IMG/VR virus record: IMGVR_UViG_3300043618_000014 | Coordinates: 1-59,599 of that record | DNA: 59,599 nucleotides | Direction: 5' to 3' (one strand) | Origin: a virus | Taxonomy: Duplodnaviria > Caudoviricetes | In this document: piece after piece, positions 1 to 59,599 of the stretch | Numbering within the stretch: the stretch's first letter is position 1 | How the letters are laid out: every line of letters begins with the position of its first letter | The notes under the pieces: generated by a model | Databases searched by the model: none | What the model was told of the DNA's origin: nothing | Seen by the model: the letters and a program-made list of their open reading frames with translations, nothing else | Made by a program: the position numbers and the translations under genes

Positions 1-127
1 TCCGCAGGTCGTCGCGCTCCTTGACCACCTCGGTCAGTTCTCGACGCAGGCGTGCCGCCTCGGCCTCGTTCGACGTGTTCGCGGCCTCCGTGACGTGGAG
101 TCGCTTCAGGGCGCTGCGGTAACACCC
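1..127. repeat. Terminal direct repeat copy 1 (assembly overlap of circular contig)
   Basis: 1-127 identical to 59473-59599; unit genome length 59472 bp. Confidence 0.95.
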
Positions 128-964
128 TCGCGCCCACTTCACCTCCGCGTCCGCCGCGTCGGCGTGTACGACCGCCTCGTTCCGTTCGCGCCGCAGACGA
201 TCGTAGGAGGCGAGATCCCGATCCCGCGCGCCCTTCATGAGCTTCACGGCGCGCAGCGCGTTGTCCCGTTCCTTGATCCGTTCCAGACTCGCGGTGATCG
301 CGTCGTTCCGCTCACGCCGCAGCGCCTCACGCTCGCGCACCACCGTACCCAGGGACCTCACGGCTTGATCGAGCCCGACTCGCAGGCGATCGTAGGAGAC
401 GTGATCCCGATCGCTTGTCGCGTCGTCGAACGTGCGCACCCACGGCCACAGGGCACGGCAGGTGGAACAGTTGGCCCTTCCCTCGCGGTACTCGTCGCTG
501 CGCCGCGCCAGGGAGTCCCGGTCGACCGAAGCGTCGCTGTCGATTCGACCGCAGGCCATGATCACCGTGTCCGCGCCGTCCGTGGCCTTGGCCCAGAGGT
601 GCCATACGCCGTGGGACGCGATCTTGCCCCAGGTCCATCCCGCAGGCGTGGAGTGCCCGGCCGCGTCGATCACGTGCTCGGGCACGTCGAACGCTTCGGC
701 GATGCTCGTGACCATGCGGGCCCGCGACGCCCGCAGGTGGATCACGTCGCACGCGGCGCACGGTGCGACCAGGTGGGCGGTGTACCGCTCGGTACGCACG
801 TCCGTCCCGCCTTCCGGCACCACCCACAGTGTCTCGCCGTCGCAGGAGCGCTCACACACCACGCATCCGCTGATCGGCTGGCCTCCCTTCGGCGTGGCGC
901 GGTGCCACCTTCCGTCACCATCCCGGTCGCGTACCCAATACACGGTCTTCTCGTCGTCACACAT
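1..964 (-). CDS. 5' part of junction-spanning hypothetical protein (~462 aa; Cys/His motifs plus coiled coil), continues at 59472-59048
   Basis: ATG at 964 after GGGAGG RBS; frame stays open through position 1 into ORF 59048..59500. Confidence 0.8.
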   Translation of the reverse strand, partial: MCDDEKTVYWVRDRDGDGRWHRATPKGGQPISGCVVCERSCDGETLWVVPEGGTDVRTERYTAHLVAPCAACDVIHLRASRARMVTSIAEAFDVPEHVIDAAGHSTPAGWTWGKIASHGVWHLWAKATDGADTVIMACGRIDSDASVDRDSLARRSDEYREGRANCSTCRALWPWVRTFDDATSDRDHVSYDRLRVGLDQAVRSLGTVVREREALRRERNDAITASLERIKERDNALRAVKLMKGARDRDLASYDRLRRERNEAVVHADAADAEVKWARGCYRSALKRLHVTEAANTSNEAEAARLRRELTEVVKERDDLR

Positions 965-1146
965 CACTTGTGTCCCTCCCGGTGCCTGTCCAGCACCAGT
1001 TGCGCCGCCGCTCTCACGGCGTACGTCAGTCCCTTGAGTGATCCACAGTCCACACAGCAGGGGTGATACAGCGGTCCCACCTGTATCACCCCACTCCCTC
1101 GCCCGGACACGGCGCACACGCACCGATCCATCCCCGTACCTCTCCG

Positions 1147-2061
1147 CTAGCGCAACGTCTGTGCCACGACGACCTGATCGTCCGCGTCGTCACCGTAGGA
1201 CAGCGGCACGGCGGTCGTGTGGTCGCGGTCGCGGTAGCCGTACATCGGGGCGCCGTTGTACCCGCCCCACAGAACGACGTCGACCGCGTCCGTGCCGTCC
1301 GTGGCCCACACGATCACGTCGCCGTACTCGCCGGGCTTGCCGGCGGCATCGGTGCGGCGGACCAACCAGAGGCTCTTGTGGGCCACGTCGATGTCGACGT
1401 CGGCAACCGACGTCGACACACCTTCACCCACCAGCTCCAACCGGCGACTCAGGTACGCGACCGTCTTCCGCTCCGCGTCGCGCTCCTTGACGAGCCGATC
1501 GACCTGCGCCGTCTGTCGCTTGTCCATGTCCGCGAGTCGATCTTTCAGCGCGTCACGCTCACGCGTCACCTCGGTCAGCTCCCGGGCGACCCGGTCGCGG
1601 GACGCGTGCGCCTCACGCTCCGACACCTGCCACGACAGACGCTCCTCGGAGATGTCCCGCAGACACTCGGACGCGGTGTCGCGCTCCCTCGTTCGCGCTT
1701 CGAGGAAGACGCGCGCGTCGTCCCTCTCCTTGATCGCCGCGTCACGCTCCTTGACGATCCCCGTGTACATGTCGCGTTCGCGTGAGATCTGCACACGTGC
1801 CTTCCGCGCCTCCGACTGCACGGTGTTCAGGTCGACCGCGACCTTGTCGTGCGCGGTCTTGTACGCGTCGCGCGCCTTGATCGCCTCGTCACGCTCCTTG
1901 CTCACCTTGTCGTGCGCTTCGCGGTACATGTCGCGTGCCGTCGGCGTCACGCCTTGGTTGACACGCCACGCGGCCACGAGTCGATCGACGTCCACGGGAT
2001 CCCCGTCGATCACGATCGAGTCGATCACGACCGACTTGATTCCCTGTGCGTAGTACGTCAT
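1147..2061 (-). CDS. Coiled-coil hypothetical protein
   Basis: GGAGG RBS, start MTYYAQ; heptad (K/R)ERD repeats. Confidence 0.8.
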   Translation of the reverse strand: MTYYAQGIKSVVIDSIVIDGDPVDVDRLVAAWRVNQGVTPTARDMYREAHDKVSKERDEAIKARDAYKTAHDKVAVDLNTVQSEARKARVQISRERDMYTGIVKERDAAIKERDDARVFLEARTRERDTASECLRDISEERLSWQVSEREAHASRDRVARELTEVTRERDALKDRLADMDKRQTAQVDRLVKERDAERKTVAYLSRRLELVGEGVSTSVADVDIDVAHKSLWLVRRTDAAGKPGEYGDVIVWATDGTDAVDVVLWGGYNGAPMYGYRDRDHTTAVPLSYGDDADDQVVVAQTLR

Positions 2062-2168
2062 CGTCCGTTCCTCCCCTGGTATCGGTCCCACAGTTCCACC
2101 ACGTACACCGCGACCACACTGACGACGCAGGACGTCACGGCCACCCACGCGAAGGTCGAGAAGCTCAT
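2058..2168 (-). CDS. Small single-TM protein (MSFSTFAWVAVTSCVVSVVAVYVVELW...)
   Basis: Fills gap with ATGA coupling to next gene; hydrophobic stretch. Confidence 0.5.
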   Translation of the reverse strand: MSFSTFAWVAVTSCVVSVVAVYVVELWDRYQGRNGR

Positions 2169-2170
2169 GA

Positions 2171-2497
2171 TCACCACGCGTCCGCGTCGTCGGTGACGAT
2201 CAGGGCCGCCTCATCCCGCAGTGCGTCCAACCAGCCGTATCCGGTACTCACGTGGTACGAGTCGGGGGTGTGCATCCGAATCGTCTGCACGTACTCCACG
2301 CTTCCGGACGCCAACGTCGTCAACACGACCCGGGTCAAGTCGACATCCTCGCCCCGGACACCCCGGTAGACGAATTCGATCTCATCGACGTCGGCGACCT
2401 CTCCCACCATCGTCTCGATCGTGTAGCCGTGCCCCCACACCGGGAACACGACTCGGCGTTCCTGTCGGTACTCAGGTACCAACTTGATCTCGTTCAC
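2171..2497 (-). CDS. Hypothetical protein
   Basis: Downstream of promoter and GGGAGG RBS. Confidence 0.75.
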   Translation of the reverse strand: MNEIKLVPEYRQERRVVFPVWGHGYTIETMVGEVADVDEIEFVYRGVRGEDVDLTRVVLTTLASGSVEYVQTIRMHTPDSYHVSTGYGWLDALRDEAALIVTDDADAW

Positions 2498-2530
2498 GTG
2501 CCTGCCTCCCTCGTTGTCTGTACAGGTGTC

Positions 2531-2575
2531 AGCCTAGCGAGAGGGACCAGGGTTGTCAACACCCCCTGGTCCCTC
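2531..2575 (-). promoter_or_regulatory. Phage promoter with overlapping hairpin
   Basis: TTGACA-17-TAGGCT; IR GAGGGACCAGGG/CCCTGGTCCCTC flanks the -35. Confidence 0.8.
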
Positions 2576-2581
2576 GTCGCG

Positions 2582-2824
2582 CTATCGGTACTCGATCGCC
2601 AACCGCACGATCTCGACACACGGGACCTCCGCGAGCCTCCGCGTCCCCGACACGTCCATCTCCGTCAGGTCGACGTGCGTGGCGGTGGTGCTCATGATCC
2701 GCCGCACCTCGTCCCGCAGGCGATCGGCCTCACCCGCGTCCCGGGCCACGATCACCACCCCGTCGCGGCGGCGCCGCGTGTAGATCACGAGACACGGTTC
2801 CTTCGCTCGACCGCTCCCGAACAT
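2582..2824 (-). CDS. Small hypothetical protein
   Basis: Coupled gene in operon. Confidence 0.65.
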   Translation of the reverse strand: MFGSGRAKEPCLVIYTRRRRDGVVIVARDAGEADRLRDEVRRIMSTTATHVDLTEMDVSGTRRLAEVPCVEIVRLAIEYR

Positions 2825-3012
2825 CACATCCCCTTCCACGCGCAGCCGGGGAACACGTAGACCTTCTTGCCTTCCCGGTTGACCAGGGTGGCGTAGCTGT
2901 CCATGCCGCGCCGCACCCGATCGAGCTTGTACTTGACCGCGTCGATCTCGTCCTTGTCCCCCTCGAACACGTGGACCTGACCGTCACTCGTGGTGACCTT
3001 GATCGCCTTCAC
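2824..3012 (-). CDS. Small hypothetical protein (paralog family KVTTxDG)
   Basis: GAGGAG RBS, GTGA overlap; MKAIKVTTSDG. Confidence 0.7.
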   Translation of the reverse strand: MKAIKVTTSDGQVHVFEGDKDEIDAVKYKLDRVRRGMDSYATLVNREGKKVYVFPGCAWKGM

Positions 3013-3197
3013 TCGACACTCCTCAGGTCGCACGCCTCGAACCGGGCGGTCGTGTCCCTCGCGTGGACGATCACGCTCGGGGCGTCGCCCTTCATGACGC
3101 CGAGCACCGCCTTGTAGACGAGGTCGGCGTCCCTCCCGAGGTACACGTGCCTCTCGCCGTCCACGGTGGTGATGGTCACCTTCGTGCGCTCGCTCAT
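3009..3197 (-). CDS. Small hypothetical protein (paralog family)
   Basis: MSERTKVTITTVDG...DLRSVE. Confidence 0.75.
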   Translation of the reverse strand: MSERTKVTITTVDGERHVYLGRDADLVYKAVLGVMKGDAPSVIVHARDTTARFEACDLRSVE

Positions 3198-3394
3198 CAC
3201 TCCACGCTCCGCAGGTCGGCGGTGGTGTACCGGGTGTACTTGCCGAAATTCTCCTCGTGGACGACCACGTCCGGGCCGCCGTTGATGCACTTCACCAACG
3301 CGTCGTACAGCCGTACCGGCTGCATCCCGGGGCCGTACACGTACTTCCGGCCGTCCTTCGTGGTGACGGTCACCTGTGTGCGCTCGCTCATCAT
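3197..3394 (-). CDS. Small hypothetical protein (paralog family)
   Basis: MMSERTQVTVTTKDG...DLRSVE. Confidence 0.75.
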   Translation of the reverse strand: MMSERTQVTVTTKDGRKYVYGPGMQPVRLYDALVKCINGGPDVVVHEENFGKYTRYTTADLRSVE

Positions 3395-3609
3395 CCGCTC
3401 CCGAAGTTCATGACGGCCCGATCGGGCACGCCGGGGGAGACCTCGTACATGGTCCCCTTGCTGACGCCGTCGACCTCTCGGCGCTTGGACAGACCTTGTG
3501 CCCACTTCACGGCGGTGTCGTAGCTCTCGAACCATCCGCCGTCCGTCCCCAACCACTTGCCCGTGATCGGTGACCACCACATCACCTTGTACTCGACTCG
3601 TGCACTCAT
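3391..3609 (-). CDS. Hypothetical protein
   Basis: ATGA overlap, RBS. Confidence 0.7.
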   Translation of the reverse strand: MSARVEYKVMWWSPITGKWLGTDGGWFESYDTAVKWAQGLSKRREVDGVSKGTMYEVSPGVPDRAVMNFGSG

Positions 3610-3612
3610 CCC

Positions 3613-3882
3613 TCACCCCTCGTTGATCTTGTTCGCGTACGCGATCCAATCGGCCGCGCGCTTGCGCACCGCCTTGTGTATGTAGTGCGACACGTAACCG
3701 ATTCGAGCCACTTCGTCCGTGACACGTTCGACTTCGGTCACCGGAACCCAAACGATCCTCGGGGATCCACCCTCCCAACGGGCCACTCCCGGGAACCGTT
3801 CGCACATGCGGCGCGCGGCCCATGCCGTACGGCATGGGATCCGTAGGTGCAACACACCGCCGATGATGTCCGTCCCTCTCAT
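3613..3882 (-). CDS. Hypothetical protein
   Basis: In operon; ends KINEG. Confidence 0.65.
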   Translation of the reverse strand: MRGTDIIGGVLHLRIPCRTAWAARRMCERFPGVARWEGGSPRIVWVPVTEVERVTDEVARIGYVSHYIHKAVRKRAADWIAYANKINEG

Positions 3883-3885
3883 CTC

Positions 3886-4212
3886 TCACCCCTCGTTGAT
3901 CTTGCTCTCGTACAGGGCCCACGCGGTGCCCAGGTACACCGACCCCACGTAGGCGAACACGCGACGCACGCGACCTCGCCACACGATCCACGTCGTGCGC
4001 GGCTCGTCACTCGCGAGCCGAGCGGCCTTCGCGGCGGCCCTTCCGAACGCCGACGACCAGCGCTTGCGGCCGGCGTCGCTCACACCCCGCTCGATCAGGT
4101 AGTCGTCGACCGTGACCAGTCCCGTCCGCAGACGGTGTGCCGCCGCGAACACGGCGACCAACGGAGTACGAAGAGCCTTCTCGATCGCGGTGCGCATGAC
4201 CCGGAGTCGCAT
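3886..4212 (-). CDS. Hypothetical protein
   Basis: First gene after promoter, GGGAG RBS; ends KINEG. Confidence 0.75.
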   Translation of the reverse strand: MRLRVMRTAIEKALRTPLVAVFAAAHRLRTGLVTVDDYLIERGVSDAGRKRWSSAFGRAAAKAARLASDEPRTTWIVWRGRVRRVFAYVGSVYLGTAWALYESKINEG

Positions 4213-4248
4213 GATCTGTGTCTCCCTCGTTCGTGTGTGTACAGGTAC

Positions 4249-4286
4249 AGACTAGCGGGGGTGTCGACGCGATGTCAACACCCCCG
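4249..4286 (-). promoter_or_regulatory. Phage promoter with overlapping hairpin
   Basis: GGGGGTGTTGACA-18-TAGTCT; IR with GTCGACACCCCCG. Confidence 0.8.
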
Positions 4287-4292
4287 TGTGAC

Positions 4293-4463
4293 CTACTCCC
4301 AATCGTGCGGACCCTCGTGTCCCTCGTCCAACGCGCACGGCTCGATCAGGCCGGCCCGAGAGCTTTCGATCGGACACGTACCGCACGCCTGCGTACCGCG
4401 TGCCCACGCGTCCATCATGGCCCACAGGAACCGGTTGAACACCTCTTGATCGGGACGGGTCAC
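4293..4463 (-). CDS. Small Cys/His protein
   Basis: GTGA overlap; CxxC...C...H..H. Confidence 0.6.
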   Translation of the reverse strand: MTRPDQEVFNRFLWAMMDAWARGTQACGTCPIESSRAGLIEPCALDEGHEGPHDWE

Positions 4464-4792
4464 CGGACGTCCTTGCCGGCCGCGTCCTTCAGGGTCCACG
4501 TGATGTCGCCGTTGTGCCGGCTGTACCCCTTGGCCACCCCGATGGCGGCCGACTTCGCGGCGGCGTCGCCGTCCGCCTTGAACACGGTGTCGCCCAGGTT
4601 CACCCCGTCGGTGCACGTCATCGTCATCGTGTAGATCTTCTTGGCCATGATCTTCTCCAGTCGTCTCGTCCTCCGCGCCTTCATGCGCAGGAGGATCTGT
4701 GTGTCGGTCGGTCGCTGCCACGAGTGATCGCCCAAGCCGTGTCGCTCCGTGCCGCAGCGTCCGCACGAGTACGGACGCGGAATGTCGATCAC
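4460..4792 (-). CDS. Hypothetical protein (N-terminal CxxC)
   Basis: GTGA overlap with upstream gene. Confidence 0.6.
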   Translation of the reverse strand: MIDIPRPYSCGRCGTERHGLGDHSWQRPTDTQILLRMKARRTRRLEKIMAKKIYTMTMTCTDGVNLGDTVFKADGDAAAKSAAIGVAKGYSRHNGDITWTLKDAAGKDVR

Positions 4793-5001
4793 GCCCACGC
4801 GCCGCACGTCGCGGTGAACTCGTGCACGGTCGCCCCTTCCAGGCACCCGCACTGCTCACCGACGTGCACGTTGTCGTACGTCGCGCGGCCGGCCTTCTCG
4901 TACGCGCTCAACGCGTCGCTCGCGGCTCCCTGATCGACGTATCCGAACAGGTCGTCCACGGCGTCGCCGTCCTTGTCGAACAACCCGAACACCTGCCCCA
5001 C
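4789..5001 (-). CDS. Hypothetical protein
   Basis: Downstream of divergent promoter leader. Confidence 0.65.
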   Translation of the reverse strand: MGQVFGLFDKDGDAVDDLFGYVDQGAASDALSAYEKAGRATYDNVHVGEQCGCLEGATVHEFTATCGAWA

Positions 5002-5031
5002 CCCGCTTCCCTCGTTGTGCTGACAAGGAGA

Positions 5032-5103
5032 ACGCTAACGGCCGACGTCCCTTCATGTCAACACCCCAGGGGTGTTGACATCCCTCGGTCCCGTACCTAT
5101 CTT
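5032..5103. promoter_or_regulatory. Back-to-back divergent promoters
   Basis: Palindrome TGTCAACACCCC-A-GGGGTGTTGACA; + strand TTGACA-17-TATCTT, - strand TTGACA-18-TAGCGT. Confidence 0.8.
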
Positions 5104-5138
5104 CGTACATGTCAGCACAACGACAAGGGAGACACATC

Positions 5139-5612
5139 ATGCTCATGTCATCGGGACCGCTTGTCGCGGACTGCGTCCGCACCTTGATCGAGCATCGCTC
5201 GGACAAGCACGATCAGCGCGTGTGGATGGACGCGAAGTACGAGGACGGTCGTGTCCACCTGACCGGGTGCGTCGGGGCGTGGGGCGCCGTACTCGCCGGT
5301 ACGGTCCAGTGGATGGACTGGGAGGACCGTACGCAGGAGGGTGGCCTCACATGCGTGGCGGACGGCTCGCAGGTGTACGCCGACGACGACCGGTGGTTCG
5401 AGTGGGGCCGCGCCGCACTCGACATCACGCCCCTTCTCGCCCACTCCCTGTTCGCCAAGTGGGTGGGCCACCGCGCGGCGATCGAAGCCCTGACGGATCT
5501 TGTCGACGCGGTCGACGACCGTGAGATCGTGCGCCGTCTGGACCGGACGATCATCGTCGTACCGGGCACCCGGCTCTTCCTTCGCGACCCTCGCGGATAC
5601 CGCCGCGACTGA
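5139..5612 (+). CDS. Hypothetical protein
   Basis: AAGGGAG RBS after promoter; followed by hairpin terminator. Confidence 0.8.
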   Translation: MLMSSGPLVADCVRTLIEHRSDKHDQRVWMDAKYEDGRVHLTGCVGAWGAVLAGTVQWMDWEDRTQEGGLTCVADGSQVYADDDRWFEWGRAALDITPLLAHSLFAKWVGHRAAIEALTDLVDAVDDREIVRRLDRTIIVVPGTRLFLRDPRGYRRD

Positions 5613-5629
5613 CCCCCACGGGACGCGAG

Positions 5630-5664
5630 AAGGCCCCTTCACCTCATGGGTGAAGGGGCCTTTC
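5630..5664. terminator. Bidirectional intrinsic terminator
   Basis: AAGGCCCCTTCACC/GGTGAAGGGGCCTT hairpin between convergent genes. Confidence 0.8.
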
Positions 5665-5665
5665 G

Positions 5666-5810
5666 TGTTGCGCCGCCCAGGTTGCGGCGTCCTCATGTTA
5701 CGCCTCGTGTTACGCCCGGTGACCAGGTGTTTCGCCGGATGTTGCGCGTGTTGCGCACATGCCCCGTGAAGGCCGTTGAGTGCTCGCGTAACAGGCGCAA
5801 CATGTTGCAC
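5666..5810. repeat. clt-like cluster of 8-bp TGTT(A/G/T)CGC repeats
   Basis: Copies at 5666, 5696, 5708, 5728, 5740, 5749 (direct), 5786, 5795 (inverted), 5803 (variant), right after the translocase stop. Confidence 0.75.
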
Positions 5811-7364
5811 CTATACCCAGGGACCCTTGACCACGTTGCTCTCGGGAGAGAGTGCCTTGAAGCGTCCCGCGCCGTCACTCTCGATGCGCCGCGCCTTGCG
5901 CATGCGCGCCAGTACGGCACGTGTGACCGCCGGGTTGGGCATGTCGGCCGCGCGGGTCAGACCGTCGACACGCCACCACGCGCCGTCGCTCAGGACCGCC
6001 GTCAACCGCTCCTCCTGCGTCCCCTTGGACACCCCCTCGATCAGGTCGTCGGCAGCCTTCCTGGGGCCGGGGATCGTGACGGAGGACGCCGTGCCCACGA
6101 CGCTCGCGCAGCGCCGTACGGCGTCGGCGAACAGCGGCATGGACATCTCGGGAACGCGGCGCATGACCGGGGCGCGGTCGCGGGGCGAGCGGACCAGGAC
6201 GTGGCCGTGCATGGGCAGCCTCGTGCCGTCCCATCCCTCGCCCACCGATCCGACCCCGAACAGCTTGTCGGACTCCGCTCGGGTGTTGACGTGGGCGCAC
6301 ACGGTGGTGGAGAACTGAGATCTCAATCCCCCACCCGTGGCGCTGCGGGCGGTCTTGAAGAGGTCCGCTCCCACGCTCTGCGTCCCCATGATCAAGGTCT
6401 GCCCGAGCGATCGGGACTTGCGCGCGACCTCGTCGATGGCGTCCATCATCGGGGTGCCCGCAAGGTCGGTGAACTCGTCGACGACGATCACGTCCCACGG
6501 CTCCTCCTCCGTCGCCTCCCACACCTTGGCGGGCTCGTCGATCTCGCCTCGTACGAAAGCCTGCGCCCGCTCCGCGACCAGGTCACCGCGCCTGCGCATG
6601 GTCTTCACGCATCCCTCAAGTGCGGCGAGTCCCTCCTTGTCGGCCCGGTGGACGGTCACCCGCGACCCCCGCAGACACCCGAGCAGACGATCTCCCTTGG
6701 GGTCGATGACGAGGATCCGCAGGTGGGCGCGGGGAAGCAGGTCGGCGATGGCGTCCGCCATGATCACCGACTTGCCCGCGTCGGTGCATCCCGCGATGAG
6801 GATGTGACCGCCTTCCAGCGGCACGACCACCCCGCCTCCCAGGTCGATGGGGTCGTGGGTAGCGGGCACCGTGACGCGCGGCTCCCACTTCGTGGCCGGG
6901 ATCACGTCCCACTTCGACGACGACTCATCGTCGGCGTCCGCCACCACGTCCACCCGCTTCTCGACACCCTGCAACTTCGCGAGGTTCAGGGCGGTCTTGC
7001 TCTTCTCCGTGGCCACCTTGGCCTTGACCAGGGGGTCACCTTCCCGGGTCCACCGTGCGGTGAAGCAGGCGAGAGCGACCAGCCCGGTGGCGGTCATGCC
7101 GCCCACGGTGTTGACTACGCCGGGCCCGGTGGCCAGGGTCCACGTGGCCCACGCCCCGGCCAACGACCACGTGGTGCCCGCGACGATCGCGGGCGCGGCG
7201 TAGCGGCGGTCGTAGGCCACGACCGCGCCGCAGCCGATCACCCCGACTGCTGCGGTCACGGTGCCCGCTCCCACGGCCAAGTCGTGCGCGTACGGCGTCG
7301 CGGCCATGATCTCCGTGACCGCGAACACGGAGCCCGCGATGACCGTGGGCTTGTCGACGGTCAT
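5811..7364 (-). CDS. traB: FtsK/SpoIIIE-family DNA translocase, TraB-like
   Basis: N-terminal TM helices; Walker A AGCTDAGKS, Walker B IVVDE, MGTQ motif; C-terminal wHTH-like segment; ATGA overlap with upstream gene. Confidence 0.85.
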   Translation of the reverse strand: MTVDKPTVIAGSVFAVTEIMAATPYAHDLAVGAGTVTAAVGVIGCGAVVAYDRRYAAPAIVAGTTWSLAGAWATWTLATGPGVVNTVGGMTATGLVALACFTARWTREGDPLVKAKVATEKSKTALNLAKLQGVEKRVDVVADADDESSSKWDVIPATKWEPRVTVPATHDPIDLGGGVVVPLEGGHILIAGCTDAGKSVIMADAIADLLPRAHLRILVIDPKGDRLLGCLRGSRVTVHRADKEGLAALEGCVKTMRRRGDLVAERAQAFVRGEIDEPAKVWEATEEEPWDVIVVDEFTDLAGTPMMDAIDEVARKSRSLGQTLIMGTQSVGADLFKTARSATGGGLRSQFSTTVCAHVNTRAESDKLFGVGSVGEGWDGTRLPMHGHVLVRSPRDRAPVMRRVPEMSMPLFADAVRRCASVVGTASSVTIPGPRKAADDLIEGVSKGTQEERLTAVLSDGAWWRVDGLTRAADMPNPAVTRAVLARMRKARRIESDGAGRFKALSPESNVVKGPWV

Positions 7365-8416
7365 GACGAGCACCCCTTGGCCACGGCCAGGAGCCGGCGT
7401 CCGGTGCGGTCGGAGATGCCGAACCGCGTGGCCACGTCGAACCCGTTCGTGTCCTTGTCGTCCGCGAGCATGGCCATGACCGTGGCCACGCGAGGGTCGT
7501 GGCCACGTGTGGCCGTGGCCAAGGGCTTGACCGCAGTCGTGGCCGTGGCCACGGTCGGCGTGTACGGCCGGCCCAGGAGCGCGGTCATGGCCATGGTGTC
7601 CGTGGCCACGAGTGCCTTGTCCACGGCCGTGGCCACGCCGGCCACACGCTTGGCCACGGACACGCGAGGTGTGGCCATGGCCACGTGGCCACGGTCGTCG
7701 GTGTTGGCCACGTCGTCGGTGGCCATGGCCATCGGTGCGACGGTCGGACGCGGAGGGATGGCCACGGTCACGACCTCGGGCACGATGGCCATGGCCACGT
7801 GGCCACGGTCGTCCGTCGTGGCCACGGTCACGTCGTCCATGACCGTGGCCACGGGTGCGGTCGTGGCCGTGGCCACGTACCGACGTACCTGATGCATGAG
7901 CGCGCCGAACGCGAACAGAGCGGCCACGGGAGGAGCCGCCGCTACGGCGTAGTACATGAACGGCTTGTCCGCGCCCACCCCCACCACGTTGAACGCGATG
8001 GATCCCGCCGATCCACCAATGGTCAGACCCCATCCCCACCACGAGAAACCCAGACGGGCGATCGCAGCCAGGAGGATCAACAGTTCACCGATGATGATGA
8101 ACGTGTCGATCGTCCCCGGCCAGAGCCACGCGTGAAACCCGGCGGGTACGCCGTTGGCCACGGCCACACCCTTCAGGTGTGCGTAGGAACGGACGAAAGC
8201 GGCCACGGTCAGCAGTGTCGTGGCCACGCCGGCCAGGATGGCCACGGCCACGGCCATGCGCCGCGCCTTGTCGTCCCTGTCCGTGGCCATGTCCGTGGCC
8301 ACGGGCTTCCTCATCTGCGGCTTGTCCGTGGCCACGTGGCCACGTGTGGCCATGGCCACGACTGCGGTCACGATGGCCATGGCCATCACGACGGCCACGA
8401 TCAACCAGAGGTTCAT
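7361..8416 (-). CDS. DUF2637-like / Spd-like membrane protein with VAT/MAM low-complexity linker and C-terminal HTH
   Basis: AAGGAG RBS; AFVRSYAHL..AWLWPGTID..S.AFNV..AAAPPVAAL pattern; tail FDVATRFGISDRTGRRLL. Confidence 0.8.
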   Translation of the reverse strand: MNLWLIVAVVMAMAIVTAVVAMATRGHVATDKPQMRKPVATDMATDRDDKARRMAVAVAILAGVATTLLTVAAFVRSYAHLKGVAVANGVPAGFHAWLWPGTIDTFIIIGELLILLAAIARLGFSWWGWGLTIGGSAGSIAFNVVGVGADKPFMYYAVAAAPPVAALFAFGALMHQVRRYVATATTAPVATVMDDVTVATTDDRGHVAMAIVPEVVTVAIPPRPTVAPMAMATDDVANTDDRGHVAMATPRVSVAKRVAGVATAVDKALVATDTMAMTALLGRPYTPTVATATTAVKPLATATRGHDPRVATVMAMLADDKDTNGFDVATRFGISDRTGRRLLAVAKGCSS

Positions 8417-8541
8417 CTCGTACTCCTTGTCCGCGTGGCCGTGGCCACGTGGCCACGGCCACTGTTTGTGTCCGGACAAGGAAGAGTACATGACTGTCAA
8501 CACCGTTGCAACAGCAAACGACCCCGTGGCCACATGGCCAC
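7378..8541. repeat. Dense TGGCCA (often GTGGCCAC) palindrome array
   Basis: About 39 exact TGGCCA by hand count plus many 1-mismatch variants; extends into non-coding DNA. Confidence 0.95.
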
Positions 8542-8549
8542 GGGGTCGT
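8518..8549. terminator. Hairpin/terminator with TGGCCA in both arms
   Basis: ACGACCCCGTGGCCA / TGGCCACGGGGTCGT inverted repeat. Confidence 0.7.
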
Positions 8550-8564
8550 CGTCCTGCGAGTCGG

Positions 8565-8966
8565 TCAGCCGTACGAGGCGACCAGGTGCCACCCCGGTCG
8601 GGGGTCGGTGGGAGTGATCCCCAACGCGTCGATCGCCTGCTTGAGGACGGCGTCCCAGTAGTGTCCGGTCAGGCCCATGAGTGTCGCGTCGAACCGCTTG
8701 GACCAGTCGCAGGAGGAGTCGACCGACGCCGACGTGACCGTGGCCAGGAACACGCCGCTCCCCTCGTACGCGTACATCACCGTGGACACGCCCTTGATCC
8801 CCGCCGTCTTCAGCGCCGTGTCCAAGGAGTCACAGAAGTCCTCTCCGTCCGCGTGCCACGGGAAGGCGGGCTCTTCGTCCTCGTTGGTCTGCTCAAACTC
8901 CCAGCCGTTGAGCGAGTCCCCCAGGGGGTACCCGTACACGATCTTCGCTCCGGAGTGATGCCCCAT
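8565..8966 (-). CDS. Hypothetical protein
   Basis: MGHHSGAKIVYGY; acidic globular composition. Confidence 0.75.
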   Translation of the reverse strand: MGHHSGAKIVYGYPLGDSLNGWEFEQTNEDEEPAFPWHADGEDFCDSLDTALKTAGIKGVSTVMYAYEGSGVFLATVTSASVDSSCDWSKRFDATLMGLTGHYWDAVLKQAIDALGITPTDPRPGWHLVASYG

Positions 8967-8968
8967 GA

Positions 8969-9268
8969 TCAACCCTTCCCCTCGGTTCGCTTGGACTTGT
9001 TGGCCTCGTTGCGCTTGCGGTTGGCGACCGCCCGAAGCGTCTGTTCGCGGTCGTCGTACGTGCTGCCACCCCATACCCCGGTCTGCTTGGGCCCGGTGAT
9101 CTCGTGGAACACGGTGTGCAGGCAGGTGTCTCGGACGGGGCAGCCGGCGCAGGTGGCCCGCGCGTGCTCGATCCCCTTCACGTCACCCTCGTGGGGAAAC
9201 ATCTCGTCGGTCCCCATGTCCTTGCACGCGGCCTGGTCTATCCACTGCCACCGATCGCGGGCGCTCAC
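8969..9268 (-). CDS. whiB: WhiB-family Fe-S transcription factor
   Basis: W..QAAC...C..CPV...C...GVWGG signature. Confidence 0.93.
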   Translation of the reverse strand: MSARDRWQWIDQAACKDMGTDEMFPHEGDVKGIEHARATCAGCPVRDTCLHTVFHEITGPKQTGVWGGSTYDDREQTLRAVANRKRNEANKSKRTEGKG

Positions 9269-9717
9269 GTGATCACCTTGTGGATGGTGATCAACACACC
9301 CTGGCCGCTCTTCGGGGTGGCGTACCCCTTCTCGTACGTGCCCTTGACCACGATCGAGTCGTCCGTGATCAGCCCACCTTGGGTCAGTCCGTCGAACACG
9401 GCGCGCATGAGCTTGTCGCCGTCGGGGGTGGTGGTGTGGTGGGTACGGCGGACGGTCTTGCCCCGATGCATGCGGAACACGAGGTCGACCGCCAACGGAC
9501 CGTCGAACGGGATCCCCTCGCACTGCTCCGCGAGCACCTTGGCCGACGCTTCGATCACCTTCTTTCGCCACGGCTTCAGGTACTTGGAGGACTCCCGTAC
9601 CCCGCCGTTGCGGTTGGGTGTCTTGCTGCCTTGCGGTGCCGGCTCCCACCGACCCTCGCCGTACACCGCGAAGCGGACGGCGCTGATCGAGTACGTCTCG
9701 CCGTTCACGGCGTCCAC
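9265..9717 (-). CDS. rusA: RusA-like Holliday junction resolvase
   Basis: PAPQGSK, PDGDKLMRAVFDGL, DDS.VV motifs. Confidence 0.9.
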   Translation of the reverse strand: MDAVNGETYSISAVRFAVYGEGRWEPAPQGSKTPNRNGGVRESSKYLKPWRKKVIEASAKVLAEQCEGIPFDGPLAVDLVFRMHRGKTVRRTHHTTTPDGDKLMRAVFDGLTQGGLITDDSIVVKGTYEKGYATPKSGQGVLITIHKVIT

Positions 9718-9950
9718 CCCTCGGTGTCGAGTCCCTCGGTCATCACGCGCGCCGCCGCGTCCTGGTAGACGAGTGCCGTCAACGTGAGGACCGCGTGTGC
9801 GTTGAACACGTGCAAGGCCATGTCCCGGTGGCCCTGTTCGGCGTACGCCGAGATCGCCTCACCGACGTGGCCCGGGTAGGGGACGCTGTCGGCCGCTACG
9901 AAGATCGCTTCCTTGACGTCCTTCGGCATACGGCCGTGGCTACCGCTCAT
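9705..9950 (-). CDS. Hypothetical protein
   Basis: GAGAGG RBS; MSGSHGRMPK. Confidence 0.65.
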   Translation of the reverse strand: MSGSHGRMPKDVKEAIFVAADSVPYPGHVGEAISAYAEQGHRDMALHVFNAHAVLTLTALVYQDAAARVMTEGLDTEGWTP

Positions 9951-10120
9951 CACCTCTCCTCTCGGCAGGGGCAGGCGTCGCAGACGCAGCCCGGAACGTG
10001 GGGGTCGTAGCACATCGGGCAGGCGCACAGGCACCGCGTCGTGCCGCCGGAAAGGGACGGACACAGCTTCGCGTGCACGGCGCTCTTGGGCGCGGTGCGG
10101 CGGCATCGGAAGAGGCGCAT
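9950..10120 (-). CDS. Small Cys-rich protein
   Basis: RCLCACPMC...CVCDACPC. Confidence 0.7.
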   Translation of the reverse strand: MRLFRCRRTAPKSAVHAKLCPSLSGGTTRCLCACPMCYDPHVPGCVCDACPCREER

Positions 10121-10701
10121 CACGCGTCTTCCTTGCAGCCGCAGAAGTCGCAGACGCACAGTGGGGGGTGCTCCTCGTCGGCATCCTCGAAGCAGGCGGC
10201 GCAGGCGCAGAAGCACCTGTCCCCTCCGATCTCGGACGCGCACACCTGAGTGTGCGGTGCCTCGGTTCGCACCGTGTGCATGATGTCGACAGCGTTCGCG
10301 AACACGGTCTTGAGCGGTTCCCACAACATGACGACGTGAGCCTGAATCGCCGTGAACGCCATCGTCACGGTCTCCATGGCCTTGCGCCATTCCGCCTCGG
10401 GCATGGGACTCGTGTCGGTGGCGGGCACGGGCTCGTTCGTCTGTGGCGCGGTGGCCGCTCGACGTTCCGACACGGACTGTGTCTTGGGTGCCGGCGTGGG
10501 TGTGTGCTCGCACCGTCCACGTAGACACGGCTTGGCGGTCAGCTCCCACGCGCCACTGTCGAGCAGCTCCCACGCACCGTCTGAACCATCCACGGGAGTG
10601 TCCTCGTAGTATCCGTCATCGTCCGGGTGAGCGAGACTGCTCGAAGTCACGCACCCGTTCGCCTTGCGATAGACCCAGAACTCACTCGGCCCACTCATCA
10701 C
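10120..10701 (-). CDS. Hypothetical protein with C-terminal Cys-rich domain
   Basis: AGGAG RBS; RCFCACAAC...CVCDFCGC. Confidence 0.75.
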   Translation of the reverse strand: MMSGPSEFWVYRKANGCVTSSSLAHPDDDGYYEDTPVDGSDGAWELLDSGAWELTAKPCLRGRCEHTPTPAPKTQSVSERRAATAPQTNEPVPATDTSPMPEAEWRKAMETVTMAFTAIQAHVVMLWEPLKTVFANAVDIMHTVRTEAPHTQVCASEIGGDRCFCACAACFEDADEEHPPLCVCDFCGCKEDA

Positions 10702-10734
10702 ACTCTCCTGTCGTCACACTGAGTACGTCTGTTC

Positions 10735-10764
10735 AAGGTAGATCGTCGCGGGGTACCATGTCAA
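10735..10764 (-). promoter_or_regulatory. Promoter for whiB/rusA operon
   Basis: TTGACA-18-TACCTT. Confidence 0.7.
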
Positions 10765-10797
10765 CAGTGCATACACATTACCTATCGAGGGGGCGTC

Positions 10798-11061
10798 ATG
10801 GAGTACGGGCCGGAGATCATGGAGTACGTGGACGAGGCACGCCGTGCCAAGGACGCGTTGGACGAGAAGAACAGCAACGACCCGGTCGCCAACAGGGAGC
10901 GCAGCACGGCCGTGTACTGCCTCGTGCGGGCCCTGGAAGACGCGGGTGTCACCCACGCACAGGCGGAGGCGGCGCGGCTGTTGAAGGTGTCCCGTACGGT
11001 CACCAATCGGCACGTGCGGAAGGTGCGGGCGTGGCTCGAACGAAACCCGCCGACCGCATAG
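10798..11061 (+). CDS. Small HTH DNA-binding protein
   Basis: QAEAARLLKVSRTVTNRHV HTH pattern; GAGGGG RBS. Confidence 0.7.
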   Translation: MEYGPEIMEYVDEARRAKDALDEKNSNDPVANRERSTAVYCLVRALEDAGVTHAQAEAARLLKVSRTVTNRHVRKVRAWLERNPPTA

Positions 11062-11062
11062 C

Positions 11063-11095
11063 GGAAGGGCCCGACCACTGTGGTCGGGCCCTTCC
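11063..11095. terminator. Bidirectional terminator
   Basis: GGAAGGGCCCGACCA-CTG-TGGTCGGGCCCTTCC between convergent genes. Confidence 0.85.
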
Positions 11096-11103
11096 TGGTT
11101 CAC

Positions 11104-11661
11104 CTACGCAAAGGGGTTGTCGTCGTCCTTGACGGTCGCGGCGCCCACGAACGCCGAGTCGCTAGGACCGGTCTCCTCGAACTGTGCGGAGGTCTTGTAC
11201 AAGATCTCCCACCCGCGCGCCTTGTTTTCCCCACCGCGCGGGGCGACGTCGTTCGTACGGGTGACACGCCACCAGTCCCCGATGCGCGGCTTGTCGGTGC
11301 CGGCGCCACGCCACGCGGCTGCGAACTTGGCCTTGATCTGATACTTGTTCAACCAGATTTCACGGCGACCGTCGTCCTCGTCGTCCTCGTGAACGTCGGT
11401 CTGGAACACGACGTGCAGCGCCATGACGCGGTCCTGGTCCGTGTCGTCCGGGTTGGTCGGGTACGGCATGGGGGTCTTGTCGTGCCACCACAGAAGCTTG
11501 CCCTTGCCCGGGTTCTTCATGTCGTACTTGCGTTCCTGCACCCACTTGGCGTCGGTGATCCGACCGTGCCACGTGTTCCCGATCTCGCCAAAGTCCGCGA
11601 TCTTGACGAAGTCCGTGTCCACCAACGCGTCGAACGCGTCCTGCCCGCTGCCGCTACCCAT
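11104..11661 (-). CDS. Putative single-stranded DNA-binding protein
   Basis: Beta-rich body, acidic tail DDDNPFA, replication context. Confidence 0.65.
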   Translation of the reverse strand: MGSGSGQDAFDALVDTDFVKIADFGEIGNTWHGRITDAKWVQERKYDMKNPGKGKLLWWHDKTPMPYPTNPDDTDQDRVMALHVVFQTDVHEDDEDDGRREIWLNKYQIKAKFAAAWRGAGTDKPRIGDWWRVTRTNDVAPRGGENKARGWEILYKTSAQFEETGPSDSAFVGAATVKDDDNPFA

Positions 11662-11802
11662 GTCTGCCTCGTCTACTCGGTTCCCATGTCTGATGTGAAG
11701 CCCCACGCGTCACGGCGTACCGCGTGAGTCGTGCTCGATCTTGTGCCCCACGGGGTAGACCCGGATCCCTGGTCGAATGCCCGTGCGGTTGCCGACGATC
11801 GG

Positions 11803-11923
11803 TGGACACCCGTGGATTCGAACCACGGTCCGTGGTGGGAGACGAGGTCATCAAACCGCTCCCGTTGCCCGCCGAAGCGGGGTCCGCGCCACGTGTACCG
11901 GTCGCGACCGAAGCCGCGTGTCC
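11803..11923 (-). ncRNA. tRNA-like module G (acceptor + T arm enclosing UUCG hairpins)
   Basis: GGACAC...GGAC-CGTGG-TTCGAAT-CCACG-G-GTGTCC-A. Confidence 0.65.
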
Positions 11924-12099
11924 TAGGTGGCCCCTGCCCCACCAAAGAAGGCAGGGACCGTGATCCGTTGTGGTGCTCTTCGGACGTGGATCAAGCGCTC
12001 GCACTCTCCCGACACAGGCAGGTCCGCCTGAGTTGAGTGCTGTCCGGGGCCTATCATCTGCGAGCTTCGTACGTGCTCGCATCTCGTGTCGCGGTCCCG

Positions 12100-12174
12100 T
12101 GGACGATGAAGGATTCGAACCTTCGTCTCGCAGCCGATCAACGGTGCGCGGGTTGGCCACAACCCCAATCGTCC
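12100..12174 (-). ncRNA. tRNA-like module F (extended anticodon arm, 5-nt loop TTGAT)
   Basis: GGACGAT/ATCGTCC 7 bp; GGGTTG/CAACCC D arm; GAAGG-TTCGAAT-CCTTC. Confidence 0.8.
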
Positions 12175-12327
12175 GAGCCGCTCCGGTAGGTCGGGCTGCC
12201 ACCTTCACACCCGAAGCGGTCGTTCACCCCGGACCCTGGCAGGGGTCCTTGTGGATGAGCTTGACACGCTCCGGATTTCCGCCCGGCCGCGTGCCCGTGC
12301 TGCCAAAGGTTCTGAGCCTTTGCAACG

Positions 12328-12398
12328 TGGTAGGCGAGGATTCGAACCTCAGTCTCCCGGTATACAACCCGGTGCTCTGCCCATTGAGCTAACCCACC
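12328..12398 (-). tRNA. Non-canonical tRNA/pseudo-tRNA module E (GTA in an 8-nt loop)
   Basis: GGTGGGT-TA-GCTC-AATGGGCA-GAGC-A-CCGG-GTTGTATA-CCGG-GAGACT-GAGG-TTCGAAT-CCTC-GCCTACC-A. Confidence 0.7.
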
Positions 12399-12487
12399 CT
12401 TGTGCCACAACGTCCCGAAGGACTTCGACCCCCACCGTGTACACGTACACGTCTCGACTCGGGTACTGGTCATGTGACCGACCTTTG

Positions 12488-12550
12488 TGGTGTGCGGGGA
12501 CTCGAACCCCGTCACCTCCAGGTAAGGGAGGCATCCGCCCGGAACACACC
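12488..12550 (-). tRNA. Miniature tRNA-like module D (TAC anticodon, Val-like; shrunken D arm)
   Basis: GGTGTG/CACACC; CCTCC-CTTACCT-GGAGG; CGGGG-TTCGAGT-CCCCG; 63 nt. Confidence 0.65.
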
Positions 12551-12599
12551 CAACCGGCGATCAACCGGCCTTCAGATCCCCGATGGCCATCGGGGTTCG

Positions 12600-12676
12600 C
12601 GGTTCGATGAAGGACTTGCACCCTCTCGCACGGGTGCGTCCCGTGCTTCCCTTGGCGGGCACGTCTGCCCCGAACC
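12600..12676 (-). ncRNA. Divergent tRNA-like module C
   Basis: GGTTCG/CGAACC closing stem; GCACGGG/CCCGTGC arm; GAGGG-TGCAAGT-CCTTC T-like arm. Confidence 0.55.
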
Positions 12677-12835
12677 TCCCCTGCCCCGGTGATGTGCCGG
12701 GCGGGGACTACCGCCGACGCCGGCGGAAGATCATATCTTTGTCAACTGCACGGGGTACCAATCCTCCCGCTCCCCTGTCCGCTAATATCTCCCGCCGTAC
12801 GTGAGCCGAAGACTCACTGGCGCAGGGCCCTTACG

Positions 12836-12906
12836 TGCGTCCGGTGGGATTCGAACCCACAACGACCACTGTGCGTCGTGGCGCTCTGCCGTTGAGCTAC
12901 GGACGC
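12836..12906 (-). tRNA. Non-canonical tRNA/pseudo-tRNA module B (GCA in an 8-nt loop)
   Basis: GCGTCCG-TA-GCTC-AACGGCA-GAGC-G-CCAC-GACGCACA-GTGG-TCGTT-GTGGG-TTCGAAT-CCCAC-CGGACGC-A. Confidence 0.75.
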
Positions 12907-13052
12907 GGCCCGCTGGTCTGTTGCCGGGCCCTTTCCCAGACGATGTGTCGGCGGGACCAATCGCCCCATCGTCCTTGTGCATGCGCGTCGTCTACCAACC
13001 AACCTGTGGTAGCCGCCGCGCCCCGTGTCCTGGTTGGGAGGGACACGGGCAG

Positions 13053-13121
13053 TGGATCCCCACGAATCGAACGAGGTCACCGACGCCGCGCGAACACGTC
13101 GGCCAGCGAACCTGCGGATCC
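13053..13121 (-). ncRNA. tRNA-like module A
   Basis: GGATCC/GGATCC; CAG/CTG mini D arm; CCGACG/CGTCGG; CCTCG-TTCGATT-CGTGG. Confidence 0.65.
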
Positions 13122-13178
13122 TTGCGCGAGTGACGCCCGATCTCCCAAACGCCCGCCACCCGCTTGCTTACGAGGGAA

Positions 13179-13207
13179 ACATTACCCTGTCACGACAGCG
13201 GTGTCAA
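13179..13207 (-). promoter_or_regulatory. Promoter of the ncRNA array
   Basis: TTGACA-17-TAATGT; -35 overlaps nuclease stop codon; spacer contains TGTCACGACA. Confidence 0.75.
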
Positions 13208-14505
13208 CCGCCGTCCGAGAGTCGTGCCGCGACCTCGGAGGCGAGGGTGATCATCTCGTCGTCGATCATGTCCAGGGCCGCCAGGATGGCCCACACGGTG
13301 GCCGCTGCCTCTCGGGACGTCGCGCCTTCCAGGAGCCTTCCCCAGTGCTCACGGGTAATGTCGTACGGCAGGTCGGTGGACGCGGTGTACCCGCTCAGAG
13401 GGTGCTTCTCCCGACGCTCCGCGCGGATGCGGGCGCAGCGGTCCAGGTGCGTACGTCCCAACGAGAGGTCGGCCTCGTACAGGGTGCACTGCCCCTTGCC
13501 GACTGGAAGGTGGACGATCAAGGCGAGATCACGATCGACGACGAAGTCGGGCCGTGTCCACGTGCCCGGGTACCTACCGTCCTCGTCCTTGCGGTCGTAC
13601 ACGCCGTTCTCCCGGACACCATCCTGATAGACGGCGAACTGTCCGTACATCTCAACGGGGTCGTACCCGACCTTCCCCGTCTTCAGGTCGCCGATCACGT
13701 ACCTTCCGTCGTGCAGGCGGTAGATCCGGTCGAACGTCCCGCCGACGCCACCCCACCCGCTGGTCATGGTCGTGCGCTCCACCATGTCCGGGACGACGGA
13801 CACGCCGCTTCGATAGAGGGTGGCCACGTACGCCGCGACGTCTCGGCGGTGCGCCTTGGGAACAGCGGCCAGAGCACCGGGCGTCTGTGTGTCGACGGCC
13901 TCACAGAAGGCGTGGACGGCGGTCCCCAGGTTGGCACTGGTCTTGCTCCCGCCAGCCTCTTCCGCCTCCTTCACCAGAGCCTTGAGCTTGGCCTTGTCCC
14001 GGTGGTCGGACTCGTTGAGGGAGGACGCCAGAACCGAGAGGTCGGGACGGACGGCGGCGCCCAGGAGTACACGCGCCTGCTTCCACATGTTCAGGTTGTA
14101 CGTGTCCGCGAGTGCCTTGATCACGGTCGACGCGCGCGAGACCGTGACGCGCTTGCCGTTCGGGGCTACCAGGGTGTACCGGTCGTACTTGTCGTCGTGC
14201 AACCCGGGCGCCTTGACGGCGCGCTTCGCGGGCGCGTCACCCAAGCCGGCCACGTAGCTGTCGAACGCGTCGGCGACCACCGCGTCACGCGCGGCCAACG
14301 AGTCGGTACCGGTCGTCTCGGCGTCCGTCGCGCGGCGTGCTGCGTTGGACAAGAGTGCTTCCGCGTGGTCGAACGCCGTACCGCGTGGGTTGTCGTCACC
14401 CTCGCAGCACGTCCACTCGCCGTCGTCGTTGCACTCGATCACGGTGACGCCACCGATGATGTCGCCCTTGCACGCGGGGCACCTACCGTCGTACTTCGCT
14501 TCCAT
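13204..14505 (-). CDS. PD-(D/E)xK exonuclease (RecE/Cas4-like) with N-terminal Cys motif
   Basis: GTAVH..E, GGTFDRI, IGDLKTG, QFAVY motifs. Confidence 0.85.
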   Translation of the reverse strand: MEAKYDGRCPACKGDIIGGVTVIECNDDGEWTCCEGDDNPRGTAFDHAEALLSNAARRATDAETTGTDSLAARDAVVADAFDSYVAGLGDAPAKRAVKAPGLHDDKYDRYTLVAPNGKRVTVSRASTVIKALADTYNLNMWKQARVLLGAAVRPDLSVLASSLNESDHRDKAKLKALVKEAEEAGGSKTSANLGTAVHAFCEAVDTQTPGALAAVPKAHRRDVAAYVATLYRSGVSVVPDMVERTTMTSGWGGVGGTFDRIYRLHDGRYVIGDLKTGKVGYDPVEMYGQFAVYQDGVRENGVYDRKDEDGRYPGTWTRPDFVVDRDLALIVHLPVGKGQCTLYEADLSLGRTHLDRCARIRAERREKHPLSGYTASTDLPYDITREHWGRLLEGATSREAAATVWAILAALDMIDDEMITLASEVAARLSDGG

Positions 14506-14550
14506 GTCACGTCCCTGTCTCGATCACCTTGTCAGTGTCATGACAGTATA

Positions 14551-14579
14551 CAGCCCCTCACCGACACGGTGAGGGGCTG
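14551..14579. terminator. Hairpin terminator
   Basis: CAGCCCCTCACCG-ACA-CGGTGAGGGGCTG. Confidence 0.7.
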
Positions 14580-14590
14580 CGGGTGAGGGG

Positions 14591-14641
14591 TCAGCCCTTG
14601 CAGACGCAGAGGATCTGACCGCACTTGCACACGGTGGTCAC
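14591..14641 (-). CDS. 16-aa Cys-rich micropeptide MTTVCKCGQILCVCKG
   Basis: AAGGAGGT SD 6 nt before GTG; followed by terminator. Confidence 0.55.
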   Translation of the reverse strand: MTTVCKCGQILCVCKG

Positions 14642-14645
14642 GACG

Positions 14646-16307
14646 TCACCTCCTTCCGTGAAGCTTCCCGCTCACGACACGAACGTCCATGAGTTGGGAC
14701 AGCTCGCCTTTGGTGACGGTGTTGTCGAACGTGATCCCCAGCTTGGCCGCGAACGACTTCTGCGCGTCGGTCGGGGACTGCTTCCGCCTGCGCCACGGCG
14801 CGTCCTTGCCCGCGATCGAGGGGTCGTCGTCCATGGCCTCCCCGTCCGCCCAGGCAAGGGCGAAGTCCATCGGCAGAGCCGCAGCCGCGTCGGCGGGCAT
14901 CCGGCCCCACGCGCCGTCCCTCATCCACACACCCGAGTCCCGCAGCGATCCCCGGTTGTCGAACCTCCCGACGCGGAAGAGGTCGGTGCCCTTCACGGGC
15001 CAGATGAAGTAGGTCCGCTCCTTGGTCCGGTTGAACCAGACGTGGCCGCTGGTCTGCAACCAGTTGCCCTGTGCCTGCCGGAACATGTCGACGTCGCGCG
15101 CCTTCATGTTCTCGAACGGCACGGCGCCGTTGTTCTTCCGTGCCTCCTTCTGCGCGCGAACGACCGCCTCGATCAAGGTCTCGTCGTCCTGTGGCGGGAC
15201 GATCTCCTCCGAGAGGTCGACCAGGCCGCACAGGGTGTTGCTGCGGGACGCGCCGCAGACGTCCAGGACCAGGGCGTTCGCCTTGCCCGGGTGGGTGCGC
15301 AGGACCCTGCCAACCATCTGTGTATACAACCCGGGCGACGACGTCGGCCGGGCGATGACGGCGACCTCTGCCCACGGCGCGTCGAACCCCTCCGTCAACA
15401 CCATGCAGTTGCTCAGTACCAGGGTCTCTCCCTCGCGGAAGCGCTTGTAGATCAGCGCGCGGTCCTCCGTGGGGGTGTCGCCCGAGATCACCTCGCACGC
15501 GATGCCTTCCGCGTTCATGGCGTCGGCGATCAGGCCGGCGAACCGGACGGTCGGGGCGAACGCGATGCCGGGGCGGATGGTGCCGTCCTCCCTCGCGGCG
15601 TGTTCTCCGTACGCGCGAGCCACGGCGAGATGCACCTCCGACGCTTCGAGCGCGTCACCCAACGACCCGTCGGCGAAGTCCCCGCCCGCCTTCTTGGCCA
15701 CCTTCCCCAGGTCGAGACCGTCGATCTCGACCGCCTGACCCTTCACGTCGCACAGGTGGCCGTCCATGATCATGCGGAGGATGCTGCGCTGATACACCAC
15801 GTCCTCCCACACACCGCCGAGGCCGGCCCCGTCGCCCCGCGACATGGTCGCGGTGAACCCGACCGTCACCGGGCCCTGCGGGCGGAAGCAACCGAGACGC
15901 TCCAGAACGCTCTTCCACGTCCTCGCGGCGTAGTGGTGGCACTCGTCCACCACGACGAGTCCCACGTCGCTCAGGCGCTCGACACGACCCGGGCGGGCCA
16001 GGGTTTGGGCCGACGCCACGACGATGTCCGCGTCGATCTCGTCCCGCGACGCCTTGACGATCCCGACCGACGCCCCCGGCATCATGGTCTTGATCTTGTC
16101 CACGGTCTGCGTCGCGAGTTCCTCACGGTGGACCAGGACGACGACCCGCTTGAGGGAGGTCTCGCGGTACTGCCCGATCAGCGCCGAGAAGACCACGGTC
16201 TTGCCGGCGCCCGTGGGCAGCACGACGGCGGGGCGCTTGAGGTCGTCCTTCCACGCCGCCCAAATCTGGCTGCACGCGCGGATCTGGTAGTCCCTCAACT
16301 GGAACAT
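14646..16307 (-). CDS. SF2 DExH helicase
   Basis: LRDYQ, PTGAGKT, VVDECHH, TAT, LTEGFD, QMVGRVLR. Confidence 0.95.
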   Translation of the reverse strand: MFQLRDYQIRACSQIWAAWKDDLKRPAVVLPTGAGKTVVFSALIGQYRETSLKRVVVLVHREELATQTVDKIKTMMPGASVGIVKASRDEIDADIVVASAQTLARPGRVERLSDVGLVVVDECHHYAARTWKSVLERLGCFRPQGPVTVGFTATMSRGDGAGLGGVWEDVVYQRSILRMIMDGHLCDVKGQAVEIDGLDLGKVAKKAGGDFADGSLGDALEASEVHLAVARAYGEHAAREDGTIRPGIAFAPTVRFAGLIADAMNAEGIACEVISGDTPTEDRALIYKRFREGETLVLSNCMVLTEGFDAPWAEVAVIARPTSSPGLYTQMVGRVLRTHPGKANALVLDVCGASRSNTLCGLVDLSEEIVPPQDDETLIEAVVRAQKEARKNNGAVPFENMKARDVDMFRQAQGNWLQTSGHVWFNRTKERTYFIWPVKGTDLFRVGRFDNRGSLRDSGVWMRDGAWGRMPADAAAALPMDFALAWADGEAMDDDPSIAGKDAPWRRRKQSPTDAQKSFAAKLGITFDNTVTKGELSQLMDVRVVSGKLHGRR

Positions 16308-16344
16308 GCGGTCGACTCCCTCACTCGGTTGCTGTACATACACA

Positions 16345-16385
16345 AGCGTAGAGGGGTGTCGACGTAGTGTCAACACCCCTCTACG
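16345..16385 (-). promoter_or_regulatory. Phage promoter with overlapping hairpin
   Basis: GGGGTGTTGACA-17-TACGCT inside a long IR. Confidence 0.8.
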
Positions 16386-16392
16386 GGATGGC

Positions 16393-16617
16393 TCAACGGT
16401 ACTTGCGGCGCACCTGCCGACGCTTCTCCGTCGAACCGATGTGCCACACCTGACCCTCGGGATGCCGGCAGGCGAACACGTCCAGGCGCATCCCCTTCGT
16501 CACCCGCACGCCTGCCTTCATGGAGTTGTTGAGGACGCGGCGCGCTTCCTCACGGGTGGGGTAGCACATCTTGCGGAAGCATCCCGAGAGGTAGTCGACC
16601 TCTTCGGCGCTACGCAT
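16393..16617 (-). CDS. Small basic hypothetical protein
   Basis: C..K..Y.TR..A...C....WH pattern. Confidence 0.65.
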   Translation of the reverse strand: MRSAEEVDYLSGCFRKMCYPTREEARRVLNNSMKAGVRVTKGMRLDVFACRHPEGQVWHIGSTEKRRQVRRKYR

Positions 16618-16879
16618 CGCGCACCTGCGAGGGGATGAGACCGAGCACCTCAAGCAGGAACCGCGCGTCGTCCTCGTCCCTCGCGTTGCCGGCCACGGTC
16701 CTCGTCGCCTTGACGCACTGTTCCGGCGTGACGTGGGACAGCATGATGGGCGCGCGGTCGATACCCGTTCCCTGCTGCGCCCGGGAGCGGTCGACCAACG
16801 GACGTTGCAGCTTCGCCCGGTCACTTCGCAGAAGCGCTCTGTTGATCGACGACTGGTTCTTGTTCGGCACTGGGAACAC
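16610..16879 (-). CDS. Hypothetical protein
   Basis: Follows TTGACC-17-TAACGT and TGTCAGCACA leader. Confidence 0.6.
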   Translation of the reverse strand: MFPVPNKNQSSINRALLRSDRAKLQRPLVDRSRAQQGTGIDRAPIMLSHVTPEQCVKATRTVAGNARDEDDARFLLEVLGLIPSQVRDA

Positions 16880-16983
16880 CTTTCATTGACTGTGCTGACA
16901 GGGGTCACGTTACGGGTCTACGGTGCGGGGGTCAACGATGATCGCGGTACACGGAGCGTCATGAGGCATTGTCACGGCATGAA

Positions 16984-17096
16984 GCCAACCGATCCCTTGG
17001 CAAGGGTGGCAAGGCACTCCGGTATAACCTAGAGATTGTCTCTCGCGTAGAGTTATACATAGATGCCTTGCCACCCTTGCCAAGGGAATAGTTGGC
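16984..17096. repeat. ~110-bp palindromic element, copy 1 (candidate origin)
   Basis: Arms TTGGCAAGGGTGGCAAGGCA/TGCCTTGCCACCCTTGCCAA around GTATAAC..GATTGTCTCTCGCGTAG..GTTATAC. Confidence 0.8.
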
Positions 17097-17227
17097 CTGG
17101 TCAGGACGGCAAGGCAACACAAAGCGCGGTACAAAGAGCGACCCCGGGGCGACTACCCCCGGGGTCCGGTAGGTCCCCCACACCCGAATCCCGCCCGACG
17201 GCGGACGACTCGCAGAGGACACACACC

Positions 17228-20200
17228 GTGACAGATTCTATCGCCGACAGCTCGCCCACCGAACCCGACGGTTGGGACGCGGAGCTGTCCGTTGAACACC
17301 TTGAGGCTCTGCTGTCGGGTGGGGTCACCCTCTCGACCGTGTACGAGAGGGGCTACGTGACCCTTCTGCGGGGCGATCGGGGTCATGAGGCACTCCTGCG
17401 TGACGAACGCTTCACCGTGGCCTGTGCCGAGAGTCTGCGGCGTTCGCCCGGTCTGCTCATTCCGGTGTACAACCCGGTGGGCGAGAGGGTGTCCGCGCAC
17501 TACCGGCCCGACGAACCGTTGGTCGGGAACGACGGCAAGAGCCGCAAGTACCTCATGCCCTTCAGCACCGGCACCGTGCTCGACGTCCACCCCGCCAACA
17601 CGGAGGACGTGCGGGACACCTCCGTCCCGCTGTACGTGACCGAGGGGGTCAAGAAGGGCGACGCGCTCACCTCGCGCGGGTTGTGCGCCGTCTCCCTGGC
17701 AGGTGTGTGGAACTGGAAGCGTGACGGCGCGGCGCATCCCGATTGGGAGTCCATCCCCGTCAAGGGCCGGCGTGTCGTCCTCGTGTTCGACGCGGACGCG
17801 ACGAGCAACGACGGAGTGACCAAGGCGCAGCGCGCGTTCGCCGTGTGGATGCGCGACACCAAACGCGCGGACGTACGGGTGGCGATCCTCCCCGGAGTGG
17901 TCGGCGACCAGGAGTGCAAGGGGGTGGACGACCACTTCGTCGCGGGGTGGACCCTTGACGACCTTGAGGCGTGCCTGACCACCGACGTCCCCGAACCCGA
18001 GTCGACACGGCCGGCGGTCGCGGTCGCTGCGGAGGAGTCGGTACGGGACGACATGATCGTGGCGGAGGTCGCGGACAACCTCATGGTCGGGAGGTATCGC
18101 TACTCCCCCGGACTCGGGTGGGTGGAGTGGGACGAGCCACGGTGGACGCACCGCGCGAACGAGTCGCAGATCCTCAACGAGATCAAGGATCACCTTCGGG
18201 CGTGGTTCGACGACCGCGCGAGCGAGCTGGTGACGTCCGGTCAGGTGCGCGGCAAGGCCGGCATGGACGCCATGAACACGTTGCGCCGAGTCTGTGCTAA
18301 GGGGAAGTGGGACATGACCTTGGCCATGTGCTCCGGGTACCCGGGTGTGGCCACGGACGACGAGCAGTTCGACGCGGACCCGGACGTGATCAACACCCCC
18401 AGCGGCATCGTCTCCCTGCGCACCGGGATGCAGACGCCCGGTGACCCGGACCGTCTCATGACCAAACTCACCGGGTGCGCCTACGTCGCGGGCGCCACGC
18501 ACCCCGATTGGGACGCGGCCCTTGACGCCCTGCCCGATGACGCCACGAGGGAGTGGTGGCAACTGCGGATGGGGCAGGCGCTCACCGGCTACGTTCCGCC
18601 GGACGACGTGATGTTGTTCGTCCAGGGGCACGGCAGCAACGGCAAGAGCACGGTGCTGGACGGGGTGACTGCGGCGTTCGGGGACTACTTCACCCTCGTC
18701 TCCCGCAAGCTCCTCGTGGGGTCGCAGAGCGATCACCCGACCGAGTCGATGACCTTGTTCGGGGCGCGACTCGCGGCGATCGAGGAACTCCCCGAGGGGC
18801 GTCACCTCAACCTCGCCTTGCTCAAGTCGCACGTGGGTACCAGCAAGATCACCGCGCGCAAGATGCGCCGCGACAACGTCACCTTCTTCGCCACCCACGC
18901 GCTCATGGTCAACACCAACTACGCGCCGCAGGTGGAAGAGACCGACCACGGGACGTGGCGCCGGCTGTGCATGGTTCGGTTCCCGTTCACCTACCGCAAG
19001 CCGGGCGAGGTGTGCGACGGGGCGTACGACCGCGTCGGGGACGGCGACATCCGGCAGCGGATCAAGATGGACCCCCGCGTGCACGAGGCCGTACTCGCGT
19101 GGCTGGTCCAGGGCGCCATGCGGTGGTACGCCGCAGGTCGCGTGATGCCGCCCCCGCCGACCACGGTCGACAACGCCACGCGCGATTGGCGCAGGACGTC
19201 CGACGTCCTCATGGGCTACCTGGACGAACGCATGGTCGTCGACAAGGACGCGCACGTGAGCAGTACCGAGATGCTGCGGGACGTCAACACGTACTTGGAA
19301 CTCCGCTCCCACCGCCCATGGTCCGAGAAGCTTCTCGCGTCGCGCATCGACGGTCACGGGCTCACTCGGCATGTGGAGCGCCGGCAGGTGCGGGGGTCCA
19401 CTCCGGGTACCGGGAAGCTGTCCCGTCCCCACGGCGCGAACGACCGTATGCCCGAGCGGTACACGGCGTACCTGGGGCTGCGCTTCCGCTCGCCCGGGGA
19501 CGAGGACGCTCCGGGTCCGTTCGACGACCGTGATCCCTTCACGCCGCAGCCGGCCGCGCCGCAGGTCGACCCTGTTGACACGCCCCCGGTCGACGGTCCA
19601 GTCTTGCCTGACTGTACCGACACGACCGAAGGAGACACCGTGTTCACTTCGAGCGAGATGGAAGAGCTGTCGAACGCGTTCCACGAACCACCGCGTGTGG
19701 TGACGTTCGACGTGGAGTCTCCCAGCGTCGATCGACTCATGGATTGGGACGTGGCCTCGGAAGGGCCCTGGGCGCGGCTGTGCGGGTACAGCGTGGACGG
19801 CGGTAAGCCCGTGACCACCACGGACGTGGAAGAGCTTCTGAGGGTGCTTCACGCGGCCGACGTCATCGTCGCCCACAACGGGTTGAACTACGACCTGATC
19901 GGGTTGGCGCGCCACCACGGCGCGGACTACGAACGGCTGTCCGCCAAGTGTGACGACCTGTTGGTGGTCGCCCGGCAGCTCGACCCTCCCTCAGCCAAGA
20001 AGGGCAACGACCGTACCCACTACGATCTCGACTCGATCGGTATGCGGATGGTGGGCGCCGGTAAGCACGGTGACCTTGAGGCCCTGAAGAACCGGTTCAA
20101 GGGGTACCACCTGATCCCCACGGACAACGTGGAGTACCGCCGGTACCTGGTCCAAGACGTTCAACTGCTCAACGACCTGCGGCCCCTGCTTCCCACGTCG

Positions 20201-21691
20201 CGGTACATCAACGACGAACGCGACTTCCTCGCCGCGTGCGGCGGGATGACGCTGCGGGGTGTGGCGGTCGACATTCCGTTGGTGACGGAGCGAGCGGCGG
20301 CCGAGGAGCAGCAGAAGCGGGACGCGCTGCGGGAGTTGCACGAGAGTGCCGGCCTTCCGCTGGAGAAGGTGACCGAGAAGGTCAAGATCACTCGCAAGGG
20401 GAAGGGCACTGTCGTAGGTCGAGTCGCCGAACGTGAGGCCGTGTTGTCCGGGGCGACGTCGTTCGTCTGCGGTACCACGGTGATTCACGGCGAGGGGTGC
20501 CCGCGATTGGACAGGGTCACGGAAGGCGGCGCGTGCGCGTGCCCGACCGAGGACGTCGTCCGGGAGATCGACCCGGACGACTACGAGATCAAGCGCACGG
20601 AGGAGCGGGAGACGTACGCGTCGCCCCTGGCAGCCGCGTCCGGGATCGCCTGGTTGGAAGGGGTGTGGAACACCTACCTTCGTGACGGCGTGAACTCGCC
20701 TGTCGTCCCCCGCACGGAGAAGGGTCGACTGTGCACCAAACGGGACGCGCTCCAAGAGGTGATCGACGGGACCGCGACACGTCCGCCCTGCCCGCCCGCT
20801 CTGGCGTCCGTGCTCGACCTGATGAACACGGCCAACGGTGCACGCGTCGTGTACGCCACTGTGCTGAAGAACATGATCGACGGTCGCTACCACCCACGCA
20901 TGTCGTCCGAGCAGGCGTCCGGCCGTGTCTCCTGCGGCGTGACCGTGTTCGGGAAGCACGGTGGGAAGGTTCGCGAACGAGCCGTGTTCGTCGCGGACGA
21001 GGGTGAACTCATGGTCGCGTTCGACTATGACCAGGTCGACGCGCGGGCGGTCGCGGCACACTGCCAGGATCCCCGGTACATGGACCTGTTCGATGGTCAC
21101 GCGGACTTCCACACCGCCAACGCCGTAGCGATCTTCGGGGACGCGAAGTACCGGGAGGTTGCCAAGAAGGCGGGCCACGGTGAGAACTACGGGATGGGGA
21201 TCAACGGATTGGTCAAGCTGATCCTGGGCGCCACGGACATGACGAACACACAGGCGCGTGAGTACGCGAACGCGTACGTCGATGCCATGGAGCAGCTCTA
21301 CCCGGTGCGCAACAAGTGGCGGGCAGCGGTCCGCGAGCGGGCCGACAGGGGCGAACTGCTCGACAACGGGTTCGGTCGGATGATGCGGCCCGAGGTCGGG
21401 CGGGGGTGGACGCAGGGGCCGGCATTGCTCGGTCAGGGAACCACCCGCGACATCATGCGCAAGTCGATCCTCGATCTCCACCCGGACGTGCGCCGCTGCC
21501 TCAAGTTCACGGTGCATGACGAACTGGTGTTCTCCTTCCCGGAACACCTGGTCGACGAGTACTCGAACGACGTCATGCGTGCCATGACGTTCGACTGGTT
21601 CCCCGCCTTCCTCCCGAGCGACTCGCGCCCGGTGCACATCACGTGTGGCCGCAGCAAGGCCGCGCCGTCGTGGGCGGGTTGCTACGCCTGA
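17228..21691 (+). CDS. Primase (TOPRIM/DUF3854-like) - SF3/D5-like helicase - family A DNA polymerase fusion
   Basis: VTEGVKKGD, VFDAD, KGVDD; GHGSNGKST, IEELPEG; FDVES, AHNGLNYD; DYDQVDAR, R...K...HG.NYG, VHDELV; GTG start after GAGG. Confidence 0.93.
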   Translation: MTDSIADSSPTEPDGWDAELSVEHLEALLSGGVTLSTVYERGYVTLLRGDRGHEALLRDERFTVACAESLRRSPGLLIPVYNPVGERVSAHYRPDEPLVGNDGKSRKYLMPFSTGTVLDVHPANTEDVRDTSVPLYVTEGVKKGDALTSRGLCAVSLAGVWNWKRDGAAHPDWESIPVKGRRVVLVFDADATSNDGVTKAQRAFAVWMRDTKRADVRVAILPGVVGDQECKGVDDHFVAGWTLDDLEACLTTDVPEPESTRPAVAVAAEESVRDDMIVAEVADNLMVGRYRYSPGLGWVEWDEPRWTHRANESQILNEIKDHLRAWFDDRASELVTSGQVRGKAGMDAMNTLRRVCAKGKWDMTLAMCSGYPGVATDDEQFDADPDVINTPSGIVSLRTGMQTPGDPDRLMTKLTGCAYVAGATHPDWDAALDALPDDATREWWQLRMGQALTGYVPPDDVMLFVQGHGSNGKSTVLDGVTAAFGDYFTLVSRKLLVGSQSDHPTESMTLFGARLAAIEELPEGRHLNLALLKSHVGTSKITARKMRRDNVTFFATHALMVNTNYAPQVEETDHGTWRRLCMVRFPFTYRKPGEVCDGAYDRVGDGDIRQRIKMDPRVHEAVLAWLVQGAMRWYAAGRVMPPPPTTVDNATRDWRRTSDVLMGYLDERMVVDKDAHVSSTEMLRDVNTYLELRSHRPWSEKLLASRIDGHGLTRHVERRQVRGSTPGTGKLSRPHGANDRMPERYTAYLGLRFRSPGDEDAPGPFDDRDPFTPQPAAPQVDPVDTPPVDGPVLPDCTDTTEGDTVFTSSEMEELSNAFHEPPRVVTFDVESPSVDRLMDWDVASEGPWARLCGYSVDGGKPVTTTDVEELLRVLHAADVIVAHNGLNYDLIGLARHHGADYERLSAKCDDLLVVARQLDPPSAKKGNDRTHYDLDSIGMRMVGAGKHGDLEALKNRFKGYHLIPTDNVEYRRYLVQDVQLLNDLRPLLPTSRYINDERDFLAACGGMTLRGVAVDIPLVTERAAAEEQQKRDALRELHESAGLPLEKVTEKVKITRKGKGTVVGRVAEREAVLSGATSFVCGTTVIHGEGCPRLDRVTEGGACACPTEDVVREIDPDDYEIKRTEERETYASPLAAASGIAWLEGVWNTYLRDGVNSPVVPRTEKGRLCTKRDALQEVIDGTATRPPCPPALASVLDLMNTANGARVVYATVLKNMIDGRYHPRMSSEQASGRVSCGVTVFGKHGGKVRERAVFVADEGELMVAFDYDQVDARAVAAHCQDPRYMDLFDGHADFHTANAVAIFGDAKYREVAKKAGHGENYGMGINGLVKLILGATDMTNTQAREYANAYVDAMEQLYPVRNKWRAAVRERADRGELLDNGFGRMMRPEVGRGWTQGPALLGQGTTRDIMRKSILDLHPDVRRCLKFTVHDELVFSFPEHLVDEYSNDVMRAMTFDWFPAFLPSDSRPVHITCGRSKAAPSWAGCYA
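19575..19642 (+). promoter_or_regulatory. Internal promoter/RBS/in-frame GTG ahead of PolA part
   Basis: TTGACA-18-CAGTCT, CTGTACCGACA leader, GAAGGAGACACC-GTG at 19640 in frame. Confidence 0.6.
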
Positions 21692-21705
21692 CCGGTGATC
21701 CACTG

Positions 21706-21745
21706 CCCCCCGGGTGTTGACACACCCGGGGGTTTGCCGTAGTGT
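21706..21745 (+). promoter_or_regulatory. Phage promoter with overlapping hairpin
   Basis: GGGTGTTGACA-17-TAGTGT; IR CCCCCGGGTGT/ACACCCGGGGG. Confidence 0.8.
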
Positions 21746-21772
21746 TTCCCCTGTACATACAAGGAGGTAGAC

Positions 21773-22021
21773 GTGAGTCGCAGTCTGGCAGGCGACGAGT
21801 CGTTCGTGTATCGAGGTGTCGTCGTGTGGCGACGCGCGAGCGGGACGACGTTCGAGAAGTATGTAGGCCCGTTCGTGAACAGGACGGCGGCGTTGCAGGC
21901 GGCCAACCGGGAGATCGGTTCGGGTGGGTTCCTCGGATGGGACGAGGAAGGCAACCGTCTGACCTACACGGCCGTGTCAAAGCGCGTGGAGAAGAGCCCG
22001 CTGGTGTGGGGTGCGGCGTGA
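21773..22021 (+). CDS. Hypothetical protein
   Basis: AAGGAGG RBS. Confidence 0.8.
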   Translation: MSRSLAGDESFVYRGVVVWRRASGTTFEKYVGPFVNRTAALQAANREIGSGGFLGWDEEGNRLTYTAVSKRVEKSPLVWGAA

Positions 22022-22206
22022 GAATCAGTGAACTCCTCTTCCAGCTCGAAGGGCTGAGGGACTCCATGTGGGACGTGGACATTCGCGCCCACAACCACTG
22101 TCGCAAGTGCGACCCGGAGAACGTGACCGTCGTCCTCGTACCGACGTACGACGCTGACGATCAGTGGGTGCGCCTCGAACTTCGGTTCGACGAGGACGAC
22201 GTATGA
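22018..22206 (+). CDS. Small hypothetical protein (CxxC)
   Basis: GTGA/ATGA coupling. Confidence 0.65.
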   Translation: MRISELLFQLEGLRDSMWDVDIRAHNHCRKCDPENVTVVLVPTYDADDQWVRLELRFDEDDV

Positions 22207-22365
22207 CCGACAGCGACGGTGCACTCTGCGACGAGTGCGGTAATCATCGATCGTCGGTGGCGATGCGGTGGGAGCCCTGCCCCGATGGGTGCTGTGAAGT
22301 TTGCGCAGGCGAACTGTGCGACCCGTGTGTCGGAGCGACAAAGGACGGAGGAAGGGGGACGACTG

Positions 22366-22620
22366 ATGGGGTGCCAACGGTTGGGCGCGCGATGGGTGCG
22401 CCGGCTCCGCCGGATCACCGGTGAGGACGTGATCGCCGGGTGGGGCTGGGGGAGCTACATGCACTCGTTCGTCACGGCAGACCACCATCACGGGTGGTAC
22501 GACCTACGGGACGGCGAATGGGGTTGGGACGAAGAGACGGTTGGAAGCGCCACGCACTTCAGCTCATGCGGTGAACGGTGGCCAGGGTTTCGGGAGGAGA
22601 GCAATGCCGATCAAACGTAG
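22366..22620 (+). CDS. Trp/His-rich hypothetical protein
   Basis: RBS GGGGG; in operon. Confidence 0.6.
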   Translation: MGCQRLGARWVRRLRRITGEDVIAGWGWGSYMHSFVTADHHHGWYDLRDGEWGWDEETVGSATHFSSCGERWPGFREESNADQT

Positions 22621-22759
22621 GTGTGCGCAGTGCAAGAAGTTCAAGGAGTCCACGTACTTGCGCGTCGTGACGTGCGGGGACCTGTGCGCCTGTGAGCAGG
22701 ACGAGTGGCTGTGCCACCCGTGTGCCAAGCGCGCCGAGAAAACGGGAGGTGAGGAGTGA
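22604..22759 (+). CDS. Small zinc-finger-like protein
   Basis: GGAGGAG RBS; CxxC...CxxC. Confidence 0.65.
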   Translation: MPIKRRCAQCKKFKESTYLRVVTCGDLCACEQDEWLCHPCAKRAEKTGGEE

Positions 22760-22983
22760 TGGCGACGCGCGTGTTGATCGCTCTGGCGGTCGTCCTCGTG
22801 ATGGTCGCCCTTTGGGGACTCGTCGGCGTGGCCGTGTTCATGGGCGACGGGTCCGCCTGGTACGCCCTTGTCGCGTTCGTCGTGTTGGTCGGGTTCATGA
22901 TCCTTCGGTACCTGGTACCGGTCGCGGCCGGGTACGTCCTGATCTCGTGGTTTGTCACCGGAAGGGTGGTGGGGTTCGGATGA
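22759..22983 (+). CDS. Small membrane protein
   Basis: Two to three hydrophobic helices; GGAGG RBS. Confidence 0.75.
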   Translation: MATRVLIALAVVLVMVALWGLVGVAVFMGDGSAWYALVAFVVLVGFMILRYLVPVAAGYVLISWFVTGRVVGFG

Positions 22984-23219
22984 GCGTCTACGGCATGAGC
23001 GAAGAGGCTCCTGTCATGGTGCACTTCGCGGTGATCGAGACGATCGAGTCGGGTACCGCGTTCACGCACCACTACTCGCGTCCGTACCCGAAGATCAAGA
23101 CGGCGCGCATGCGGCTGTCCACCTTGATGCGCGACGTCGAACGAAGCGGCATCGCGTGTACCGGATGGGTCGTCTCGTACGACCTGTCTTCCGTGGCAGA
23201 GGAGTGTTCGGAATGGTGA
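22980..23219 (+). CDS. Hypothetical protein
   Basis: ATGA coupling. Confidence 0.6.
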   Translation: MSVYGMSEEAPVMVHFAVIETIESGTAFTHHYSRPYPKIKTARMRLSTLMRDVERSGIACTGWVVSYDLSSVAEECSEW

Positions 23220-23413
23220 GCAAGAGGTGTGACGTCTGCGGCTTCAAACGTGACGACGTCTTCGCGTACGAGAGTCCCTGTCGGGGTGGTGAGGTACTCG
23301 ACATGTGTCTCGACTGCCGGGAGCGTGACGACTCCGGGTACGAGGAACAGATGGCCTCGTACGCCGAATGGACCAGGGACGCGGAGGACGCCGTGTGGGG
23401 TGGGTTGTGGTGA
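23213..23413 (+). CDS. Small zinc-finger-like protein
   Basis: GAGGAG RBS; CDVC...CLDC. Confidence 0.65.
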   Translation: MVSKRCDVCGFKRDDVFAYESPCRGGEVLDMCLDCRERDDSGYEEQMASYAEWTRDAEDAVWGGLW

Positions 23414-23577
23414 GCACCTATGTGTGCCGCGTGTGCAAGGTCTTCTCGATCACCGTGATGACGCGGCTCGCGACGCGCGGCGGAAAGACGATCAAGGACC
23501 GCATGTGTCGCGGGTGCTGGGACGACATGCTCGACATCGCCAATGCGATCGAAGCCATGAACGGAGAAGGCGCGTGA
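23410..23577 (+). CDS. Small zinc-finger-like protein
   Basis: CRVC...CRGC; GTGA coupling. Confidence 0.6.
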   Translation: MSTYVCRVCKVFSITVMTRLATRGGKTIKDRMCRGCWDDMLDIANAIEAMNGEGA

Positions 23578-24263
23578 TGCGGCTCGACGAGTTGGCCACT
23601 CGCCCGGGATCGTCGATGTTGGACGCGTTCTCCGGCGTAGGCGGCGCGGCTGCCGGATACCGGGCTGCCGGGTGGGAGGACATCACAGGCGTGGACCTCA
23701 AGGTGTACGAGGATTACATCCGCGTGGCGGACGACTTCTACCGCCGCGACGCGGTCGAGTTCATCCGGACGTTCGGCGCGTTGTACTCGTTCATCCACGC
23801 GTCGTACCCGTGCCAGAACAACTGCACCCTGACGCAAGGGACGAACAAGGGCAAGGAGTATCCCGACCTCTACCAGGCCACGAAGGACGCGCTTGAAAGC
23901 ACGGGCCGGCCGTACATCATGGAGAACGTGGGCGGCGCCATCCGCCGGGACGTCACCCTGTGCGGTGAGATGTTCGGGTTGAAGGTACTTCGGCATCGCC
24001 ACTTCGAGTTGGGTGGCGGGCTCAAGGTCTCCCCGCCGAAGCACGTTCCCCACCGTGGCCGTGTCCAAGGCCATCGTCACGGGAAGTGGTACGACGGCCC
24101 CTACCTTCCGGTGTACGGGAACGGCGGTGGGAAGGGGTCGACGGACGAGTGGAAGCGGGCCATGGGCATCACGCACACCGACGACCGCCACGGCATCTCG
24201 CAGGCCATCCCGCCCGCCTACACGTGGTGGCTCACGATGAACGCGGTGTACGACGGAGAATGA
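23577..24263 (+). CDS. DNA cytosine-C5 methyltransferase-like protein (short)
   Basis: DAFSGVGG (motif I), ASYPCQ (IV), MENV (VI), RHR.FE (VIII), QAIPP (X). Confidence 0.85.
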   Translation: MRLDELATRPGSSMLDAFSGVGGAAAGYRAAGWEDITGVDLKVYEDYIRVADDFYRRDAVEFIRTFGALYSFIHASYPCQNNCTLTQGTNKGKEYPDLYQATKDALESTGRPYIMENVGGAIRRDVTLCGEMFGLKVLRHRHFELGGGLKVSPPKHVPHRGRVQGHRHGKWYDGPYLPVYGNGGGKGSTDEWKRAMGITHTDDRHGISQAIPPAYTWWLTMNAVYDGE

Positions 24264-24351
24264 TCACGGGGCCCACTCTTCGCGGGGTGGGCCCTTTCGC
24301 ACGTGGTACCGTTGTCATGACAGAGTCACCGGGATAGAGAGGGATGTCGCG

Positions 24352-24684
24352 ATGGATTCCAACGAAGTGGTGTACCGCCCGAACCGTATCGGGCCCGAGG
24401 GAGTGACGAAGCGGTGGTCGTTCCGGGAGGACAACGCGCTCACCCTGGCCGCGCGTGAACAAGCCAAGGCCAACGACACCACCTTGTCCCGCATCGTCCG
24501 CGAGCGGGTGCGCGACTACCTCAAGGAGGAGGGATGGGACATCGGCCGCCTGATGAGTCGGGACGAAGAGATCATCGACGCGGAGTGGGTGGCGAACCTG
24601 GGTCGGAAGGCACCGCGCGATCGTACGCCCGCCGCACGGCGCGCCACCGAAGCGGAGATCGACCCGGGCGGGACACTGTTCTGA
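24352..24684 (+). CDS. Ribbon-helix-helix DNA-binding protein
   Basis: TKRWSFR-D..L...A.....TLSRIVRE.V..YL. Confidence 0.7.
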   Translation: MDSNEVVYRPNRIGPEGVTKRWSFREDNALTLAAREQAKANDTTLSRIVRERVRDYLKEEGWDIGRLMSRDEEIIDAEWVANLGRKAPRDRTPAARRATEAEIDPGGTLF

Positions 24685-24727
24685 CCGGTACGACGAGAGA
24701 CCCCCGACACGACGCCGGGGGTCTCTC

Positions 24728-24973
24728 TCACGTGAACAACGGGACACACACACTGGCAGCCGAGATGATCAGGGCGACCACGCCGGCAGCCATCCACACC
24801 CGCATTTCCAGGTGCCGTATCCGTGTCTCCTGGTCTTTGATCGTCTCGGGAAGGTGCCCCACGATCGCGTCGAATCGCGCGGTCAACGAGTGGACCGCGT
24901 CCTTGGTGGCGAGAACTTCGCGGTAGACCTCCCCCGAGGTGATGACCACGTACCCCTCGGGGATGGTCGTCAC
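24728..24973 (-). CDS. Lysis-cassette membrane protein (coiled coil + C-terminal TM)
   Basis: DQETRIRHLE followed by TM; downstream of holin. Confidence 0.7.
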   Translation of the reverse strand: MTTIPEGYVVITSGEVYREVLATKDAVHSLTARFDAIVGHLPETIKDQETRIRHLEMRVWMAAGVVALIISAASVCVPLFT

Positions 24974-25221
24974 GACGCGGACGTGTCCTTGACCACGGTT
25001 TCCGTGAGGCCCGGTCCCTCCGGCCCGACGTACCTCTTCGCGAACGACGACAGTGCCGAGAAGAGAGCGGCTCCGCCCGCGACACTGAGCGAGCGGTCCC
25101 ACTCCAAGGCGAGGATGTCGGTCCCCGCCGCGCCCAGGAATCCGGCGAGGGTCGCGGAGAACGCGCCTACGGCACGCTCCCCCGTGGCCTTGAGGAACAG
25201 GAGGGTCGGGTTGGCGCTCAT
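24970..25221 (-). CDS. Holin
   Basis: FLKATGERAV..F, two TM helices, directly after lysin. Confidence 0.8.
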   Translation of the reverse strand: MSANPTLLFLKATGERAVGAFSATLAGFLGAAGTDILALEWDRSLSVAGGAALFSALSSFAKRYVGPEGPGLTETVVKDTSAS

Positions 25222-26051
25222 GCGATCACCTTGAATCCGTGTACCGCGCCCATGCGCGTGAGGGAGTCGCGGCCGGGGATCCCGTCCGCGTCGCTACCGG
25301 TGTACCCCAACCGCTTCTGCCACCCCTTGTAGGCCGCGACGGTCGCGCTGCCGAAGTGTCCGTCCGCGAGGTTCAACGCGAGGAGTCCCTCACCGACGAG
25401 TGAGTTCTCCACCTGGCGAACCGGGGCGTACGTGACCGGGTTGCCGGACATCGGCGGGTTGCTCTTGGCAGCCGCGACGAGCAGACGAAGCGAGATCTCG
25501 GGCAGCGTGCTCGGAGGCGGAGGAGTACCACCCGCAGCCGAGACGATCCCGGGAAACACCTCGCTCTTGAACTGGGACACGCGCGCGTCACCGGGACACG
25601 CCGTGCCGCCCAACGACCACTCCGGGAACAGGCGGTGGTAGCCGTAGCCCGGGTCGGTCCAGGACCGACAGATGCGAAGCGGGAAGTCGTGGACCCGGTG
25701 CAGCCAAGCGCCCAACCCGATCAGGCTTTCGATCTGCTCGTCGGTCCATGGGTCGGTGTGTTGGAGGTTGGACGCGGTCTCCACGGACACCGCGCCCGTG
25801 CCGTCTGAGCGGCGGTTCGCCGACGCGTTGGCGTCGGCCCTGGTCTGCGTCCCGATGAACTGGAACAAGCCGCCGTCGAACGACAACCCGAAGTGGCTTT
25901 CCAGGTTGGTCGAGTCACGCCAGTACTCGTAGATCCGCTCACCGGTCCACGGCGCGGCGATCGAGTGACAGATCAATTGCGTGGGGCGGATCGCCGGTTG
26001 ACTGTCACTCTCCGGCTGAAGCTCGCGCTTGGCTGCGCTTGGGTACCACAT
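25218..26051 (-). CDS. Endolysin (N-acetylmuramoyl-L-alanine amidase + PG-binding domain)
   Basis: ICHS, SHFG, SVET, GYH, TACPG; DGHFG..T, DGIPG. Confidence 0.9.
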   Translation of the reverse strand: MWYPSAAKRELQPESDSQPAIRPTQLICHSIAAPWTGERIYEYWRDSTNLESHFGLSFDGGLFQFIGTQTRADANASANRRSDGTGAVSVETASNLQHTDPWTDEQIESLIGLGAWLHRVHDFPLRICRSWTDPGYGYHRLFPEWSLGGTACPGDARVSQFKSEVFPGIVSAAGGTPPPPSTLPEISLRLLVAAAKSNPPMSGNPVTYAPVRQVENSLVGEGLLALNLADGHFGSATVAAYKGWQKRLGYTGSDADGIPGRDSLTRMGAVHGFKVIA

Positions 26052-26075
26052 GTGGACACCCCTCCCTTGTCACGA

Positions 26076-27176
26076 TCATCGTACGCCCGGATAGGTAACG
26101 CTCCGTGCGTATCCTCGTTGAACATCGACAGCGTGTGACCACGCTTCCATCCAACGCCACGCGTTCCCGCCGTAGGTGAGCGCCTGTGTGGCAGCCCATC
26201 CCATGTCGGCCTGTTCGCGCCGAAGCGCCTCGTTGGTCATGAGTTCCCGCAGAGCCCGCACCCAATCCCGAGGCCGCTTGGCCATGAAGCCCACACCCGT
26301 TCGTTGGTGGAAGCGTTCGTACTCCACCCGAGGCGACGCCACCCACGGCACACCCAACGCGGACATCTCCAGCACCTTGAGCCGGCTCTTGCCATCGTTG
26401 AACGCCGACTGCGCCAGAGGGGCCACACCCACACCGAGACCGGACACCGCCTCGGGCCACTCCTCAAGAGGCAACCCGCCCGTGGCGGTCACGTCACTCT
26501 CCAGCCCGAGTGCCTCCTTGAAGCCGGCACCCTCGCCGACCACGCGGAAGGCGAACCCCTCGTCGATCAGGGTGCGCGGCGCGTGACCCATGAGAGGCAC
26601 GTCGTCCGGGTGGGAGTGCAGGGAACCCGGGTACCCGAATTCGCTCCCGACGTCCGTGTGGGCGATCGAGTGATAGTGGTCGGGAACGTAGTTGTCGATC
26701 ACCCGGGTCACCCGTGTGCGCGGCGTGTACCGCTTCTCCAGAGCGCGGGTCGTCGTCGTCACCATGGTCGCGTCGCGGCACGCGTTCGCGGCGGACACCC
26801 ACGAGAAGTCGTGACCCGCTTTGGGGTGCAGCCCGACGAACGCCGGGTTGCTCGGGTGAATCGAGGAGAGGTCGTCGTCCATGTCGACGACCACCGCGAT
26901 ACCGGTCTTGCGGATGACGGGGATCGCACGGGCGAGGACGCCGTGGGCCACGCGTTGCATGATCAGGACGTCGGTACCTTCGGGGATCCCGTCCACCCGG
27001 TCGATCGAGCCGTCCGCTTGGACCATCGCACGGAACCCGTCCCGCTTCCCTGGTGTGACGATCGAGACGTCGTGGCCCTGCGCCTGCAAGGCGAGTGCCG
27101 GGTAGATCATGCGGAAGTGGCCGCAGCCGAACGGGTCGGCCGGGTAGACGCAGACCTTCAGCTTGCCCCGGCTCAC
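26076..27176 (-). CDS. Glycosyltransferase (GT-B/GT4-like)
   Basis: D..GCG.FRM..P, DMDDD, APL....FN..KS.LK.LE. Confidence 0.85.
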   Translation of the reverse strand: MSRGKLKVCVYPADPFGCGHFRMIYPALALQAQGHDVSIVTPGKRDGFRAMVQADGSIDRVDGIPEGTDVLIMQRVAHGVLARAIPVIRKTGIAVVVDMDDDLSSIHPSNPAFVGLHPKAGHDFSWVSAANACRDATMVTTTTRALEKRYTPRTRVTRVIDNYVPDHYHSIAHTDVGSEFGYPGSLHSHPDDVPLMGHAPRTLIDEGFAFRVVGEGAGFKEALGLESDVTATGGLPLEEWPEAVSGLGVGVAPLAQSAFNDGKSRLKVLEMSALGVPWVASPRVEYERFHQRTGVGFMAKRPRDWVRALRELMTNEALRREQADMGWAATQALTYGGNAWRWMEAWSHAVDVQRGYARSVTYPGVR

Positions 27177-27682
27177 GCGGACGCCTTTCGCGCGAGGAAC
27201 TTTCGACTTGATTCGGCGCGGCACGCACGACAGTCGCGAGAGGTCTTGTCGCTACCGGGTTGTTGTGGCCGTGCATACGTGTTCGACACGTCGAAAGCGT
27301 GGCCACGGGGGCAATGCGTTTTGAGCGCGTTGTCCGCGCTCGAACCGTGGCCACGTAGGAGGTTTTCTCGGTGAGTGGTCAACGCCAAATGCGACGGACG
27401 AACGCATGCGCGGTGTGAGCACAAGTCGCCACCGGAACAGTTTTCACGCGTGTGACACAGGTGATCGACGTGCATCCCCTTGGGAGTGGGGCCGCAAAAG
27501 ATCGCGTAGGCCGCGCGGTGTGCCCCTGTGTAGGAACCCTGGAAGTACAAGTTCCCGTACCCGTGTGAATTTCGGGCGCCGGTGAAGTACCAGCACCCAT
27601 AGGGATCCGTGGTGCGATCGGTCTTGGAGATCAGTCGAGCCATGTTATCGCCGATGATTCGGACATTCATGGCAATCACCAC
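27173..27682 (-). CDS. HNH homing-type endonuclease
   Basis: CWYFTG....GYG, AHR, DHLC, CVRPSHL, KTHCPRGH; lower GC. Confidence 0.88.
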   Translation of the reverse strand: MVIAMNVRIIGDNMARLISKTDRTTDPYGCWYFTGARNSHGYGNLYFQGSYTGAHRAAYAIFCGPTPKGMHVDHLCHTRENCSGGDLCSHRACVRPSHLALTTHRENLLRGHGSSADNALKTHCPRGHAFDVSNTYARPQQPGSDKTSRDCRACRAESSRKFLARKASA

Positions 27683-28299
27683 CTATCCCCTCGACCCGAC
27701 GTATTACCGGACCAATGGTTCCAAATCCAAGTTCGCTGCGGTACGTGGTGGAACTTGGCTCCCGCCTCGATACACCCGAGGACGAAGTTCCAGTCCTCAC
27801 CGGATCCGCCCGCACCGTCGCCACCCTCGGGCGAGACGTACCCGATCTCCTGTGCCAACGCCGTACGTACCAGTACGGTGACCGTGGTGTGTGTCGGGTT
27901 GAGCGGGTCGAACACCTTCCCGAAGTGCTGCGGGAACGGGTCTCGCCCCGGCGGTGGGATGGTGAACCACGAGAACACGAAGTCCGCCCCGGTCTCCATG
28001 GCCGCTCCGTGCAGCGTGGCCAGGTGGTTCGGGCGGAACGCGTCGTCGTCGTCGAGTAGGGCTACCCACTCCGTGGACGCGGCACGTACCGCGCGCGTAC
28101 GGGTAGGGCCGGCTCCCTCGTGGTGGTGGTCGATCGCCACCGACAGCGCGGACGGCTGAAGGGTCTGCGACGTCACGGACGCTATCGCGCGCAAGAGGCG
28201 CGGCGCACGTGGCGGGATGGACGGGATGCATACGGTGATGCCGGGTCGATGAACGGTCACGAGGGGCCCACTCCCTGGGGATGATCGGTCGTGGGACAT
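27676..28299 (-). CDS. Glycosyltransferase family 2
   Basis: TVCIP, RAIASV..QT, LLDDDD, EDW. Confidence 0.88.
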   Translation of the reverse strand: MSHDRSSPGSGPLVTVHRPGITVCIPSIPPRAPRLLRAIASVTSQTLQPSALSVAIDHHHEGAGPTRTRAVRAASTEWVALLDDDDAFRPNHLATLHGAAMETGADFVFSWFTIPPPGRDPFPQHFGKVFDPLNPTHTTVTVLVRTALAQEIGYVSPEGGDGAGGSGEDWNFVLGCIEAGAKFHHVPQRTWIWNHWSGNTSGRGDRW

Positions 28300-28305
28300 C
28301 CTACG

Positions 28306-29004
28306 TCAGGACACCGGTACCGCTTGCGGGTAGTCGCTCGCGTTCCCGACGCGCCGCAGCGAGAAGTAGCGGGGCGTCTGTGCGTTACCGATGTGTGTGG
28401 CTCCAGCCGTGGCAGAGGAGAGGGTAAGCGAGACGTCCGTGGTCATCGTCGATGTCGGCGTGATGTACCCGATCCACTGGGCCGCTATATTGACGCCGGC
28501 CAACCCGCTGAATCCGGGTCCCGTAGTCCACAGTGTCCCGGCCACGGAAGGCCCTTTGCGGACGCGGTACACGGCGGGCGTGAACGTGGCCGCACTGATC
28601 AACGTTCCCGCTTGCACCTCGTACGCCACACCGGCTCGAAGCGACGCGGACAAGACGGTCAGTACCACGGTCTCCGCGATGATCGCAGCCGTGTTGGATG
28701 TCGACGACGCGGTCATGGGCGCGGTGCTGTCGTCGATGATCGCCATGGCGTACTGCCCCGCCGGTGGGACACGGTCCACCATGACGCGGTCGCCCACCGC
28801 GAGATCTCCTACAAGGGAGACGACCGTGATCCCCACGGTGTCCCCGTCCATGATCACACTCGCCTGTCGCGGTGAGTACAGACCGGTGACGAATTCGACC
28901 GTCCCGGGACGCCGACCCCAGGTCAGCCCCAATCGATCGGCCTGCTTAAGCAGTTCGGTCAACTGAGTGATGTTCGGCGCGCCTTGCGCCCGCTGGTCAG
29001 GCAT
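28306..29004 (-). CDS. Minor tail protein
   Basis: Position after tail genes; N-terminal OB-like GDRV motif, beta-rich. Confidence 0.65.
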   Translation of the reverse strand: MPDQRAQGAPNITQLTELLKQADRLGLTWGRRPGTVEFVTGLYSPRQASVIMDGDTVGITVVSLVGDLAVGDRVMVDRVPPAGQYAMAIIDDSTAPMTASSTSNTAAIIAETVVLTVLSASLRAGVAYEVQAGTLISAATFTPAVYRVRKGPSVAGTLWTTGPGFSGLAGVNIAAQWIGYITPTSTMTTDVSLTLSSATAGATHIGNAQTPRYFSLRRVGNASDYPQAVPVS

Positions 29005-30205
29005 TGTCGTCGTACACCTTCCGCAGCGTGTGTTGCATCGGCGCGCCCTCAAGGAGGGTCATCGTCCACGCCAACTCCAACCACCGCTCACCACGCCACA
29101 GAACGACGTCGTACGAGTCGTGGCGGGGGTCGGGTGGGGTGGACACCTGGGCACGCTCGAACACCGTCTGACGGCGCCCGAGAGACCGCGCCACGGCGGT
29201 CGCCTGATTGTCGTCCCGTAGTTGGATGTCCTGGTAGGAGGGGATGACGAACCCTCGTCGGGCGATCGACCACGGTGCGGCTGCGGGCACGTCGTACCTT
29301 CCGACCACGGGACGATCGGCACTCGCTCCCACGCCCTGGTTGCTCACCACGATGAACCGGTTGGGCGCGATCAAGAGGTCGTCCGAGTAGGCGACACTCC
29401 CCCGGATGGCCTCCCCGAACCGGTCCCAATCCACGAGAGGTACACGGTCCATCGGGTCGAACGTGCGGATCATGTGGAACGACTTGTCGTTCCCGATCCA
29501 CGGGGACCAGTAGTCACCCGCGACCGCGAGAGCTTCGATGATCGAGCCACCGGCCGTACCCGCCTGCCACGCCGCATCGGTGGAGTACTGCGTACCTTCC
29601 ACGTCCGCTTCCACGACGAGGTGCCCACCGGTCTGCGGGAACGAAGTCACCCCGGTGGACAGTGCTCCTTGGAGATTGATCGGGTTGAACAAGGTGTACT
29701 TGTCGAGCAACGCCAGAACGATCACTCGGATGTTCTGGCCGTTGCCCGAGATCGTCTGACTCGATCCTTGTTGCAGCGCCGAGAACCCTTGTTCGATCTG
29801 CTGATTCACCTGGGCGAATTCGTCGGTCAACGACAGCGAAGCCTGATCGCCTGCGGTACTGCCGGCACTCGTTCGGTCACCGGTCATGTACCGCCCGAGG
29901 GGGAACTCAAGGCCGTCGTCCATGACCATGACCGGTTCCACCCGGTGATAGATCGGGTCGAACCGCGCCGTGTCGACGACCCCCAGGGCCAGGGAGAGAG
30001 TGCGCTTGATCGTGCGGCCCGTGTCGTGGGACAGCGTGGGAGAGGAGCCCTTCAACGGCGTCAGCGGTGTCGGATCGCGGTAACCGTCGATGCCTACGAG
30101 ATCGAACCGGAAGGTCGACGCGCGTGAGCCCCGGCGGTACATGTCGAACAGGGGACTCTGCGGCTCTTCGGTGAGCGGAACAGACGTGTCGAACGGTGAG
30201 GTCAC
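28997..30205 (-). CDS. Minor tail protein (hub-like)
   Basis: Synteny; FPLGRY, PDPRHD..DVV motifs. Confidence 0.7.
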   Translation of the reverse strand: MTSPFDTSVPLTEEPQSPLFDMYRRGSRASTFRFDLVGIDGYRDPTPLTPLKGSSPTLSHDTGRTIKRTLSLALGVVDTARFDPIYHRVEPVMVMDDGLEFPLGRYMTGDRTSAGSTAGDQASLSLTDEFAQVNQQIEQGFSALQQGSSQTISGNGQNIRVIVLALLDKYTLFNPINLQGALSTGVTSFPQTGGHLVVEADVEGTQYSTDAAWQAGTAGGSIIEALAVAGDYWSPWIGNDKSFHMIRTFDPMDRVPLVDWDRFGEAIRGSVAYSDDLLIAPNRFIVVSNQGVGASADRPVVGRYDVPAAAPWSIARRGFVIPSYQDIQLRDDNQATAVARSLGRRQTVFERAQVSTPPDPRHDSYDVVLWRGERWLELAWTMTLLEGAPMQHTLRKVYDDNA

Positions 30206-32718
30206 GGCGCTGTCCCCAGGTCGAAGGGCACGGGGAGGTCCAACTGTTCGACCACGTTGACGTTCAGGTGTTCGATGTGATTTCCCTTGGGGAAACGTCG
30301 ATCGAACCGGGACGTCGGAATCTCAAGGCTCCCGTACCAACGGTCACCCTCGCCGTTGCGGACGCACACATACGGGTTGGTCCACGAGTACAGATCACCG
30401 ATGCGATTCCACGCGAGGGTACGCAGGTTGGCGAAGCGCAGGCCCATGGCCGTGTTGGGAGTGGCCATGCCCTGGTTGGTCAGGAGCGTGATCGAGAAGG
30501 CTTCACCACCGCGCTCCGTGCCATGGAACCCGACCCGGTTGTTCCGGCCGTACATCTCCTGGTAGGTGACCCCGGTCCCCTCGAAGTACGAAAGGTTCAA
30601 CGGCGGTTGAGTGTCACCCACTTCGATGAACGCGAAGCTGTACACCCCGAACAGATCCCACGTGCTGGTGAATGTCCACACCGACGGATGGGTGGCGGGG
30701 ATCGTGGCCGCGACCGTGGACGAGAACGGCCCGAGGATCCCGTAGTCGGTGACAACACGAACCTGGTAGCGAGAGGCCACACCGATTCTCGCCTCCCGGT
30801 CGGGGAAACCCGTTACCGAAGGATCAAAAAGCGTCGCGACCGTTTGCCACGTCGCGTCCACGTCGTCCTGTCGCTGCACCTCGTAGTACCCGAACGTGCC
30901 GGACGCGGAGGGAGCGGACGTGAGGATGGATGTCCACGACACGCCGAGACTCGACATACCCGTGGGGACACACGCGCCCGGGGTACCGCAGTCCAGGGAG
31001 ATCGGCGACAGGGCGAACGTGTCCACGGTCACGGCCAGCCCCGTGGGGGTCGGCGGATCCTGCACCACGTAGAACGCGATGTCCTCGTTGACCCGCGTTC
31101 CTGTCGGAGGGTAACTGGGGGACGCGAACGACGTGGCGTAGTTGCTGTTGCCGTTGTTGGTCGAGCCACCTTCGGACAAGATCTGCCACTGGGATCCGGT
31201 GGCTGCGGGGGAGGACCAGGTGATCGTTTGAGACGTGCCCACCACCGGCGGGGCCGGGAACCGTAGCGTGACCTGTCGCCATCCGTCCGCGATCTCGGGC
31301 AGCGCCAGGAAATCGGCGCACGTGATGGACACGGAAGCGCCGAGACTCGCGATGGACGCGGTCAGCGCCGGTACGCCGGTGCAGTCCTCGGTGAACCGTC
31401 GTGCCCAGAAGCGAATCCAGGGATACGGCGTGGTGTCGACCGCCGTGACGATCCACGGTTGCGTGACGTTCGAGCCCGCGAACACGGGCGCGCCCAACCT
31501 CTTGCCGTACGCGTGCGTGTAGTCGATCGACGCACCGCCGTACGTCTCCGACATGGCCAGGTACGGGAGGACTCGGGATTCCTCCGCGTCGAACTGCTCA
31601 CCCACCCGAGACGCACGGTCCAACTCGACACCACGTAGTACGGCGTTGGGCATGGGGTACAACTCACGAAGCGCCTGCGCCGTGGGCTTACCGCCGTCCT
31701 CCGCGAACGCGATGTCGAAGAAGGTCACGGACGTGTCCCCGGGGTCGCCCATGCACGAGGTAAGCGCGTAGTCCCCGATCGGGAGAGACGTCCCCGTGAC
31801 AAAGGTCGTGGCTGTTCGCAACACGACCAGGTTGGCCGTGTTGCCCACCTGGTACTGCGTATCCGGGAAGGCGAGTGCACCGGTCGAACTGACGACGGAG
31901 GCACCGAATCGAAGTCGGTTCTCCGTGCAGTAAGTGATTTCCATGGCCAGGTATTGGACGGCCAACTGGAGTGTGGTGGGCGAGTTGATTTGGAATCGCC
32001 ACCGCAGCAGCAAGCCCACCGTGTTGAATCCTTGCAACTCTTGATTGCGCCACGGGTAACGTTGGTTGCCCGCCGAGGCAGGGTCCAGGATCGCGAACGG
32101 GTTGATCTCTCCGAGGGAGATACGGGATACCTGCGTGATGTCCTCCGAGAACAATGTTCCGGAAGCGTCCAGCACGCCGGACCCATAGAATTCGGAGCCA
32201 CCGAGAGCTGTGTGGACGGACGTGAAATTGCTTGTCCCGTTGACCCAATCCCCTGACGCCGTGTAGGCGATCGACACGTTGAGGATTCGCTTGTTCATCA
32301 GCTCCGTGTTTACGGATGCCATGTCAAACGAGAGGTCCAGGGTGGTCGGATTGGACGTGAACGTCACTCCCCCACCGGCGGCCGGGGATGCCAGGGCCGC
32401 GACGATATCGGCGGTCGCGGCAGGTGAGGTCGTCCCGGCCACCACGGTCGCGGAGACTACGGGGACGGTCAACGTCTTGATCTCGCCGACCTCGTTCTCT
32501 TCCCCGGCGGGGTAGAGCGCGAGCAAGGGGTACTGCTTGACCACCTGTGCGGCGGGGACCGCCTCAAGGTAGAACTGTCCGGTGAGCGGCGTCTTGACGG
32601 ATGTGGCCCGGAACCGATAGCCGCGTTCGGTCCCCGAGTCCATGGCGTACGGAGCGGGGACGATGCCCACCCACTCGTTACCCACGACGTCCGGATCGTT
32701 CGGGTTGTAATCCACCAT
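30202..32718 (-). CDS. Minor tail protein (distal tail, FN3-like segment)
   Basis: Immediately after tape measure; PPTPTGLAV..W..Y.VQR. Confidence 0.7.
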   Translation of the reverse strand: MVDYNPNDPDVVGNEWVGIVPAPYAMDSGTERGYRFRATSVKTPLTGQFYLEAVPAAQVVKQYPLLALYPAGEENEVGEIKTLTVPVVSATVVAGTTSPAATADIVAALASPAAGGGVTFTSNPTTLDLSFDMASVNTELMNKRILNVSIAYTASGDWVNGTSNFTSVHTALGGSEFYGSGVLDASGTLFSEDITQVSRISLGEINPFAILDPASAGNQRYPWRNQELQGFNTVGLLLRWRFQINSPTTLQLAVQYLAMEITYCTENRLRFGASVVSSTGALAFPDTQYQVGNTANLVVLRTATTFVTGTSLPIGDYALTSCMGDPGDTSVTFFDIAFAEDGGKPTAQALRELYPMPNAVLRGVELDRASRVGEQFDAEESRVLPYLAMSETYGGASIDYTHAYGKRLGAPVFAGSNVTQPWIVTAVDTTPYPWIRFWARRFTEDCTGVPALTASIASLGASVSITCADFLALPEIADGWRQVTLRFPAPPVVGTSQTITWSSPAATGSQWQILSEGGSTNNGNSNYATSFASPSYPPTGTRVNEDIAFYVVQDPPTPTGLAVTVDTFALSPISLDCGTPGACVPTGMSSLGVSWTSILTSAPSASGTFGYYEVQRQDDVDATWQTVATLFDPSVTGFPDREARIGVASRYQVRVVTDYGILGPFSSTVAATIPATHPSVWTFTSTWDLFGVYSFAFIEVGDTQPPLNLSYFEGTGVTYQEMYGRNNRVGFHGTERGGEAFSITLLTNQGMATPNTAMGLRFANLRTLAWNRIGDLYSWTNPYVCVRNGEGDRWYGSLEIPTSRFDRRFPKGNHIEHLNVNVVEQLDLPVPFDLGTAP

Positions 32719-35700
32719 CAGAGAGTCCCCACTGCCATGCGCGCGTCACGCCGCGCCAATTCGTCCGCGATACCCGACCCTACGGCCTGACCCGTGGCGT
32801 ACGCCTGCGACTCGCTCGGGACGACCCCGGAGAACACCACTTGGATGGCGCCCGGTCCGAAGACCGCGCCGCCCCCGGCAACGGGTGCGGCGCCCGCGCT
32901 CACCGGTGTGAAGCTCCCCGTGATGCCCGGGTTGGTCAGGCTCGCCCCGGTGAGGTTGATGCCCGGCATGGCAGCCGCGCGGGTGATGGCCTCCGCTGCC
33001 TTGACCACTTCCGCTTCGGTGTTCGTCATGCCGATGGCGAATCCCTCGCCGATCCAGTTGCCCCATTGCTTGCTCACCTTGGACGGGGAGCCGAAGTCGA
33101 ACGCGTCGCTGAAAAAGCCCTTGATCGGATTGATGATGTTGTCGGTGACGACGTTCTTCAACCCGTTCGCAGCACTCTTCAGTCCGTCGATCAATCCGAA
33201 CAGGATGTCCTGCCCCATGCTGTTGAGCCACTCCTTGGCGTTGCCGGCGCCTTCCTTGATCTTGCCCGGCAGATCCTTGAACCATTGGATCACGTCGCCG
33301 ATGGTGCCGGTCACGCTCTCCCAGATGTTGCCCAACCACGTGGTCACGTTGTTCCACGCGGCTTCGAACATGTTGCTCACGGCCGACGCGAGTCGGCCTA
33401 CCGCGTCGCCGGTAAAGAAGTCGATGATATTGTTTATCGTCGACTTCACGAAATTCCAGATATGCGTAAATACATCCTCGATCATTTTCTTCAACGCATT
33501 CCACGCACCGGTGAAATCGCCGGAAAGGAATTTGGTGATCACGTTGAAGATACCGGAAAGGATGTCCCACGCAACTTGGACAATGACGACGATTGCGTCC
33601 CAAGCAATAGAAATGGCCGTCTTCGCGGAGTCGAATGCGGCCGGAAGAACCACGGACATGATGTCCACGAAAATTTCCATGATCGGCCGGACGATCGACA
33701 CACCCAATTCAGCCGCAGCCGCTATCCCGTTGAACACCTTTTCCACGATCGGGAGTAGCGCGTCGAACGCGGGCCCCAGATTGTCCGTGATGAAGTCGAT
33801 CAAGAGGACCAGCATGGGGACCAGGAGTTCCAGGACCATGACACGCATGTCGACCCAAGCACCGATGATCTTGAATACCGCCGGTGCGAGTCGCTCGATC
33901 AGCTCACCCGTGAGCCGTCCCAAAAGCTCGATCAGCGGGGCCAGGGCATCGGCCAACTGTTCGAGTGGGGGCATGAACTCCTGAAGCTTCGGGAGGAGCA
34001 TGACGAACCCGGCCACGATCGCGTCGATGCCCGGCTTCAGCCCGATGAACGCCCGCGTGAGCGCACCGCCCAGGGTGTCCGAGATGCGCTGAAGGGACGG
34101 CTGAATGGCCGCGAACACAAGCTGAAGCGCGGTCACGGCGGGGGTGAGCGAGGTCGCGAACATGCTGGTGATCTTGGCTACCGCATTGACCAACGGCATG
34201 AGCGCCGTAAGTAGTCCACCCGTGATCCGAATCAGCGCGACCATGGCATTGGCCACGAAGTCGAGCGCCGGCGTCAGCTCTTCGAGCATGGTGACCAAAG
34301 GGTCGATCAACGAGATGGTCGCGTCGAACGCCGCTCCGAGCACACTGCCGAAAGCCGCAGCGACATCCCCGACGATCGGAAGCAGGCGAGGGAGTTCCTG
34401 CACCAACGCCGCGACCGCGAGCGTCAGGGAGTCCAGGATGTCCAGTACCCCGCCGGACAGTTGGACGCTCATGTCGGCGAACCCCGCGACCAGGGAGTCA
34501 AGCCACGCCCCGTCGAATCCGGCGCCCACGTTCGCGAGGTTCGCCGTGAAGTCGTCGAACAACGGTCCGATCGGGGCGAGAGCGTCGAACAGGTCGCCGG
34601 CCTTCTCGGCGAGCAACCCGAACCCGGAGCGCGCTAGATCGTTGGCCTGATCGTTGAGCCCGGGGAGCTTGTCGCCCACGTTGCCCAGGAACGTGGCCAC
34701 GTTCTGAAGCAACGGCTCGATCGTCTGGAGTGAGGACGTCAGCCGCGTGGCCATGATCGTAGCGAAGGTGGCGAACAGCTCGACCAGAGGACCCATGACG
34801 ATGGAGAGGGACTCCATGACCTGGGAGAGCAACCCGAACGAGGCGATGAGGAACGACTGCCCCGTGTCGCTGCCGAACGCTTCGTCCAACTTCTGAGTGA
34901 TGTTCTCCAGAACACTCAGGATCCCGACGCCCGCCGCGCCCGCCTCGGTGGTCAGGCTCCCGAAGATCGACCCGACGTTGGCCAGGATCCGGCCCAATTG
35001 CTGGAACCCGGCGAGCGAGTCATTGATCCACTTCTCCATGCGTCCGTCGCCTGCGGCAGCGGTCACGAACACGGCGAAGCGATCGATCAGTCGGCCGATC
35101 GAATCGTACATGCGGTCGATGAACCCGGACCCCACGAGGAACAGGCTGCCGAACGCGGGCGCCAACCGTTCGAGGGGACCTTGCAACCCGGCCACGCCCG
35201 ACGTGGTCTTGGCAAGCACCGCGTCCAACCCGGCGAACAGGTTGCTCTTGGTCGCGGCGTCAAGGAACCCGGCCGCGACGTCGCCCAGTGCGGCGGAGAG
35301 CTTGGGCAGGCGCGCCGTGGCCACATCTTCCGCGACCGCCGCGAAGTCGTGCAACGGTCCGGCGAGACCCTCGAAGAACGATTGTTGAATGGTGCCCTTG
35401 AGGTCACGAAACTGGGCCAGCACACCCGACAATCCCTTGATCGTCTCTTGCGCTGCGGGTGCCAGACCTTCAAGCGACTTGGCGAACTTGTCGATGTCCC
35501 CGCTCATACCGGCGCTGATGGCGTCCTTGACCCCCAGGAGAGCGACTCCGAGCGTCTTCGTCACAGCCGTGAACGAGAGGATGGCAGCCGGGGCCACGAG
35601 TGCCACGCCTGCCAACTGCTCCATCGTGGCGACCGCAGCCGCGCCCGCCTGCACGAACGCGGCCATGCCCAGGGAGGCCGCTACCGCAGCCTTGCTCAGG

Positions 35701-36290
35701 GACGTGAACGCACTCACGCCGCGCCCGGCCATCCCGGTGAGCGCCGACCCCAGCGAACCGACTGACGACAGCGCGCGGTTGGACCCGTCCCGCAGCAGGG
35801 ACAGCGCTGCGTTGGCTACCAGGACGCCCCGGGAGATCTCGGATCCGATCGCGTCCCCCGCGTCGTCCGCGTCACCCTGTATCGCGAGGGTGGTTCGCTC
35901 CGACTCCAGACGCATGTTCGTCAGTGCCGCGTCCATGCGGTCGCTGCTCTGCTCGCTCGCGCGCTCGAAGGACGCGGCGATGTCGCGAGCGGCCTGGGCG
36001 AACGACGCTTCGAGGCGGTCGGTACTCGTGGTGGAGATGCGTTCGAACGACCGCTCGATCGACTGCGCCGTGTTGCGCATCTCCGACTGAATCTCGTTCG
36101 ACGCGCGCGAGAACTCGATCACCATAAGGTCGGTGTTGTTCGCGACCGTGTGGCGGAGGGTGTCCCACGTACGATCGAAGTTCCGTTCAAGGGAGTCCAA
36201 CACCCGATCGGTGTCCGCCGTGAGGCTGTTTTGGAACGCGTCCGTCACGGCCTGAACGGTGATCGACGCGGAACCGATCGGGGTTGTCAC
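32718..36290 (-). CDS. Tape measure protein
   Basis: 1190 aa Ala/Gly/Leu-rich helical; W/F periodic repeats; FGSPSK motif. Confidence 0.92.
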   Translation of the reverse strand: MTTPIGSASITVQAVTDAFQNSLTADTDRVLDSLERNFDRTWDTLRHTVANNTDLMVIEFSRASNEIQSEMRNTAQSIERSFERISTTSTDRLEASFAQAARDIAASFERASEQSSDRMDAALTNMRLESERTTLAIQGDADDAGDAIGSEISRGVLVANAALSLLRDGSNRALSSVGSLGSALTGMAGRGVSAFTSLSKAAVAASLGMAAFVQAGAAAVATMEQLAGVALVAPAAILSFTAVTKTLGVALLGVKDAISAGMSGDIDKFAKSLEGLAPAAQETIKGLSGVLAQFRDLKGTIQQSFFEGLAGPLHDFAAVAEDVATARLPKLSAALGDVAAGFLDAATKSNLFAGLDAVLAKTTSGVAGLQGPLERLAPAFGSLFLVGSGFIDRMYDSIGRLIDRFAVFVTAAAGDGRMEKWINDSLAGFQQLGRILANVGSIFGSLTTEAGAAGVGILSVLENITQKLDEAFGSDTGQSFLIASFGLLSQVMESLSIVMGPLVELFATFATIMATRLTSSLQTIEPLLQNVATFLGNVGDKLPGLNDQANDLARSGFGLLAEKAGDLFDALAPIGPLFDDFTANLANVGAGFDGAWLDSLVAGFADMSVQLSGGVLDILDSLTLAVAALVQELPRLLPIVGDVAAAFGSVLGAAFDATISLIDPLVTMLEELTPALDFVANAMVALIRITGGLLTALMPLVNAVAKITSMFATSLTPAVTALQLVFAAIQPSLQRISDTLGGALTRAFIGLKPGIDAIVAGFVMLLPKLQEFMPPLEQLADALAPLIELLGRLTGELIERLAPAVFKIIGAWVDMRVMVLELLVPMLVLLIDFITDNLGPAFDALLPIVEKVFNGIAAAAELGVSIVRPIMEIFVDIMSVVLPAAFDSAKTAISIAWDAIVVIVQVAWDILSGIFNVITKFLSGDFTGAWNALKKMIEDVFTHIWNFVKSTINNIIDFFTGDAVGRLASAVSNMFEAAWNNVTTWLGNIWESVTGTIGDVIQWFKDLPGKIKEGAGNAKEWLNSMGQDILFGLIDGLKSAANGLKNVVTDNIINPIKGFFSDAFDFGSPSKVSKQWGNWIGEGFAIGMTNTEAEVVKAAEAITRAAAMPGINLTGASLTNPGITGSFTPVSAGAAPVAGGGAVFGPGAIQVVFSGVVPSESQAYATGQAVGSGIADELARRDARMAVGTL

Positions 36291-36293
36291 GGG

Positions 36294-36631
36294 CTACCTC
36301 CTGTTGCGAGACGCGTCCAACGTCATCGCTGCCATCCGCGACGCCATGGCGGCGTCCTCGTCACCCTTCCACCACGCGGGTGCCCACGAGTCTTCCTCGG
36401 GGATGTCCCGGTGATGGTCGATGTCCCCGATCCACTCGTTCATGATCTGCGTACGCGCGTCCTTGTCCAGGTCCACTTCGGTGGTGATCCAGTGTTGGAA
36501 CAAGTCCAACGCGTCCGCCAACCACAGTTCGAGCGGGTCTATGCCTCGGGCGAGACACCATCCTCGCCATGAGTGCCAGGTTGCCCGTTGGGAGGCGACT
36601 CGGATGATTCCGAATACTGCTGTGTAGGGCG
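36294..36631 (-). CDS. Tail assembly chaperone frameshift extension
   Basis: -1 frame open from CGCCCTAC: PYTAVFG...W.GWC..RGIDPL. Confidence 0.6.
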
Positions 36632-36943
36632 CAGCCCTTGTCGCTCCATGACGTAGTGGAGCATGTCCACCAGTTGCTCGGGGTCCACCGGCTCGTCCTC
36701 GTCGGAGACGACCGCCGCGAACGCTTCCTTCGAGGAGCTGTGCAGAAGCATCCCGAACATTTCGACGATCTTCCCAAGCTGCTCCCCGCCGGTCGCCTTG
36801 TTCAGTTCGTCCTTGACGTTCATCGCCTGTTGAGCGGTGGCGATACCCACGGCCGGCTTGGCTCGAAGCTCCACGCCGTTGATCTCGAACCAAATCGGTT
36901 CGCGCTTTTTGGTGAACGACTTCATGACTACCGGACTGCTCAT
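36539..36943 (-). CDS. Tail assembly chaperone
   Basis: Upstream of tape measure; ...GLRPT motif. Confidence 0.75.
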   Translation of the reverse strand: MSSPVVMKSFTKKREPIWFEINGVELRAKPAVGIATAQQAMNVKDELNKATGGEQLGKIVEMFGMLLHSSSKEAFAAVVSDEDEPVDPEQLVDMLHYVMERQGLRPTQQYSESSESPPNGQPGTHGEDGVSPEA

Positions 36944-37033
36944 GCCCACTCCCCATCCACGTCGCCCACGCCATCACGGCGTAGGGCCCACGACACGTAC
37001 TCGATCAGTATCTCGCGTGAAAGATCCGTCGCC

Positions 37034-37639
37034 CTACGCATTGCGCTGCCACCCACCGCCGCGTCGCGGGCGTGGCCTGCGACGCGGTGACGGCGCGCGT
37101 ACGGGACGCGGCCCCGCACCGGGGATCTTCGCCGCGTCGCGTCCCGCGCGGACGCCCGCTGCGGGCGCGCCGTTCCTTCCGGCGAGACGGTTGATCAGGC
37201 TGCGGGCACGGGAGATCAGGCCCGGGTCGGCAGCCGCTTCGAGCGCTTCCCGCATGAAGGGGTTGGGACGGGAGCCACGGACGGACGCCGCGAACACGTA
37301 CCCGGTCGAACCGCGCGGCTTGAATCGCAGCGCTTTCGCGGACACGGGTCGGATCGGTTGACCGCTCCGGCCATAGATCCCGGTGCCGTCGTGGTGGTAG
37401 CGGGCGTACCTGACCGGGGTGGAGATGGTGACGGCGACCTCACCCCCGACCGTGGCACGGGACAACCGCAGTGAGTTGTGAAGCCTTCCCGAGTCGTACC
37501 CGACCAGCTCTTTGGCGCGTGCCAACACACGCTCACCGCGTTTGGTGATCTCGCGTCCGGTCATCCCGTTCGACGAGTGCAACATGTTGTTGATCGAGTT
37601 GCGGTCGTAGTTCGTGTTGACCGTGGTGCGCCTAGCCAC
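37034..37639 (-). CDS. HK97 gp10-like tail completion protein
   Basis: SGRLHNS, YARYHHDGT, V.GS.PNPFM. Confidence 0.75.
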   Translation of the reverse strand: MARRTTVNTNYDRNSINNMLHSSNGMTGREITKRGERVLARAKELVGYDSGRLHNSLRLSRATVGGEVAVTISTPVRYARYHHDGTGIYGRSGQPIRPVSAKALRFKPRGSTGYVFAASVRGSRPNPFMREALEAAADPGLISRARSLINRLAGRNGAPAAGVRAGRDAAKIPGAGPRPVRAPSPRRRPRPRRGGGWQRNA

Positions 37640-38156
37640 AACAATCGCCCCGGGTGAACCCGACTGTCAGATCGAGCGTCGACCCCACGCACGCGCCCTC
37701 GGGGCCGGCGGGGAGCGTCTGCCCGATGGCGTATTCCGCGATGACGAACGTGTCCATCAGGTCGCGGACGCAGCACGTCACCATGTCGCGGACGGCGATC
37801 GCGTCCGAGAGCATTTGGAACGAGTCGTCCTCAAGGTCCGCGCACGACGGGGAGTTGCCGTTGTTGTCCGGGGACGAGGCGCACCGCAGCGACGCGACGG
37901 CGATGTTGACCATCATGTAACGAGGTGAACAGTTGGACTGCGCGTTCTCCGCGTCGATCACCGGGAACACGGACCCGGTGCCCATGACGCGCCACGAGAG
38001 AGCGAGCATGCCGCAAGTGCAGTCGTCCCAGACGATCTCACCGGGGACGACACACGACCTGCCGGGAGCGCCTGCGGGCGTGGACGTCATCCCCTCGTAG
38101 GCGCAGTCGCGCACGCGTTGAAGGACCGTCCACATGGCGTCGCGAGTGAAGATCAT
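37632..38156 (-). CDS. Putative tail terminator / head-tail connector
   Basis: Synteny; WDDC.CG.L, GP.GAC.G. Confidence 0.6.
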   Translation of the reverse strand: MIFTRDAMWTVLQRVRDCAYEGMTSTPAGAPGRSCVVPGEIVWDDCTCGMLALSWRVMGTGSVFPVIDAENAQSNCSPRYMMVNIAVASLRCASSPDNNGNSPSCADLEDDSFQMLSDAIAVRDMVTCCVRDLMDTFVIAEYAIGQTLPAGPEGACVGSTLDLTVGFTRGDCCG

Positions 38157-39757
38157 GTGGGGATCCTTCCGAACGGATGGTCGACGCTGTACACCCTCGC
38201 CTGCGCCCGCAACCCGTCAGGGTTGTACGTCGACAGGAACAGGTCGGTCATGCGCAACCCGATACGTCCCGACGCGAACACCTCGTTGGGGTCCAGGAAC
38301 GACATGCTCACACCCTGTCGGGTGAGTTGCTGTACCGGCTGCGGTAGCTGACACGAGTTGTCGCAGGCGAGAGCGCGAGCGATCTCGAACGCCAACTCGC
38401 CCACCGCGATCTGCCCCAGGGTGGGAACACCCTCGCCGTAGACGGCGGTCACCGACCACGTACCGGGTGAACCGTTGGGCACCGACAGGTTGTTGCACCG
38501 GGGGAACTCCCCGCCGTCCTGCCTGATGAGGTCGCGGTAGTCGTAGAGCTGGTACGCCGAAGCGGGCAGGGACTGACCGTCTATCACCACGGAGGTGATC
38601 GAGCTGACTGGCGTAGGAAGGCGTACGTGCGACACGCGCGAGCACGAGCACCCGTTGGAGCAGAGGCCGCACACGACGTTCGTCCACACACCCTGGTAGA
38701 ACCGGGGGCGTGGGTAGGTGGGCCAAGCCCACCATCCGTCGTAGCGGTAGAGGTCGTCCTCACAGTCCGCGCGGCACGGTCGCATCGTGGTGGTGCACAG
38801 GGAGAACCGTCGGCCCGAGCGAACCCATAGAAGGTCGGTGGCCGCTTGTAGGGCGACACCTGTCACGGCCATGACTTCGGCGGACATGGGGCACGGCCAG
38901 AGCACCGGCCACACCTCGCAGGGACCGTCCACGAACGTGGTCACAGTGGCCGTCCCTCCGCCGATCGGGGTCACGGCGTTGGCCGTGTCGTGCTCCGTGG
39001 CCAACCCTACGGTGATCGACTTGTGGGCGGTCACGGCGTTGACCGTGTCGTGCTCCGTGGCCACGGTCACGGCCACGGACTTGCCCGCCGTGACCGCGTT
39101 GACCGTGTCGTGTTCGATGGCCGTGACCGTGGTCGACGTCTTGCGGGCGGTCACGACGTTGGCCGTGTCGTGCTCCGTGGCCGTGACCGTGGTCAGGGAC
39201 TTGCGCGGAGCGACCGCGTTGGCCGTGTCCGCCTCGTTGGCCGGACCCGCGTTGCCGGTGACCGCTCCCGATGCCGCCTCGAAAACGACATCGACGAAGT
39301 AGCCGTTGCCGTTGAACGAGTCGTTCGGGTACGCGTTGCCCGCGATGAACTTGCCGTTCTCCTCCGTGGGAGTGTCGGCGGTCGCGGTCAGGTTCCCATT
39401 GATGATCGCGGACGCGAACAGGGCACTCGTCGACACGTACTCGCCCAGGGGCGTATACACGGCCGTGACGTACGGCTGCCCGGCCGTGACCGGGACGGAC
39501 ACGGCGGTCGTGTTCCACGCGCCCGGTGTGGGTGCGACGAAGTTGTTGGACCCCAGGAGGGTGCCAACCGTGTTCGACGTCCACGAGTACAACCGACCGG
39601 TGATCGTTCCGACCGTGGGAGAGGCGGGGAAGAACCAGCGGATGGCCGTGATCGTTCCGTTGACGGCGGGGACGAATCGCGTCCCGAGAGTCAGTTCGAC
39701 CCCGTCGTCTTCGTCGGCGTTGGCCGGCGTCTGTACGGTGAAGATCGATTCGGCCAC
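38153..39757 (-). CDS. DUF4082-like domain + 20-aa repeats + head-to-tail adaptor fusion
   Basis: ELTLGTRF...GTITAIR.F...YFVDVVF; ATEHDT repeats; C-terminal C.LP..VQQLTRQGVS...G...DLF....NP. Confidence 0.7.
   Translation of the reverse strand: MAESIFTVQTPANADEDDGVELTLGTRFVPAVNGTITAIRWFFPASPTVGTITGRLYSWTSNTVGTLLGSNNFVAPTPGAWNTTAVSVPVTAGQPYVTAVYTPLGEYVSTSALFASAIINGNLTATADTPTEENGKFIAGNAYPNDSFNGNGYFVDVVFEAASGAVTGNAGPANEADTANAVAPRKSLTTVTATEHDTANVVTARKTSTTVTAIEHDTVNAVTAGKSVAVTVATEHDTVNAVTAHKSITVGLATEHDTANAVTPIGGGTATVTTFVDGPCEVWPVLWPCPMSAEVMAVTGVALQAATDLLWVRSGRRFSLCTTTMRPCRADCEDDLYRYDGWWAWPTYPRPRFYQGVWTNVVCGLCSNGCSCSRVSHVRLPTPVSSITSVVIDGQSLPASAYQLYDYRDLIRQDGGEFPRCNNLSVPNGSPGTWSVTAVYGEGVPTLGQIAVGELAFEIARALACDNSCQLPQPVQQLTRQGVSMSFLDPNEVFASGRIGLRMTDLFLSTYNPDGLRAQARVYSVDHPFGRIPT
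38970..39240. repeat. 60-bp tandem coding repeats (4-5 units)
   Basis: CGTTG(G/A)CCGTGTCGTG.TC..TGGCC recurring every 60 bp. Confidence 0.85.
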
Positions 39758-39765
39758 GTCGCTCC

Positions 39766-40212
39766 CTAGTCCGTGGCCTGAGCCAACCCGGCCGTGTTGA
39801 TCGCTGCGATGATGTCGGTCCCGTCCGGGGTGACGACGAAGTCGACCTTGACCAGCGGGATGAGATCGGCGTCGGTCCCGCCACCGGTGTCCGGGTCGTA
39901 CGCGACGAGCAACGCGCCCAGGGCGTTACCGGTGGCGAGTAGCCACGTCACATCGTCGATGTCCACCACGTTGCGGTCGGTCGTGTTGTTGACCGTGACC
40001 GTCACGCCCGTGGCCGTCTTGCGGCCCATCACGGTCTGCTCGTTGGTGGTGCCCGCAAGCAGTGCCGCTACCGTCGCGTAGTCCTTCAGGGTCGCGTCCG
40101 CCTCAAGGCCGGCCGCTTCCAGGGGAATGACGATGAGCGCGTCCGACGCGGCGGGGAGCGTGGCACGGAAGGCGAACATGCCCTTGCTCACGTTGAAAAC
40201 GAAGTTTGCCAC
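39766..40212 (-). CDS. Virion structural protein (putative)
   Basis: Within structural operon; Thr/Ala/Val rich. Confidence 0.65.
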   Translation of the reverse strand: MANFVFNVSKGMFAFRATLPAASDALIVIPLEAAGLEADATLKDYATVAALLAGTTNEQTVMGRKTATGVTVTVNNTTDRNVVDIDDVTWLLATGNALGALLVAYDPDTGGGTDADLIPLVKVDFVVTPDGTDIIAAINTAGLAQATD

Positions 40213-40272
40213 GGAACACCCTTTCGAGGGGAAGTCCCCTCACCCGATCGGGTGAGGGGACCAACGGGACGA

Positions 40273-40941
40273 CTACAGCGGGACGGCGCCGCACACCGCG
40301 AGCGGCGGCGCGACGGTGGTCACGTTGTGTAGGTAGTGCTCGCCTGCCAGGAGCACGTTCGTCCCGAGACCCGTGGTCAACGCGCCGATGGACGTCGGCC
40401 ACGCGGTGTACCAGGACTTCGTTTCCGACGTGAAGTTGAACGTCATCACGCCCTGCTCGAAAGTCCAGTCACCGACCATCGTGTTGCCGACGTTCCCGAA
40501 CAACCAGTACATGTACTGGGCGAGACCGCCCGGGGCGCAGGCGCCGGCGCCGCTGATCGGCTGCCACACTTCAAGGCTGTACCGGCCGGTGAGGGTTCCC
40601 TCGCCGTAGGCCACGCCCGTGCCGGTGGCCGGCGCACCGGTCGTCAGCAGTCGCTCACTGGTGACGATGGCGATCATGTCCGGGTCCATCGTGCACAGCG
40701 TGATGGTGAGGTTGACCCGCTTCAGTTCGTTGGGGTCCTTGTCGTTCACGCACAGGTCGCCGTTGGCGGTCTTCTGAACGTACTCCGTGCCCTCTTCGTA
40801 CTGAGGCGACACACCCACGGAGATGAACCCGCCGAACGTGGAGACGGCGCTGCCGACTCCCGATACGGGGACACCGCACTCGTTGAGCTTGATCAGGCGC
40901 AGCACGCGCGCCTTGATCGGTGCCACGCAAATGGCAGCCAC
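40273..40941 (-). CDS. Major tail protein
   Basis: R..KL..CG.P, EEG.E...K.ANG..C; followed by terminator 40234-40261. Confidence 0.8.
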   Translation of the reverse strand: MAAICVAPIKARVLRLIKLNECGVPVSGVGSAVSTFGGFISVGVSPQYEEGTEYVQKTANGDLCVNDKDPNELKRVNLTITLCTMDPDMIAIVTSERLLTTGAPATGTGVAYGEGTLTGRYSLEVWQPISGAGACAPGGLAQYMYWLFGNVGNTMVGDWTFEQGVMTFNFTSETKSWYTAWPTSIGALTTGLGTNVLLAGEHYLHNVTTVAPPLAVCGAVPL

Positions 40942-40956
40942 TTACATCACTCCCCT

Positions 40957-41850
40957 TTACGTGGGCGGGGCCACGGGCGCGGCCACGAGACAGCACGAGT
41001 ACCCCAGGAGCACGGTCCGTTCGGAGAGCGCTTCCACGGTGTCGACAGAACGATCGAGAGTCTCCGACGCACTGATCGTGCGTAGGGCTCCTCGGTAGAG
41101 GAACACGGGCGGAGTGGCGTAGATCCACCCACCGCCCGGCGGAACGGGTGGTGTGGCGACGCCTGCGGGTGACGTGTTCGGGTAGCCGCTACCGGCGACC
41201 ACGGTATTGCCCGCATAGGTCTTCAGGCGGGGTCCGTCGCGGTACACCACGTACGCCTCGACGAACCTGGGGAGCAGTTCGGCGGGGATGTGGATCACAC
41301 CTACGCCCGGGTAGCAGTCGGCCAACCCGTTCTCCACCACACCCAACGCGGTCGCCGGATCCATGGCCCCGGTGACCGGGACGGTCGCGGCCATCTGAAG
41401 GGTGGTGCGGCCCTGGTCTTCGAACACGTCCGCGTTCGCGGCCAGGTGGGGGAAGACGACGTTGGGTACGCCCCCAGCCACACCGGTCCAAAACGTGTTC
41501 TCGATCTGCCACTGCTCCCACTTCGTGAGCACTGCGGCGTTGTCCGCTTCCGAGCGTTCGTAGAACCCGGGCGCGGAACAGTCCACCCGTGAGTAGATCG
41601 TGAACGGCGTGGCCGCGAACGTCTCCTCACCGGATGTGGCCACCTTGGGCGCGGCGGCGCCCGAAGTGGCGGGGGTCCCGGTGTAGCACCCCTCGTACGT
41701 CGTACCCACCGGGCCGCAGAACTCTTCCCACTGGACACCCATTTGCCAGTGAGGAGAGCTTGCGGTCCGGGTTTCGACCGCCGACAGCAGACCGTACGGG
41801 GCCGGCGTGAAGCCCGGTGAATCCACGAAGAATCGCGGTGCTCCGACCAC
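40957..41850 (-). CDS. Minor capsid / decoration protein (putative)
   Basis: Directly after capsid gene; YGLLS, HW..GV, G.IH, GSGY. Confidence 0.65.
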   Translation of the reverse strand: MVGAPRFFVDSPGFTPAPYGLLSAVETRTASSPHWQMGVQWEEFCGPVGTTYEGCYTGTPATSGAAAPKVATSGEETFAATPFTIYSRVDCSAPGFYERSEADNAAVLTKWEQWQIENTFWTGVAGGVPNVVFPHLAANADVFEDQGRTTLQMAATVPVTGAMDPATALGVVENGLADCYPGVGVIHIPAELLPRFVEAYVVYRDGPRLKTYAGNTVVAGSGYPNTSPAGVATPPVPPGGGWIYATPPVFLYRGALRTISASETLDRSVDTVEALSERTVLLGYSCCLVAAPVAPPT

Positions 41851-41886
41851 GGCTCACACCTCCTATCCGTTGGTTGTGTCGGGTGG

Positions 41887-43671
41887 TCAGACGTTGCAGG
41901 CGACGTAGTTGGCCGCGCCCGTGGTGCCGTTCGGGCAAATGTTCACGGTGACCAGTCGGGACTGGTGACCGCGTTGCGCGATCAACCAGCACTCTTCCAT
42001 CCACGCTGCGGTGAAGTCGTTGGTCGCGTTGAGGGTGGAGTCTCGGATGACGCCGAGATCGAGCGTCATGCCCTGCCCGAGGATGAACGTCCCCGGAGCG
42101 AAGATCATGAACTGGACGGTGGACGGCCAGAGCAGCGCCGGCGTCGGGCCGCCCGGGAACCCGGCCGCACCGGACTGCCAGTCGGTCACCCACTGAACGC
42201 GGACGTTCAGCGCGTCGAACAGGCTCATCAGGGTCGCGTCGTTGTACGCCTCGATCTGCACGCCGGTGCGACGGCGCAGGTCGCTACGCATGGTGCCGCG
42301 CAGCCAACGCGGGAGGACGACCTCAAGGACCGCCGTCTCACACATGCGGTACAGCTCGCGGTAGTCGATGGCCTGAAGCTCGATCGCTCCGAGCACGTTG
42401 GCCACGACACCTGCGGCCGGGGCACCGAGACCGGTGAAGCCCGACACGGCGATCGAGGAGGCGATGAGCTGTGCGATACGCAGGCCGTTGATCTTGTGCG
42501 CGTTCGCGGCCTGAAGGAGGGTAAGGAAGTTGTCGATCGTCTCCGGGTACGCGTCACTCGTGAGGTTGCCCGCCGTGAGGCAGATACCGTCACAGGCCAG
42601 ACGCGCCTCAAGGAAGTCCGGGCACGGGGCGCGGTCACAGGTCTTGACCCCGGACTGCGCGGTGCCGGTGACAGCGGCCACGTCCTGGGTCTCGGTCCAG
42701 TGCCACAGACCGTCCGACGCCGCGACCTCCGCGAAGGTGGGGCTGATCGGCCAACGCAGGCCACCCCGCTCGATGCCCGTGGTCGGGAGGTCCAGGAGAC
42801 CTTCCGCGTTGGTGCAGACGATGTTGAACAGGTCGTAGTCGATCTGCGACGGGGCGCACCAACCGCCGGCCGCTACGAGTGCTTCCATGTCGTTGCTACG
42901 GGCGAGAAGGGTTTCGAACTTCTCGCGGTCGTAGGACGGCGACATGACCAGCGGGTGGTTGCGCTGGAACGACGCGATCGGGACGCGTTCCCCGCCACCG
43001 TGCACCGGGCGCAGGTGCTTCGATCGGGCGATGACCGCGCGGGTGAGCGCGTCGCCGTCGGTGATGTTGGAGCCCGCCGTGAAGCCCGGGATGTCGGACG
43101 ACGCCACGAGGACGCTCTCCGAACGGGGCCCCTCGAACTTCGGCGCACGCGCCTTGATCTCGGTCATCGTCGGGTTGAGCTTCGCCGACTTCGCCTCGAT
43201 CGCCGGACGCGTGGTCGCGGGGGAGTAGTGCGTGAGCGCAGCCGCGACCGCTGCGGTGGTGGCTGCCGCGACCAGTTCGGAAAGCTCTGCCGGACTGTCC
43301 GGAACGGTCACGGTCTCCCCTTCCGGGGTCTCCTCCGCCACGACGGCGGTCTCTTCGGCGACGGTCTCGACCGGGGCGACTTCGTCCGCCGGCTCTTCCA
43401 CGACGGCCGGCTTGGCCCGCTCGCGGAGCGCGTCCCGCTTCGCGGTCGCTTCCGCCGCGACAACGCCGCGCCGCGCGATCTCCGCGTTGGCCGCGTCGAT
43501 CGCGTCCAGAAGTTCGGTCGCGCGTGCGATGTTCTCCTCGGTCGTCTCGGCGTCGTCCGCGAGCAGAGGATTGACCTCTTCGCGCGCCGCGACGTTGAAC
43601 GCTTCGAGTTCCCCCGGGGTCAGCGCGGTGAAGCTCTCCGGGATGGTCGTTCCACTCACGATGGACCCCAA
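41887..43671 (-). CDS. Major capsid protein with N-terminal scaffold-like region
   Basis: Acidic coiled N-terminus; LVAAGGWCAPS..YD, LLDLP...RGG; start could be GTG 43659. Confidence 0.88.
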   Translation of the reverse strand: MGSIVSGTTIPESFTALTPGELEAFNVAAREEVNPLLADDAETTEENIARATELLDAIDAANAEIARRGVVAAEATAKRDALRERAKPAVVEEPADEVAPVETVAEETAVVAEETPEGETVTVPDSPAELSELVAAATTAAVAAALTHYSPATTRPAIEAKSAKLNPTMTEIKARAPKFEGPRSESVLVASSDIPGFTAGSNITDGDALTRAVIARSKHLRPVHGGGERVPIASFQRNHPLVMSPSYDREKFETLLARSNDMEALVAAGGWCAPSQIDYDLFNIVCTNAEGLLDLPTTGIERGGLRWPISPTFAEVAASDGLWHWTETQDVAAVTGTAQSGVKTCDRAPCPDFLEARLACDGICLTAGNLTSDAYPETIDNFLTLLQAANAHKINGLRIAQLIASSIAVSGFTGLGAPAAGVVANVLGAIELQAIDYRELYRMCETAVLEVVLPRWLRGTMRSDLRRRTGVQIEAYNDATLMSLFDALNVRVQWVTDWQSGAAGFPGGPTPALLWPSTVQFMIFAPGTFILGQGMTLDLGVIRDSTLNATNDFTAAWMEECWLIAQRGHQSRLVTVNICPNGTTGAANYVACNV

Positions 43672-43804
43672 CGGGTAGAGGATCTTGACAGCTCGATTGT
43701 GACACTACTAGCTGTCAAGGTACACCCGGGCACAAAGAAGACCCCGGTTCGTGTGAACCGGGGTCTCATTCGCCGCACACCACAGATGGCACGGCGCGTA
43801 CAGG

Positions 43805-44038
43805 CTACTCGTCGTCGGCCTTGCGCACGCGTCGCCTGCGCGGCTTGACGTCGCCCGTATCGGACACGGGCTCTGCCGACGGGAACGCCGACAGCGCGGT
43901 CTCAGCCGCGACGCGGACGGTCGCGGCGAGATCCTCCGCCGCACGCTGCGCCGCGCGCTCCGCTTCCTGCTGCGCCGCGACCTGAAGTGAGGTCGCCTGC
44001 TGGTTCCGTCGTCGCCCCGCTCCACAACAACCGGACAT
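43805..44038 (-). CDS. Small basic protein (MSGCCG...)
   Basis: GAGAGG RBS; followed by hairpin 43740-43767. Confidence 0.65.
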   Translation of the reverse strand: MSGCCGAGRRRNQQATSLQVAAQQEAERAAQRAAEDLAATVRVAAETALSAFPSAEPVSDTGDVKPRRRRVRKADDE

Positions 44039-44039
44039 G

Positions 44040-47021
44040 TCAGATCCTCTCGAAACGCTCCGCGAGCGTCGCGCGCCGCGACGCCCGGTCCCTGTCGAGC
44101 CTACGCTGTAGTGACAGGCGGATCACCTCACGCGGGGTGATCACCGGCTTGACGCCGGGCATCTCCACCGGGACGGACGACGCGGTGATCGCGCCGTCTT
44201 CGATCGTCACACTCGCGCGGGCGCGTGCTTCGGCGAACCCGGGTACCGGGACCAGGAGAGCGGCGGTCAGTTCGCGGACGCCGGCCTTGCGCGGATGCGG
44301 TCGCCAATCGCCGGAGAGACGGCACAGCATCATGCGCTCGATCTGATCGGCGGTCACGCCCGAGAGCAGCGACCCTGCCACCCACACACCGCGTCGGTTC
44401 TCGCCCACCGCGACGCGGGCCACGATGGAACATGAGTTGTCGTAGTGCTCCGTGGCCGCGTCGCCGTCCACACCGCGTCCGGTGGACGCGTGGCCGCAGC
44501 CCATGGTGACCGGTCCGGCCAGCACTCGCGCGCCGCCCACCACCGGAGTCTCGTTGCCCATGAAGCGGGCGTAGTCCACGTTGCGCGGGACGTACACCTC
44601 ACGTCCGGCGAACGATCGGTGCGGCGTGCCGTCGGGTGCGAGGTACCCGTATACGCGTCCCTCGTCGGTGATGGTCAACGCACCGTGCATCTCGACATCG
44701 GTGGGTTCGCCGAACCACTCGGCGGGCGGGGTGTGGCGGACGACGATGGTGTGGTCGTCCTCGGACGATCCCTCACACGCGCACGCGGTCACGACGGTTG
44801 GTTGATCCTTCAACATGATCTCTCCCTCAACGTATGCGGGGATGGCCAGGAGCGTAGCGCCACGGATCCGGCCCGACTGGTAGATCTCCATGGCCGGCTC
44901 TGTGACATCGTCCCCCACGATCTCGCCGTCGATCATGTCCGCCTCGATCGAGACACCTCGCAGGAAGCGACCACGCATCTTGCGATGTACCTCCCGACCG
45001 TCCTCGTCCTCCATGTCGAGAACGCCACTCCCCATCATGTTCGGACCGTCCCGCCACACATCGTCGATGCGACCGACGATCACCGCACCCCCGTGACCGG
45101 GCGCGTCTTCCCTCTGCCACCGAAGCGGCAGAGGGAGGGGAGCTACGTCCAACGACCCGGGCATGAAGAGACGACCGTCCCCAGAGGGGATGCCTTCCAC
45201 GGTGAGCACACCCGACCACGAGCCGTCGTCGTCGACCTGCGGTACCGGGCCCAACCACCCAGGTACCTCGTCCGAGACCTCATCCATGTCGTCAGGTACC
45301 TCGTCCTGCGGCGCGTCCAAGGGGATGTCCGTGACATCGTCGGCGAACGCCACTCGCAGGCGATCGAACGTGACCGGGCCGACCAGTCCCATGGCGGTCG
45401 CGGCGTGCGCGCCCATGTCCTCGGGAGTCAGATCCTCCATGTACCGCAGCGTCAGGTGTGGCACGAACGGGGCGTGTTGCTCCGGGATGGGCAGGTCTCC
45501 GATCACCTCACCGACGTCGCCGTGGATGTCCGGCAGCGCGTCACCCGAGAGGCCCATGACGAGGCACGGTTCACGGTCGTTCGTCGTACCCGGGTTGAAC
45601 ACGTTGACGCTGAAGGCGTCCGCGTCGATCGCACCGCGCCCGGAATACCGCGTCATACGGTCGATCACGTCCGCACGCTGTTCGGGGGTCCAGTCGACAG
45701 CCTCACCGAGGAACGCCATGGTCACGTGCAGTTGATCGACCGGTTCGCCGTCCGGGGACGCGAACCGCGCGGCGTCCTCGGGACGCGGGACAAGGGCGAT
45801 CATGGCGCCCGTGTGACCCGCGTTCGCGCTGGTCTTCGTACCGCGACCCTCGCCCGGCCAGTGTCCCGTTGCCTCGTGTTCGAGGTTGGCGCACAGCCCC
45901 TCGGGATCCTTGGGGAAGTCGTCGCGCAACGCGTTCACGCACCGCGTGAACGAACCAGGCGTACCCCATCCGATCAGTGCCGCTCCCTCACCGGACAACC
46001 AGTATCGCTTGAGTTGTTCGGGCATGGTCGACTGAGCCTCGATCACACCATCGTCCGACGCCACGATCGATTCCTCACTGTCCAGGTTCCACGCCCGCTC
46101 ACCGACCGAGTCGGCTGGCGGTCCACCCTCGCCGATGCCGGACATCCATGGCAACGCTTGATCGGGAGTCAACGCGTACACCATGTCGCACCGACAGTTG
46201 ATCGTCAGATCGGCGGGCGCGGTGGGGTCGCCCGGGTAGAGCATGGGAAACCCACCGACGTCGAACGTCTCGGCGAGAGGTCGCGCCTGCTCGTTCGTCT
46301 CAAGGTGAGCCGGGCGCACCCGGTTGTCGGTGTTCGAAGACCAGACCTTCTCCCCGAAGTACCCGCTGTGCGTCATTTGCGCGAGTGAGGCCGCGTTCGC
46401 GGCCCGAGTGATCTCCGTGCGCGCGATGCGCCGCGCCTTCCACTGCGCGTTGTGGAGTACACCTTGGATGCGCGCCGTGACCTGCTCGACGCTCTCGTTC
46501 GCGTCGCGTCCCTCTTGGATGGCAGCCGCGACGTCCACCCACAGATCGTCACCGATGGTGGACAGGTTGCGGCGGACGGTCTCCATGACGGGGTCGGCGG
46601 TGCGCGGCGGGATGAGCGGCGTCCCCTCGGTGACCAGGTCACGCCAATCCTGCACCGTAGGCGTGTCGACTGCGGGCATACCGGCGTCCACGCGGGCGGC
46701 CCAATCGTCCGGGACGTACGCCGCGTTGCTCGACTGGTCACGGGTGGCGAACGCGGAGCGCGCGAACACGTCCCGTACCCGCGCCGAAAGGCGTGTCACC
46801 CGAGAGCGCCAGATGGTGGGAATGGCCGCGACGTCGTTGTCCGTGGGCAGGCGAGGGTTACGGCGGAAGGCGTCCATCCATCCGGCTGCCACGAGGCGGT
46901 CGGGGACTCCGTCCAACATCTCCTCAAGGGTGGCGTCCATGGCCGCGACGACTTCCGCCGCGAAGCGCACCCCGAGCATGTCCAGTTCGGCGCGCGGGAT
47001 CGGGACGACGGGGACACTCAC
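44040..47021 (-). CDS. MuF-like minor head protein - 2H phosphoesterase - capsid maturation protease fusion
   Basis: RIARTE, K.W...D.RVR.AH, INCRC; LHVTM and PHLTL; SGDGR, GVSIEAD, TLLAIPAY, LSGDWR. Confidence 0.88.
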   Translation of the reverse strand: MSVPVVPIPRAELDMLGVRFAAEVVAAMDATLEEMLDGVPDRLVAAGWMDAFRRNPRLPTDNDVAAIPTIWRSRVTRLSARVRDVFARSAFATRDQSSNAAYVPDDWAARVDAGMPAVDTPTVQDWRDLVTEGTPLIPPRTADPVMETVRRNLSTIGDDLWVDVAAAIQEGRDANESVEQVTARIQGVLHNAQWKARRIARTEITRAANAASLAQMTHSGYFGEKVWSSNTDNRVRPAHLETNEQARPLAETFDVGGFPMLYPGDPTAPADLTINCRCDMVYALTPDQALPWMSGIGEGGPPADSVGERAWNLDSEESIVASDDGVIEAQSTMPEQLKRYWLSGEGAALIGWGTPGSFTRCVNALRDDFPKDPEGLCANLEHEATGHWPGEGRGTKTSANAGHTGAMIALVPRPEDAARFASPDGEPVDQLHVTMAFLGEAVDWTPEQRADVIDRMTRYSGRGAIDADAFSVNVFNPGTTNDREPCLVMGLSGDALPDIHGDVGEVIGDLPIPEQHAPFVPHLTLRYMEDLTPEDMGAHAATAMGLVGPVTFDRLRVAFADDVTDIPLDAPQDEVPDDMDEVSDEVPGWLGPVPQVDDDGSWSGVLTVEGIPSGDGRLFMPGSLDVAPLPLPLRWQREDAPGHGGAVIVGRIDDVWRDGPNMMGSGVLDMEDEDGREVHRKMRGRFLRGVSIEADMIDGEIVGDDVTEPAMEIYQSGRIRGATLLAIPAYVEGEIMLKDQPTVVTACACEGSSEDDHTIVVRHTPPAEWFGEPTDVEMHGALTITDEGRVYGYLAPDGTPHRSFAGREVYVPRNVDYARFMGNETPVVGGARVLAGPVTMGCGHASTGRGVDGDAATEHYDNSCSIVARVAVGENRRGVWVAGSLLSGVTADQIERMMLCRLSGDWRPHPRKAGVRELTAALLVPVPGFAEARARASVTIEDGAITASSVPVEMPGVKPVITPREVIRLSLQRRLDRDRASRRATLAERFERI

Positions 47022-48493
47022 GCGGTGCTCCCCTGTGCGTCGGTGATCTCGGCGATGGTGTCCGGGATGGCGGGGGTGGGGCCCGTGCCATCGTCCGTAC
47101 CGGCACCGGGAGGGGTGGGACCGGGAGCGTCGGTGGGCGCGACGCTCGGGGACGACGGCACGGGGGTTCCTGTGAGGGTCGCCAGGGCGTCCGTCATCGG
47201 CTGACCGTTGTAGGCCAGACGCGTAAGGATCTGCTGACGAGCCTGTTCGGGAGTGGGCTTGGATCCCTCGTCCATACCGGTCGCGGCGCGAAGGGCCTCG
47301 TCGGTGATCGCGACGCGGTCGTGAAGCTGAATGGCACGTTCGGCGATGTCGGGCTTCTGCTGAAGCTCGCTCACGTCGTACCACACGACGTAGCGGCTAC
47401 CACTGTCCTCGGGCACGATGCCCGCTGCCTTGAGCGCGGGCTCAAGGTACCCGACCGTCAGGCCGTTGCAGATCGTTTCGATGATCGGCGAGAGATGGAT
47501 CTTGATGGCCGAATCCTCGATCTGCCACGCGCCCCAGTGGTTCACCCCACCGATGCCCGTAAGAATCTCGGCGGGCACGTTGAGGGAACGCGCGAGACGG
47601 ACAAGCGCCTTGTCCCGCGCGTCAAGGATCTTGTCGGAGACCTCCGACGCGAACGACAGGTGTCGGATCACGTCGGCGTACTGGGACGGAACCTCAAGGG
47701 GGATGGGGATGGCCGCTGCTGCCGACCCCGGATCCTTGATCGCCTGCGACGCCACCTCGATCAACTGGGGGATGAGCGCGTTCGGTGCCTGACTGCTCGT
47801 CGGCAGACCTGCGAACGACATCTCCTGCGGCAGGATCAACAGGCCGTTGGACGCCAGACGCGACGTCAACGTGGTGATGATGTGCCGGTTGTACAGATCG
47901 ATCTCGCCGAGTACCCCGATGACCGACTGAGACGGCGACGTCGCCAACCAGGGCCGCTCCGCGTCGGCGTTGTACACGCGGACGGGGACCTTGTCCGGCG
48001 GGACCGTCTCCCACTCGCTCTGTCCGGTCTGTACCTGAAGCGTCGTGCCGGCCTTCTTGATGATCGACGCGGCGTAGACCTCCCACCGGGACGACTCACT
48101 CGTGCCGGACACGAGGCCGTACGAGTCGCCCGGCACCTGAAGCAGGGTGGTGAACCGGGACATGAGCTGTGACTGACCACCGGGTCCGCCACCGATCCCG
48201 TTCACGATGTCCGCGACCGGGCCCGAGTCGACGATCTCCGGCTCGTCCGCGCCCGGGTCCATGCGCGCGGCGCGCAGACGCACGCGGGAGTTGGCCGAAG
48301 CACACCAGTCGATGGCGTACCGGAACTCTCCCTGTGTGTGGTAGTAGCCCCACGCCGCACTTTGCCAAGCGTCGCGTTGGATGTACAGCGTCCGAGAGTT
48401 CTCGACCAACGTCGCGGCTGCGGTCAGTGTCTCGCTCGCAGTCGACGGGATGTCGATGCGCTCCCGCCGGCCCAACGTCCAACGCTTGGCCAT
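47018..48493 (-). CDS. Portal protein
   Basis: WQ..AW.YY...GE, SR.RL, SRL..NGLL..P, E.LTG....NHW; 491 aa. Confidence 0.88.
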   Translation of the reverse strand: MAKRWTLGRRERIDIPSTASETLTAAATLVENSRTLYIQRDAWQSAAWGYYHTQGEFRYAIDWCASANSRVRLRAARMDPGADEPEIVDSGPVADIVNGIGGGPGGQSQLMSRFTTLLQVPGDSYGLVSGTSESSRWEVYAASIIKKAGTTLQVQTGQSEWETVPPDKVPVRVYNADAERPWLATSPSQSVIGVLGEIDLYNRHIITTLTSRLASNGLLILPQEMSFAGLPTSSQAPNALIPQLIEVASQAIKDPGSAAAAIPIPLEVPSQYADVIRHLSFASEVSDKILDARDKALVRLARSLNVPAEILTGIGGVNHWGAWQIEDSAIKIHLSPIIETICNGLTVGYLEPALKAAGIVPEDSGSRYVVWYDVSELQQKPDIAERAIQLHDRVAITDEALRAATGMDEGSKPTPEQARQQILTRLAYNGQPMTDALATLTGTPVPSSPSVAPTDAPGPTPPGAGTDDGTGPTPAIPDTIAEITDAQGSTA

Positions 48494-48497
48494 GGGG

Positions 48498-48806
48498 TCA
48501 CTCCTCGGGTTCGTGGACCGCCATGTATCCGGTCACGGCGGATGCCGCCGGCCATAGCAACCAGGGCAATGGTACGGACGCGAACTGATCGGTTACCAGC
48601 ACGACCGCTCCGGCCACGTAGACGGACACGCACCACATGCACGTGATCAGGTACGAGAACCAATGCTCGTCGCCCAGTTTCCGCAGCACCCAATCACGCG
48701 GCACGGCCACCGGCGGGAAGGCGTCAAGGGCGATCAGCCGCGACACGCGGTAGGTGACGGGAGGGACCAGGACGACGACGAGGACCGCCATGAGATCGGC
48801 GTTCAC
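48498..48806 (-). CDS. DUF1360-like membrane protein
   Basis: YR.SRLI..D.....R....L.TC.WC.SVY. Confidence 0.8.
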   Translation of the reverse strand: MNADLMAVLVVVLVPPVTYRVSRLIALDAFPPVAVPRDWVLRKLGDEHWFSYLITCMWCVSVYVAGAVVLVTDQFASVPLPWLLWPAASAVTGYMAVHEPEE

Positions 48807-49345
48807 CGCACACCTCGCGCCCACGCGTAGACGTCGCCGGGGTTGGGGTTGTAGCGGACGGAGGTGAACTCGAAGTACTTGTCCAGTTCGGTGGCCAACT
48901 CCCCCTGGGTCACGTTGCCGTACCACTCGCCCGGCGGTGGGGTGTGCTCTCCACTCGCCCCGTGCGCGCCGCGACCGGTGGACGCTGCGGTGAAGAACGC
49001 GAGCATCGGCCCGTTCTCGTGCAGCGCGGACGCGGCGGCGCGGATGATGCCGCGCCAGTGCTCCACGTGTTCGAGGCACTCGGTCGACAGGACGAAGTCC
49101 CATCGAAGCGTGAGCGGATCCGCCGTCCACACGGTGGCGTCGGCCACGATGTCCACGCCAGGGCCGGGGCGGATGTCGAGCCCCATCCAACGCGTCTGGG
49201 GGAACCAGTCCCGGGCGGTGCCGTTGACGTCGCGGCCACCGATGTCGAGTCCGTCCCACGCCGCGACGGACTCACCTCGTGCGGTGAAGTCCACTTCGGC
49301 CGCGCCCACCATGCCGCCTACCGCCTCATACGCTTCCGCGTGCAT
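48803..49345 (-). CDS. Class I SAM-dependent methyltransferase
   Basis: LDIGGRDVNG, GLD...G..VD...D, TECLEH. Confidence 0.85.
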   Translation of the reverse strand: MHAEAYEAVGGMVGAAEVDFTARGESVAAWDGLDIGGRDVNGTARDWFPQTRWMGLDIRPGPGVDIVADATVWTADPLTLRWDFVLSTECLEHVEHWRGIIRAAASALHENGPMLAFFTAASTGRGAHGASGEHTPPPGEWYGNVTQGELATELDKYFEFTSVRYNPNPGDVYAWARGVR

Positions 49346-49354
49346 CGCTCTCCC

Positions 49355-50071
49355 TCACCACGGTTGGAATCCCCACTTGTTCACGAACGTCACCCTGTCG
49401 CGGCCGGCCTGCTCCGCCAACTCAGGGTGCGACGTCGTCCCCTCGTCCGGGTGTCGATGCTCCCACGTCGTCCCGTGTACCACGAGGCGACCGCCGGCGG
49501 CGCAGGCTTGCTGCGCGATGTCGTCGTCCCCGTACCACCATCGGATGGACTCGTCGACCCGTAGCCCGGACTCACCCTTGATCATCCACGCGAACCCGGC
49601 CATCCGGGTGCCGGAGTGGACCAGGGTCCCCGGTGCCTCGTACACGTCCACGCGGTCGGCTCCGTGCCCACTCGTACCGTCGAACGCGTACGGGGACGCG
49701 AGAACGGCGTGGGTGCCCCGCAGCGGTCCTTGCAGTCCGGCGACGAACCCGGGTCCGGCCACGAAGTCGTCGTTGACCACAAGGGTGTCCCACCGTGCGG
49801 CGCGGTTGCCGTTCGCGATCAGGTGCGCGACATCGATTCCCCGGTTCCACAGGCGCGACAGGTTCGGCGGTTGTTCGTCGTCGTACGCCAAGTAGTCGAC
49901 CCCGTCGTACGCCAAGTAGTCGACCCCGTCGAACGCGTCCACCCGAGGATCACTCGCGTTGTCGATCACGATCACGTAGTGCACCTGTGGTGCCAACGCC
50001 GCGACGCAGTCACGTAGGTCGTCGGGCCTGTTGTGCGTGACGATCACGGCGTGGACCGGTACGACGCTCAT
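49355..50071 (-). CDS. Glycosyltransferase family 2
   Basis: VIVTHNR, VIDNAS, WNRG, VNDD, WWYGDDD. Confidence 0.88.
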   Translation of the reverse strand: MSVVPVHAVIVTHNRPDDLRDCVAALAPQVHYVIVIDNASDPRVDAFDGVDYLAYDGVDYLAYDDEQPPNLSRLWNRGIDVAHLIANGNRAARWDTLVVNDDFVAGPGFVAGLQGPLRGTHAVLASPYAFDGTSGHGADRVDVYEAPGTLVHSGTRMAGFAWMIKGESGLRVDESIRWWYGDDDIAQQACAAGGRLVVHGTTWEHRHPDEGTTSHPELAEQAGRDRVTFVNKWGFQPW

Positions 50072-50131
50072 GTGCTCACCCTCCCGAGACGAGATGATCA
50101 GCCTACCCGTGTCGTCACACCGTGTCGTGCT

Positions 50132-50199
50132 TCCTCAATGTCCGATATTTCAACATATCCACACCCTGACAAGTCGGACAACTATTTTGTACGGTCCTA
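50132..50199. repeat. 68-bp AT-rich inverted repeat, left copy
   Basis: Exact reverse complement of 50917-50984. Confidence 0.95.
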
Positions 50200-50257
50200 T
50201 GTGTACGCACAGGAAAGCCCCGGCCAACCGGCCGGGGCTGCGAGTAGGGCGAGGCGA

Positions 50258-50506
50258 TCAGCGACCGAAGCGAACCATCTGGTCGACCATCATCGTCCGT
50301 GTAACCGCCCAGGAAGCGGCGTCCAGAGTCAGCTCCACGCGGTCCTTGCCATGCGGGTTGTTGTTGTCGATGAACCTGACTGACACAACCCGAGCGAACG
50401 CGTAGTCACCGATGCCGCACTTGGTGTCGAACCAGTCGCCCGGCCTGACGTGGTCGGCGCGGTCGTGGTGAAGAGTGACTGCGTTGAAGTCGATCAGGTT
50501 CCGCAT
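50258..50506 (-). CDS. Hypothetical protein
   Basis: Own promoter (50550-50589) and AGGGAG RBS; terminator 50217-50240. Confidence 0.8.
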   Translation of the reverse strand: MRNLIDFNAVTLHHDRADHVRPGDWFDTKCGIGDYAFARVVSVRFIDNNNPHGKDRVELTLDAASWAVTRTMMVDQMVRFGR

Positions 50507-50597
50507 GGTGTGTCTCCCTGTTTCCGCTTCTCTGTGCTGACAAGTAGAACTCTACCGACAGAGAGGGGGTGGTGTCAACACCCCCTCTCGGGTTCCT

Positions 50598-50828
50598 TCA
50601 GCGGTCCAGGATCACCGTGGCCGGCTGAGTGAAGTTGTCACCGGCGTCCATGACGTTCGAGGCGCTCGCGCGGTAGGTGGTGATGCTCTGACCGGTCCGC
50701 GCGCTGTACCACTGCGCCGCCTTCTGCGTCGCGCTGCGGGCGGTGGCAACGCGGCCCTGGACAGTCGGGCCGGCCGCGACGAACTTGCCGGCGTTGTCCA
50801 GGATTTCGGTGCGGTAGGTGTTCGACAT
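50598..50828 (-). CDS. Hypothetical protein
   Basis: Own promoter TTGACA-17-TAGTGT (50872-50900); RBS. Confidence 0.8.
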   Translation of the reverse strand: MSNTYRTEILDNAGKFVAAGPTVQGRVATARSATQKAAQWYSARTGQSITTYRASASNVMDAGDNFTQPATVILDR

Positions 50829-50916
50829 GGTGTGCTCCCTCGTCGTGTTCTTCGTTGTGCTGACATGTAGAACACTACGGCAGGGAGGGGGATGTGTCAA
50901 CACCCCCCTCCCTGCT

Positions 50917-50984
50917 TAGGACCGTACAAAATAGTTGTCCGACTTGTCAGGGTGTGGATATGTTGAAATATCGGACATTGAGGA
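50917..50984. repeat. 68-bp AT-rich inverted repeat, right copy
   Basis: Exact reverse complement of 50132-50199. Confidence 0.95.
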
Positions 50985-50985
50985 C

Positions 50986-51159
50986 CTACGGGCACGGTGC
51001 ACCTGCGATGGCGGCCGGCACAGTCGCGTCGTCGATGGCGTCTTCCACGCGCCGCATGAGCACGTACAGCGCGTTCGTGAGGGTGCCGGCGTCCTCCATG
51101 TCCCGAAGCTCCACGTACGCCGCGTGCATGTAGGTGTCGCTGATCTCGATCTTGGACAT
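50986..51159 (-). CDS. Small hypothetical protein (MSKIEISDTY...)
   Basis: AAGGAG RBS; 57 aa. Confidence 0.65.
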   Translation of the reverse strand: MSKIEISDTYMHAAYVELRDMEDAGTLTNALYVLMRRVEDAIDDATVPAAIAGAPCP

Positions 51160-51222
51160 CGTGTGTCTCCTTGTCGAATGGGGCAGGGAGCGGCGCGCAC
51201 GGTCGGTGCGCGCCGCAGGCGG

Positions 51223-51606
51223 TCACAGTTCGTGGCTGTACAACCTGCGGCGGGACACACCACCCTCAAGGCGGAACCAGTCGCGGCAGTCGGCACTGAC
51301 GCGGATGTACTCGGTCGCCTCCGCAGTGGTCACGGCGTAGAAACGCTCGATCTCGTCGCCGGCCTTGTTGGTCACGGTCCACATGTCGGACGGCGCGGAA
51401 ACCGGGGTCGGGTTCAGGTTGCGGGCGGGGCGGACCCTGGCGCAGTTACCGCAGAACCGAAGGGTGCCGGCCACGAGGCCCTTCGCGGCGTCCGGACCGT
51501 ACACCTTGTTGACGGACACCCGGCCGCAGACACTGTGTCGGTTGCCTTCGGGGTTGGTGTGAAGCACGTTGCCACCGGCGCGGACGGTGGTGAGCTGAGT
51601 AGCCAT
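51223..51606 (-). CDS. Hypothetical protein (H/C metal-binding motif)
   Basis: Own promoter and RBS; H..CG...CGNC. Confidence 0.8.
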   Translation of the reverse strand: MATQLTTVRAGGNVLHTNPEGNRHSVCGRVSVNKVYGPDAAKGLVAGTLRFCGNCARVRPARNLNPTPVSAPSDMWTVTNKAGDEIERFYAVTTAEATEYIRVSADCRDWFRLEGGVSRRRLYSHEL

Positions 51607-51648
51607 GGTGTGTCTCCCTGTTTCCGCTTCCCTGTGCTGACATGTAGA

Positions 51649-51743
51649 ACACTACCCGCCGCGACCGACAGGTGTCAACACCCCAGGGTAAGAAAGATTT
51701 CCGAGAGGGGGTGTTGACACGACTCGCCTCGGTCGACTAGTGT
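51649..51743. promoter_or_regulatory. Divergent promoter pair (genome strand switch)
   Basis: GGGGTGTTGACA..TAGTGT on both strands, each followed by TCTACATGTCAGCACA. Confidence 0.85.
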
Positions 51744-51777
51744 TCTACATGTCAGCACAACGAACGAGGGAGTCACC

Positions 51778-51963
51778 GTGAACCCGTTGGAACTGAGGTA
51801 CGAGGTCTACAAGCCCCTGGTTGACAAGCTCACTGACGGCGGTCGGTCGCGGGTGGTCTTGATCCCGCCGCGACCGGGTGGCCCCGTGAAGATCGAAGTC
51901 CACGTGCGGGACGCGATGTCCGACGAGACTCGCGAGTACGTCATCACCATCGAAGAGAAGTGA
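51778..51963 (+). CDS. Hypothetical protein
   Basis: GAGGGAG RBS after promoter. Confidence 0.75.
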   Translation: MNPLELRYEVYKPLVDKLTDGGRSRVVLIPPRPGGPVKIEVHVRDAMSDETREYVITIEEK

Positions 51964-51971
51964 GGCACACC

Positions 51972-52244
51972 GTGACAGGCGAGACCCACCTGAAGAACGT
52001 CCTACACGTGGCAAGGCAGGCCGGCTTCGTCGCCACCCACTACCACCGGGGGATGGCCGGTACGACCCAGATGGTCCACGCCAACGGAAACATGCTGATG
52101 GTCCTGTTCGAGGATGGCGCCTTCCACGCGGCCACGGGTTACGGATGGGACGACGCGCCGTGGACCGGGGCGACGTGGAGTACGGCCGACTACGAGACGT
52201 TCACCCGCATGATCCTCACGGCGGAAGCGCCTTCCTGGTCCTGA
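51972..52244 (+). CDS. Hypothetical protein
   Basis: GAGG RBS. Confidence 0.7.
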   Translation: MTGETHLKNVLHVARQAGFVATHYHRGMAGTTQMVHANGNMLMVLFEDGAFHAATGYGWDDAPWTGATWSTADYETFTRMILTAEAPSWS

Positions 52245-52292
52245 CCGCACACACCTCGATCACCGCACACCACATCACACGAGAGGCACGAC

Positions 52293-52598
52293 ATGAGCGA
52301 CCGTAAGCTGTCCGAGACTCAGGTGGCCGCACTGTGCGGCCTGCGACAGGCCGGCATCACCCGCGACCGCGAAGGGGTCAGCGTGGCCACGGCCGGCGCC
52401 CTGAAGGATCGTGGGCTGGTCATGGTCCACCCGGTCTGGCACGAGGAGCTGAACGACCTCACGGGCCGCATGCGGCGGCGCGCCGGATGGATCATGGACG
52501 TGACCGGTAAGGGCGCGGAGATCGCGGACGCCGTGTTGGACGCGATCGACGCGGACGCCGTCGACCAGGCCGCGCAATCCGCGTGGCTGGGTCGATGA
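52293..52598 (+). CDS. Hypothetical protein (wHTH-like)
   Basis: LS.TQ..AL....T..AL..RGLV.....VT.KG. Confidence 0.7.
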   Translation: MSDRKLSETQVAALCGLRQAGITRDREGVSVATAGALKDRGLVMVHPVWHEELNDLTGRMRRRAGWIMDVTGKGAEIADAVLDAIDADAVDQAAQSAWLGR

Positions 52599-52786
52599 TC
52601 GTCTACCTACTCAAGGCACGGCGCACCGCAGTCGGGTGGGAGATGTTGAACACCGACCACATAGCGCCGATTCGCGTCCCCGTCCCGAATCTGTACGGGT
52701 TCAACATCGGGGACCGCGTCTGCGGCACACTGGTGTCCGTGACCGTCACGCCGCATTCGATCGTCCTGGGCATCGAAGAGGACTAG
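52595..52786 (+). CDS. Hypothetical protein
   Basis: ATGA coupling. Confidence 0.6.
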   Translation: MIVYLLKARRTAVGWEMLNTDHIAPIRVPVPNLYGFNIGDRVCGTLVSVTVTPHSIVLGIEED

Positions 52787-52867
52787 GCCGGCAGGCGAGG
52801 GTGTTGACACACCCCCGCCTTGCTCGGTAGGCTCTACCTGTACCCACAACGACAAGGGAGACACACT

Positions 52868-53173
52868 ATGAGCCGCCGCAAGACTCCTCGCAAACTTCGA
52901 TTCGCCAAACCGGCCAGTGTCGTAGACGTCGGGTGGGCATTCGCCAACGACTCGAACGCAGACGGTCACCACGTGGTGATACTCCCACTGCGAACGGAGG
53001 TCGAGCCGGACCGCTCGCTGATTCTGGACATGTCCCCGACGACGGCGCGCATGCTGGCCGCGCACCTGATCAAGAGCGCCGACAAGGCAGAGGCAAACAA
53101 CGCGACGGACGCCGAATCGGGTGTGATCGTCGCACCGTACAGCCCGCCGGCCATATCACCGGTGCAGTACTGA
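52868..53173 (+). CDS. Hypothetical protein
   Basis: Own promoter TTGACA-18-TAGGCT and RBS. Confidence 0.8.
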   Translation: MSRRKTPRKLRFAKPASVVDVGWAFANDSNADGHHVVILPLRTEVEPDRSLILDMSPTTARMLAAHLIKSADKAEANNATDAESGVIVAPYSPPAISPVQY

Positions 53174-53256
53174 TCGACAAGGGCAGGGGGTGTTGACGCA
53201 CTCCCTGCCCGTTCGGTAGGCTCTACCTGTACCCACAACGACAAGGGAGACACACC

Positions 53257-53547
53257 GTGCTCAAGAAGATCAAGACCGCGATCGTCGGATTCCGCCGCGA
53301 GGGTGTGCCCGCCTACACGTCGTCCGCCACCTACCTGGGCGAGTCGAGCCGTGAGGCCGGCATGTACCGCGTGGCCACCACGTTCGCCGACATCACCGAC
53401 GCCAACCGCCGTGCCACGCTCCTCATGACGCCGCAGGAGGCCCGCGTCTACGCCGCGTGGCTGACCATGGAAGCGGCCTACGCCGACCACCTGAACGAGG
53501 GTCGCGTGGAAGACGTCGTACCGCGTGTGGTCGCGCCGGACGCGTGA
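53257..53547 (+). CDS. Hypothetical protein
   Basis: Own promoter TTGACG-18-TAGGCT and RBS. Confidence 0.8.
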   Translation: MLKKIKTAIVGFRREGVPAYTSSATYLGESSREAGMYRVATTFADITDANRRATLLMTPQEARVYAAWLTMEAAYADHLNEGRVEDVVPRVVAPDA

Positions 53548-53551
53548 CACC

Positions 53552-53731
53552 GTGGACCTTGACGAACTTTGGGAACGTGACCGCAAGACGTGCGCGCTCT
53601 GCGGGAAGTACGTCAAGTTCAAGGACGCGACCCGCGACCACCGCATACCCAAGTCCAAGGGTGGCCCGGGGACGGACGACAACATCCAATTGGCGCACTG
53701 GCGCTGCAACCAGAAGAAGAGCGACTCATGA
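53552..53731 (+). CDS. Small HNH endonuclease
   Basis: RD..TCALCG...DH.IPKSKGG....N.QLAH..CN. Confidence 0.85.
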   Translation: MDLDELWERDRKTCALCGKYVKFKDATRDHRIPKSKGGPGTDDNIQLAHWRCNQKKSDS

Positions 53732-53862
53732 CCGACCACACGGGCGACGCACACCCGATCGGGACGTCGTCGACATGCCGCGCCTGCCTGAGCAGGTGCT
53801 TCTGCCAGGGTGACTTCGAATGCGTCAAGCACTGGATAGAGCGGATGCGGAGGAAGCTGTGA
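53728..53862 (+). CDS. Small Cys-rich protein
   Basis: ATGA coupling; CRAC..CFC....C. Confidence 0.5.
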   Translation: MTDHTGDAHPIGTSSTCRACLSRCFCQGDFECVKHWIERMRRKL

Positions 53863-54140
53863 ACTGTGCGGACTGTGACGACCCCCGTGACCACACGTGG
53901 CCGGCGTACAGCGACCTGTGCGGCGGATGTACGGAGCGACGACAGGCGTCGTGGGACGACGTCGACCCGGAAGGATACGAGTGAAGACGATGGGAAAACA
54001 CGTCACGATCGAAACGGAGTACGGGCCGATCACGGTCACGCGGCACCTGCGAGAACTGTGGGACAAGTACGGGTGGCCGACCGAGAAGACGCTACGCCGC
54101 ATGGCCGCGACGGAGCTGGAGATCAGGGAGGCAGACGGCC

Positions 54141-54374
54141 GTGGGTGAGAAGCGCACCTGGTCCGTACCGGTGTACACGTTCGCCACGACCGCCGTCGAC
54201 TTCATCACCGACATCGACCCGGTCACCGACCCGGACGCCTTCAAGGAGGCATTCGACAACGTCGGGTTCGACTTCCCGACCGCCAACCTGTCCAACGACT
54301 TCGAGCTTGCCGAGTGGGAGATCTCGTGCAAGGTCGACGGCACGCCGGATGTTTGGATCCCGAAGGACGAGTGA
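54141..54374 (+). CDS. Acidic hypothetical protein
   Basis: GGAGG RBS. Confidence 0.7.
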   Translation: MGEKRTWSVPVYTFATTAVDFITDIDPVTDPDAFKEAFDNVGFDFPTANLSNDFELAEWEISCKVDGTPDVWIPKDE

Positions 54375-54463
54375 ACCCGTAGGCCCCGGGGTGTTGACGC
54401 ACCCCGGGGCACGGCGTACAGTGGTTCCTGTACCGACATGTAGGACACGAGAGACGAGGCGTT

Positions 54464-54757
54464 ATGACGGACATGCGGAAGGTGGCCGGTGATCTGTACT
54501 CCCTGGCCAACGGGATGGACAAGGGTGGCGACCCGTTGCGCGCCGTGCGCGCGGCGCAGAAGGTGATGGGTCGGGACGTGCGGGTGGCGCTGATCGACCC
54601 CCCGGCCAACCTGGGCAACTGCAACAAGGGCCGACGCCTCATGGACAGCATGAGCCGGGCGTTCGGCAAGGTGGAAGGTGGCAACACCAACCCGATCAAC
54701 GTGGCCGCGTGCGCGAGCGTCATGCGGGACATCGCAGGCGAGTGTTCCAAGTGGTAG
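54464..54757 (+). CDS. Hypothetical protein
   Basis: Own promoter TTGACG-17-TACAGT (54394-54422). Confidence 0.75.
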   Translation: MTDMRKVAGDLYSLANGMDKGGDPLRAVRAAQKVMGRDVRVALIDPPANLGNCNKGRRLMDSMSRAFGKVEGGNTNPINVAACASVMRDIAGECSKW

Positions 54758-54938
54758 CGGCGGAGCACACCCCGGGTGTGCGTTGCGGTCAGGCGTCCTG
54801 CCTCGTGGTCGCGGCGTACGCCGTGCGCGCGAACGGTAGCCGGGAGTGGTCGTACGCCTGCGGGTGGCACGTGGCCCGCGTGACCAGGAACCGCGTCGCG
54901 GCGTCGGTGGACGGTAAGGCGATCACGGAGATGCTCGG

Positions 54939-55118
54939 ATGAGCCGGCGCTTCGGCAAGGGCGACCGCATCGTGTTCCGAACGGGCGACGGTCCCGAGAC
55001 ACGTGGCACGGTCCAGGGCTACGAGGACGTGCCGCCGTACGGTGAGCAACTGATCGTCAAGTGGGACGACGGTCTGATCGGGAGTACGGCGGACGACGGC
55101 GACGTGAGGAAGGCGTGA
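54939..55118 (+). CDS. Small SH3-like hypothetical protein
   Basis: GDRIVF...RGTV...IVKWDDG; ATGA coupling. Confidence 0.6.
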   Translation: MSRRFGKGDRIVFRTGDGPETRGTVQGYEDVPPYGEQLIVKWDDGLIGSTADDGDVRKA

Positions 55119-55267
55119 GCGCGGACAAGCCGTACGCCGTGTGCGCGAGGTGCGGCACCGGGCTCCACTGGTACGGAGTGATCGATCGGTACGTGCACAC
55201 CGGGAACACCGGACAGTACGTCCCGGCGGATCACGCGCCGCAGCCGATCCGGCAGCGGAAGGCGTAA
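55115..55267 (+). CDS. Small zinc-finger-like protein (paralog of 55724..55864)
   Basis: ADKP..VC..C...L.WYG.I.RY.HTG. Confidence 0.7.
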   Translation: MSADKPYAVCARCGTGLHWYGVIDRYVHTGNTGQYVPADHAPQPIRQRKA

Positions 55268-55343
55268 ACCGACAGGGGGTGTTGACACTACGTCGACACC
55301 CCCTGTATCCTTGTGGGGACAACAACGAACAAGGGAGCCACGC

Positions 55344-55722
55344 CATGACGAAGACCCCCACCGGCCGCGAGTCGATCACCCTCACGTTCGCGGCATCCCG
55401 TGACAACGACTTCGATCACGAGGGGCCGACCCGGAAGGCGTGGTTGAGTGACGTGTACGGCCTCGTGATCCACACATCCGTGATCAGCAACATGGCGCCC
55501 AAGTGGGCGGTGTCCCACACCCGCAGCGGGTACGCGATCGGGTATGCCGACACCTGGGAGGACGCCTTGTACCTCGCCGACCGGTTGGGCGAATGCGGCT
55601 CCTGGAACCGGGACATCGAAGGGATCAAGGACGACCACCCGTTCCGTGTCCGTGCGGCAGAGGTCGTACGCGAACACGGGAAGACGTCGTACCGCAGGCT
55701 GGCCGGGAGCGTGTGGGGCTGA
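55344..55722 (+). CDS. Hypothetical protein
   Basis: Own promoter TTGACA-18-TATCCT; AAGGGAG RBS. Confidence 0.75.
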
Positions 55723-55723
55723 C

Positions 55724-55864
55724 ATGGCCGACAAACCCGAAGACAAGGTATGCGTCCACTGCCGAGGCATCCTCGTCTGGTACGGCGCGATCGGGCGGTA
55801 CCTGCACACAGGCGACAAAGGACAGTTCACGATTCGCGATCACGCGCCCACCCCGATCGAGTAG
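55724..55864 (+). CDS. Small zinc-finger-like protein (paralog of 55115..55267)
   Basis: Same motif; followed by terminator 55877-55909. Confidence 0.7.
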   Translation: MADKPEDKVCVHCRGILVWYGAIGRYLHTGDKGQFTIRDHAPTPIE

Positions 55865-55909
55865 GGACCGCGCACGGAAGGCCCTGAGCGCTTGTCTCGG
55901 GGCCTTCCG

Positions 55910-57406
55910 TCACATCCGGGTACCCGCCAACAGGTCACGCCCCATCATGGCGCTCAGACCGGGCATGGTGGCGTTCCACGCGGGTGACCAGAAGGCGAGC
56001 AAGAGCGCGTCCGCCTGGTCCGGCGACATGCCGATGCGCTTGCGGACGTCGTCCTTCGGCTCGACCTTGACCTTGCCCTTGCTGTCCATGATCACGTAGT
56101 CGGGTGCCGTCAGCTCCGCGATCGTGTCGTCGTCGACCGCGCCCAGGTCCCACGCCCGGTTGAGGCTGTACTCCCGGCCGACCGTCCACCACACCTCCGC
56201 CCGCAGGTTGAGAAAGCGGTCCTTGTTCGTCGCGGTGGGCCCCTCGCCGAAGTTGACAGGGACGACCTCTATGCCGGCACCCATCAGGTCGCGGCGCAGC
56301 AACCCGACCATGGTCCACCCGATGCCGATCGAGTCGACCTTGACCCGCGTGACGCCCCACGCCTTCAGCGCCTCACAGATGGCGTCTGCGGTGACCAATG
56401 GGTCGGAGGACCGGAACTCCAGCACGCGGCCCGCACGCGTGCCCCTGCGCTCCCTCACGACGGTCCTGTCACGTCCGGCGCCCAGGTCCACGCCGGCCTC
56501 AACCACGTCGCCCGGCCGTTCGGGGGTGTCCAGGACACGGCACGCGGTCGCGGCGTCGTGCGGCACCACCGCGAACTGCGACCCCTGCTTGGGGAAGAGC
56601 CCGAGAACCTTGGACTGGTAGAGCGCGCTGTCCTCGCCCCAGGCGCGCTTGCGGTCGTCCGCCCACTCCTGGGACATGAGCACGCGGGAAGCGGCCTCGC
56701 CGACGTCCTCACCCGTGTGGGACGGCATGTCCCATCGCCCGATGTGGAAGACCTTCCATCCGGTGTCGGGCCGCGTGCACGCCTCGTGGAAGGGGCCCGT
56801 GGTGATGTCCGGGTTGCCGATCGCCAGGATGCGGCAGTGGCCACCCGCTGTCAGGGTGTTGAGGGAGTTCCAGATGTTGGCGGTCACGCCGGATCCCTCG
56901 TCGATCACGATCAACAGGTGCGGCGCGTGGTAGCCGGAGAAGCCGGCCGTCGTGTAGTCGCCCGGCTTGCGGCCCAACCCGACCATCTGACTCCCGATGT
57001 GCCATTCCGTCTGATTGACCCTGCCGGGTAGCCCGCGCTCCTCGTGGGTGGCGTTGATGTACTTCCACAGAATGCCCTTCACCTGGGCCTCGGTAGGGGC
57101 CGTGGTGACCGCCATCGCGTCGCCCGCCGGATAGGAGTCGATCCACCATTCGACCGCCGTAGCGGCGGTGTGGGACTTCCCGGCGCTGTTGCAGGAGTGG
57201 ACGACGGTGTACACGTTGTCCCGCACCGATTCCAGGATGGCCCGCTGCTTCGACCACAAGCGGGTACCGCCCCTCTCCCGGGCCCACGCCACGGGATCCT
57301 CACGCCATCGGTTGGCCGGTGGGTCGAGCGCGTCGGCAGCCGAGACGAACGGGTCGACGCGGGTGTGGGCCGGTGCGACGAAGTAGGGGCGGCTCTTCGG
57401 GGTCAT
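55910..57406 (-). CDS. terL: Terminase large subunit
   Basis: WSKQ, SCNSAGKS, TAPT..Q, IVIDE, IGNP, GVDLG, N.RAE.W, SPD.ADAL. Confidence 0.93.
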   Translation of the reverse strand: MTPKSRPYFVAPAHTRVDPFVSAADALDPPANRWREDPVAWARERGGTRLWSKQRAILESVRDNVYTVVHSCNSAGKSHTAATAVEWWIDSYPAGDAMAVTTAPTEAQVKGILWKYINATHEERGLPGRVNQTEWHIGSQMVGLGRKPGDYTTAGFSGYHAPHLLIVIDEGSGVTANIWNSLNTLTAGGHCRILAIGNPDITTGPFHEACTRPDTGWKVFHIGRWDMPSHTGEDVGEAASRVLMSQEWADDRKRAWGEDSALYQSKVLGLFPKQGSQFAVVPHDAATACRVLDTPERPGDVVEAGVDLGAGRDRTVVRERRGTRAGRVLEFRSSDPLVTADAICEALKAWGVTRVKVDSIGIGWTMVGLLRRDLMGAGIEVVPVNFGEGPTATNKDRFLNLRAEVWWTVGREYSLNRAWDLGAVDDDTIAELTAPDYVIMDSKGKVKVEPKDDVRKRIGMSPDQADALLLAFWSPAWNATMPGLSAMMGRDLLAGTRM

Positions 57407-57581
57407 GTGCACGCTCCGTGGCCGGCAAGGCAACCGGCAGGGCAGGGACGGGGTGGGCGCCGCAGAGTCGGTACGATTCCCCACCGACCGGACACTTCGG
57501 ACACAAGGTCGAAAGGGGATTCAGAGTTGCAGGATGCAACAGTTCCACCGGTGGAACGGATTTACCTGGTAGAACATTTGG

Positions 57582-57681
57582 TTGGCAAGGGTGGCTAGGC
57601 ACACGTGTATAACCCTACGCGAGAGACAATCCCCAGGTTATACAGACTTGCCTAGCCACCCTTGCCAAGGGAATGGTTGGC
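57582..57681. repeat. ~100-bp palindromic element, copy 2 (inverted relative to copy 1)
   Basis: TTGGCAAGGGTGGCTAGGCA...CTACGCGAGAGACAATC...TGCCTAGCCACCCTTGCCAA. Confidence 0.8.
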
Positions 57682-57690
57682 ATCAGTTGA

Positions 57691-58281
57691 CTACACAGGG
57701 TTACTCGGAGCTGTGACGCTGCGTAGCATCCGCCCGCCCGCAGCCAACCCCCTGGTCCACGCCGACGACCCCCGCTCGATACCCGCCGCGACGAGTGACT
57801 CGTGGATGGCTCGCACCACGTGCGCCGCCTGCACCTCGCTCACCCGCACGAGGCGGGCGTCAAGGTCCAACTTGACGATGTCGGCCAGGATGCGGCCGCA
57901 GCGGTCGAGCGCGCGTTCGTAGGCGAGCAGCTCCGCGCGCGTCTGCTCCCCCGACGCCCCGCCGTACCGGATGGCCTTGAGTGCGGCTGCCTGGTCCTCA
58001 AGCACCTCCATCAGCCGGTGCGCTCTGGCCGCGACCGCCAACAGGTCGGTGAGCGGGTCGACGATCGGCCGCGCCGGATCCCGGAGCGCGTCCATGCCTC
58101 GGATGGCCAGGGTCTCCCTGACCACCGTGTCGGCCCTGGGCGCCTTGCCACCGTGGTAGAAGCACACGGTCAGACCAGGTCGTCTGCGCTTGCGGCAGCG
58201 CTCCCGTGTCTGCTTGCTCAACGCCGTGCATCGGTCCTCGTCGGACAAGCTGTCTCCGGCATTCGGGTGACCTGTTCCCAT
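57691..58281 (-). CDS. Putative terminase small subunit (C..C..C..HGG domain)
   Basis: RCTA.SKQT.ERC.....G..VC..HGG; upstream of terL. Confidence 0.7.
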   Translation of the reverse strand: MGTGHPNAGDSLSDEDRCTALSKQTRERCRKRRRPGLTVCFYHGGKAPRADTVVRETLAIRGMDALRDPARPIVDPLTDLLAVAARAHRLMEVLEDQAAALKAIRYGGASGEQTRAELLAYERALDRCGRILADIVKLDLDARLVRVSEVQAAHVVRAIHESLVAAGIERGSSAWTRGLAAGGRMLRSVTAPSNPV

Positions 58282-58420
58282 GAGGTCGATTGTTACACCG
58301 TACTAGAACGATCACTACAATCGCCTGTACGCCCGCCTGACGGCCTCGCAGGCCGCAGGTGGACCGGGACAGCGAACAGCCCCTGTGAATCGCTCACAGG
58401 GGCTGTTCTGTCGCTTCTCG

Positions 58421-58618
58421 CTACCTCTGATGCTCATCTTCCCAGTGCGACCGCATCCACATCCGCAGGAAGGCCACCGTGATGGTGTCGGCCCGGTCGT
58501 TGACGTTCGCGACCTCCCGCCCGGGGCTGCACGCCCCGCACAGCACGCTTACCCACACCGTGCCGTCAGGCATGTCCGCGACCCGGACACGGAACCGCGA
58601 GGGGTCGAAGTCGCTCAC
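58421..58618 (-). CDS. Small C2H2-like protein
   Basis: CGAC...HW..EH; terminator 58374-58408 downstream. Confidence 0.65.
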   Translation of the reverse strand: MSDFDPSRFRVRVADMPDGTVWVSVLCGACSPGREVANVNDRADTITVAFLRMWMRSHWEDEHQR

Positions 58619-58815
58619 GTCCGATGCCTCGATTCCCAGTGGTCGTGTGCCCGGTCCCACGCGAACGTCAACGTGACGGTCCCCTCGCCGCGACCCCAGG
58701 ACGTCACCTCGTCGTTGTTCCACGGGCACTCGGCGCACTTGAGGACGAACACCGGATACCCGTCCGGGTCCATCCACGCGACCACCCGGAACATGTGTGG
58801 TTGGAAGTCGCTCAC
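58615..58815 (-). CDS. Small C2H2-like protein (paralog of neighbour)
   Basis: MSDF.P..FRV...PDG...CAEC...HW...H. Confidence 0.65.
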   Translation of the reverse strand: MSDFQPHMFRVVAWMDPDGYPVFVLKCAECPWNNDEVTSWGRGEGTVTLTFAWDRAHDHWESRHRT

Positions 58816-59048
58816 GCCGGCCCCGTCCCCTGGGGCTCCTGGGGAACCCTGACTTCGAACCACATGCAGATCACGTCGTCGTCCGCCGAGACGTACATCT
58901 CGCCCACGCCCGGGTCCGCCCGCCGCGCCGCCTGCCACGCCTTGTCAGCGGCCGAGAAAGCCTGAGCCATGTCGGTGTGGTGCGCCGGTGAGGCCACGAT
59001 CCATCGCTTCCTCTTGATCGTCACGGTCTCCCTCGTCCACACGGCCAT
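58812..59048 (-). CDS. Hypothetical protein
   Basis: GAGGAG RBS; TGATG coupling. Confidence 0.7.
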   Translation of the reverse strand: MAVWTRETVTIKRKRWIVASPAHHTDMAQAFSAADKAWQAARRADPGVGEMYVSADDDVICMWFEVRVPQEPQGTGPA

Positions 59049-59599
59049 CAGGACTCCTCGGAGTGACGGTCGATCTCGTGGGACACGATGCGCCGCCGCA
59101 AGGACTGTGTGTCCTCGTCGACCGCCGTGAACCAGGTCTCACATCCCTCGAACGAACATTGCGCGTGCCACGAACCCTCGTCCGACGTACGGGACAACGG
59201 CACGCTGTTCGCGTGCGACCTCACGACGTGCAGGGTCAGTGCGTACAGCGCGTTCGACCGCGACGCCCGCGACATGAGGTGCCTTCCCTCGTCGGGGCAC
59301 AGCGCGCACACGGGGGTGAACGGCAACGGCTGTCCCGTGGCCATCGTGATCCGCCCGTACCGCGTGTGCGTCCGCACGACCTTGAACCCGCTCACGGCTT
59401 CGAACGCCGCGTCGTCGACCGTGGCCGTGAACGAGATCGACGAGCCGGCCCACGCCTTGCACATCGCCTCGTTCCGCAGGTCGTCGCGCTCCTTGACCAC
59501 CTCGGTCAGTTCTCGACGCAGGCGTGCCGCCTCGGCCTCGTTCGACGTGTTCGCGGCCTCCGTGACGTGGAGTCGCTTCAGGGCGCTGCGGTAACACCC
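59048..59599 (-). CDS. 3' part of junction-spanning protein (two C2H2-like motifs)
   Basis: In frame with 1..964 across overlap; CALC..H...H, CSFEGC..H...H. Confidence 0.8.
   Translation of the reverse strand, partial: GCYRSALKRLHVTEAANTSNEAEAARLRRELTEVVKERDDLRNEAMCKAWAGSSISFTATVDDAAFEAVSGFKVVRTHTRYGRITMATGQPLPFTPVCALCPDEGRHLMSRASRSNALYALTLHVVRSHANSVPLSRTSDEGSWHAQCSFEGCETWFTAVDEDTQSLRRRIVSHEIDRHSEES
59473..59599. repeat. Terminal direct repeat copy 2 (assembly overlap)
   Basis: Identical to 1-127. Confidence 0.95.

Follow-up and report, generated by a model that had tools for sequence, protein, structure and literature searches.

In plasmid centromeres such as the omega heptads of pSM19035, parC of R1 and sopC of F, a small DNA-binding protein coats many short sites, which lie in either orientation, and forms one large complex with them. 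Phage phi29 has p16.7, a protein that combines a membrane anchor with a DNA-binding domain, organises phage DNA at the membrane and is not known to have a specific site array.

SpdA2, from the Streptomyces plasmid pIJ101, is reported to bind a palindrome, sps, that lies inside its own coding region (PMC4170104). In the portion of that paper available, sps is a 12-bp palindrome present in 2-3 copies, SpdA2 is a soluble 135-aa protein with an N-terminal binding domain, and the function of sps was tested by synonymous recoding of the sites. SpdB2 and SpdB are described as oligo-helical integral membrane proteins, encoded beside traB and translationally coupled (PMC4447253). According to the same account, as far as it is available, SpdB2 binds both TraB and DNA, the latter non-specifically, and SpdB homologues on actinophages have been suggested to help phage DNA spread.

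The locus described here lies in a soil phage of filamentous bacteria. The window, that is the whole stretch of DNA analysed, is 59,599 nt long and has about forty copies of a short palindrome within and around a membrane-protein gene. The cassette that contains this gene appears, from its sequence, to hold two separate cis sites, the palindrome array and a clt-like cluster of GCGYAACA octamers. No paper was found on such arrays in DUF2637 or Spd-like phage genes, and a search with the bare word gave unrelated primer hits only. The nearest printed case found, as far as the available text of the source goes, is SpdA2/sps with its 2-3 sites.

The membrane protein and the pump

The membrane-protein gene (7364..8416, minus strand) encodes 351 aa, with the start codon assigned to the ATG after AAGGAG. 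Its product combines a DUF2637 core with a low-complexity loop at the N-terminus, a linker that is disordered and an HTH at the C-terminus. Pfam DUF2637 (PF10935) matches residues 105-236 of the 390-aa open frame at 44.1 bits (cut-off 22.8), and PHROG 733 matches at 1.4e-16. Domain matches are limited to DUF2637 and the PHROG 'excisionase' family, with no initiator domain among them. A representative library contains 540 relatives at E up to 0.001. In the AF2 model, helices span residues 2-25, 42-87, 95-119, 126-145 and 152-185, residues 186-305 are disordered, and the C-terminal tail (308-350) forms a three-helix HTH with a pLDDT of 95-98. This confident tail agrees with the description of the product as a membrane-HTH protein in an earlier note on this DNA. 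Foldseek returned nothing significant for the whole AF2 model, and the matches of the tail to known HTH regulators were not significant (E above 1). No match was obtained when the membrane core was compared by tblastn with 72,556 plasmids, for which the low-complexity filter is possibly responsible.

The stop codon of this gene (TGA, 7361-7363) overlaps the ATG of the pump gene in an ATGA, and the two genes are translationally coupled. The pump gene (5814..7364, minus strand) encodes a 517-aa TraB/FtsK-type DNA translocase, which has hydrophobic helices at its N-terminus, a motor domain and, at the C-terminus, a winged helix. It matches PF01580 at 30.4 bits (cut-off 24), and a profile built from 27 pump relatives matches the FtsK structure 2ius at 2.1e-16. 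It matches plasmid FtsK/TraB genes at only 25-32% identity over the motor, which AF2 models with a pLDDT of about 90. The winged helix at 450-504 comprises three helices (450-490) and a beta hairpin (494-504), is modelled with a pLDDT of 85-90, and has weak profile matches to Z-alpha winged helices. The hydrophobic helices at residues 6-144 of the AF2 model have a pLDDT of only 43-61.

Directly 3' of the pump gene lies the clt-like cluster (5666..5802), with seven GCG[C/T]AACA octamers, five on the minus and two on the plus strand. These are seven of the nine GCGYAACA matches in the whole phage, placed within 137 bp. In the related contig L005 all seven matches are at the corresponding place, in an identical 5+2 layout. 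A clt generally has 3-9 repeats of 5-9 bp that span some 50-175 bp where the tra gene ends, and this cluster shows that form.

The palindrome array

The array (7378..8540, no strand assigned) contains 39 exact copies of TGGCCA with the core C[G/A]TGGCCA[C/T]G. About 39 had been estimated in the earlier note, which also described the sites as nearly skipping the conserved transmembrane core; the stretch that encodes this core (7876-8154) has zero exact copies. The whole window holds 77 copies of TGGCCA, and 100 dinucleotide shuffles of the 59.6 kb give 14.3 +/- 3.1, with a maximum of 23. Outside the array, in the other 58 kb, TGGCCA occurs 38 times against a Markov expectation of 37.8, and GGCC 453 times against 444 expected. 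Per-kb word counts show no second array like this one elsewhere in the phage.

Among the 39 sites, 18 have the flanked form GTGGCCAC and 17 the form CGTGGCCACG, and there are 17 more octamers with one mismatch to GTGGCCAC. The information in the logo ends at +/-2 bases from the word. In the whole phage CGTGGCCACG is found 22 times, and 17 of these copies are inside 7427-8457. A pair of CGTGGCCACG copies at 27298 and 27346 was considered as operators and rejected, since they are RGH codons in an HNH-like open frame; they are treated as chance. The 7-base half-site CGTGGCC has about 54 copies in the array, and CGTGGCC/GGCCACG together reach 35 in kb 7 and 23 in kb 8, with 6 or fewer in every other kb. 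The overall copy number is 39-55 over 1.2 kb.

The coding sequence (7364-8416, minus strand) holds 35 of the 39 sites. A single codon phase is shared by 32 of the 39, which yields VAT, MAT, MAM and VAM; the earlier note had named the first three as dictated by the word. The other seven copies are outside this main phase, and copies are present in three phases. The four non-coding sites are 8442 and 8450, in the 5' leader hairpin, and 8527 and 8535, in the arms of a terminator-like hairpin, so the word does reach the upstream non-coding DNA and both hairpin arms, as had been proposed. The same proposal had the array entering the start of traB. Site 7378 is in the 3' end of the membrane-HTH gene and not in traB, and a continuation into traB is weak because that gene has two exact sites only (7010 and 7130). 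The flanks of the copies are mutually unrelated. Tandems in the array are short and local, with units of 8, 12, 17-19 and 27 bp in about two copies each. The distances between sites are multiples of 3, with no sign of a helical period.

Leader and terminator-like hairpin

The 5' leader hairpin (8415..8494, minus strand) has an outer stem formed by CCUUGUCC and GGACAAGG, under which the Shine-Dalgarno sequence AAGGAG lies. Its inner stem (8435-8462) consists of GTGGCC words and contains sites 8442 and 8450. The L005 leader has a matching outer stem that encloses six tandem GTGGCC. Upstream of the leader is a 17-base stretch (8495..8511, minus strand) with two -35-like hexamers, TTGCAA and TTGACA, that is identical in L005. 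It is put forward only as a possible operon promoter, because a consensus promoter scan called nothing there. The 17-mer was found identical in L073, which is the L005 contig.

The terminator-like hairpin (8517..8550, minus strand) comes directly after the upstream gene (8565-9074). It has a 15-bp stem, the arms of which are sites 8527 and 8535, and a U-rich tail. The surrounding 161-nt stretch has a z of -8.0 by RNA folding. A terminator-like hairpin arrangement is likewise present in L005.

Selection on the DNA word

All 31 eligible tripeptides in the array gene are spelled with TGGCCA, compared with 17 of 62 in 13 reference genes. When codons are resampled synonymously, the mean copy number is 7.0 +/- 2.3, with 16 as the maximum in 5000, and permutation of the gene's own codons gives 18.4 +/- 2.3 (maximum 26), against the 35 copies observed. 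Val-Ala is encoded by GTG-GCC in 26 of 28 cases in the array gene and in 19 of 103 in 12 other genes. These forced tripeptides, the resampling and the Val-Ala codon bias all show that the word is kept by selection at the DNA level and not for the peptide, as the earlier note had proposed. Homologs that keep VAT peptides with random codons had been named there as evidence to the contrary. This check fails to refute the claim because L005 writes Val-Ala as GTG-GCC in 24 of 26 cases.

Related loci and the link between word and tail

A second viral scan and a scan with the 17-mer returned the L005 contig as the sole relative, and a genome scan gave two Streptomyces loci, both distant. Both metagenome scans returned no relative, and cultured phages gave no match by megablast or tblastn. 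Between L005 and this phage the synteny is kept, the membrane proteins are 56% identical and the pumps 77% identical. L005 has 40 CGTGGCC in its membrane-protein gene and leader, and 20 of the 33 matches to CGTGGCCA in its genome are inside the membrane-protein gene. By aligned column, 16 sites are common, from 47 here and 29 in L005. The array is conserved in L005 with turnover of the sites. Since the L005 array is mostly made of direct GTGGCC repeats, the true unit may be a half-site of 6-7 bases. A second motif, CGGACAAG, has six copies in the L005 gene and is mildly enriched here, with 4 of its 11 window copies in the region.

Distant DUF2637 genes of other lineages have arrays of other words, which are unrelated and often non-palindromic. 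Word and tail were compared at 12 array-bearing loci that were picked and labelled by the analyst. In the last 48 residues, the 7 same-word pairs share 20-43 identical residues and all 59 different-word pairs share 2-16; the membrane cores of 21 different-word pairs are as alike as those of same-word pairs. The array word follows the C-terminal tail and not the membrane core, and as array and tail are neighbours, linkage alone could suffice for this pattern. The idea that homologs carry different words co-varying with the HTH is supported for distant homologs, the words of which track the tail. This phage and L005 have unlike recognition helices (DRTGRRLLAVAK versus VRTARRVLADAR) with a nearly identical word, which counts against reading by the tail. 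The closest relatives, P0002 to P0009, have other repeated peptides, such as VRT, SDKP and RTADSGH, and the comparison of word and tail in this closest clade covered peptides only. The trait is not general to the DUF2637 family, because only 6 of 67 DUF2637 open frames are above the 99th percentile of other open frames in the density of their top 7-mer.

L017 and L027 have most of their sites in about 600 bp of upstream non-coding DNA. Their layout is similar, with a different word after the pump gene. Neither has a match to PF01580 or to the family profile, and both encode, two genes downstream, a divergent protein with membrane, Walker A and winged-helix-like parts (hhalign probability 24%, E 8e-4). 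In view of this pump-like protein, the notion that arrays exist without a pump was rejected, and on this count the pump is still a candidate reader. The upstream non-coding sites of L017 and L027 would fit a tether and a control of expression alike.

Proposed role of the array

In our judgement the chances are evenly balanced that the array, which DNA-level selection maintains, is a set of docking sites for the membrane protein itself, with binding predicted. The sites would act in cis; they run through the segments of the coding sequence that encode flexible regions, namely the N-terminal loop and the linker, and on into the flanking hairpins. The most likely reader would be the C-terminal HTH of the protein that the array gene itself encodes. 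Many membrane-anchored copies of this protein may cover some 1.2 kb of the phage genome, which would keep the DNA at the membrane. The tethered DNA would then sit beside the co-translated TraB/FtsK-type pump, which may find the DNA via its own winged helix and the clt-like GCGYAACA cluster. Binding would probably also damp the expression of both genes, because the sites extend over the transcribed region and are present in the leader too. We infer the identity of the reader, the tethering at the membrane, the hand-over to the pump and any part in the spread of phage DNA through hyphae. The interpretation in the earlier note, a centromere-like array bound by its own HTH, is supported in part; its tether to a septum and its service to TraB would go beyond these results. 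For the dimer of a classical HTH protein, 10 bp is a short palindrome, which speaks against docking by the protein itself, and SpdA2 of pIJ101, as described in the available text, is a printed precedent in its favour (PMC4170104).

It is also conceivable, though unlikely, that the array is an extended landing or loading site for the TraB/FtsK-type pump, in effect an oversized clt that the winged helix of the pump would recognise. The ATGA overlap couples the two genes, L005 keeps their synteny, and the array-bearing L017 and L027 also have a pump-like gene nearby. Known clt loci, in the available accounts, are element-specific short repeats by tra genes and may enter coding sequence (PMC3583192, PMC4447253). 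However, a separate cluster of seven GCGYAACA octamers lies at the classical clt position, with place, number and orientation kept in L005, and the array, with 39-55 copies over 1.2 kb in the upstream gene, departs from the reported form of a clt, which has 3-9 repeats within 50-175 bp and closes a tra gene. The word is palindromic and so cannot give direction, and one close relative has a 97% identical pump with an array gene of only 70-81% identity (both proteins are assumed to share one contig). Given a winged helix of its own and a distinct GCGYAACA cluster, the pump probably does not use the palindrome array as its site. We find it similarly doubtful that the membrane protein binds chiefly for expression control and not as a tether, with the array as a dense operator or roadblock against a toxic membrane protein and pump in kil-kor style. 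Sites do occur in the leader, at the hairpin that covers the ribosome-binding site, and throughout the transcribed DNA that precedes the pump gene, the leader architecture is kept in L005, and plasmid traB is reported to be toxic without its repressor TraR (PMC4447253). Repression, though, needs just one or two operators and no membrane anchor, and 35 coding-sequence sites with 31 forced tripeptides would be a high price for it.

A functionless by-product, in which slippage and gene conversion spread a GC-rich palindrome through a permissive low-complexity linker, seems quite improbable. It would suit the short local tandems here and the six tandem GTGGCC in the L005 leader, the predicted disorder of the segments that host the sites, and the fast evolution of the array gene. 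It sits poorly with the unrelated flanks of the copies, their spread over three codon phases and a pair of non-coding hairpins, and the persistence of the word in L005, with shared and new sites, at 56% protein identity. Other lineages have also built such arrays from other words at the corresponding gene, and nothing comparable is found elsewhere in the phage. The lambda origin has its iterons within the gene of the iteron-binding protein. This is a precedent for a lambda-type replication origin in the array, and the iteron region of pWTY27 is reported to have 8-bp and 7-bp repeats (PMC3583192). We give such an origin very little credence, as the DUF2637 membrane protein is without an initiator or helicase-loader domain and 39-55 sites are far above the usual number of iterons. 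Two alternatives in the earlier note, that the array is a decoy to draw off restriction enzymes specific for GGCC/TGGCCA or that it is a target of methylation, find no support and retain barely any probability. TGGCCA and GGCC are classical restriction sites, and flank variants from CG to CA/TG, such as ATGGCCAT, would fit CpG deamination, if weakly. But the other 58 kb contain the word about as often as expected, a search of the phage for two methyltransferase families, PF00145 and PF01555, found none, and the words of the relatives are unrelated and often non-palindromic. A cleavable site on the phage's own genome would, moreover, be lethal and not protective.

If the docking of the membrane protein on its own gene is true, this coding DNA has been shaped more by the need for DNA binding than by the protein, with the palindrome dictating 31 tripeptides of a 351-aa product. 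It would also give a testable job to DUF2637, which is a large family without a known function that occurs in actinomycete phages, prophages and conjugative elements. With two cis sites in one cassette, the reader of each can be tested directly by means of two small domains and as many probes. A broader version of the docking proposal, which is speculative and on balance not expected to be right, is that the gene serves as its own centromere. Membrane proteins of actinomycete phages and mobile elements would each have a swappable DNA-binding tail and dozens of matching words in their own coding sequence. Once coated, the DNA would stay at the membrane or cross-wall and pass to a pump of the TraB type, which reads a second, separate word, and a tailed phage could move naked DNA between hyphal compartments without virions.

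Comparison with known systems

By analogy, the array may be compared with plasmid centromeres in having many short sites under one coating protein. It differs in that no integrase was found in the phage and no PF01656 partner matched in the complete phage; the search for a partner NTPase covered the ParA-type family. The membrane protein may similarly be likened to p16.7, as both would join a membrane anchor to a DNA-binding domain, and p16.7 is not known to have a specific site array.

SpdA2/sps resembles this locus, in the available description, in that a short palindrome in a coding region dictates a repeated peptide (SRDD/E there, VAT/MAT here) and in that pIJ101 also carries TraB and Spd genes. 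It differs in having 2-3 sites of another 12-bp word against 39 sites of the 10-bp CGTGGCCACG here, and in the soluble 135-aa SpdA2 against a 351-aa membrane protein with a C-terminal HTH. The membrane protein has no SRDD/E, the word is different and the HTH is C-terminal, so it does not belong to SpdA/sps.

The clt loci of pSVH1, pJV1, pIJ101 and pWTY27, which go with TraB or TraA, are depicted as element-specific short repeats by an FtsK-like pump with a C-terminal DNA-reading helix (PMC4447253, PMC3583192). Judged by these accounts as available, the GCGYAACA cluster at 5666-5802 fits them in size, copy number and place. The palindrome array, in contrast, exceeds them about tenfold in size, covers the upstream gene, is made of a palindromic word and occurs alongside the clt-like cluster. 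The membrane protein resembles SpdB2/SpdB in its build, with five long helices modelled at 2-185 where about four are typical, and with the ATGA coupling to the pump gene. SpdB2 is different in that its DNA binding is non-specific and the available part of the source describes no site array (PMC4447253). The locus may also bear on the old suggestion, in that same source, that Spd-like proteins aid the spread of phage DNA through the mycelium.

The palindrome array and its gene

The membrane-HTH gene (7364-8416, minus strand, 351 aa, with the ATG after AAGGAG chosen as its start) carries a dense array of the palindrome TGGCCA. The earlier note put about 39 sites in and around this gene, and 39 of the phage's 77 exact copies do fall in 7378-8540; dinucleotide shuffles predict 14.3 +/- 3.1 for the whole phage. 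The excess is local, reflecting neither a genome-wide bias nor avoidance, since the 38 copies outside the array match the 37.8 predicted by a Markov model. The repeated word is in fact C[G/A]TGGCCA[C/T]G. Of the phage's 22 perfect CGTGGCCACG copies, 17 belong to the array region, which also has about 54 copies of the 7-base half-site, CGTGGCC, vs 77 in the remaining 58 kb (35 in kb 7, 23 in kb 8, and at most 6 per kb elsewhere). An HNH-like open frame (27173-27682, minus strand) has two perfect CGTGGCCACG copies 48 bp apart (27298 and 27346), a pair that is probably due to chance because both are RGH codons.

The protein belongs to DUF2637 by Pfam and to a PHROGs family labelled excisionase. 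Its AlphaFold model, built on 71 relatives, has five long helices (residues 2-185), a disordered linker (186-305) and a three-helix helix-turn-helix tail (308-350, pLDDT 95-98). A Foldseek search with the tail gave Lrp, DeoR and GerE-type regulator matches, none of them significant. The array sites lie in the N-terminal loop, the linker and the tail, and the conserved membrane core (7876-8154) has no exact TGGCCA, in agreement with the earlier remark that the sites nearly skip it.

Selection on the DNA word

Tripeptides that could be encoded by the word, defined as [MVL]-A-[IMTNKSR], are about 13 times denser in the membrane-HTH gene than in other genes. All 31 are written with the word, vs 17 of 62 in 13 other genes (9,300 codons), and V-A is written GTG-GCC in 26 of 28 cases, vs 19 of 103 across 12 other genes. 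The coding sequence has 35 copies, vs 7.0 +/- 2.3 (maximum 16 in 5,000) when synonymous codons are redrawn from phage usage and 18.4 +/- 2.3 (maximum 26) when the gene's own codons are permuted. The tripeptides and both codon tests bear out the proposal that selection acts on the DNA rather than on the peptide. Seven array copies are off the main codon phase.

The word also reaches the upstream non-coding DNA and its hairpin arms, as first noticed from the sequence, with four non-coding copies. Two are the arms of a terminator-like hairpin that follows the upstream gene. The other two form the core of a long 5' leader hairpin (8415-8494, minus strand). The Shine-Dalgarno ribosome-binding site lies within the outer stem of this hairpin, CCUUGUCC/GGACAAGG, a stem conserved in the related phage L005. 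A single TGTCCGGACA palindrome, similar to the words of loci L017 and L028, lies inside the leader at 8469.

Array words in related phages

L005, from a 57.6-kb record with terminal repeats, carries the same cassette (56% identity for the membrane protein, 77% for the pump), a 17-base promoter-like stretch identical to that of the window, and the same hairpin, likewise made of the word. Its gene and leader have 40 CGTGGCC, and 20 of its 33 CGTGGCCA matches are inside the gene. The leader also has six head-to-tail GTGGCC hexamers (L005 3873-3902), where the word resembles a directly repeated half-site of 6-7 bases more than a palindrome. V-A is written GTG-GCC in 24 of 26 cases, the opposite of homologues that keep VAT peptides with random codons, an outcome the earlier note had counted against its reading. 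Only 16 sites share an aligned column, of 47 in the window and 29 in L005, so individual sites are gained and lost under a constant word.

A still closer relative has a pump (P0158) 97% identical and a membrane-HTH protein (P0002) 70-81% identical, depending on the method; the two are assigned to one contig solely from their equal longest-contig sizes (29,465 bp). Most of the change in P0002 falls in the array-bearing linker, and it retains 27 word-capable tripeptides. The 145 other family representatives have a median of 0.5 and a maximum of 2.4 such tripeptides per 100 residues.

The trait is not general to DUF2637, since only 6 of 67 open frames (from 64 viral and 2 bacterial loci, plus the window gene) have a top-7-mer density above the 99th percentile of 359 other open frames. 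L017 and L027 use GGGACA/TGTCCC strikingly often, with 49 and 47 copies, most of them spread over some 600 bp of non-coding DNA upstream and over the linker; the rest of those loci has 3 and 5. Other array words are CGGAACC (L007, L018, L051), CGACGGAA (L033, L023) and CGTTGC (L006, L068). Among 12 array loci, picked and labelled by the analyst, the last 48 residues have 20-43 identities in the 7 same-word pairs vs 2-16 in all 59 different-word pairs, 21 of which have membrane cores as alike as those of same-word pairs. By this comparison the word follows the tail and not the core, as expected if homologues' words co-vary with the HTH, although adjacent tail and array DNA would travel together in any recombination. 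Highly repeated tripeptides, different in each, in the DUF2637 family representatives P0139 (TGT x22), P0076 (AVP x13), P0056 (TET x10), P0154 (ADQ x14) and P0095 (GDR x11) may mark further DNA-word arrays.

The pump and its putative own site

The pump gene (5814-7364, minus strand), whose ATG overlaps the TGA of the membrane-HTH gene, encodes an FtsK-type motor with a confident C-terminal winged helix. Directly after it, seven GCG[C/T]AACA (5666-5802, five on the minus and two on the plus strand) make up most of the phage's nine, and L005 has all seven of its copies at the corresponding place in the same layout. The pump and this cluster match TraB/clt as described in PMC4447253 and PMC3583192, in which the C-terminal helix reads 3-9 short repeats located next to the tra gene. 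The cluster is plausibly the pump's own site. Its word differs from that of the palindrome, and given these TraB/clt-like features and the separate cluster, the array is a second, much larger site set.

The complete L017 and L027 records have no match to PF01580 or to this pump-family profile. Two genes downstream, however, lies a 661/704-aa protein (L017 5619-7601; L027 5538-7649) with N-terminal hydrophobic helices, a Walker A motif (GxSGAGKT), a winged-helix-like C-terminus, no Pfam match and a weak alignment to the pump profile (hhalign probability 24%, E 8e-4). These are probably very divergent TraB/FtsK-like pumps missed by family models, and on these features the idea that arrays exist without a pump was rejected. 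After the pump-like gene there are four direct copies of [CT]CTGACG in L017 (4 of 6 in the locus) and of CACGGAC in L027 (4 of 5), which in their small numbers fit the two-site layout.

The window is a complete tailed-phage record (59,599 bp, direct terminal repeats, completeness rated 100%), and Streptomyces genomes contain homologues of the membrane-HTH gene. No tyrosine or serine integrase (PF00589, PF00239) and no ParA-type ATPase (PF01656) was found in the whole phage. It may be strictly lytic despite its plasmid-type transfer cassette.

Possible roles of the array

The best-supported reading, to which we give about an even chance, is that the array is where the gene's own product, through its membrane-anchored HTH, docks on the phage DNA. 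Such binding would keep the DNA next to the pump at the membrane and would probably damp expression of the operon. A mainly regulatory role, as operator or roadblock, is unlikely, and a giant pump-loading site is equally improbable. That the array is a functionless slippage product is more doubtful again; the flanks of its copies have nothing in common past +/-2 bases, and its tandems are short and two-copy only. Very little weight falls on a lambda-type origin and slightly less on a restriction decoy or methylation target; no PF00145 or PF01555 methylase was found in the whole phage.

Literature searches on DUF2637, on SpdB2 and phage, and on FtsK/TraB and actinophage yielded no description of such arrays. 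SpdB2-like actinophage proteins have been proposed to help in spreading phage DNA (PMC4447253). The present case contributes a palindromic word, a clean codon test, the turnover of sites relative to a related phage, and two distinct cis sites within one cassette. The nearest published case found is SpdA2 of pIJ101, which binds a 12-bp palindrome present in 2-3 copies within its own gene (PMC4170104).

Follow-up and report, generated by a model that had tools for sequence, protein, structure and literature searches.

The window, by which we mean the whole 59,599-nt stretch of DNA that was analyzed, comes from an uncultured soil phage, and on its minus strand a gap of ~1.54 kb (13203..11662) harbors an array of tRNA-shaped elements. 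Upstream of the gap lies an exonuclease (nuclease) gene and downstream a gene for a protein with an SSB-type tail, with a helicase gene also nearby; both flanking genes are clearly coding and share the strand of the array. Two further uncultured phages, L004 and L007, have the same array flanked by the same pair of genes; their genomes are complete, as judged by direct terminal repeats, and the array is the sole tRNA locus of each. Their nuclease proteins are 75% (L004) and 42% (L007) identical to that of the window phage. For the downstream gene, ATG 11661 is the most likely start because gacgaggcagacATG is conserved in L004, and it is from this start that the extent of the gap follows.

A first-pass annotation of this DNA had described ~1.45 kb lacking a credible coding sequence. 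The gap proved slightly longer, and we found no coding signal across 11662-13203: the three codon phases differ in GC by 0.30-0.62 within both flanking genes and by 0.02-0.32 across ~11725-13175, and of the 105 open reading frames in our set with GC3>=0.80 and GC2<0.62, none falls within 11707-13203. The same annotation had called the downstream gene SSB-like, a label whose sole basis is the conserved C-terminal DDDNPFA tail, which we take to be an SSB motif; Pfam (0 matches), PHROG (a match to a family of unknown function) and structure prediction (an AlphaFold2 model with a pLDDT of 45) lend it no support.

The TTGACA-17-TAATGT promoter that had been claimed for the head of the array was recovered by direct reading, with its -35 hexamer overlapping the TGA stop codon of the nuclease gene. 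The two hexamers recur in place in the relatives (TTGACT-17-TAATGT in L004 and TTGACT-18-TAGTCT in L007), as does the palindrome CTGTCGTGACAG that the 17-nt spacer contains. A TATAAT-based consensus promoter scan did not list this site because TAATGT agrees with TATAAT at only three of six positions. The block comprising promoter and leader (13206-13122) is identical to L004 at 81/85 positions, and one difference between the two phages turns a G-U pair of the leader hairpin into G-C. In order of the presumed direction of transcription, the features of the array are as follows.

Promoter-like site, 13179..13207, minus strand: -35 TTGACA at 13207-13202, 17-nt spacer, -10 TAATGT at 13184-13179
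Putative leader S0, 13122..13175, minus strand: 10-bp hairpin in the MFE fold
Module M1, 13053..13121, minus strand: 6-bp palindromic acceptor GGAUCC/GGAUCC; T loop UUCGAUU, then A73-C74
Spacer S1, 12907..13052, minus strand: four hairpins; 144/146 identical to L004; MFE z -1.96
Module M2, 12836..12906, minus strand: tRNA body with 7/5 branch and D arm with GG; A73-C74
Spacer S2, 12677..12835, minus strand: variable; 62% identity to L004 over aligned columns (computed on 12835-12684, with 149 gap columns)
Module M3, 12600..12676, minus strand: four-way cloverleaf; acceptor GGUUCG(G)/CGAACC; T-like loop UGCAAGU; G73-C74
Spacer S3, 12551..12599, minus strand: two hairpins; 47/49 identical to L004; z -2.14
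Module M4, 12488..12550, minus strand: 63-nt minimal tRNA-like element; 6/5 branch; 3-bp D arm; A73-C74
Spacer S4, 12399..12487, minus strand: missing from L004; z +0.26
Module M5, 12328..12398, minus strand: near-standard class-I tRNA with anticodon GUA; 11-bp branch; A73-C74
Spacer S5, 12175..12327, minus strand: structured; hairpin GACCCCUGCCAGGGUC common to three genomes
Module M6, 12100..12174, minus strand: tRNA body with 7/5 branch and standard D arm; A73-C74
Spacer S6, 11924..12099, minus strand: multi-hairpin domain common to three genomes; stem UGAUCC/GGAUCA
Module M7, 11803..11923, minus strand: 121-nt tRNA-like element; 6-bp acceptor and 6-bp T stem, then A73-C74-C75
Spacer S7, 11662..11802, minus strand: hairpins present; runs to the start of the next gene

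Anatomy of the tRNA-shaped modules

All seven modules are cloverleaf-like, with an acceptor stem of 5-7 bp stacked directly on the T arm, and the 3' ends that the first-pass annotation had placed at 13053, 12836, 12600, 12488, 12328, 12100 and 11803 each coincide with N73. Its further statement that six modules end in A73-C74 and that none encodes CCA also held: A73 is present in 6/7 (G73 in M3), C74 in 7/7 and CCA in 0/7, and A73 together with C74 occurs in 16/19 modules across the three genomes. The acceptor/T branch comprises 12 bp in M2, M3, M6 and M7, and 11 bp in M4 and M5; that of M1 counts 10 bp here and 11 bp in L004. The T loops read TTCGATT, TTCGAAT (four times), TTCGAGT and TGCAAGT, six of the seven fitting UUCRANY. 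When the entire 59.6-kb genome was scanned loosely on both strands, 27 matches were returned. Seven of them have a T stem whose 5 bp all pair, and six of these seven fall at 11822-12855 on the minus strand; M1, the array module outside those six, has one U-U mismatch in its T stem here, and this stem is perfect in L004 (CCACG/CGUGG).

Away from the acceptor/T half, the modules depart from tRNA to differing degrees. In a decoding adaptor the anticodon stem is 5 bp long and its 7-nt loop has U33 and, at position 37, a purine; this full combination occurs in 0/7 modules. The idea that they are probably not decoding tRNAs, put forward in the first-pass annotation, is upheld by anticodon-arm anatomy for M1, M2, M3, M6 and M7, and does not apply cleanly to M4 and M5. 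M1, M3 and M7 have no arm of the 5-bp-stem/7-nt-loop type. In M1, a single long central hairpin replaces the D and anticodon arms, and in M3 the arms are GGGCA-GACG-UGCCC and a 7-bp middle arm capped by a 5-nt loop. M7 has a UUCG-capped hairpin at the D position and a long variable middle arm on a CGUG/CACG base, with an insert of ~60 nt, and its 3' end reads ACC followed by G, so that no CCA is formed. The anticodon arm consists of 4 bp with an 8-nt loop (GACGCACA) in M2 and of 7 bp with a bulge and the 5-nt loop UUGAU in M6; ARAGORN reports both as 'tRNA-???', in M2 with a 4-base anticodon. M4 has a 5-bp anticodon stem and the 7-nt loop CUUACCU (U33, UAC, C37), which ARAGORN calls 'Val tac' in a different register. 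M5 is called Tyr gta, its defects being U37 and a G-G mismatch in the anticodon stem (alternatively, 4 bp with an 8-nt loop). A standard D arm with GG is present only in M2, M5 and M6.

Unconstrained MFE folding gives the cloverleaf for M2, M3, M5 and M6 in the window, for M4, M7 and an extra tRNA in L004, and for M7 in L007. M6 is more stable than shuffled sequence (z -2.87), which is not the case for M1 (z -0.77) or M7 (z -1.07).

The comparison with Rfam suggested at first pass was run, and three modules pass the 29-bit gathering threshold of the tRNA family RF00005 (M2, 53.9 bits; M5, 47.8 bits; M6, 44.6 bits). M1, M3, M4 and M7 have no tRNA match at E<=10 and reach no Rfam threshold, families other than tRNA reach no threshold in the array, and a search of the window with ARAGORN returned no tmRNA. 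Against the mascRNA/menRNA model RF01684, M4 reaches 22.3 bits (E 0.15), far below the 42.5-bit cut-off, and is therefore not a member of that family. Y-RNA-like adaptors, another early proposal, found no support, as there were 0 matches to YrlA or other Y-RNA families of Rfam at E<=10 and a Ro/TROVE gene (PF05731) was not found in the complete phage genome, in a search whose control detected this domain in 2/14 genomes. The allo-tRNA or (8/4) class (PMC5389517) was likewise rejected: branches of 8/4 or 9/3 occur in none of the window modules, and the only module that can be drawn as 8/4, 'cgc' of L007, is without a long variable arm.

Could the modules decode in an unusual way, their odd loops conferring resistance to anticodon nucleases or reading four-base or shifted codons? 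The GUA anticodon of M5, whose L007 counterpart is canonical (68.9 bits), and the 5-bp stem, 7-nt loop and U33 of M4 would suit such a role. So would the extra tRNA of L004, in which an 8-nt loop sits on a 5-bp stem, as in +1 frameshift suppressor tRNAs. Protective loop changes in phage tRNAs are proposed in the account of PMC10264068. We nonetheless judge decoding improbable. Neither the 5-nt loops of M6 and of M2 in L004 nor the ~60-nt insert of M7 could offer an anticodon to the ribosome, M1 lacks an anticodon arm altogether, and position 37 is a pyrimidine in M4 and M5. G3:U70, the alanine identity element, is found in 0/7 modules, position 3-70 of M7 being A3-U70. Codon use shows no demand, with TAT accounting for 22/277 Tyr codons and GTA for 66/1118 Val codons, and M5, the sole near-standard tRNA, is the least conserved element of the array and is missing from L004.

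Conservation of the array in two related phages

We compared the array with the flanking genes as a measure of its conservation. Third codon positions of the two flanking genes are identical to L004 at 281/422 and 132/189 sites (67-70%), whereas several blocks of the array are 94-100% identical; recent phage-phage exchange, rather than selection, could be partly responsible for the latter. Among the modules, M6 is identical to L004 at 75/75 positions, M1 at 65/69 and M4 at 60/63. The M2 body is identical at 50/50 positions, and its anticodon arm and variable loop are replaced in L004 (8/17 aligned positions identical), which has 5 bp and a 5-nt loop instead. M3 folds into an MFE cloverleaf in both the window and L004 although only 57/83 positions agree (computed on 12683-12600), its middle arm differing in sequence yet pairing, and a soil contig has UUCAAGU in place of the deviant T loop UGCAAGU seen here.

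The spacers differ in how well they are kept. S1 has no recognizable counterpart in L007, and at or near the position of S2 the relatives have an open reading frame for a 65-70 aa membrane protein. The 3' part of S5 is identical to L004 at 82/88 positions and S7 at 104/131 (computed on 11802-11672). In S6, the motifs GACACGAGA and GCACUCAAC...GAGAGUGC occur in all three genomes, and the stem UGAUCC/GGAUCA becomes UGGCCC/GGGCCA in L007.

The first-pass annotation had also raised the prospect that homologs would show no covariation. The array proved syntenic in both relatives, and its helices survive double changes, counts that are weak with three sequences. RNAalifold predicts 36 pairs in S6, of which 7 are altered on both sides; M4 has double-sided changes in one acceptor pair and one T-stem pair; and in M7 4 pairs are changed on both sides and 93.1% of cells pair, compared to 37.9-47.2% when partners are slid, values that were reached by 13/500 shuffles and that, coming from three sequences, constitute a weak count.

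These comparisons bear on the possibility that the locus is a decaying cluster, that is, dead copies of formerly normal phage tRNA genes. Module content does vary, M5 being lost in L004 and other tRNAs having been gained in L004 and L007, and M5 of the window differs from that of L007 in its G-G mismatch, its U37 and a branch that is one pair shorter. Decay is nevertheless very improbable because blocks of the array outlast third codon positions and divergent helices still pair: acceptor and T stems are intact in 7/7 modules here and also in the relatives, with pairs changed on both sides. Moreover, the non-standard M1, M2 body, M4, M6 and M7 are conserved and it is the near-standard module that is dispensable.

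Alternatively, the stretch might act as DNA: it could be an origin of replication, a site for recombination or packaging, or an attP-like collection of host tRNA ends. Such an element would suit the position of the array in a replication/recombination block beside the helicase, the exonuclease and the SSB-tailed protein, and we find it scarcely credible. The tRNA likeness is strand-specific and extends to whole cloverleaves rather than 3' halves, and the phage has no tyrosine or serine integrase gene. A 27-nt core of M7 that is the same in the window and L007 and differs in L004 at one base (the R position of the search pattern) was found, among IMG/VR contigs, only in L004 and L007, and had 0 matches in 185,579 species genomes; it is therefore not a copied host tRNA end.

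Anatomy, lack of a coding signal, synteny, conservation and helix-preserving change are thus all observed at this locus and, since the array is kept in two related phages, we consider the stretch very probably a functional RNA operon.

Processing and function of the predicted RNAs

Transcription, cutting, CCA addition and all downstream functions are, in what follows, predictions from the DNA. We propose that a sigma-70-type promoter situated on the exonuclease stop codon would drive a single ~1.5-kb transcript, in which the seven tRNA-shaped modules alternate with folded spacer RNAs and which probably continues into the next gene. The acceptor/T features are what RNase P, the CCA-adding enzyme and 3' trimming enzymes (RNase Z or exonucleases) recognize. 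Because the modules keep G1, an acceptor/T stack of 11-12 bp, the T loop, A73 and C74, we propose that the precursor would be cut at every module, most likely yielding ~fourteen stable small RNAs; that tRNA-processing enzymes cut the transcript seems to us a good deal more probable than not. The host would then add CCA to the tRNA-shaped products; the phage has no CCA-adding enzyme of its own. Counting against the proposal, the phage genome contains no gene that would point to a partner: Ro/TROVE, RtcB and the CCA-adding enzyme are all missing from it.

Our best explanation is that host tRNA-processing enzymes cut the operon into stable small RNAs, of which the tRNA-shaped ones are non-decoding mimics, and in this combination we place even confidence. 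Most likely, the five non-decoding modules would serve as look-alikes that occupy host readers of the tRNA body, for example tRNA-cutting defense enzymes, and M5 (GUA) may supplement tyrosine tRNA. The proposal that the tRNA-shaped products act as mimics or decoys, and are not merely cutting signals, is by itself a tentative one. Decoys aimed at nucleases that recognize one particular anticodon loop would be expected to have faithful 7-nt host-like loops. These are missing here, and the non-canonical loops of the modules speak against that kind of decoy; they are no counter-argument to decoys of enzymes that read the tRNA body.

The anatomy is compatible with decoys and with processing punctuation. 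That the modules are nothing but RNase P/RNase Z cut signals, releasing S1, S3, S5 and S6 as products and giving the downstream mRNA a defined 5' end, strikes us as rather unlikely. Spacers are as conserved as modules (S1 and S3 in L004), which fits just as well with spacers being the products and modules the cut marks. S5 and S6 are retained with double changes in the 42% relative L007 and stay fixed in the three genomes as modules shift, appear and vanish around them. Exactly the acceptor/T half is retained and the anticodon arm of M2 is freely swapped, and no U-tailed terminator was detected in S7 or ahead of the next gene. There is also precedent in t-elements, which are reported to define mRNA ends in Arabidopsis mitochondria (PMC1920247). 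Against punctuation as the only role, M6 and M4 are conserved including their odd anticodon arms, and M2, M5 and M6 retain full D arms with GG, beyond what cutting signals need; uniform low divergence could explain both observations. Furthermore, seven signals for ~six spacers, of which S2 and S4 are poorly conserved or dispensable, are more than would be required.

Returning to mimicry, a more specific version of it is that the modules are natural 'tRNA scaffolds', in which a near-invariant body provides for cutting, CCA-tailing and stability and a swappable inner arm does the work. We regard this as speculative and unlikely. Its clearest case is M2, with an unchanged body and a whole anticodon arm exchanged between two phages as a cassette, and M1, M6 and M7 have hairpins of 5 to ~60 nt at the inner-arm position. 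If scaffolds they are, the modules would form a small and rapidly evolving set of baits or aptamers built on tRNA bodies, which would jam tRNA-directed immunity of the host or other factors that bind tRNA, with the folded spacers as co-released partner RNAs.

The closest published match to the array, likened by description only, is a group of 'polycistrons of irregular tRNAs' that Mukai et al. described from metatranscriptomes of forest and peat soils (Nucleic Acids Res 2017, PMC5389517; review PMC7609411). As described there, these were assigned to Acidobacteria, are linked to toxin-antitoxin genes and have 8/4 branches, G-1 or an extra loop; tested members were unused in E. coli translation and a regulatory non-coding role was suggested (PMC5389517). 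Both sets have a soil origin and tandem irregular cloverleaves, the published ones on one transcript unit and some of them with branches other than 7/5. By contrast, our array lies in a complete high-GC phage genome, has 7/5, 6/5 or 6/6 branches, alternates its modules with long conserved structured spacers, and is flanked by genes for an exonuclease and an SSB-tailed protein. Tandem irregular modules behind one promoter-like site are present in the DNA here too, and the search for RNA runs containing the stretch returned none.

In phage T4, the tRNA cluster also encodes RNA C and RNA D (species 1 and 2), two small, stable RNAs whose function is not known; they arise from the same precursors through tRNA-processing enzymes and have a tRNA-like acceptor end. 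Compared by description, T4 has eight normal tRNAs and two odd RNAs, whereas here 5-6/7 are odd and one is near-standard. Acceptor/T mimics that, like five of our modules, have no working anticodon include the t-elements of plant mitochondria (PMC1920247) and mascRNA/MALAT1 (RF01684), at which RNase P and RNase Z cuts define the ends of neighboring RNAs. Those are eukaryotic or organellar; the array is from a phage and its cutting is predicted only.

For decades there has been debate over why phages encode tRNAs, and recent studies point to tRNA-cutting defense systems. That phage tRNAs serve as counter-measures to such systems is established: the T5 tRNA-Tyr is reported to counter retron-Eco7 PtuAB (PMC11555353), and anticodon-loop changes are described for mycobacteriophage tRNAs (PMC10264068). 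The array resembles these in being phage-encoded and, by its sequence, promoter-driven, and M5, with GUA and altered loop positions, would fit the role; anti-defense phage tRNAs still decode, however, and 5/7 modules here cannot. Chen et al. in 2014 reportedly described bacterial YrlA, Y-RNA-like RNAs with a tRNA-like domain. YrlA and our modules are alike in being non-decoding copies of the acceptor/T/D part of tRNA, and differ in the missing Rfam match and Ro/TROVE gene noted above. In Bacillus cereus, a single chromosomal gene encodes tRNA-Other, a pseudo-tRNA that is presented in PMC3399842 as regulatory and as inactive in translation; it is a tRNA-shaped RNA with a non-translational cellular function, as against an array in a phage.

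An operon with more non-decoding look-alikes than real tRNAs would demonstrate that phages put the tRNA shape to uses beyond translation. The array has persisted in phages with as little as 42% identity in the flanking nuclease, and its inner arms have been swapped like cassettes. If the modules are only cutting signals, the operon would be a bacterial-virus counterpart of mitochondrial tRNA punctuation, yielding a set of structured small RNAs. Expressed in an actinobacterium, the 1.6-kb promoter-containing unit could reveal the enzymes that cut and tail the transcript, the proteins that bind its products, and whether these RNAs blunt defenses that target tRNA.

A non-coding array headed by a promoter-like site

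The first-pass annotation described a stretch without a credible coding sequence between a nuclease gene and a gene it called SSB-like, and our analysis bears this out: the phase-specific GC span, which is 0.30-0.62 in both flanking genes, falls to 0.02-0.32 at ~11725-13175, and of the 105 ORFs that are coding-like by GC3 and GC2, none falls inside 11707-13203. We place the bounds of the non-coding gap at 13203 and 11662 because the nuclease gene ends at 13204 and the ATG of the downstream gene is likely at 11661.

Features at and around the head of the array
14535-14546, palindrome site just upstream of the nuclease start
13204-14505, minus strand, nuclease gene upstream of the array, PD-(D/E)XK exonuclease (Pfam PF12705; phrog_466)
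13207-13202 and 13184-13179, minus strand, promoter-like site read from the sequence: TTGACA, 17 nt, TAATGT
13187-13198, palindrome site between the two promoter hexamers
13203 to 11662, non-coding gap
11104-11661, minus strand, downstream gene, 185 aa, likely start ATG at 11661
24312-24323, third palindrome site

The promoter-like site reported at the array head also stands. Both hexamers and the palindrome between them are retained in two related uncultured phage genomes that carry the array (L004 and L007). Its TTGACA hexamer contains the stop codon of the nuclease gene. A TATAAT-based promoter scan did not pick up the site; we take TAATGT to fit the looser actinobacterial TANNNT form of the -10 element. 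The palindrome, CTGTCRTGACAG (CTGTC(A/G)TGACAG), occurs in the window with at most one mismatch at the three listed sites and, judged from these positions, may be an operator; it shows no overall enrichment, with 15 matches at up to two mismatches compared to 15.1 expected.

The phage genome is complete (59,599 bp, direct terminal repeats, ~65% GC), and no tyrosine or serine integrase was found in it. Its nuclease is closest to Streptomyces phage exonucleases (32-35% identity) and matches 391 phage records, including 187 from Streptomyces phages and 150 from Mycobacterium phages; because of this resemblance, the host is probably a soil actinobacterium. The metagenome runs that contain array DNA are all from soil; no RNA run was listed among them, which has no bearing on expression. 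The downstream 185-aa protein has no match in Pfam or among PDB sequences and matches a PHROG family of unknown function, and its AlphaFold2 model is poor (pLDDT 45). In all three genomes it ends in DDDNPFA, which resembles the acidic tip of SSB proteins. Separately, a strong hairpin (GCAGCCCCTCACC...GGTGAGGGGCTG) at 14550-14590 on the minus strand separates the helicase gene from the nuclease gene; L004 has it too, and it is terminator-like without a U tail.

Anatomy and decoding capacity of the seven modules

Within the gap, the earlier description of seven modules (M1-M7) that keep an acceptor stem and T arm and encode no CCA is confirmed. In all of them an acceptor stem of 5-7 bp stacks straight on a T stem of 5-6 bp, giving a branch of 11-12 bp (10 for M1 in the window, where the T stem has one U-U mismatch that is absent from the perfect stem of a relative). 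Each of the seven begins with G and is followed by C74, position 73 is A in six and G in M3, and CCA is encoded in none. We scanned both strands of the whole genome for 5-bp stems capped by a 7-nt T-type loop, the strand after them being able to pair with a segment upstream, and obtained 27 matches; seven had a fully paired stem, six of them at 11822-12855 on the minus strand. Standard tools recognize the modules in part. ARAGORN calls four of the seven, namely a Tyr(gta), a Val(tac) and two 'tRNA-???' whose anticodons have four bases, and three pass the Rfam tRNA model (M2, 53.9 bits; M5, 47.8; M6, 44.6). No other Rfam family reached its threshold in 11500-13400 at permissive settings, M4 giving a sub-threshold mascRNA-like match (22.3 bits against a cut-off of 42.5). 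Unconstrained folding returned cloverleaves for M2, M3, M5 and M6 (z -2.2 to -3.0), for M4 in its L004 version and for M7 in its L004 and L007 versions; window M1 and M7 fold no more stably than shuffled sequences (z -0.77 and -1.07).

Inner arms of the modules
M1, a single long hairpin replacing the D and anticodon arms
M2, anticodon arm with a 4-bp stem and 8-nt loop
M3, short-armed four-way junction whose T loop is deviant
M4, minimal form of 63 nt; D arm of 3 bp, anticodon stem of 5 bp, loop CUUACCU (U33, UAC, C37)
M5, class-I tRNA with GUA; the anticodon stem has a G-G mismatch (or is 4 bp long with an 8-nt loop), position 37 is U and the branch lacks one pair
M6, anticodon arm with a 7-bp bulged stem and 5-nt loop
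M7, UUCG hairpin at the D position; middle arm ~60 nt long

This anatomy supports the view that the modules are probably not decoding tRNAs for five of the seven, but not for M5 (GUA) and M4 (UAC), which are possible adaptors; at most two modules are thus adaptor-capable. The G3:U70 pair occurs in none of the seven. Codon use across 27 genes shows no special demand for Tyr TAT (22 of 277 Tyr codons) or Val GTA (66 of 1118 Val codons).

Conservation of the array in related phages

Protein-guided searches recovered two more virus genomes with the array, both with direct terminal repeats, whose nucleases are 75% (L004) and 42% (L007) identical to that of the window; L007 is present a second time as a metagenome contig. 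In both genomes the same two genes flank the array, which contains every tRNA match of the genome. We found 46 nuclease homologues; some ten of these are 39-70% identical and come from contigs 5-61 kb long. A 15-sequence alignment retrieved only L004 and L007 from viral contigs, the same L007 contig again from metagenome contigs and no related locus from genome contigs, and related-locus queries with two of the homologues (P0016 and P0013) found nothing. Exact-pattern scans with the M7 core, M2 body and M6 body returned known relatives only. The 27-nt M7 core is absent from other IMG/VR contigs and from 185,579 species genomes; it is therefore neither a tRNA end taken from a host nor a site of attachment. 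Cultured phages showed no DNA match to the array; the best nuclease matches among them, Streptomyces Woodruffvirus phages at 32-35% identity, have protein genes after the exonuclease and no array there. M2 alone is 75-77% identical to assorted phage tRNAs, and M6 matches phages through its T arm only. Among the matches listed, at least four soil runs from four studies hold array pieces at 80% likeness or more, and a 10.7-kb contig from soil run X3 has an L004-like order with M5 missing and letters that differ from the window at 12733-12835 and 11834-12001; in these comparisons, positions without coverage were given no weight. Also among the matches listed, a contig from run X6 has UUCAAGU as the M3 T loop (window 12614-12620), which is nearer the standard T loop than UGCAAGU in the window or AUCGAUA in L004.

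Identity between the window and L004 by segment
Nuclease gene, 79%; third codon positions 281/422 (67%)
Promoter and leader block, 81/85
M1, 65/69
S1 (spacer), 144/146
M2, body 50/50; anticodon arm 8/17
M3, 57/83 (69%)
S3 (spacer), 47/49
M4, 60/63
M6, 75/75
M7, T arm and acceptor 28/30; inner part 47/77
Downstream gene, 81%; third codon positions 132/189 (70%)

The relatives differ in module content. L004 lacks M5 and S4 and has instead a 70-aa membrane ORF and another tRNA-like gene (6485-6556; 49.4 bits) with a 5-bp anticodon stem, an 8-nt loop CCGACAAA and, according to ARAGORN, the four-base anticodon gaca; +1 frameshift suppressors have a stem and loop of these sizes, but position 33 is C here. 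The L007 array comprises one module whose loop reads UGCAACC, a membrane ORF of 65 aa, a counterpart of M4 with an additional long arm, a GUA tRNA of canonical form (68.9 bits), a hairpin of the S5 type, S6, a 'cgc' module and M7. This 'cgc' module (6800-6871; ARAGORN 'Ala cgc', Rfam 35.3 bits) also fits a drawing with 8 bp in the acceptor and 4 bp in the T stem, as described for some tRNAs from phages and soil. The modules therefore behave like movable cassettes around a fixed S5, S6 and M7. The small array-internal ORFs (L004 5713-5925; L007 6075-6271) have hydrophobic stretches and a C-terminal H-(D/E)-D-I; the window lacks such an ORF and keeps a short resemblance to its 3' end at ~12735-12745 (gatatga).

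The identities to L004 could be inflated if its lineage and that of the window exchanged DNA recently, but such exchange does not account for the conservation of M7, S5, S6 and M4 in L007. Covariation, a check that the first-pass annotation proposed, is suggested by pair-preserving changes in M7, S6 and M4 among the three genomes. In M7 (24 pairs), 93.1% of cells pair, compared to 37.9-47.2% with partners slid, and four pairs are altered on both sides; the hairpin at the D position reads GCGGC/GUCGC, GCCGC/GUGGC and GCCCC/GGGGC. A shuffle test matched the observed M7 values in 13 of 500 shuffles and is weak with three sequences. S6 has 36 pairs, seven of them doubly changed (UGAUCC/GGAUCA becoming UGGCCC/GGGCCA); in M4 one acceptor pair changes from U-A to C-G and one T-stem pair from G-C to C-G. 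For S6, the proposed long-range closure GGGACCG/CGGTCCC is not kept in the relatives, but a shorter GGG.CC/GG.CCC is. The S5 hairpin GACCC...GGGUC is identical in all three genomes, and M3 forms the same four-way junction in the window and L004, its middle arm rebuilt with other letters. A cluster of decaying tRNAs is unlikely, since conservation falls on the odd modules, which have intact stems and changes that preserve pairing.

Comparison with known systems and possible function

By tests of membership, the modules belong to none of tmRNA, YrlA, allo-tRNA and mascRNA. T4 RNA C and RNA D are a classical phage parallel. A literature search lying mostly outside the subscription journals found no array of non-decoding tRNA look-alikes described for an actinobacterial phage. 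Compared by description, the nearest account in print is that of 'polycistrons of irregular tRNAs' in soil metatranscriptomes, reported as assigned to Acidobacteria, linked to toxin-antitoxin loci and of unknown function (PMC5389517; PMC7609411). The longest perfect complement of array RNA elsewhere in the genome is 16 nt (12100-12085, minus strand, against 20766-20781, plus strand); it spans the M6/S6 junction, its copy, which is inverted as DNA, falls within the primase-helicase-polymerase gene, and the array stretch matches the strand opposite the polymerase mRNA. This complement and the others, of 14 nt or less, are probably due to chance.

On sequence grounds, the array appears to be a conserved phage non-coding RNA locus, in which mostly non-decoding tRNA-shaped modules and folded spacers follow one another in tandem behind one promoter-like site. 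Irregular tRNA-like RNAs in phage tRNA loci are already known and poorly understood; notable here are the dominance of non-decoding modules, the conservation of structured spacers and the cassette-like exchange of inner arms. Retained features are G1, the coaxial acceptor/T stack of 11-12 bp, the T loop, A73, C74 and, in three modules, the D-loop GG. Bacterial RNase P, RNase Z or 3' exonucleases, and CCA-adding enzyme read these features, and because of this match the transcript would be cut at every module, yielding about fourteen RNAs and giving the downstream mRNA a processed 5' end. The phage has no gene for CCA-adding enzyme, RtcB or Ro, so processing would need host enzymes.

The main rival explanation is that the modules are mere cutting signals and the spacers the products. 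Functional parallels for such signals are mascRNA and plant mitochondrial t-elements (PMC1920247). The modules themselves suggest a scaffold-plus-payload design, because M2 has had its anticodon arm swapped precisely while its body stayed the same, and because M1, M6 and M7 have hairpins of differing size at this place. With regard to defence, a phage tRNA-Tyr is reported to defeat retron-Eco7 PtuAB (PMC11555353), and loop changes in mycobacteriophage tRNAs are predicted to block VapC-type cleavage (PMC10264068). The loops of the array are non-canonical, which counts against a decoy role towards nucleases that recognize one given anticodon loop. The earlier account is confirmed in its observations and supported in part in its interpretation. 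We favour, at modest odds, a role in which the non-decoding mimics would occupy host factors that bind the tRNA body, such as tRNA-cutting defence enzymes, and, at similarly modest odds, one in which M5 would supplement tyrosine tRNA.
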